The position numbers were made by a program, and so were the translations under genes. A DNA stretch of 38,563 bases from Octopus bimaculoides (lineage: Eukaryota), in the NCBI RefSeq assembly GCF_001194135.2, contig NC_068984.1:46016222-46054784 (forward strand), in the 5' to 3' direction. The notes below the pieces were generated by a model. It searched no databases. It worked only from the letters and a program-made list of their open reading frames with translations, and was not told where the DNA came from. Below are positions 1 to 38,563 of this stretch, in pieces. Within the stretch, counting starts at the first letter, position 1. The number at the start of each line of letters is the position of its first letter.

Positions 1-72
<72 letters not shown>
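1..72. repeat. (GT)n microsatellite
   Basis: Near-pure gt run from the window start. Confidence 0.98.
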
Positions 73-74
<2 letters not shown>

Positions 75-631
75 TTACAGACTTAGTGTGACAAACGCAT
101 GCGAAAATTCGCTCCTAATGGAGTACTTTATCTTGTTCTAGTCTTAAGCTCTACATTTTGTTATTGGCAACGTTATCGCTAAGTCCATGAGGCAGACGAA
201 GCGGTATTTGTGCATAAATTAGAAAACTATTTGCACGGTTCTATTTTTTTAGGTGATCATCTATGAAGCAGCTGATTTAGTTCTTACTATTTTAGTTTCA
301 TTAAGTGATAAGTGTGTTTTCATTAAATGATAAGAGTACAGCAAAATCTCCATTCAATACCAGCAAAGCCGTTACCATCACGAGGAAAAGTGATACCAGC
401 ACATCAACACAAATGAAGCAATTGTGGATTATCTACCTCATTGCGCAATATGCATGAAATAGCAAACGGATTTTTTTCAACCACACATTGTTTAATAGGT
501 AGTCTGATCTACACTATGGTTTTAAGAAAATGTCGTGGCTTTGATCGTCTTTTTTGCTATCCAACACTACCACTAACTACCATAGCAGTAGCAAAACAAC
601 TAACAGTAACACAATAGTTAATAATACTGGT

Positions 632-850
632 GGAGCAGTGAGCTTGGCAGAATCATTAGCACGCCTGACAAAATACATAACGCCATTTCCTCTGTCTCTA
701 CGTTCAGAGTTCACATTCCGACGAGGTCGGCTTTTGCTTTCATCCTTTTTAGGGTCAATAAAATAAGTACCAGTTGAGCACTGGGGTCAATGTAATCGAT
801 TTACCCCTCCCCCGAAATTGCTGGTCTTGAGGTGAAAATTTGAAATCAAT
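632..850 (+). mobile_element. tRNA-derived SINE, family A (diverged copy)
   Basis: A-box-like TGGCAGAATCATTAGC, B-box-like GAGTTCACATTCC, central GCTTTCATCCTTTTTAGGGTCAATAAAATAAGTACCAG; aligns by eye with 10873-11102 and 37352-37557. Confidence 0.8.
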
Positions 851-859
851 GATACATAT

Positions 860-1075
860 TGATGACAGTCTCCACAGGAACGTTAAGCTGCTAGTAAAAG
901 CAGTTAAATTGTCCTTAAACCACTTATTTCTTTTTTAAAAGAAAGACTGCATTAGATAGTTGTATATAAAACGTGTTAGAATATTTATGATATGGCTACA
1001 GTTTTGCATGTCGAGAGCGCCTATGATTATAAGTCTGCTTAATCATAAGCGATCTATGAATAAATATCAACACCA
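860..1075 (+). mobile_element. Old interspersed repeat, family E (SINE or LINE 3' end), decayed
   Basis: Reverse complement shares AGCAGACTTATAATCATAGG-like and related motifs with 5152-5285 and 25436-25540. Confidence 0.4.
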
Positions 1076-1209
1076 TCTTAAATAAAAAGAATCCATGATC
1101 TCTCTTTCTGCGCAGGTGCTACATTGGGAAATGTCTTTCTTCTTCACCTCTGGGCCGTCCAGATCATTGTGCCTGGATTTCGGAGACAGATTCTGATAGA
1201 CGCTAGTCG

Positions 1210-1260
1210 TATATATATATATATATATATATATCTGTGTGTGTGTGTGTGTGTGTGTGT
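1210..1260. repeat. (TA)n + (TG)n compound microsatellite
   Basis: Direct reading; left flank of the 1261-2122 element. Confidence 0.95.
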
Positions 1261-2122
1261 TTAAAAATATAAGAGTGTATAAAATATTTTTTATGCATAA
1301 AGAGGAGACCGTTAGCAGGACTCGTTACATTCTAAAAAGGCTAGTTAAAACCCAAACCATGAAAATGAGAATTCTTGAGGCACGCCATTATAACACTAGA
1401 AGGAACAAGACAAAATGAATTAGTTAATATAATGGCGCGCTTCATGAATTGTCGTTTTCGTGATTTGGGTTTTAACTGGCCTTTTTAACATGTAAGGAGT
1501 CCTGCGAATAGTCTTCTCTTTGTGTATAAAAATATTTAAAAAAATATGTTATGTTTTATGACTTTTATCTATGCATGCTAACCACCGCTAATAAGTTATT
1601 TTAATTTATTACCCTCGTATTTGCAATAGTATTATTTATAATTCTGATGCTCTATAGGATACAGCTTTAAATTTGTTTATGTACTGCTGGACTATAGATT
1701 TGTGCTTGTGCATTAATTCGAACCCGTAATGGATAAAGATGTAACTGGCTTGCGCACGTGTTTTCGGTGCGTATTTGCAACTACATAATTATTCATTAAT
1801 TAGCGATTTCGCTGATGAGCTACAGATTCCAAATTAGTTTATTTGGCAATTAATACCGAAACTTAAGTTCGGGATTATCTAATTGATTTTTTTTGTTCGT
1901 TCTATTTTATATTGGCTTGCCTCATGAATTCTCTTTTTAATGGTTTGGGTGGCAACTTGCCTTTTTAGCATGTCAGGATGCCTGTCAATGGTCTCCTCTT
2001 TATGTATAAAACTATTTTGTGCACTCTTATATTTTTAAAAATATGTTATACTTTATGACTTTTACTTATGCATGCTAACCACTGGTAATAAATTACTTTA
2101 ATTTATACCCGCATATTTACGA
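1261..2122 (+). mobile_element. Non-autonomous Penelope-like or retrozyme-like element: inverted terminal copy, about 1.4 direct units of 480 bp, and a hammerhead motif
   Basis: 1261-1427 is the reverse complement of about 1875-2040; 1428-1630 is a direct copy of 1908-2122 (offset 480); hammerhead motif at 1805-1876; microsatellites on both flanks; no ORF in the supplied track. Confidence 0.65.
1805..1876 (+). ncRNA. Type-I hammerhead ribozyme motif with palindromic stem III and long stem II
   Basis: Stem I GATTTCG/CGGGATT; core CTGATGA 1812-1818; G1819-C1857 closing pair; inner CCAAAT/ATTTGG hairpin; GAAA 1858-1861; palindrome ACTTAAGT 1861-1868; NUH triplet GTT with predicted cut after 1869. 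Confidence 0.7.
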
Positions 2123-2230
2123 TATATATATATGCACACACACATATACATTTCCATACACATATGTATGTATGTAGGTATGTATGCATACATGCATCCA
2201 TGCATATATGTATGTATGTATGTATGTATG
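2121..2230. repeat. (TA)/(CA)/(TATG)n compound microsatellite
   Basis: Direct reading. Confidence 0.9.
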
Positions 2231-2599
2231 CATCCATCAAGCTGCCTGAAATGGTGGCATTTAGTTTTGCTATCGGGCGGATTATATCTGTATCCAACAA
2301 CCGGAAACGAAAAAGAATAGAGCGAAAAAAGCAAAGATTAAATACAATGAAAGGACAAAAAATTCTAGACTTTATTGCCATAACATTATATAGCAGAGAA
2401 AAAAATAAAAAAATTTGGACAGTCATCGTCATCGTTTCTGTTATTTTTCCTGATATAATTTTTCTTTTTTGCGTAAAATATTTTGTTGTGTTTAATAAAA
2501 TAGAAAGTTTGGAACATTTTAGCCTCTAGAGATTAAACCACTCGAAAAAATATAATGAGTGTCATATTACAAACATTGGTGTTTTTCTATTCTAATGTA

Positions 2600-2602
<3 letters not shown>

Positions 2603-2656
<54 letters not shown>
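2603..2656. repeat. (TAA)n microsatellite
   Basis: Direct reading. Confidence 0.95.
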
Positions 2657-2660
<4 letters not shown>

Positions 2661-2731
2661 GTCAATTTTATCAGTTTTTAACAATATTTAGAACTGGTAG
2701 ATTTGCAAAATCTTATGCATTTTTTTTTTCA

Positions 2732-3126
2732 CTCCTTTGTATCTTTTAGGCATTGGACCGCGACCATTCCGAGAGAGCGCCTTGAAGTGGTTAATTGATC
2801 AAATTGGAATCGGTACATATATTTTAAAGTCTGGTACATTTTCTGTTGGTGTCTGAAGAATCGCCAAGTTATGGGGGATGTAAACGAAACAACACCGGCT
2901 GTCAAGCAGCACGAGACAAACACAAATAGATATATGTACACATGCACACATATACATACACATACATGTCAGACTTCGGAACAGTTTCTATTCATCAAAT
3001 TCCCTGAAAATATATTGCTAGGCTCGAGGTCCATATTTTTTGTCCAAGGCGCTGCACAATAGAGCTGAAACCGCAACCAAATGGTTGCATAGCGAACTTC
3101 TTAATTACACAGCCGTACTTGTGCCT
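2732..3126 (-). mobile_element. tRNA-derived bipartite SINE, family B (strongly decayed)
   Basis: Same module order as 12473-13168: 3' module, internal CA/TA tract (about 2915-2968), head ending ...CACAGCCGTACTTGTGCC on the + strand. Confidence 0.65.
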
Positions 3127-3668
3127 GATGGTTAGAAGACCGAGTACCTCCAATAGGACAAATCTACTCGTCTCTTTTGCGTAGTAAAATATTAAATTTC
3201 CAAGATACAGTGTTTATTGAGGTACTACGTTAAAAATTATTACATTTTTTATTTACTCATCTCTCTGTCTCTCGTCATTTTTGTGCAGCTCAATTACCCC
3301 AGATGTCACATTAATAATAATTCTCAGTTCTTCCTCACTAGAATGTCATCCCCCACCCCCGGAATCTGCTCCTTGTTCATCTCATTTCAGTTGTTATTAA
3401 TGTCCAGCATTAACAGCATTAAGTTGGTCAGTCTCTAAGAGATGTAAAATATCATAGCCCCTTCCTCCAAATTCAGCAAGTGTTGAATTGTTTTTTCTGG
3501 TGTTCTACTATCTATTTTGGTATTCTACTACTCCGTAGCAAGGTTAGCCACTTCTGGCAACTCTACACACGCTGTTCATTAATAATACAGGAATTATTGA
3601 ATTCACGGGTTAGAAATGCATACAATAGAGTTACTGATGATCTATGCTTCTCTATACGGAGACATAAG

Positions 3669-3669
<1 letters not shown>

Positions 3670-3700
<31 letters not shown>

Positions 3701-3717
3701 TGTATGTATGTATGTAT

Positions 3718-3754
<37 letters not shown>

Positions 3755-3775
3755 CTGTGTGTATGTATATATGCA
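3670..3775. repeat. (TATG)n + (TG)n microsatellite
   Basis: Direct reading. Confidence 0.95.
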
Positions 3776-5151
3776 TGCATCATCTTTGCAATAGTGTACG
3801 CGCACATGAATGTCTCCGCTTGGCAGTAGAAACAAGGCTAGCATACAAGTAAATGGAGACATCATGACTTGATATAAGTATGCATATATATGTATGCTCA
3901 TACATATGTATATCTATACATGCGCGTATTTTAACTGTACACTCATACCCATACATATGGGCGCATGTTGCTGGATTTTATCATGTTTTTCTGTGTTTAA
4001 GAAATGACATATTTATAATATAGTTTGGATATTATTTATAGATTAGAAAGTATATTTAATAGATAAATTATTGTTTAATTAAAAGAAATCAGCTAAAAAT
4101 ATGCAATAAAAAACTAACAAGTCTAATGTTTGAACATTGATGACAGAAATGATTATCGATCCCATATCTTCAATCAATGTTGTAAGTGACGTTTTTAATG
4201 TGATTAGTCTATGGTCAGCCATAATTAAGTAGACCTAAGGCGAAAGAAATTCCAGTCATGAAATTCCGAGTCTTTTTTCCAATGACCATATTATCCAATA
4301 TGTTCTTTTCTTACACAATGACTTGCGATTTTAAAGGAGATTGGCTGTTATTTGCAGCAGGTCAGGTCAAACAAGTGAGTAAAAAAGCCCCCTCGCTGGT
4401 TCGTTTTATCTGTAGTAAAAATCAAATAGTTGTTATTAAGTATCTAAAATTTCATGGCTGTCTCCATTCTGATATTATGTAACATAATAGAACCACTTAT
4501 GTAGACAATATGAATAAAAAGAACGAAAGCAAAAACATCTATCTAGCGAACAATCTTTCACACACGTATTTCAGTCAAATCACAAAAGATAAATACAATA
4601 GCAATATTTTAGAGATATAACTTTATGCATTAGCCAGATTTTGTGATACTAATAGACATGTTCATATCAATTCAAATAACACAAGTGGGTTGCAATAATC
4701 AAATCGAACGACGCCATTCGAATATATTCTATAGGAACGAATGACAAAATATAAATATGATTAAGTAAACTACAATAGAATTACTGGTACTAATTTCATC
4801 GTCTCCCGATAGACTGACGATACCATAAGGAAGTTGAAGAAAAAAATATACACATGACAAATGTGTAAAAAACAAACATACATATACAACCGTACACCCA
4901 CACGAGGACGTTTAGAAAAAATCGCAAGCATAAATACACACACATACACATACATTACGCTGGTTCACAGGTACACACATGTATAGACAGGTTCACATAC
5001 GTACATACATACGTACATACATACACACATTTAAATAGCGATTTAAAGACGAAAGAATGAAGGCACATAGAAACATAAGACACCTATTTAATGGAAATTT
5101 AATAAGTGATAAGAATGATTAATTTCAATTCGTTATTTTTTGTGGCCGTTA

Positions 5152-5285
5152 TAGGATGTTGCTGTTGTTTAGCCCAAAGTCATACTCGATCAAGTTGGCC
5201 TATGTGAAAAAGCTTTTCAGCCATGACTATATCCATTGGTTTTGGTGTATCTAGGGCTACATTATCCAGTGTGTCCAATATTCAA
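5152..5285 (-). mobile_element. Family E repeat fragment with (AAC)n-like tail
   Basis: GTTGTTTAGCCCAAAGTCATACTCGATCAAG resembles 7770-7800 and the reverse complement of 28775-28815. Confidence 0.5.
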
Positions 5286-5599
5286 GATGTTCCATTGTTG
5301 GTGCAGCTGTTGTTTTGTTGTCGATTATGATGATAATGACGATGAAGATGATAAAAAAAGATGGGGTGGTAATAGCTGAAACAAAGAAGATAACAATTCT
5401 TAAATAACAAGGTATTTTATTTTATATTGATAAATGTATTATTTATTCAAAATGTATTTTTCTTTCTGATATTGATTTTAATTATCCCAGTTGTCCCAGA
5501 CTTTCTCTGTCTCTATCGTTCTGTTTGCACAGTCTCCTTCTTTGTCACACTAACTCTCTTTCTCTTCGTTTTTAACTTCTACTTGTACCACATCCATTA

Positions 5600-5740
5600 A
5601 TTATTCTACAACTATTACAACTTACAACACTACCATCACTACCAACGCCAACGCCAACACCAGCACCAACACCACCTCTACCGCCTCCGCCCACTACCAT
5701 TACCATCACCACCAGCACTACCATTCCCATTACTACTAAA
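5600..5740. repeat. Cryptic (ACC/ACT/AAC) trinucleotide low-complexity tract
   Basis: Degenerate triplet periodicity; explains the spurious 5572-5784 ORF. Confidence 0.8.
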
Positions 5741-6649
5741 TTTTGTTTTCTCTTTTTGAAGCTTTTATTCTTATATGTGGACATGTTATTAATATTCGTT
5801 GATAATTTAATTCTTCTAATTGAGTTTTATTTTCCTTCAAGTAGGATTCTAATGGCATTTCAAATGATGTCTTTTTTTCTCGTTAGAATGAAAGTAAAAC
5901 AAAAATGCGAAAAGATATATAGTAAAAATAACAACCGAAGCAACAATACTAACAACAAGCCTTTTCTATAGAAAAAAGTAACGAGCACAAAAATATCCGA
6001 TAATAACAATATTATTAATTATTATTAATATATTTATGTTTTTATTATGAACAGATTTTTTTCATAAGGACAAAATGTGGATGATGAAAAATCGTTGTTT
6101 AAATATGTCAAACTTGAAGTCTGAGACTAAAGCAAACGTTTTCACCATGTCCACATGTTGTAAGACAAAACTACATTAAACTTCATTTCGACGAATACAT
6201 TGAATATTCACTTTTGAAAATGCAATAGATAAACTGTGCAAGCGTTGCACATCTGAAGGCAATCAGTTAAGAGACCTTAATAATGTCGTATAGATCATCT
6301 AATGGAAATTGTATTGGAAGTATAAGATGAAAAGTCGGACCTTTTATGAGCACTAAATTCTGCATATTGTTATGCTTAAAAATATCAAGATATTACCAGA
6401 TTTTGCGAACTAATACAACTATATGATATAAATTAATGAGCATGATATTGTTGCCGTGAACAAAATATCAAATGATACCTGAAAATTCCTATCAGAAAGA
6501 TTTTGAGCACTTGAAAGACTATTGAAAATTAGAAGATAACCAAGACCGAATCTGAGTAAAAAGAAAACAAATAAAAAGCGAAAAAAACCCCTTCTACTAG
6601 AGGCATGAGTACTGCTCTTAGTACTTGACTGATATATATTTCATGCACA

Positions 6650-6735
6650 CGAAAGACTGAAAAGCGGAGCTTGAACTCAGAGGGTAAAGACGGACGAAAG
6701 ACCAAGAAACAACGATTCTGCCAGCTTGCTGCCTT
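6650..6735 (-). mobile_element. Family A SINE head fragment
   Basis: TTGAACTCAGA...AACGATTCTGCCAGCTTGCTGCC is the reverse complement of the family A B-box and A-box region, with an internal deletion. Confidence 0.65.
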
Positions 6736-7751
6736 AATAATAATTAAGTGTAGAGTATATCCCTGCCGCACCTCTACACTCGATCAGAAGTTGAAGTCTC
6801 CAAGCCAGACCAAATCTGCATAGTTAGCACTCTTTCTTTATTATGCAAATTATACTGTTAAAAATACCCTCTGTCAAATCTTGCAAACAAGCAATGATGA
6901 GATCTGATAAACCTACGGTGTATAATAATACTGAAATATTTCTGTGGCTGACACTCAGCCTAGTAACAAAAATCCAAAGCAAGCATGAAAATTCAATTTT
7001 ATGCAAAATTAACATCACATTTCTTAAATTTATCTCAATCTTTTCTTTAAGGGTCGCTACATATCACCGCTAGGTTTTGTGAAAATTTCCCTCTAACCTC
7101 TAACAGGAAAATTTCAGTTCATCTAGCAATTTTACCTTCGTCATTCAGTAGATCACCACTTACCTGAATGATTGTCATGAAGGCTTACACCATTGATGCG
7201 TACAATCACAGATTTGATATACAAATGTACACACCCACAAAATGACTGATTAATAAGCAATATATATATAACTCACATGCTTACCTGCACGTCACGTGAT
7301 ATCCCTGCTATTCTGACCCAATAGGAATTGACTGCCCTCTATCGATTCATACTATATGCATACAGCTTTTATCGATGTATCTATTGTTACACCAGTTCTG
7401 TTTTAACACATTAAAAGGGTATATCGACCAAACCCAAAAAGTAAACAATTGATAATTATAGACAAAGCGGGAAAGAGATAGGAGGGGGATGAGAAGAAAG
7501 AGAAAGAGAACAAGAATAAGGCATAAAGGAGAGGTTTTAGAAATGCAGTATTCATAACTTTCTTTTCTTTGCTTTTTTTGTATGAGCTCGTATTCAGTGG
7601 AACGTTTTGGTGCAATGCATTTAAAAAAAGCTCAAAAATATTTATAAAAGTGAGTAATTTCCTTTATATTTAGAAATGCAACCGGTTGTGTGCATAGAGT
7701 GTTGGTTCGTAACGTAACTCGTCATAGCAAATATATTTTTGCTTTGTCATT

Positions 7752-7830
7752 GTTGTTTCTGTGGAGGTTTTGCCCTAGGTCAGCCCTGATTTAGCAAACC
7801 ATTGATTATCGGTGTTCAGGTCATGATTAT
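7752..7830 (-). mobile_element. Family E repeat fragment
   Basis: GCCCTAGGTCAGCCCTGAT matches the reverse complement of 28780-28800 and resembles 5170-5190. Confidence 0.4.
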
Positions 7831-9368
7831 TTAGTCTTTGTCTGTGGAATAATGCATTCAGAAGTACATCATCTTCTTAGGATGGGTGAAAGGAGATATA
7901 TTTGCTGTTACTTATTTTATCTGCCCGGAATAGTGAAAAGCAAATCGACCAAATGTAATGTTTTTATCAGCCGCTCTACACATTGGCTCGCCCCCATCCC
8001 ATGTCATAAATGTTTCTGTTCTAGTGGACATACAATTGTGTAATTGTTAGATATGCTTTGCGGTATTTATATGTTTATATGTATTCTCAAAAGTGTTCAG
8101 TTCTCCTCTCGCTGTAATCGGCAAAGTACTTTTCTTCTGGAGTTGAAATAAATATCAGTCAAGTTATAAGCAAAATAATTATCAGTCCAGTACCACGGTC
8201 TGCTCTAAATTTGCCTTGTCCTGTGTTAAAAAATCACTATCTTAGTCGAAATCAGTTAAGAGAAAGCGCTCACGGTTGTCAATGTCACGAATTTGTCCAT
8301 CAGAGATGACGAAAGAATTAAGTGCCATGAAAGATGAATATTTGAGTATTTGAAATTATTGGAAGGGTAAACAAACATCTAGCGGCAAATGCACCTGATT
8401 CAGAATGAGAAGAAGAGTCGATCTCAGGCAATCAGAATGTTTACTGCCTTTATATGCCTTTAAGGAAAAGAAAACCTTTCTTTTTCCTGAGTGAACTAGG
8501 AAGTTAATTAAACATGTTTTTACAGCAACTGTCATTAGTACAGAAATTGCTTTCTCTTAACTCCAAACATACGACTTAATGCTTCTAAACAAATGATAAC
8601 AGAATAGAATGCAAAAAATAACTCACCATTCCTACGATATAAATACATACATAAATGTAGGGGTTTATTATTTATGGAAAGTAAATTTTCCTTACTGCTA
8701 GTTTGACTGACAGAAAGAAAAATCCTATTAATTAAGGTAATTAATATTTTTTAGGATTAGGGTCCTTCGGGCAAGATGCCAGAACTCTACTTACAGTTGA
8801 TGCAATCTTTGTATATTAACAATCCCTGTGAAGTGTTTAATCTCTCAATTTCATAATATACAGTGATAAGCAGTTAATGTTCTTGATTACATGTAATTAA
8901 TATACTAAAGAAAACTTTGAGACAATAATGTAAATAATAAATGTATTTAGCAAATGCTTTTATAAATAATTTTTTGCAGTACGTTTTAGTGAATTTTGCG
9001 TTTCACAAGAAGAGCTATAATTCAGAGACACCAGCTGAAGCATAGTTTCGCTAGATATTTGGTCAGGAATTTCCTGGCATTCCAAGGTATTAGCCATTGC
9101 GAATAACAAGTTTTTAAATTCAACCGGTGAAACTAGCTGTGGCACGTAGCATCCTCATTCTTACTCATTAAGCACACGCGCGCGAACACAGACACAGATG
9201 CACACACTAACATACGCAAAAGGACACACATATATTTATGGGTTTATTCGAGTCATTGAGTCATTCATTGCGTTTATTTTACATACAAACAAAGCACTCT
9301 CGGTGTATAAAGGTTTGAATTGGGGACAAATATGTGCCTTGTGAAAGTCACCTGTGCATAGTTACCCA

Positions 9369-9370
<2 letters not shown>

Positions 9371-9417
<47 letters not shown>
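9371..9417. repeat. (CT)n microsatellite
   Basis: Direct reading. Confidence 0.97.
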
Positions 9418-9431
<14 letters not shown>

Positions 9432-9867
9432 AAACAAGCACATATATAAAGCCAGTCACATAAAAATTACCCTAAGCCATTCAATCCATCTTTCAAGTGT
9501 TTGTCTATTGCTACGCCTACGTTACAAAGGGTTGACTGCATTTGACATGAGTGACTTGAAGATTATTATTGTGGTAACAGGTTCTGAACTTCTGAGTGAC
9601 TTAGAAAGGAACATATAAACATTTCTTTCCTGTCTATATCAGCAATAACTCAGTGCGTTTTTTTTACCCTCTGTTGTCTGTTTCTCTCCGAAACTATCAT
9701 ACTAAGAATGACGGGTAGGTAGAGAGGCCAACAAATTGAGAATGATATTCCTGAGTAGATGAACAAAAATTGACAGGAAGAAAGATAAGAGTGAAATACA
9801 CACAAAAAAAAAACGTGGAGAAATACATGTTTACAGGAAGATAAAATAGACAGAGTCAGAAAGATAT

Positions 9868-9909
9868 ATAGATAGATAGACAAACATACAGACAGACAGA
9901 CAGACAGAC

Positions 9910-9956
<47 letters not shown>
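9868..9956. repeat. (GATA)n/(GACA)n microsatellite
   Basis: Direct reading. Confidence 0.95.
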
Positions 9957-10132
9957 GAGGTAGATAAATAAATAGAGATTGATTATAAAGTATTGAAAGT
10001 AACGTGAATAAAAGCAACACCAGAAGATCACAAACGAAACGTGTTCTTAACACACCTAGTTCTCTGTAATATTTACCTGATTTTATTGCTGTGTATTGAT
10101 TCTTTCTTTTCTTTTGATTTTACGCCCTAGTG

Positions 10133-10136
10133 CTGT

Positions 10137-10209
<73 letters not shown>
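10133..10209. repeat. (TG)n microsatellite
   Basis: Direct reading. Confidence 0.97.
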
Positions 10210-10213
<4 letters not shown>

Positions 10214-10361
10214 TGTGCATCTTCGTGAATGAGAGTGTATTTATGAATATATGCATATGCATAGTTATATATACATATATATATATAATATGTATATATA
10301 TATAGATAATATAATACACACACACTCACACATACATATATATATATATTTACATATATCT

Positions 10362-10470
10362 ATAAATATACAAGTGTATAGAATCTTTCTATACAGGAAG
10401 AGGAGATATTTGACAGGACTCCTTTCATGTTAAAAAGGCCAGTTAAAGCCTAAACAACGAAAAGAAAAAT
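10362..10470 (-). mobile_element. Fragment of the same family as the 1261-2122 element
   Basis: AGAGGAGATATTTGACAGGACTCCTTTCATGTTAAAAAGGCCAGTTAAAGCCTAAAC aligns with 1301-1357. Confidence 0.7.
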
Positions 10471-10519
10471 AAGTGTGTGTGTGTGTGTATTATATTATCT
10501 ATATATATATATATACATC

Positions 10520-10740
10520 AAAGTAGGCTACTGGAATACCACTTACTGGAAATTGGAGTTAACACTCCAAATCCAGAAATTCCTCACTATTAAGAAACCG
10601 CACGTGAATGTAACGAATATAATAAAAATAGGCCTTACCATGTATAAACCACAAAGCAAGTGTTTATTAATAATGAGAAATCTGTGAATATGGAGTGTAA
10701 ACCCCTATTTTTAACAAGTGGTATCCCAGTACCCTACTTT
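10520..10740. mobile_element. MITE-like element with 25-bp terminal inverted repeats in a TA-rich tract
   Basis: AAAGTAGGCTACTGGAATACCACTT (10520-10544) versus the reverse complement of 10716-10740, AAAGTAGGGTACTGGGATACCACTT (23/25); weaker subterminal symmetry. Confidence 0.7.
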
Positions 10741-10872
10741 ATTTATATTTTATATAAATACATACATACATACGTACACACACAAACACACGCACACACA
10801 CACGCACGCACGCACGCACACGCACACACACACACACACACACATACACACACGCACATACACACACACAAT

Positions 10873-11102
10873 AAGGCGGCGAGCTGGCAGAAACGTTAGC
10901 ACGCCGAACGAAATGCTTAGCGGTATTTCGTCTGCCGCTACGTTCTGAGTTCAAATTCCGCCGAGGTCGACTTAGCCTTTCATCCTTTCGGGGTCGATTA
11001 AATAAGTACCAGTTACGCACTGAGATCGATATAATCGACTTAATCCCGTTTGTCTGTCCTTGTTTGTCCCTTCTGTGTGTAGCCCCTTGTGGGTAGTAAA
11101 GA
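10873..11102 (+). mobile_element. tRNA-derived SINE, family A (best-preserved copy; 3' end runs into a gap)
   Basis: A box TGGCAGAAACGTTAGC, B box GAGTTCAAATTCC, core GCCTTTCATCCTTTCGGGGTCGATTAAATAAGTACCAG. Confidence 0.85.
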
Positions 11103-11759
11103 NNNNNNNNNNNNNNNNNNNNNNNNNNNNNNNNNNNNNNNNNNNNNNNNNNNNNNNNNNNNNNNNNNNNNNNNNNNNNNNNNNNNNNNNNNNNNNNNNN
11201 NNNNNNNNNNNNNNNNNNNNNNNNNNNNNNNNNNNNNNNNNNNNNNNNNNNNNNNNNNNNNNNNNNNNNNNNNNNNNNNNNNNNNNNNNNNNNNNNNNNN
11301 NNNNNNNNNNNNNNNNNNNNNNNNNNNNNNNNNNNNNNNNNNNNNNNNNNNNNNNNNNNNNNNNNNNNNNNNNNNNNNNNNNNNNNNNNNNNNNNNNNNN
11401 NNNNNNNNNNNNNNNNNNNNNNNNNNNNNNNNNNNNNNNNNNNNNNNNNNNNNNNNNNNNNNNNNNNNNNNNNNNNNNNNNNNNNNNNNNNNNNNNNNNN
11501 NNNNNNNNNNNNNNNNNNNNNNNNNNNNNNNNNNNNNNNNNNNNNNNNNNNNNNNNNNNNNNNNNNNNNNNNNNNNNNNNNNNNNNNNNNNNNNNNNNNN
11601 NNNNNNNNNNNNNNNNNNNNNNNNNNNNNNNNNNNNNNNNNNNNNNNNNNNNNNNNNNNNNNNNNNNNNNNNNNNNNNNNNNNNNNNNNNNNNNNNNNNN
11701 NNNNNNNNNNNNNNNNNNNNNNNNNNNNNNNNNNNNNNNNNNNNNNNNNNNNNNNNNNN
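11103..11759. other. Assembly gap
   Basis: N run. Confidence 1.
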
Positions 11760-11803
11760 TATATATATATATATATTTGTGTGTGTGTGTGTATATATAT
11801 ATA

Positions 11804-11846
<43 letters not shown>

Positions 11847-12472
11847 GTATATATACAAACTCAATGCTGAAAGTAGGAGTAAACCACAATCAATAGTTTA
11901 GGAGTAACAGAAAACAAAAACAAAACCAAAAAAAAAAATTATTGCAATATGTTCTATAAAAAAAAGGAAGATAACTGGTGAGTATAACAAAGGTAAGGTG
12001 CAAACAAATTATTCTCAACAGCAGCATTATTAAAAAGACCATCAATAACGACATCGATGAGATTGTTATTTATTACGAAGAATGAGAATCGTAAATATAT
12101 CAGAAGTTCTATGAATGAAACGGAGGGAACCAAGTGCAAATCACATCACTAATGATACACTCACTCACACAAACACAAACACACAGAGACACGCGCGTAC
12201 ACACACATACACACGAATATACCCCACCACACACGCATATACAACACGCACAACATATCTGTATATATTTAACGTGTGTTCTGTAATAGAAAGTATGTTT
12301 GTGAATGAGAATATGTTCGGATTTCAATATGTATTCGTATTCGTATGTTTGAATACCTGAATAACATGTCAGTGTATATTGATGTTTACTTGAACAAAAC
12401 AGAAATATCTATCTATCTATCCATCCATCTATCTATCTATCTATCTATCTTTAGTAAATTTTCTAGGTATAT

Positions 12473-13168
12473 TCTTTTATCGCATTTGACTGCGGCCATG
12501 CTGGAGCACCACCGTTTAGTCGAAGAAATCGAACCCAGCACTTATTCTTTGTAAGCCTGGTACTGATTCTAACGGTCTCTTTTGCCGAACAGCTAGATCA
12601 TGTGGACGTAAACACACCAACACNNNNNNNNNNNNNNNNNNNNNNNNNNNNNNNNNNNNNNNNNNNNNNNNNNNNNNNNNNNNNNNNNNNNNNNNNNNNN
12701 NNNNNNNNNNNNNNNNNNNNNNNNNNNNNNNNNNNNNNNNNNNNNNNNNNNNNNNNNNNNNNNNNNNNNNNNNNNNNNNNNNNNNNNNNNNNNNNNNNNN
12801 NNNNNNNNNNNNNNNNNNNNNNNNNNNNNNNNNNNNNNNNNNNAACGGTCTCTTTTGCCGAACAGCTAGATCATGTGGACGTAAACACACCAACACCGGT
12901 TTTCAAGTGATGGAGGTTGGATAAACACAGACACAAAGACACACACACACACATACATACATACGTACATGCATACATACATGCGTATATATATACACAC
13001 ACACGATGGGCTTCTTTCAATTTCCATTTACCAAATCCACTCACAAGGCTTCGGTCGACACGAGGCTACAGTAGAAGTCACTTGCTTAGGGTGCCACGCA
13101 GTGGGACTGAACCCGGAACAATGTGGTTGGGAAGTAAGCTTCTTGTCACACAGCCACGCCTGCGACTA
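12473..13168 (-). mobile_element. Family B SINE, full length, interrupted by an assembly gap
   Basis: Head about 80% identical by eye to 16068-16230; internal CA/TA tract; 3' module ending GGTGCTCCAGCATGGCCGCAGTCAAATG. Confidence 0.85.
12624..12843. other. Assembly gap flanked by an identical 53-bp overlap
   Basis: N run; 12571-12623 equals 12844-12896. Confidence 1.
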
Positions 13169-13580
13169 TTTAAACATTTGTTAAACGTTTGTCTTGTGAT
13201 TCGTCTTCGTTGGTAGGGAAGCATCAATAGTACTTCGTACAATTACAAACTTACGTACGTACTATTCTCCTGCCTGGCAACGATATATAGGCCTGTTATC
13301 AGCGACACTAATGAGTAATGGATTCTTTCTTCATATGACGCTTTGAACAAATATGAAATGTCAGATCTCAACATAAAGCGCCTCTTCTAAGTATTATTTG
13401 CATAAAGAAAACATGCTTTAGAACCTTGTTCGTGAGACATAAGCTTTACTGTGTTAGTCATATGATCCACATAGAATCATCTGGAACTTCAAAGTGGCCC
13501 TTAAGCCGAGGTCTGTAGGGGAGCACTCGTGCTAGTAAAATCTCTCGCCTTTCGCAAAGAAGCATGCATCGGATAATGTG

Positions 13581-13960
13581 TGTTGTTGTGTTGGCACTCC
13601 GTCGCTTACGACGTCGAGGGTTCCAGTTGATAGATCAACGGAACAGCCTGCTCGTGAAATCAACGTTCAAGTGGCTGAGCACTCCACAGACACGTGTACC
13701 CTTAACGTAATTCTCGGGGTTACTCAGCGTGACACAGTGTGACAAGGCTGACCCTTTGAATTACAAGCACAACAGAAACAGGAAGTAAGAGTGAGAGAAA
13801 GTTGTGGTAGAAGGGTACAGCAGGGTTCATCACCACCCCCCGCCGGAACCTCGTGGAGCTTTTAGGTGTTTTCGCTCAATAAACACTCACAACGCCCGGT
13901 CTAGGAATCGAAACCGCGATCCTATGACTGCGAGTCCGCTGCCCTAACCACTGGGCCATT
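13581..13960 (-). mobile_element. tRNA-derived SINE, family C, with an (AAC)-type tail
   Basis: Minus strand reads TGGCCCAGTGGTTAGGGC (A box) ... GGTTTCGATTCC (B box), about 300-nt body, ending GGAGTGCCAACACAACAACA; 5' end abuts a gap. Confidence 0.8.
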
Positions 13961-14549
13961 NNNNNNNNNNNNNNNNNNNNNNNNNNNNNNNNNNNNNNNN
14001 NNNNNNNNNNNNNNNNNNNNNNNNNNNNNNNNNNNNNNNNNNNNNNNNNNNNNNNNNNNNNNNNNNNNNNNNNNNNNNNNNNNNNNNNNNNNNNNNNNNN
14101 NNNNNNNNNNNNNNNNNNNNNNNNNNNNNNNNNNNNNNNNNNNNNNNNNNNNNNNNNNNNNNNNNNNNNNNNNNNNNNNNNNNNNNNNNNNNNNNNNNNN
14201 NNNNNNNNNNNNNNNNNNNNNNNNNNNNNNNNNNNNNNNNNNNNNNNNNNNNNNNNNNNNNNNNNNNNNNNNNNNNNNNNNNNNNNNNNNNNNNNNNNNN
14301 NNNNNNNNNNNNNNNNNNNNNNNNNNNNNNNNNNNNNNNNNNNNNNNNNNNNNNNNNNNNNNNNNNNNNNNNNNNNNNNNNNNNNNNNNNNNNNNNNNNN
14401 NNNNNNNNNNNNNNNNNNNNNNNNNNNNNNNNNNNNNNNNNNNNNNNNNNNNNNNNNNNNNNNNNNNNNNNNNNNNNNNNNNNNNNNNNNNNNNNNNNNN
14501 NNNNNNNNNNNNNNNNNNNNNNNNNNNNNNNNNNNNNNNNNNNNNNNNN
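13961..14549. other. Assembly gap
   Basis: N run. Confidence 1.
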
Positions 14550-14958
14550 ATATATATATATATATACATATATATATTTATATATATATGTGTGTGTGTG
14601 TATACATATGCATATAGATATATGTAGTTATGTTTATATATATGCATACATATACGTGTGTACACATACACCACGAACGTATATATATATAGGAAATCTG
14701 GGATCACCAACATTGTTCTGGATTTTTTTGCATATCAAAGCGAAGAAAAGTAAGCAGGCTTTGCAACTTTATATGAAAAGTGGTAAAACATGGAAAGAGA
14801 GGAAATATTAATATAAAATATTATACACAGCATAATATACAATAATATTATATAAAACAAAGGAAGAAAGCTTAATATATGGGTTATTGTATTTCATCAG
14901 GAAATTGCAATGTGTTTCATTGTCACTTTCCTTCAGATGAATTACAACAATAACACCG

Positions 14959-15096
<138 letters not shown>

Positions 15097-15646
15097 GTGG
15101 TTCTTGAGAATAACTATGATAAAAATAATCTCCTTTATGTATTTTCTATGAAAAATTATATGCTGATTTGTAGGTAGAATACTACGTGGTCTCTTTTAGT
15201 TAAAAATTCTTTGGCAATGTATTACATTAATATTACGTTATGCATAGTATGTCGCAGATAATTAGTATTTAGTATATTTGGTCTTTCATATATATCAGCT
15301 CGCCTTATAACAATCTATGTTAGCTGTAGGGAGTGTGAGAAGAAAAAGGAATGCGAGTGCGATTAAGTTCCAATTTCCTGTTCGCTCCTCTACCAAACTT
15401 TTCTCCTCTCATTTGGACATTTGACACCTCTCAATCGCAATACCTTCTTTACGTATTTACATCTCTTAGTATGACGCTTAAGAAAATCCAAATACCATGT
15501 TTACGGAAAAGTAACGAGGATAAAAATATATCATGTGCGCACACACACAACCAACACCCCGCCACCACAACCAACACACAGACACAGACACATACACTTT
15601 CACAGGAACGGATGTACTCACACGTGCACACGAATCCACACATGAA

Positions 15647-15727
15647 CACGCTCACACGCACGCTCACACGCACGCTCACACGCACGCTCACACGCACGCT
15701 CACACGCACGCTCACACGCCCGCTCAC
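15647..15727. repeat. 12-bp minisatellite (CACGCTCACACG), about 6.5 units
   Basis: Direct reading; gives RTLT repeats in the ORF track. Confidence 0.92.
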
Positions 15728-16067
15728 GTACATATAGTGAATGTTGAAAGAGACTCTAGATTCAAATACTGGCTTATATTGTCATGATAGTAAACTAATA
15801 AATCAAAGAAAAGATACAGAATAATAATATAAATCCTAACGAGATGCTACTTCTACTTCGAAACTTTATTAAAAAATTATTGAGCCTTTAACTTCTTCTT
15901 TGACGACGAGTCTTTTAAGTGGGCCGTTCATCATTACAATTGTGCATTGAAAGACAGTGGCCTCAAAGTAGAACAACACTAAAACTCATAATCACACAAA
16001 TAAGAAACGAAATATCAAAATCCTGTATATAGTTTAAATGTCCATTCGAATGTTACAAATGGTTTCT

Positions 16068-16498
16068 ATAGGCGCAGGAGTGGCTGTGTGGTAAGTAGCT
16101 TGCGTACCAACCACATGCGTCTGGGTTCAGTCCCACTGCGTGGCACCTTGGGCAAGTGTCTTCTACTATAACCTCGAGCCGACCAAAGCCTTGTGAGTGG
16201 ATTTAGACGGAAACTGAAACAAGCCCGTCGTATATATCTATATATATATATATATATATATATTTATGATTGTGTATATGTTTGTGTGTCTGTGTTAGTC
16301 CCCCCAACTTCGCTTGCCAACCGATGGTAGTGTGTTTACGTCCCCGTAACTTAGCGGTTCGGCAATAAGAGACCGATAGAATAAGAACTAAGCTTAGAAA
16401 GAATATGTCCTGGGGGTCGCTTTGCTCGACTAAAGGCGGTGCCCCAGCATGGCCACAGTCAAATGAGTGAAACAAGTAAACGAGTAAAAGAAAAAGAG
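16068..16498 (+). mobile_element. Family B SINE, full length
   Basis: Head GGCGCAGGAGTGGCTGTGTGGTAAG...GGGTTCAGTCCC, box CCTTGGGCAAGTGTCTTC, internal (TA)n/(TG)n at about 16229-16295, 3' module and A-rich tail. Confidence 0.88.
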
Positions 16499-17552
16499 TA
16501 TAATTTATAACCTGCAGAATATCTAGTTCACCCAGAACTGCTCGCAGTTTGGCATTCTCAGTCAACCACATACTCAGTCGCTTCGCCATTGAAATTATGA
16601 ATTATAATTTTCTTGGTTACAAAACAAAAGGTTACAGATGGAAGAATGGTTCCTTATACGCTCAGATCGACAGAAGTCAAAGTTAACATTAGCAGAATCT
16701 GAACTTGGAAAGGAACAAAGAATGCAAAGAAAATGTAGCCTCTCTCTATTAATTCTACTGTCCTTCATGCAGTAAATTATTTAAACATATTGGTTTATAA
16801 TATAGTTATAATATCACTAATTATGCGATTTTGAAAGATAAAATTTACGTCCTTCTGTTATTGGTATTCTATCACATTGAGCCTGTAGGGTCAAAAGGGC
16901 GAAATTGATCCAAACGGGCTTAGAGCGTATTGTTATTAATCTGCTAATATAAAAGAAAGTTCAACCTCAGCAGATTTGAGCTCATAACATGGCGTAATTA
17001 TACTACATACCACAAACACATTGTTCACTACTCCTCCCAGCCATTACCATAATATATTATATCAGTAAGACATTTCTGGGTTGCTGAGCATTTAAGCATC
17101 AATGCTTAGCCCAAGCTAGCAGATGCGAATAAACAATTGCAGTTTTATTTGTTTTCACTGTTATTAAGAATGGCGCCATAAAGTGATGTAATGATTCTAC
17201 TTTCTTAGCATCAAGTGTTTATTCGTTGTAAGGAAGGGTATATAGTCCTGCGATACAAACATTCCAATAACATAATTGTAAATAATGCAAGAAAAATGAA
17301 GTGAATAAAAATTATAAGCATATTTAGCTTTTTGATAACATGGACATACTAAAGTAGACATAGGCATATCTACATTTATCGATACATAAGGACATGTATA
17401 CATGCACACACGCACACACGCACACACACACATACACATGCAAAATACTTTTGCTGATCTTTATCGAAGGGTGTCCACAAAGCGTAGTACCCAGTTGCTC
17501 ACTGTAAGAGATAAAAAGTGAAAAAGAGTGCACGACAGGGTGTATAGACTGT

Positions 17553-17554
<2 letters not shown>

Positions 17555-17602
<48 letters not shown>

Positions 17603-17766
17603 GCATCTCTCTCTCCCCCTCTCTCTCTCTCTATATATATATATACACATATATATATATATATATACATATACATACATATATATATATATATACACTG
17701 TGTGTATATATATATAGATATATATGTATACATATATTTATATATATGTGTATGTATACATATATG

Positions 17767-17827
<61 letters not shown>
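17555..17827. repeat. Compound (CA)/(TA)/(CT) microsatellite running into a gap
   Basis: Direct reading. Confidence 0.93.
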
Positions 17828-18174
17828 NNNNNNNNNNNNNNNNNNNNNNNNNNNNNNNNNNNNNNNNNNNNNNNNNNNNNNNNNNNNNNNNNNNNNNNNN
17901 NNNNNNNNNNNNNNNNNNNNNNNNNNNNNNNNNNNNNNNNNNNNNNNNNNNNNNNNNNNNNNNNNNNNNNNNNNNNNNNNNNNNNNNNNNNNNNNNNNNN
18001 NNNNNNNNNNNNNNNNNNNNNNNNNNNNNNNNNNNNNNNNNNNNNNNNNNNNNNNNNNNNNNNNNNNNNNNNNNNNNNNNNNNNNNNNNNNNNNNNNNNN
18101 NNNNNNNNNNNNNNNNNNNNNNNNNNNNNNNNNNNNNNNNNNNNNNNNNNNNNNNNNNNNNNNNNNNNNNNNNN
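17828..18174. other. Assembly gap
   Basis: N run. Confidence 1.
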
Positions 18175-18872
18175 TATATATATAAAATTAGATAAAGGAA
18201 CACATATTGCTCTTGCATGAACTATATCAACTACATTTCTGGATTTCTCGACAGATTCTGTTTCAATCTTAAATTTTCTAACGCTTACTCAGAAAATAAA
18301 AATCAATGCCCAAACCCTCTCATTAGTAGCTTGAACATTGGGGAGCAAGGATGCAATTCTCCATAGATGAAAGGCCTGGCTAGACTGCTTACAACAATGC
18401 GGACCATGATAAGAGATGAATTATAGTACTCAAGTACAGTTACTATCTCTCCGACATTGTCTTAAGGACATCCTGGTCTGTTCTATGTAATTTTGTCCAC
18501 ACTTGAGCATGTTATAGCATAAATTGGTTTTTCAGATACCAAATTATATATAATTTTGAAGAGTCGTACTTGTAGAAAATGAATTTCTGATCCTTCTGAT
18601 TTAGACATGTACTGCGGTTTGATCACTCGCATTTTTAGTACTGTTGTTTCTGTTGTTATTGCGTAGAATTTATTTCATACATCTTGGCTGTCTTTTACTT
18701 TTTATGATCGTAAGCTTTTGCAGGATTTTGTTAATTTCTGAGTCCTTTTTCATGTTAAGAAAGCGGGAATCAACAACAACAGCACCAACACCCACCCATA
18801 TATAGAAGTATGGGTGGGTATACATGTGTATGTGTATGTATGTGTATGTGTATATACATGTGTATGTATGTA

Positions 18873-18907
<35 letters not shown>

Positions 18908-18953
18908 GAATGGATTTAAACGGATTTTACTTCCGACATATGTTGCGAAGATA

Positions 18954-18992
<39 letters not shown>

Positions 18993-19506
18993 AGTTAATT
19001 CTTGAAATTGTTTCAACTTCAAAGCTGCGATCATGTTGGGGCATATGTATGTATGTATGTATGTATAGATACGTTGTTGATTCTCGCTTTCTTGACGATT
19101 GGTTGTGTACGTTGCAATTGTGAGTACAAACACTACGTTTCTCTTACTTTCATTCTTTCTCTCACTCTCACTCTTTTCCTCTTTCTTTCCACACCTCCAG
19201 CCTGCTCCTTCTCAGCTAATATATTGTTTCTTCGAAATCTAAATAACTAACCGACTTCCTGTCACTTTTCCTACCTCACCTTTAGCATTGTGTATCGAAT
19301 TCTTTATCAAGGTTGTATCGCGCTCAAACATATATACACACGGACACGCACAAATACACACACACATACAACACACAAACAAACACACCGCACAAACATA
19401 GATATCTCTGTACGTACGAATGTATATCATTAATTCTGCACGTCTCACATCTGTTAAAGTGAAAGTTTTCACACAGGAGTTAACTGTCGATTAAAACGCT
19501 AAAATT

Positions 19507-19598
19507 CTCCTCCTCCTCCCCTCTTCCTCCTCCTCCTCCCCTCTTCCTCCTCCCCTCTTCCTCCTCCCCTCTTCCTCCTCCCCTCTTCCTCCTCCCCT
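19507..19598. repeat. 14-bp polypyrimidine tandem repeat (TCTTCCTCCTCCCC)n
   Basis: About 6 units, continuing into the gap and resuming as CTCTTCCTCC after it. Confidence 0.9.
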
Positions 19599-20112
19599 NN
19601 NNNNNNNNNNNNNNNNNNNNNNNNNNNNNNNNNNNNNNNNNNNNNNNNNNNNNNNNNNNNNNNNNNNNNNNNNNNNNNNNNNNNNNNNNNNNNNNNNNNN
19701 NNNNNNNNNNNNNNNNNNNNNNNNNNNNNNNNNNNNNNNNNNNNNNNNNNNNNNNNNNNNNNNNNNNNNNNNNNNNNNNNNNNNNNNNNNNNNNNNNNNN
19801 NNNNNNNNNNNNNNNNNNNNNNNNNNNNNNNNNNNNNNNNNNNNNNNNNNNNNNNNNNNNNNNNNNNNNNNNNNNNNNNNNNNNNNNNNNNNNNNNNNNN
19901 NNNNNNNNNNNNNNNNNNNNNNNNNNNNNNNNNNNNNNNNNNNNNNNNNNNNNNNNNNNNNNNNNNNNNNNNNNNNNNNNNNNNNNNNNNNNNNNNNNNN
20001 NNNNNNNNNNNNNNNNNNNNNNNNNNNNNNNNNNNNNNNNNNNNNNNNNNNNNNNNNNNNNNNNNNNNNNNNNNNNNNNNNNNNNNNNNNNNNNNNNNNN
20101 NNNNNNNNNNNN
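19599..20112. other. Assembly gap
   Basis: N run. Confidence 1.
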
Positions 20113-20319
20113 CTCTTCCTCCTTTATTATCAAGGTTAAAGGGAAAGAAATAAAGCAACTCTGATACAAAATTGTTTGTTTATTGTTTGTTTCATTTTTT
20201 TCTTTATCTTTTCTTTTGCTCTGTTTTGTTTCAAGCTTTTATTCTCTTTCACTTCTTCTTTGCTCATTCAGTCTTCCTCCACACCTCTAAGCCTCACTAT
20301 CATTCCATATATCTCCTTA

Positions 20320-20322
<3 letters not shown>

Positions 20323-20363
<41 letters not shown>

Positions 20364-20364
20364 C

Positions 20365-20402
<38 letters not shown>
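20323..20402. repeat. (TTTC)n microsatellite
   Basis: Direct reading. Confidence 0.95.
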
Positions 20403-20403
<1 letters not shown>

Positions 20404-20564
20404 ATTTTTTACTCTCTTTCTTTTACTCTTTCTTTTACATTCTTTTTATCCCTTTCTTTTACTCTTTACTCCTACTTTTTTTTCTTTCCTTCCTGATACA
20501 AATATTTCTTTCCTGTTGTTTTCTTTTCGTGTTTGTCCTTTTCCTGCTCCGCAACTTCACTGTA

Positions 20565-20645
20565 CACAACAACAACAACAACAGTAGCAGCAGCAGTAAC
20601 AGCAACAACAACAGCATTAAAAGCAATAGCAATTGCAGCAACAAT
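20565..20645. repeat. Degenerate (CAA/CAG)n tract
   Basis: Direct reading. Confidence 0.8.
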
Positions 20646-20860
20646 GTCAAACATTGGTAACCAGAAGAAGAAATAAAAAAAAACAAACGCCAGCAACAAT
20701 TACAGTAACTTCAACATCAAAGGGAAACCGTGCAAAAGAAAAGCCGGAGCGATAATAACTATGTAACTCCATCCATCTCTACCTCTCCTCCACCTCTTTC
20801 TCTCTCTCCTTCATTCTCTGATCTCCACCTCCTCCCCTCCTCCTCCTCCTCCACTCCTCC

Positions 20861-21592
20861 NNNNNNNNNNNNNNNNNNNNNNNNNNNNNNNNNNNNNNNN
20901 NNNNNNNNNNNNNNNNNNNNNNNNNNNNNNNNNNNNNNNNNNNNNNNNNNNNNNNNNNNNNNNNNNNNNNNNNNNNNNNNNNNNNNNNNNNNNNNNNNNN
21001 NNNNNNNNNNNNNNNNNNNNNNNNNNNNNNNNNNNNNNNNNNNNNNNNNNNNNNNNNNNNNNNNNNNNNNNNNNNNNNNNNNNNNNNNNNNNNNNNNNNN
21101 NNNNNNNNNNNNNNNNNNNNNNNNNNNNNNNNNNNNNNNNNNNNNNNNNNNNNNNNNNNNNNNNNNNNNNNNNNNNNNNNNNNNNNNNNNNNNNNNNNNN
21201 NNNNNNNNNNNNNNNNNNNNNNNNNNNNNNNNNNNNNNNNNNNNNNNNNNNNNNNNNNNNNNNNNNNNNNNNNNNNNNNNNNNNNNNNNNNNNNNNNNNN
21301 NNNNNNNNNNNNNNNNNNNNNNNNNNNNNNNNNNNNNNNNNNNNNNNNNNNNNNNNNNNNNNNNNNNNNNNNNNNNNNNNNNNNNNNNNNNNNNNNNNNN
21401 NNNNNNNNNNNNNNNNNNNNNNNNNNNNNNNNNNNNNNNNNNNNNNNNNNNNNNNNNNNNNNNNNNNNNNNNNNNNNNNNNNNNNNNNNNNNNNNNNNNN
21501 NNNNNNNNNNNNNNNNNNNNNNNNNNNNNNNNNNNNNNNNNNNNNNNNNNNNNNNNNNNNNNNNNNNNNNNNNNNNNNNNNNNNNNNNNNNN
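20861..21592. other. Assembly gap
   Basis: N run with CCT-rich flanks. Confidence 1.
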
Positions 21593-21647
21593 TACGTCCC
21601 ATCCCCTCCTCCCATCATCCCCTCCTCCCATCCTCTATCTCTCCCTC

Positions 21648-21699
21648 CTACCACCACCACCACCACCACCACCAACCATCACCGCCGCCGCCGCCACCG

Positions 21700-21761
<62 letters not shown>

Positions 21762-21762
21762 G
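21648..21762. repeat. (CCA)n-(CCG)n-(CTA)n compound trinucleotide repeat
   Basis: Direct reading. Confidence 0.93.
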
Positions 21763-22866
21763 TTACCAGCACCTTCATCATCACTACTGCTACGATTGTT
21801 CATTTTATTTCCGTATATATCCAGTGGCCACAGTACAGACGCCATTGCCGACAACATACCACTCGCAAAAAGATGACAAAAAAACTGCCTCTCACCACCC
21901 CATTTTGCAACAACCTTGACCAGCGTTACAATTCATTTCCTCTTCTTACCTTCTCATGTACTTAATTATCATAATCTTTATTACAATTAGGATTCTCATC
22001 ATCACAAACTCCAGCGTCATTTGTTCAGAGACTAATATTTCTCATTAATACCATAAATCGCACAACCAACAAACATTCGTACACAAATTCTCCTTTCCTT
22101 TTTCTTCCTCATCATCACCAGAAGCTGGAGAAGCAGACAGCAGCAGCAGGTATTAAAACAAACAATGGTAATGATGATGGAAATGATGTTTATGACGATG
22201 TTCATGATGACGATGACGATGATGATAATAATTTATTAATTAGCCACAGGAAGTAAAAAATGAAATCTTGGGCAGTAAAATAGGATAAGATATAAATAGT
22301 GTGCAATGGTTTATGGACAAAAAAAATCAAATATTGTAAAAGCAAGAATTAAAATTATTGATAAAAATCACTAATTACAGCAACGTATCTATTAATGAAA
22401 GACCCCATAAACCAAAATCATCTTCAGAGATGAAATATTTTCCCGATGGGAAACTACTAGTTGAGATGTGATAAACAAGACGAAGTATCGCAATCTATAT
22501 CAGAGTAATGTGTCGTATTATATGTTAATGAAGGAAAGACCACTGGTGTAAATGCAAAGTGAAGTGGGCAGGTTTATTTTTTACTCTTTCAATGCAACAT
22601 AGATTAATAACATCAAATAGAAAAACAACGAAACTCAGGCAATCCACTGAGGCAGTATACATGTTAGAAGTAGAATTCGAATCCAAATATTCCCTCCACA
22701 GAAAGAATGAGTGCAGTCGCAACAATCTACAACTAACTCAAAACAAACTGATAAAAAAACTACAATATTATAATGATAATTATTCAATTAATAATGTAAT
22801 ATTAAGAACCCCGTGAAAATAGAGGACTTTAAAGAAGTATAATATACACAAGTGCCCCCAAACAAA

Positions 22867-22914
<48 letters not shown>

Positions 22915-22916
<2 letters not shown>

Positions 22917-23094
22917 CAATGCCAACATTAACAAGAAAGAAAAAATAACAACGCGAGGACGTAGAACAAGTACAGTGTTATTGGATGCTGAGGAAAGGAA
23001 AGAAAAGAAAGAGGATTTCACGTTTCGAGCGAAACTCTTCATCAGAAATATAGAAAAAGTCCGAAGAAGGGAAGACGGAGACAGAAAATTGCCA
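22915..23094 (-). mobile_element. Penelope-like terminal fragment with hammerhead motif, ending in (TA)n
   Basis: HHR-like motif followed by a pyrimidine-rich tail of about 100 nt joined to (TA)n at 22875-22914; 5' side lost in a gap. Confidence 0.55.
23015..23049 (-). ncRNA. Minimal hammerhead-like motif (extra A after the core, ACGT stem III)
   Basis: Minus strand: ATTT-CTGATGA-A-GAG-TTTCG-CTC-GAAACGT-G-AAAT; stems I and II pair, but position 17 is G, which is non-canonical. Confidence 0.55.
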
Positions 23095-23211
23095 NNNNNN
23101 NNNNNNNNNNNNNNNNNNNNNNNNNNNNNNNNNNNNNNNNNNNNNNNNNNNNNNNNNNNNNNNNNNNNNNNNNNNNNNNNNNNNNNNNNNNNNNNNNNNN
23201 NNNNNNNNNNN
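23095..23211. other. Assembly gap
   Basis: N run. Confidence 1.
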
Positions 23212-23291
23212 TATATATATATATATACACACATATGTTTGTGTGTGTGTGTGTGCAGTGTGAGCGAAAAGTCACGCACCAATACATCACG

Positions 23292-23293
<2 letters not shown>

Positions 23294-23353
<60 letters not shown>
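23294..23353. repeat. (TTA)n microsatellite
   Basis: Direct reading. Confidence 0.96.
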
Positions 23354-23356
<3 letters not shown>

Positions 23357-24296
23357 TTTGGTCATCATATACAAATACGTGTTTATTCATGATTATTTTA
23401 TTTCTTTTATTCAATTTGGGAAAAATTGAAGCATGTCTTTGACAATTCCGGACCGTGTTGGATTCATTTCGCGCAAGATTTTCGGTCCACCCTCTATATA
23501 CATTTATTCCACATACGCAAGCATACATCTAAATATGTATGTATGTAATGTAAATACTACTGTTTATTAGTACACAGACTGAGATGTATCTTAGTGGTAA
23601 AATATATCTTTACGGAACCAGCGTTGACAATCAAGAAATTTAGAATTGAAGCAGAGTAATCTTGTCATTACAATTAATAGATTATTCTCTACTTCCGTGT
23701 TGAACACTATTTCCTTGTCTGTACATACATACTCACTTACATACATACGTACATACATAATCACACACGCACACACACACACACACACAACCATACACAC
23801 ATATCCTTGCTTCTTAGAAAATCAACACCTACTTTACTTCCAGAAACTTACACCTAAAGCACCAACATACCTTAAATATGTTTATTATGATTTAATTAAC
23901 ACCTCATAGGAAGTTGGAATAAATATTATCGATGATTATGTGAATGTATGTGTATATGCATTGGCTCATACACACAATATATAGATATGCATGTGTGCAC
24001 ACACACATACACGCACACACACACGTATATATAAATACAGTAGTGAACGTACGCATACAGCTGTGTCGATACCATATACGCTCATACATAGGATATTATA
24101 GGGAATTATATACACACAATATCGGGCATAATATGTCACATCTGATATTTAATTAGTTATATTGTTTCACGCATTACTTTTCAATAGATATGTACTGATA
24201 ATGATCACAGTTGCATTCATAAACATAAAGGCTTTCCACATACAACGACTCTTATTCATACATCACCCAGAAATGTACCCCATTGTGTGAGTGTGT

Positions 24297-24633
24297 GTGA
24301 AGGCGCATGGCTCAGTGGTTAGAGCGTCGAACTTACGATCGCGAGATTGTGAGTTCGGACCCCGGACTGGGCTGCGTGTTGTGTTCTTGAGCAAGACACT
24401 ATATTTCATGTTGCTCCAGTTCACTCAGCTGTAGAAATGAGTTGCGACGTCACAGGTGCCAAGCTGTATCGGCCTTTGCCTTTCTCTTGGATATCATTGG
24501 TGGCGTGGAGAGGGGGAGGCCGGTATGCATGAGCGACTGCTGGCTTTCCATAAACAACCTTGCCTGGATTTGTGCCTCGGAAGGTAACCTTCTAGGTGTA
24601 ATCCCATGGTTAGCCATGTCCGAAGGGGGTCTC
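24297..24633 (+). mobile_element. tRNA-derived SINE, family D
   Basis: A box TGGCTCAGTGGTTAGAGC, degenerate B box GAGTTCGGACCC, box GTGTTCTTGAGCAAGACACT, GC-richer body ending at a (TA)n tract. Confidence 0.8.
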
Positions 24634-24634
24634 A

Positions 24635-24684
<50 letters not shown>

Positions 24685-36881: not shown

Positions 36882-37351
36882 TACACGCACACAAACGGAC
36901 TTACACACAAAAGCGAAAACGGGAAATTGCTAAATCTAGCAAGAAATGAATGTATTCTCTGGCAACAGGGACTAAATAATTGGGGGATTAATCTCTTCAG
37001 AGGAGCTGCTATTTATTGAGCTTCTTTTGCTTGTGTTAGTGTCTGTGCTTCTTTGCATGTCTGTGTTCAGGTGTACTTGCAGATGTGTTTATGTATTTGC
37101 GTGTATTCATTTGGTATTGTGATGTGTGTACCTCTTTAAGGCATTTGTTAATGTTTGTGTGTGTGTGTGTGTGTAGGTGCATTTTCGACTGAACAGTTTT
37201 GTATATGCGTATGTTTACCAGTGCTTATGAATGATTATGCTTATGATTGCGAGATTATGTAGTGTGTATGAATATGTAATTGTATGTGTCTATCCTTGTT
37301 AGTGTATATGTATATGAAAGTGTGAATATATATATATATATATAAGATTGA

Positions 37352-37557
37352 GTGTAACTAGCACGCCAGACAAAATGCTTAGTGGCAATTGCTCTGTTTT
37401 GACGTTCGGAATTCAAATTGCACTGCGATCGACTTTGCCTTTCATCCTTTCGGGTTCGATCAAATAAGTATCATTTGAGGATGTGGGGTCCATGTAATCC
37501 TCTAGCACTGTCCCATGAAATTTCGGGACTTCTGCCTACAGTAGAACGAATAATAAG
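37352..37557 (+). mobile_element. Family A SINE (diverged; third tail type)
   Basis: TAGCACGCCAGACAAAATGCTTAG...GAATTCAAATT...GCCTTTCATCCTTTCGGGTTCGATCAAATAAGTATC. Confidence 0.8.
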
Positions 37558-37567
37558 AAAGCTCTTG

Positions 37568-37673
37568 ATGACCTGGCCTTGTTTTCTTTGTATCGTCTAT
37601 CTGGATGTTTTGTTGTCCATTTCTTGTATCACCTGAGTGTCTGGATGTCTTGCGTTCTTGTCCCATTTTGTAT

Positions 37674-37740
<67 letters not shown>

Positions 37741-38373
37741 CAGCGTACGTACACTTGGTCTCTTATATGTAAGTATACATTTTTATAAATCTTGTACGAC
37801 TCTATTTCTGTCTATCAGCCTCTTCACCCTTATTCGTTCATTCCATTCTTCATTCATTCGTTCACCCTTGCTCATATTTCCTTGTCTTCTCTTCTTGCTC
37901 ACTTTTCACTTCACTGTGTCCCTGTCATTTTTCCTCGCCCCTCCTTAATTCTTTTGTCTCTCTGCCTCTACCTCTCTCTCTCTCTTCTCTTCCCACGTGA
38001 CTGGCGTTCAGCCAAGCCTGATCTTTCTTTTTTGGTCGGCCGTTGTGAGTGCAACATCGATATTCCTCCCTGTTCCTGTGAAATCTTGTATCTCTGTCGT
38101 AAGGCTTTATTTCTACACACGCCAGCTTAATTTAATTCATCCTTAGTCGAAAGATATCTGTTGTTATGTCCTGTTATTATTATTTTTTTATATTGTATTT
38201 GTTGCACTCACAACGGCCGACCAAAAGATAATCTGGATCTCGCCTGAGGAAAGAAAACTTCGAATGACCTGTCCTTGTTTTTTTTTTGTATCGTCTATCT
38301 GGATGTTTTGTTGTCCCTTTCTTGTATCACCTAACTGTCTGGATGATTTGCGTTCTTGTCCCATTTTGTATTA
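37568..38373 (+). mobile_element. Unclassified element: about 110-bp direct repeats bracketing a perfect 27-bp inverted repeat
   Basis: 37568-37675 resembles 38264-38373 (about 90%); 38030-38056 is the exact reverse complement of 38200-38226. Confidence 0.6.
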
Positions 38374-38563
38374 TTTATGTATAATATGAAGCTGAGTAGT
38401 GATCATAGAAACATCTGAACACGGAGTACTTTTACTATCTGTAAATTAAAACACACTCACGCACACATATAAATATATATAATACATACATATACATACA
38501 TACATACATACATATATATTTAGATGCATATACAAGCAAGCAGACACATATACACACAGACAC

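What the first reader, a model, noticed from the sequence alone, without database searches (positions are those of the whole stretch)
1805..1876. Intact-core hammerhead ribozyme with a minimal palindromic stem III and an unusually long stem II
Seen in sequence: every canonical core position is present (C3-A9 CTGATGA, G10.1-C11.1, GAAA, A15.1-U16.1, NUH=GUU). Stem I has 7 bp. Stem III is 2 bp plus a TTAA loop inside the 8-nt palindrome ACTTAAGT. Stem II pairs in register over about 16 bp with three mismatches and one bulge. Established: minimal type-I hammerheads with palindromic stem III occur in Penelope-like elements and cleave as dimers (Cervera and de la Pena; Lunse et al.). Inference: this is a self-cleaving motif of a non-autonomous element, and the long stem II is unusual for the minimal class.
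Basis: partly seen in the sequence, partly recalled or inferred. Interest (0 to 1): 0.9.

Follow-up and report, generated by a model that had tools for sequence, protein, structure and literature searches.

The report
Hammerhead ribozyme in a Penelope-type retroelement
A complete hammerhead self-cleaving RNA motif really is at this spot, inside an old, short, non-coding retroelement insertion of the Penelope-like kind, a combination already known from many animal genomes, so it is genuine but ordinary.

Summary
It is a type-I hammerhead with core CUGAUGA (1812-1818), G10.1-C11.1, GAAA, A15.1-U16.1 and GUU, cutting after U1869. Helix III is 2 bp plus a UUAA loop inside the palindrome ACUUAAGU. 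Helix II has 16 positions: 13 pairs, 3 mismatches and 1 bulge.

After a 1x2 internal loop come 9 more pairs, so the motif spans 1795-1887.

My descriptor finds this site only. It expects 0.0003-0.002 chance hits per window. The outer stem adds p~0.003.

Rfam does not call it: Hammerhead_HH9 scores 16.3 bits against a gathering score of 52.

The context is the stronger evidence. The motif lies in an 874-nt insertion (1260-2133) made of an inverted 5'-truncated copy joined head-to-head to a 1.5-unit partial tandem of a ~480-nt non-coding unit. Microsatellites flank both sides. This is the published hallmark of Penelope-like element (PLE) insertions.

The inverted copy starts 5 nt after the cut site.

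The copies differ by 17-25%, so this is an old insertion and probably a fossil.

No other genomic copies could be retrieved, so covariation is untested.

It is a new member of a known kind. The long helix II is a modest variation.

The parts
1795..1887 (+). Complete type-I hammerhead motif (93 nt), including the outer part of stem I
1795..1803 (+). Stem I outer helix, 5' strand. It pairs with 1879-1887 (9 bp, 8 Watson-Crick). It is separated from the inner helix by internal loop C1804 / A1877 U1878.
   Evidence: HH9 alignment; p~0.003
1805..1811 (+). Stem I inner helix, 5' strand (GAUUUCG). It pairs with 1870-1876.
1812..1818 (+). Core box C3-A9, CUGAUGA
1819..1857 (+). Helix II. Next to the core: G-C, C.C, U-A, A-U. 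Then a 2x2 internal loop (CA/AA). Then a 10-bp distal hairpin (one G.U) with bulge C1847 and loop UAGUUU (1835-1840).
1858..1861 (+). Core box G12 A13 A14 A15.1 (GAAA)
1861..1868 (+). Helix III, 2 bp plus loop UUAA. This is the 8-nt palindrome ACUUAAGU, able to form an 8-bp helix III between two copies.
1869..1870 (+). Predicted self-cleavage site, between U1869 (H17) and C1870
   Evidence: inferred from hammerhead numbering applied
1870..1887 (+). Stem I 3' strand (inner 1870-1876, loop 1877-1878, outer 1879-1887). It is also the first bases of the next repeat unit.
1260..1428 (-). Copy A: inverted, 5'-truncated copy equivalent to 1874-2039 (83% identity). Its 5' end lies 5 nt downstream of the cut-site equivalent. 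Its 3' end abuts (TG)n.
1428..1869 (+). Copy B plus the unique part. This is a nearly complete unit: it starts at position +39 relative to a cut site and runs through the hammerhead to the cut site. 1428-1639 is homologous to 1908-2133.
1870..2133 (+). Copy C: the start of the next tandem unit, from the cut site to about +256-264, ending in (TA)n
10352..10444 (-). Copy D: a solo 5'-truncated copy of the same family (equivalent to 1954-2046). It lies between (CA)n and (TA)n and shares its 3' end with copy A (+177 against +170).
1210..1259 (.). Left target microsatellite, (TA)n then (TG)n
2124..2240 (.). Right target microsatellite, (TA)n/(CA)n/(TATG)n

Best explanation
The site is a genuine type-I hammerhead ribozyme carried by a short (~480 nt), non-coding, AT-rich retroelement. 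The element was inserted by the machinery of a Penelope-like element, and the copy is now probably a fossil.

Shown:
- All core nucleotides and three helices are present.
- Stem I is long and interrupted (7+9 bp).
- Helix III is too short to hold on its own, but it is an 8-nt palindrome.
- The motif lies in an insertion (1260-2133) made of an inverted 5'-truncated copy joined head-to-head to a 1.5-unit partial tandem, with microsatellites on both outer sides.
- Two independent copies (A and D) end at the same 3' position, about 170-177 nt after the cut site.

Inferred mechanism:
- The element is transcribed as more-than-unit RNA.
- Two hammerheads, on one multimeric transcript or on two RNAs, pair through ACUUAAGU. 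This forms a stable 8-bp helix III and each then cuts after GUU. The products carry 5'-OH and 2',3'-cyclic phosphate ends.
- In the monomer, alternative hairpins (1799-1816 and 1856-1872) sequester both core boxes and keep it inactive.
- Unit-length or cleaved RNA is copied by a PLE reverse transcriptase/GIY-YIG endonuclease supplied in trans. Priming occurs at nicked microsatellite DNA, from a fixed internal start site downstream of the hammerhead.
- Priming on both target strands gives the head-to-head inverted/direct arrangement.
- The inverted copy begins 5 nt after the cut site. That is what a run-off cDNA of the 3' cleavage product would look like.

The three mismatches in helix II and the four G.U pairs in stem I are most simply decay of a once more regular helix, because the copies have diverged 17-25%.
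For: Motif and pairs. Chance expectation 0-0.002 per window. Outer stem I p~0.003 and helix II hairpin p~0.04. Pattern-only look-alikes elsewhere lack stem I. The sub-threshold HH9 alignment places every core base and both stem I segments.

Repeat architecture and boundaries. Microsatellite flanks.

Published PLE hallmark (5' truncation, partial tandems forming pLTRs, an adjacent inverted 5'-truncated copy, a tail, microsatellite targets, hammerhead in the pLTR): PMC8557442. A PLE protein cuts both DNA strands and starts reverse transcription at internal sites roughly 90 nt downstream of its hammerhead cut site: PMC11167929. Short palindromic helix III and dimeric action in metazoan and PLE hammerheads: PMC4209133 and PMC3088659.

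Monomer hammerhead fold -11.6 to -13.3 kcal/mol against an MFE of -19.6 with core-sequestering hairpins. The palindrome forms an 8-bp self-duplex. There is no ORF after the AUG in the core. No Pfam domain was found in the ten longest non-repetitive ORF segments.
Against: No Rfam hammerhead model reaches its gathering score.

There is only one hammerhead copy in the window and none could be retrieved elsewhere. So there is no covariation, no family consensus and no expression or cleavage data.

Thermodynamic folding does not favour the hammerhead fold.

The window holds no recognisable PLE RT/GIY-YIG ORF, so the PLE link rests on insertion architecture alone.

The 5'-end coincidence with the cut site is one case. 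It is off by 4 nt and is not independent of the B junction.

For the one PLE studied in vitro, hammerhead cleavage was not needed for insertion, and no RNA-seq reads ended at the cut site (PMC11167929).

A genome-wide scan has many windows, so the per-window chance figure alone would not suffice.
Confidence: 0.78

Rival explanations
1. Non-LTR retrozyme. The ~480-nt unit belongs to a tandem-repeat family whose multimeric transcripts self-cleave and are ligated into small circular RNAs. Those circles serve as templates for retrotransposition. This locus would be a short, decayed array. This overlaps with the best explanation, because animal retrozymes are argued to be non-autonomous derivatives of PLEs.
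For: The locus holds a direct tandem of 1.5 units with the unit junction at the hammerhead. GC is low at 0.31. The hammerhead is type I with a 2-bp helix III and a tetraloop, as in invertebrate retrozymes (PMC7229834). The long stem I spanning the cut site would hold the ends together for ligation (inference). Retrozymes are linked to PLE pLTRs (bioRxiv 10.64898/2026.07.22.740005).
Against: Only one hammerhead is present. The working definition needs at least two consecutive units that each carry a complete motif. The inverted head-to-head copy and the shared fixed 3' ends of copies A and D point to linear target-primed insertion from a defined start site, not to copying of a circle. There are no expression data.
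Confidence: 0.3
2. Chance look-alike. An AT-rich repeat happens to contain CUGAUGA and GAAA with fortuitous flanking complementarity, and the RNA never cleaved.
For: Rfam scores it far below threshold. The MFE fold is not the hammerhead. Helix II has three mismatches and stem I has four G.U pairs. The first stage scanned many windows, so rare chance hits are expected somewhere.
Against: The descriptor expects 0-0.002 hits per window. An independent 9-bp outer stem adds p~0.003 and a helix II hairpin adds p~0.04, giving a joint order of 1e-7 per window. G10.1-C11.1 and the palindromic helix III are class-typical features. The position is exactly at the unit junction of a PLE-style insertion. 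All 18 core-plus-palindrome matches in other collections lack stem I.
Confidence: 0.07
3. Remnant of an autonomous Penelope-like element. The repeats are pLTR fragments of a full-length coding PLE whose ORF was lost here by truncation or deletion, rather than a dedicated non-autonomous family.
For: Hammerheads of PLEs lie in pLTRs. Most genomic motifs are solo remnants of truncated PLEs.
Against: Copy B runs without a break through the unique part and the hammerhead into copy C. The whole period is about 480 nt with no room for an ORF. The reading frame from the AUG in the core stops after 12 codons. No RT or GIY-YIG signal was found in the window's longest ORF segments (a limited test).
Confidence: 0.15

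Closest known systems
Canonical metazoan type-I hammerheads of repeat DNA (Schistosoma Sm-alpha, newt satellite 2, amniote HH9 / Rfam RF02275)
   Same: Open stem I made of an inner 6-7 bp helix, an internal loop and an outer helix. Identical core with G10.1-C11.1. Helix III of 1-3 bp capped by a small palindromic loop, which implies dimeric action. Residence in dispersed or tandem repeats.
   Different: Helix II has 16 positions with a distal 10-bp hairpin, not 4 bp plus a loop. The conserved loop 1 / loop 2 nucleotides for the tertiary contact are not recognisable. It scores only 16.3 bits against the HH9 model.
Min-HHRs of Penelope-like elements (Cervera and de la Pena 2014; Lunse et al. 2017, the latter from memory)
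   Same: Palindromic 15.2-16.2 and loop 3. Helix II longer than canonical. Conserved G10.1-C11.1. Association with PLE-type insertions. Mostly solo motifs. Expected low activity as a monomer.
   Different: No unpaired nucleotide between A9 and G10.1. Helix I is 7+9 bp, not 4-5 bp. Helix II is about twice the 6-8 bp reported. No PLE ORF is nearby.
Animal non-LTR retrozymes (Cervera and de la Pena 2020; Li et al. 2026 preprint)
   Same: A short, non-coding, low-GC unit with one type-I hammerhead per unit, in head-to-tail arrangement. A PLE origin has been proposed.
   Different: Only 1.5 units and a single hammerhead here. An inverted copy is attached. The unit of about 480 nt is longer than the 330-350 bp axolotl repeats described. 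Circular RNA was not shown.
PLE insertion architecture (Craig et al. 2021; Frangieh et al. 2024)
   Same: 5' truncation, a partial tandem, an adjacent inverted 5'-truncated copy, microsatellite targets, and 3' ends at fixed positions downstream of the hammerhead with a longer variant.
   Different: The two 3'-end classes differ by about 85 nt (+170/177 against about +260), not the 30-40 nt tail. No autonomous partner was identified.

Membership tests
Hammerhead ribozyme, type I | Conserved core: C3 U4 G5 A6 N7 G8 A9, G12 A13 A14, A15.1-U16.1, H17 not G | tested here: met
   1812-1818 CUGAUGA, 1858-1861 GAAA, U1868, U1869
Hammerhead ribozyme, type I | Three helices around the core with G10.1-C11.1 closing helix II, stem I open, and loops on helices II and III | tested here: met
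   Pair list. Stem I is 7+9 bp, helix II has 13 pairs over 16 positions, helix III is 2 bp.
Hammerhead ribozyme, type I | Score at or above the gathering threshold of an Rfam hammerhead covariance model | tested here: not met
   No hit at gathering. HH9 scores 16.3 bits against 52, E 0.21 on 301 nt.
Hammerhead ribozyme, type I | Compensatory changes in the stems among homologous copies | not testable with these tools
   There is no second hammerhead copy in the window. None was retrieved from protein, metagenome, genome or viral collections.
Hammerhead ribozyme, type I | Mg2+-dependent self-cleavage 3' of H17 | not testable with these tools
   This needs in vitro transcription of monomer and dimer constructs.
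PLE min-HHR (Cervera and de la Pena 2014) | Absent or minimal helix III, with palindromic 15.2-16.2 and loop 3 | tested here: met
   ACUUAAGU is a perfect palindrome.
PLE min-HHR (Cervera and de la Pena 2014) | Unpaired nucleotide between A9 and G10.1 | tested here: not met
   A1818 is followed directly by G1819, which pairs with C1857. The feature is described.
PLE min-HHR (Cervera and de la Pena 2014) | Short helix I (4-5 bp) and enlarged helix II (6-8 bp) | tested here: inconclusive
   Helix II is enlarged, even more than described. Helix I is long at 7+9 bp.
PLE min-HHR (Cervera and de la Pena 2014) | Location in the pLTR of an element that encodes RT and GIY-YIG endonuclease | tested here: inconclusive
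   The tandem/inverted architecture is PLE-like. No RT/EN domain was found in the ten ORF segments scanned and the unit has no ORF.
Non-LTR retrozyme | At least two consecutive tandem units, each with a complete type-I hammerhead | tested here: not met
   There is one hammerhead in 1.5 units.
Non-LTR retrozyme | Short non-coding unit of low GC (<45%) | tested here: met
   The unit is about 480 nt with GC 0.31-0.32 and no ORF.
Non-LTR retrozyme | Expression as small circular RNA | not testable with these tools
   No transcriptome data are available.
Penelope-like element insertion | Partial tandem, plus an adjacent inverted 5'-truncated copy, inserted in a microsatellite | tested here: met
   Copy A (inverted) joins copy B at 1428. 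The sequence then runs B, unique part, C as a 1.5-unit tandem. (TA)n/(TG)n lie on both outer sides.

The most novel reading that the evidence does not exclude
This locus may represent an undescribed family of ~480-nt PLE-dependent non-autonomous elements. From memory the host is a cephalopod, but this is unverified. Two things would make the family notable.

First, its hammerhead carries a long helix II. The 2x2 internal loop four positions from the core would replace loop 2 as the partner of the stem I internal loop.

Second, its insertions would begin at the ribozyme cut site (copy A at +5, copy B at +39). That would be genomic fossil evidence that hammerhead-cleaved RNA is the template of PLE reverse transcription in vivo. 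The role of the hammerhead in PLE transposition is still unsettled, because cleavage was dispensable in the only in vitro system.
Probability: 0.15. Interest if true: 0.55.

Novelty: new member of a known kind. Interest (0 to 1): 0.27.

Why it matters
It adds one more well-formed hammerhead to the very large set already known from animal repeats, so by itself it changes little.

Two points are worth keeping. First, the locus shows the complete PLE insertion signature for a unit with no ORF. That supports the view that short hammerhead-bearing repeats are mobilised by Penelope-like elements. Second, the 5' ends of the copies cluster just downstream of the cut site. If that holds across the family, it could be used genome-wide to ask whether ribozyme cleavage precedes reverse transcription in vivo.

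Practically, the case also shows that Rfam thresholds miss hammerheads with insertions in helix II.

Tried and rejected
1. Rfam at gathering thresholds over the whole window gave nothing. E-value mode gave only a sub-threshold HH9 hit.

2. I tried to collect genomic copies through spurious ORFs of the repeat in the large protein collection. The 52-aa frame across copy A found no candidate.

3. A 23-base degenerate pattern conserved in all four repeat copies of the window found 0 matches in metagenome contigs and 0 in bacterial/archaeal genome contigs.

4. The class-level pattern, core plus CGAAACTTAAGT, found 5 viral and 13 metagenome matches. None has a stem I, so they served only as negative controls.

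5. I tried to identify the organism with a repeat-derived 132-aa ORF. It gave one unnamed 98-aa hit on a 538-nt ENA contig (sample ERZ1023377), which was uninformative. The cephalopod guess rests on my memory of an abundant repeat and is not verified.

6. A Pfam scan of the ten longest non-repetitive ORF segments found no RT, GIY-YIG or any credible domain. ARAGORN found no tRNA.

7. Other CUGANGA...GAAA occurrences in the window (for example 2853-2889 on + and 23045-23023 on -) have no hammerhead stems and were rejected.

8. I tried to evaluate the energy of the dimeric double-hammerhead. That structure is not nested, so the nearest-neighbour model cannot score it. Only the 8-bp palindrome duplex was evaluated.

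9. The long 'inverted repeats' and the 8-nt-spaced families reported by the repeat finder are runs of N and microsatellites, not features.

Full report
WHAT THE WINDOW IS. The 38.5-kb window is AT-rich (GC 0.23-0.37). It is eukaryote-like non-coding DNA, crowded with microsatellites and interrupted by ten runs of N totalling 4385 N. No ORF segment has a credible Pfam domain and no tRNA is found. From memory, two dispersed repeat families resemble abundant cephalopod (octopus) SINEs. I could not verify the organism.

THE OBSERVATION.
- Inner stem I: 1805-1811 pairs with 1870-1876 (7 bp, 3 of them G.U).
- Core: CUGAUGA at 1812-1818, G1819-C1857 as 10.1-11.1, and GAAA at 1858-1861.
- Helix III: A1861-U1868 and C1862-G1867 around loop UUAA. 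Together these form the perfect palindrome ACUUAAGU.
- Cleavage: the GUU triplet puts the cut after U1869.
- Helix II: 16 stacked positions with 13 pairs, three mismatches (C.C, C.A, A.A), one bulged C (1847) and a 6-nt loop.

After a 1x2 internal loop (C1804 / A1877 U1878), nine further pairs form between 1795-1803 and 1879-1887, eight of them Watson-Crick. The sub-threshold Rfam HH9 alignment uses this same two-part stem I.

IS IT MORE THAN CHANCE? A descriptor I wrote requires the core, G10.1-C11.1, at least 3 of 4 proximal helix II pairs, a 2-bp helix III, H17 not G, and a stem I of 5-7 bp. It hits only this site on either strand. Sequences simulated from the window's first- or second-order composition gave 0-0.0013 hits per window, and about 0.002 when one stem I mismatch was allowed. 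The outer stem I extension occurs in 0.3% of shuffled flanks. The helix II hairpin energy is reached by 4% of shuffles. Taken together the expectation is of order 1e-7 per window, which is small even for a gigabase genome. As an empirical control, 18 matches to 'core plus CGAAACTTAAGT' in viral and metagenome collections all lack stem I.

Two results count against it. No Rfam hammerhead model reaches its gathering score: HH9 gives 16.3 bits against 52, with 29 nt of helix II treated as an insertion. The thermodynamic optimum of the monomer is also not the hammerhead. The MFE is -19.6 kcal/mol, with hairpins 1799-1816 and 1856-1872 sequestering both core boxes. The hammerhead fold scores -11.6 to -13.3 kcal/mol. 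That behaviour is expected for hammerheads with a 2-bp helix III, which are known to be poor as monomers.

THE SURROUNDINGS. Self-comparison shows four copies of one repeat.
- Copy A (1428 down to 1260, minus strand) equals 1874-2039 at 83% identity.
- Copy B (1428-1639) equals 1908-2133 at about 75-78%. It continues without a break through a unique stretch that contains the hammerhead.
- Copy C (1870-2133) is the start of the next unit.
- Copy D (10444 down to 10352, minus strand) equals 1954-2046.

The period is about 480 nt. The block 1260-2133 therefore reads as an inverted 5'-truncated copy, joined head-to-head at 1428 to a direct 1.5-unit partial tandem. The block is bounded on the left by (TA)n(TG)n (1210-1259) and on the right by (TA)n/(CA)n (from 2124). 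Copy D is also bounded by (CA)n and (TA)n.

Relative to the cut site, the 5' ends lie at +5 (A), +39 (B) and about +85 (D, by local alignment). The 3' ends lie at +170 (A), +177 (D) and about +256-264 (C).

The unit has no ORF. The AUG inside CUGAUGA opens a 12-codon frame. GC is 0.31.

COMPARISON WITH PUBLISHED WORK. Craig et al. describe PLE insertions as highly 5'-truncated and organised in partial tandems that form pLTRs. These often carry an inverted 5'-truncated copy directly adjacent at the 5' end and an optional tail, show an insertion bias for microsatellites, and in canonical PLEs carry the hammerhead in the pLTR (PMC8557442). Frangieh et al. show that a purified PLE protein cuts both strands of the target. 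They also show that it starts reverse transcription at two internal sites roughly 90 nt downstream of the hammerhead cut site, which explains the tail (PMC11167929). Priming on both strands would give exactly the head-to-head arrangement seen here, with each copy's 3' end at a target flank and the 5' ends meeting in the middle. That link is my inference.

Cervera and de la Pena describe metazoan type-I hammerheads with a helix III of 1-2 bp capped by a 2-4 nt palindromic loop that act as dimers. They also describe PLE min-HHRs with an enlarged helix II of 6-8 bp, and note that most motifs are solo remnants (PMC4209133). Perreault et al. report the same palindromic stem/loop III in repeat-type hammerheads and stress that helix lengths vary (PMC3088659). 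Animal retrozymes are tandem units with one type-I hammerhead each, and are argued to derive from PLE pLTRs. Hammerheads and Penelope elements have been reported in a cephalopod genome: the giant squid has 235 Hammerhead_1 hits (PMC6962438).

MOST LIKELY MECHANISM. Shown: the motif, the helices, the palindrome, the repeat architecture and the flanks. Everything else in this section is inferred.

More-than-unit transcripts let two hammerheads pair through ACUUAAGU into an 8-bp helix III (self-duplex -6.6 kcal/mol). Each then cuts after GUU. The monomer is held inactive by the alternative hairpins. The RNA is copied in trans by a PLE RT/endonuclease at nicked microsatellites, from fixed start sites about 170 and about 260 nt downstream of the cut. 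Copy A, spanning +5 to +170, has the extent expected for a full cDNA of the 3' cleavage product. This is suggestive, at roughly 2% by chance. It is a single case, is 4 nt off, and is linked to the B junction.

Because A, B and C differ by 17-25%, the insertion is old. With about 12% change per lineage, an intact 14-nt core is expected in roughly one copy in six by chance. The intact core is therefore not evidence of selection at this locus. The helix II mismatches and the stem I G.U pairs are most simply decay.

An alternative reading of helix II is 4 proximal positions, a 2x2 internal loop and a 10-bp extension. In that reading the internal loop would play the part of loop 2 opposite the stem I internal loop. 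This cannot be excluded without a family consensus.

RIVALS.
- A retrozyme array is compatible with the data and overlaps with the main explanation. It fails the two-hammerhead criterion here.
- A remnant of a coding PLE is unlikely, because the whole period is about 480 nt.
- Pure chance is unlikely given the joint statistics and the position at the unit junction.

WHAT COULD NOT BE DONE. No other copy of the hammerhead-bearing part was found in the window or in any searchable collection.

VERDICT. This is a real, structurally complete type-I hammerhead of the repeat/PLE-associated kind, in a textbook PLE-style insertion of a short non-coding element. It is most likely a fossil copy. It is a new member of a known kind. 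The extended helix II and the extended stem I are modest variations. Interest is low to moderate.

Noticed in passing
window 11103-11759, 12624-12843, 13961-14549, 17828-18174, 19599-20112, 20861-21592, 23095-23211, 25893-26256, 31534-32258, 33647-33766: Ten runs of N (4385 bases in all) show that this is a gapped scaffold. The 600-700-nt '98-100% inverted repeats' and the 8-nt-spaced repeat families reported by the repeat finder are these N runs and microsatellites, not real features.
   Followed up: yes
window 640-803, 10881-11042, 37359-37499: A dispersed SINE-like repeat family, 75-80% identical between copies. From memory it resembles an abundant octopus SINE. The organism was not verified.
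   Followed up: partly
window 16055-16215, 13033-13181 (-), 33450-33610, 34894-34997: A second dispersed repeat family (72-84% identity) that ends in a (TA)n/(TG)n tail. The sequence just left of the hammerhead insertion (1184-1262) resembles that tail (76% over 79 nt). The PLE-type insertion may therefore sit in the microsatellite tail of such a repeat.
   Followed up: partly
window 1799-1816 and 1856-1872: Two local hairpins, UUAGCGA/UCGCUGA and CCGAA/UUCGG, pair with the CUGA and GAAA core boxes and dominate the predicted monomer fold. They could act as a built-in off-state, or they could be coincidence. The second is part of a larger near-palindrome around ACUUAAGU that also dominates the predicted dimer.
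   Followed up: partly
window 23023-23045 (-) and 2853-2889 (+): Other CUGA(N)GA...GAAAC occurrences. They have no stem I or helix III and are chance core look-alikes.
   Followed up: yes
window 2600-2655, 14960-15095, 9370-9420, 9880-9960, 20320-20400: Long pure microsatellites, (ATA)n, (TC)n, (GACA/GATA)n and (CTTT)n, at unusually high density. Such tracts are the preferred targets described for PLE insertions.
   Followed up: no
L019 (ENA sample ERZ1023377, 538-nt contig): This was the only protein-level relative of a repeat-derived ORF of the window (48% identity over 68% of the query). It suggests that DNA of a related host is present in that metagenome assembly.
   Followed up: no
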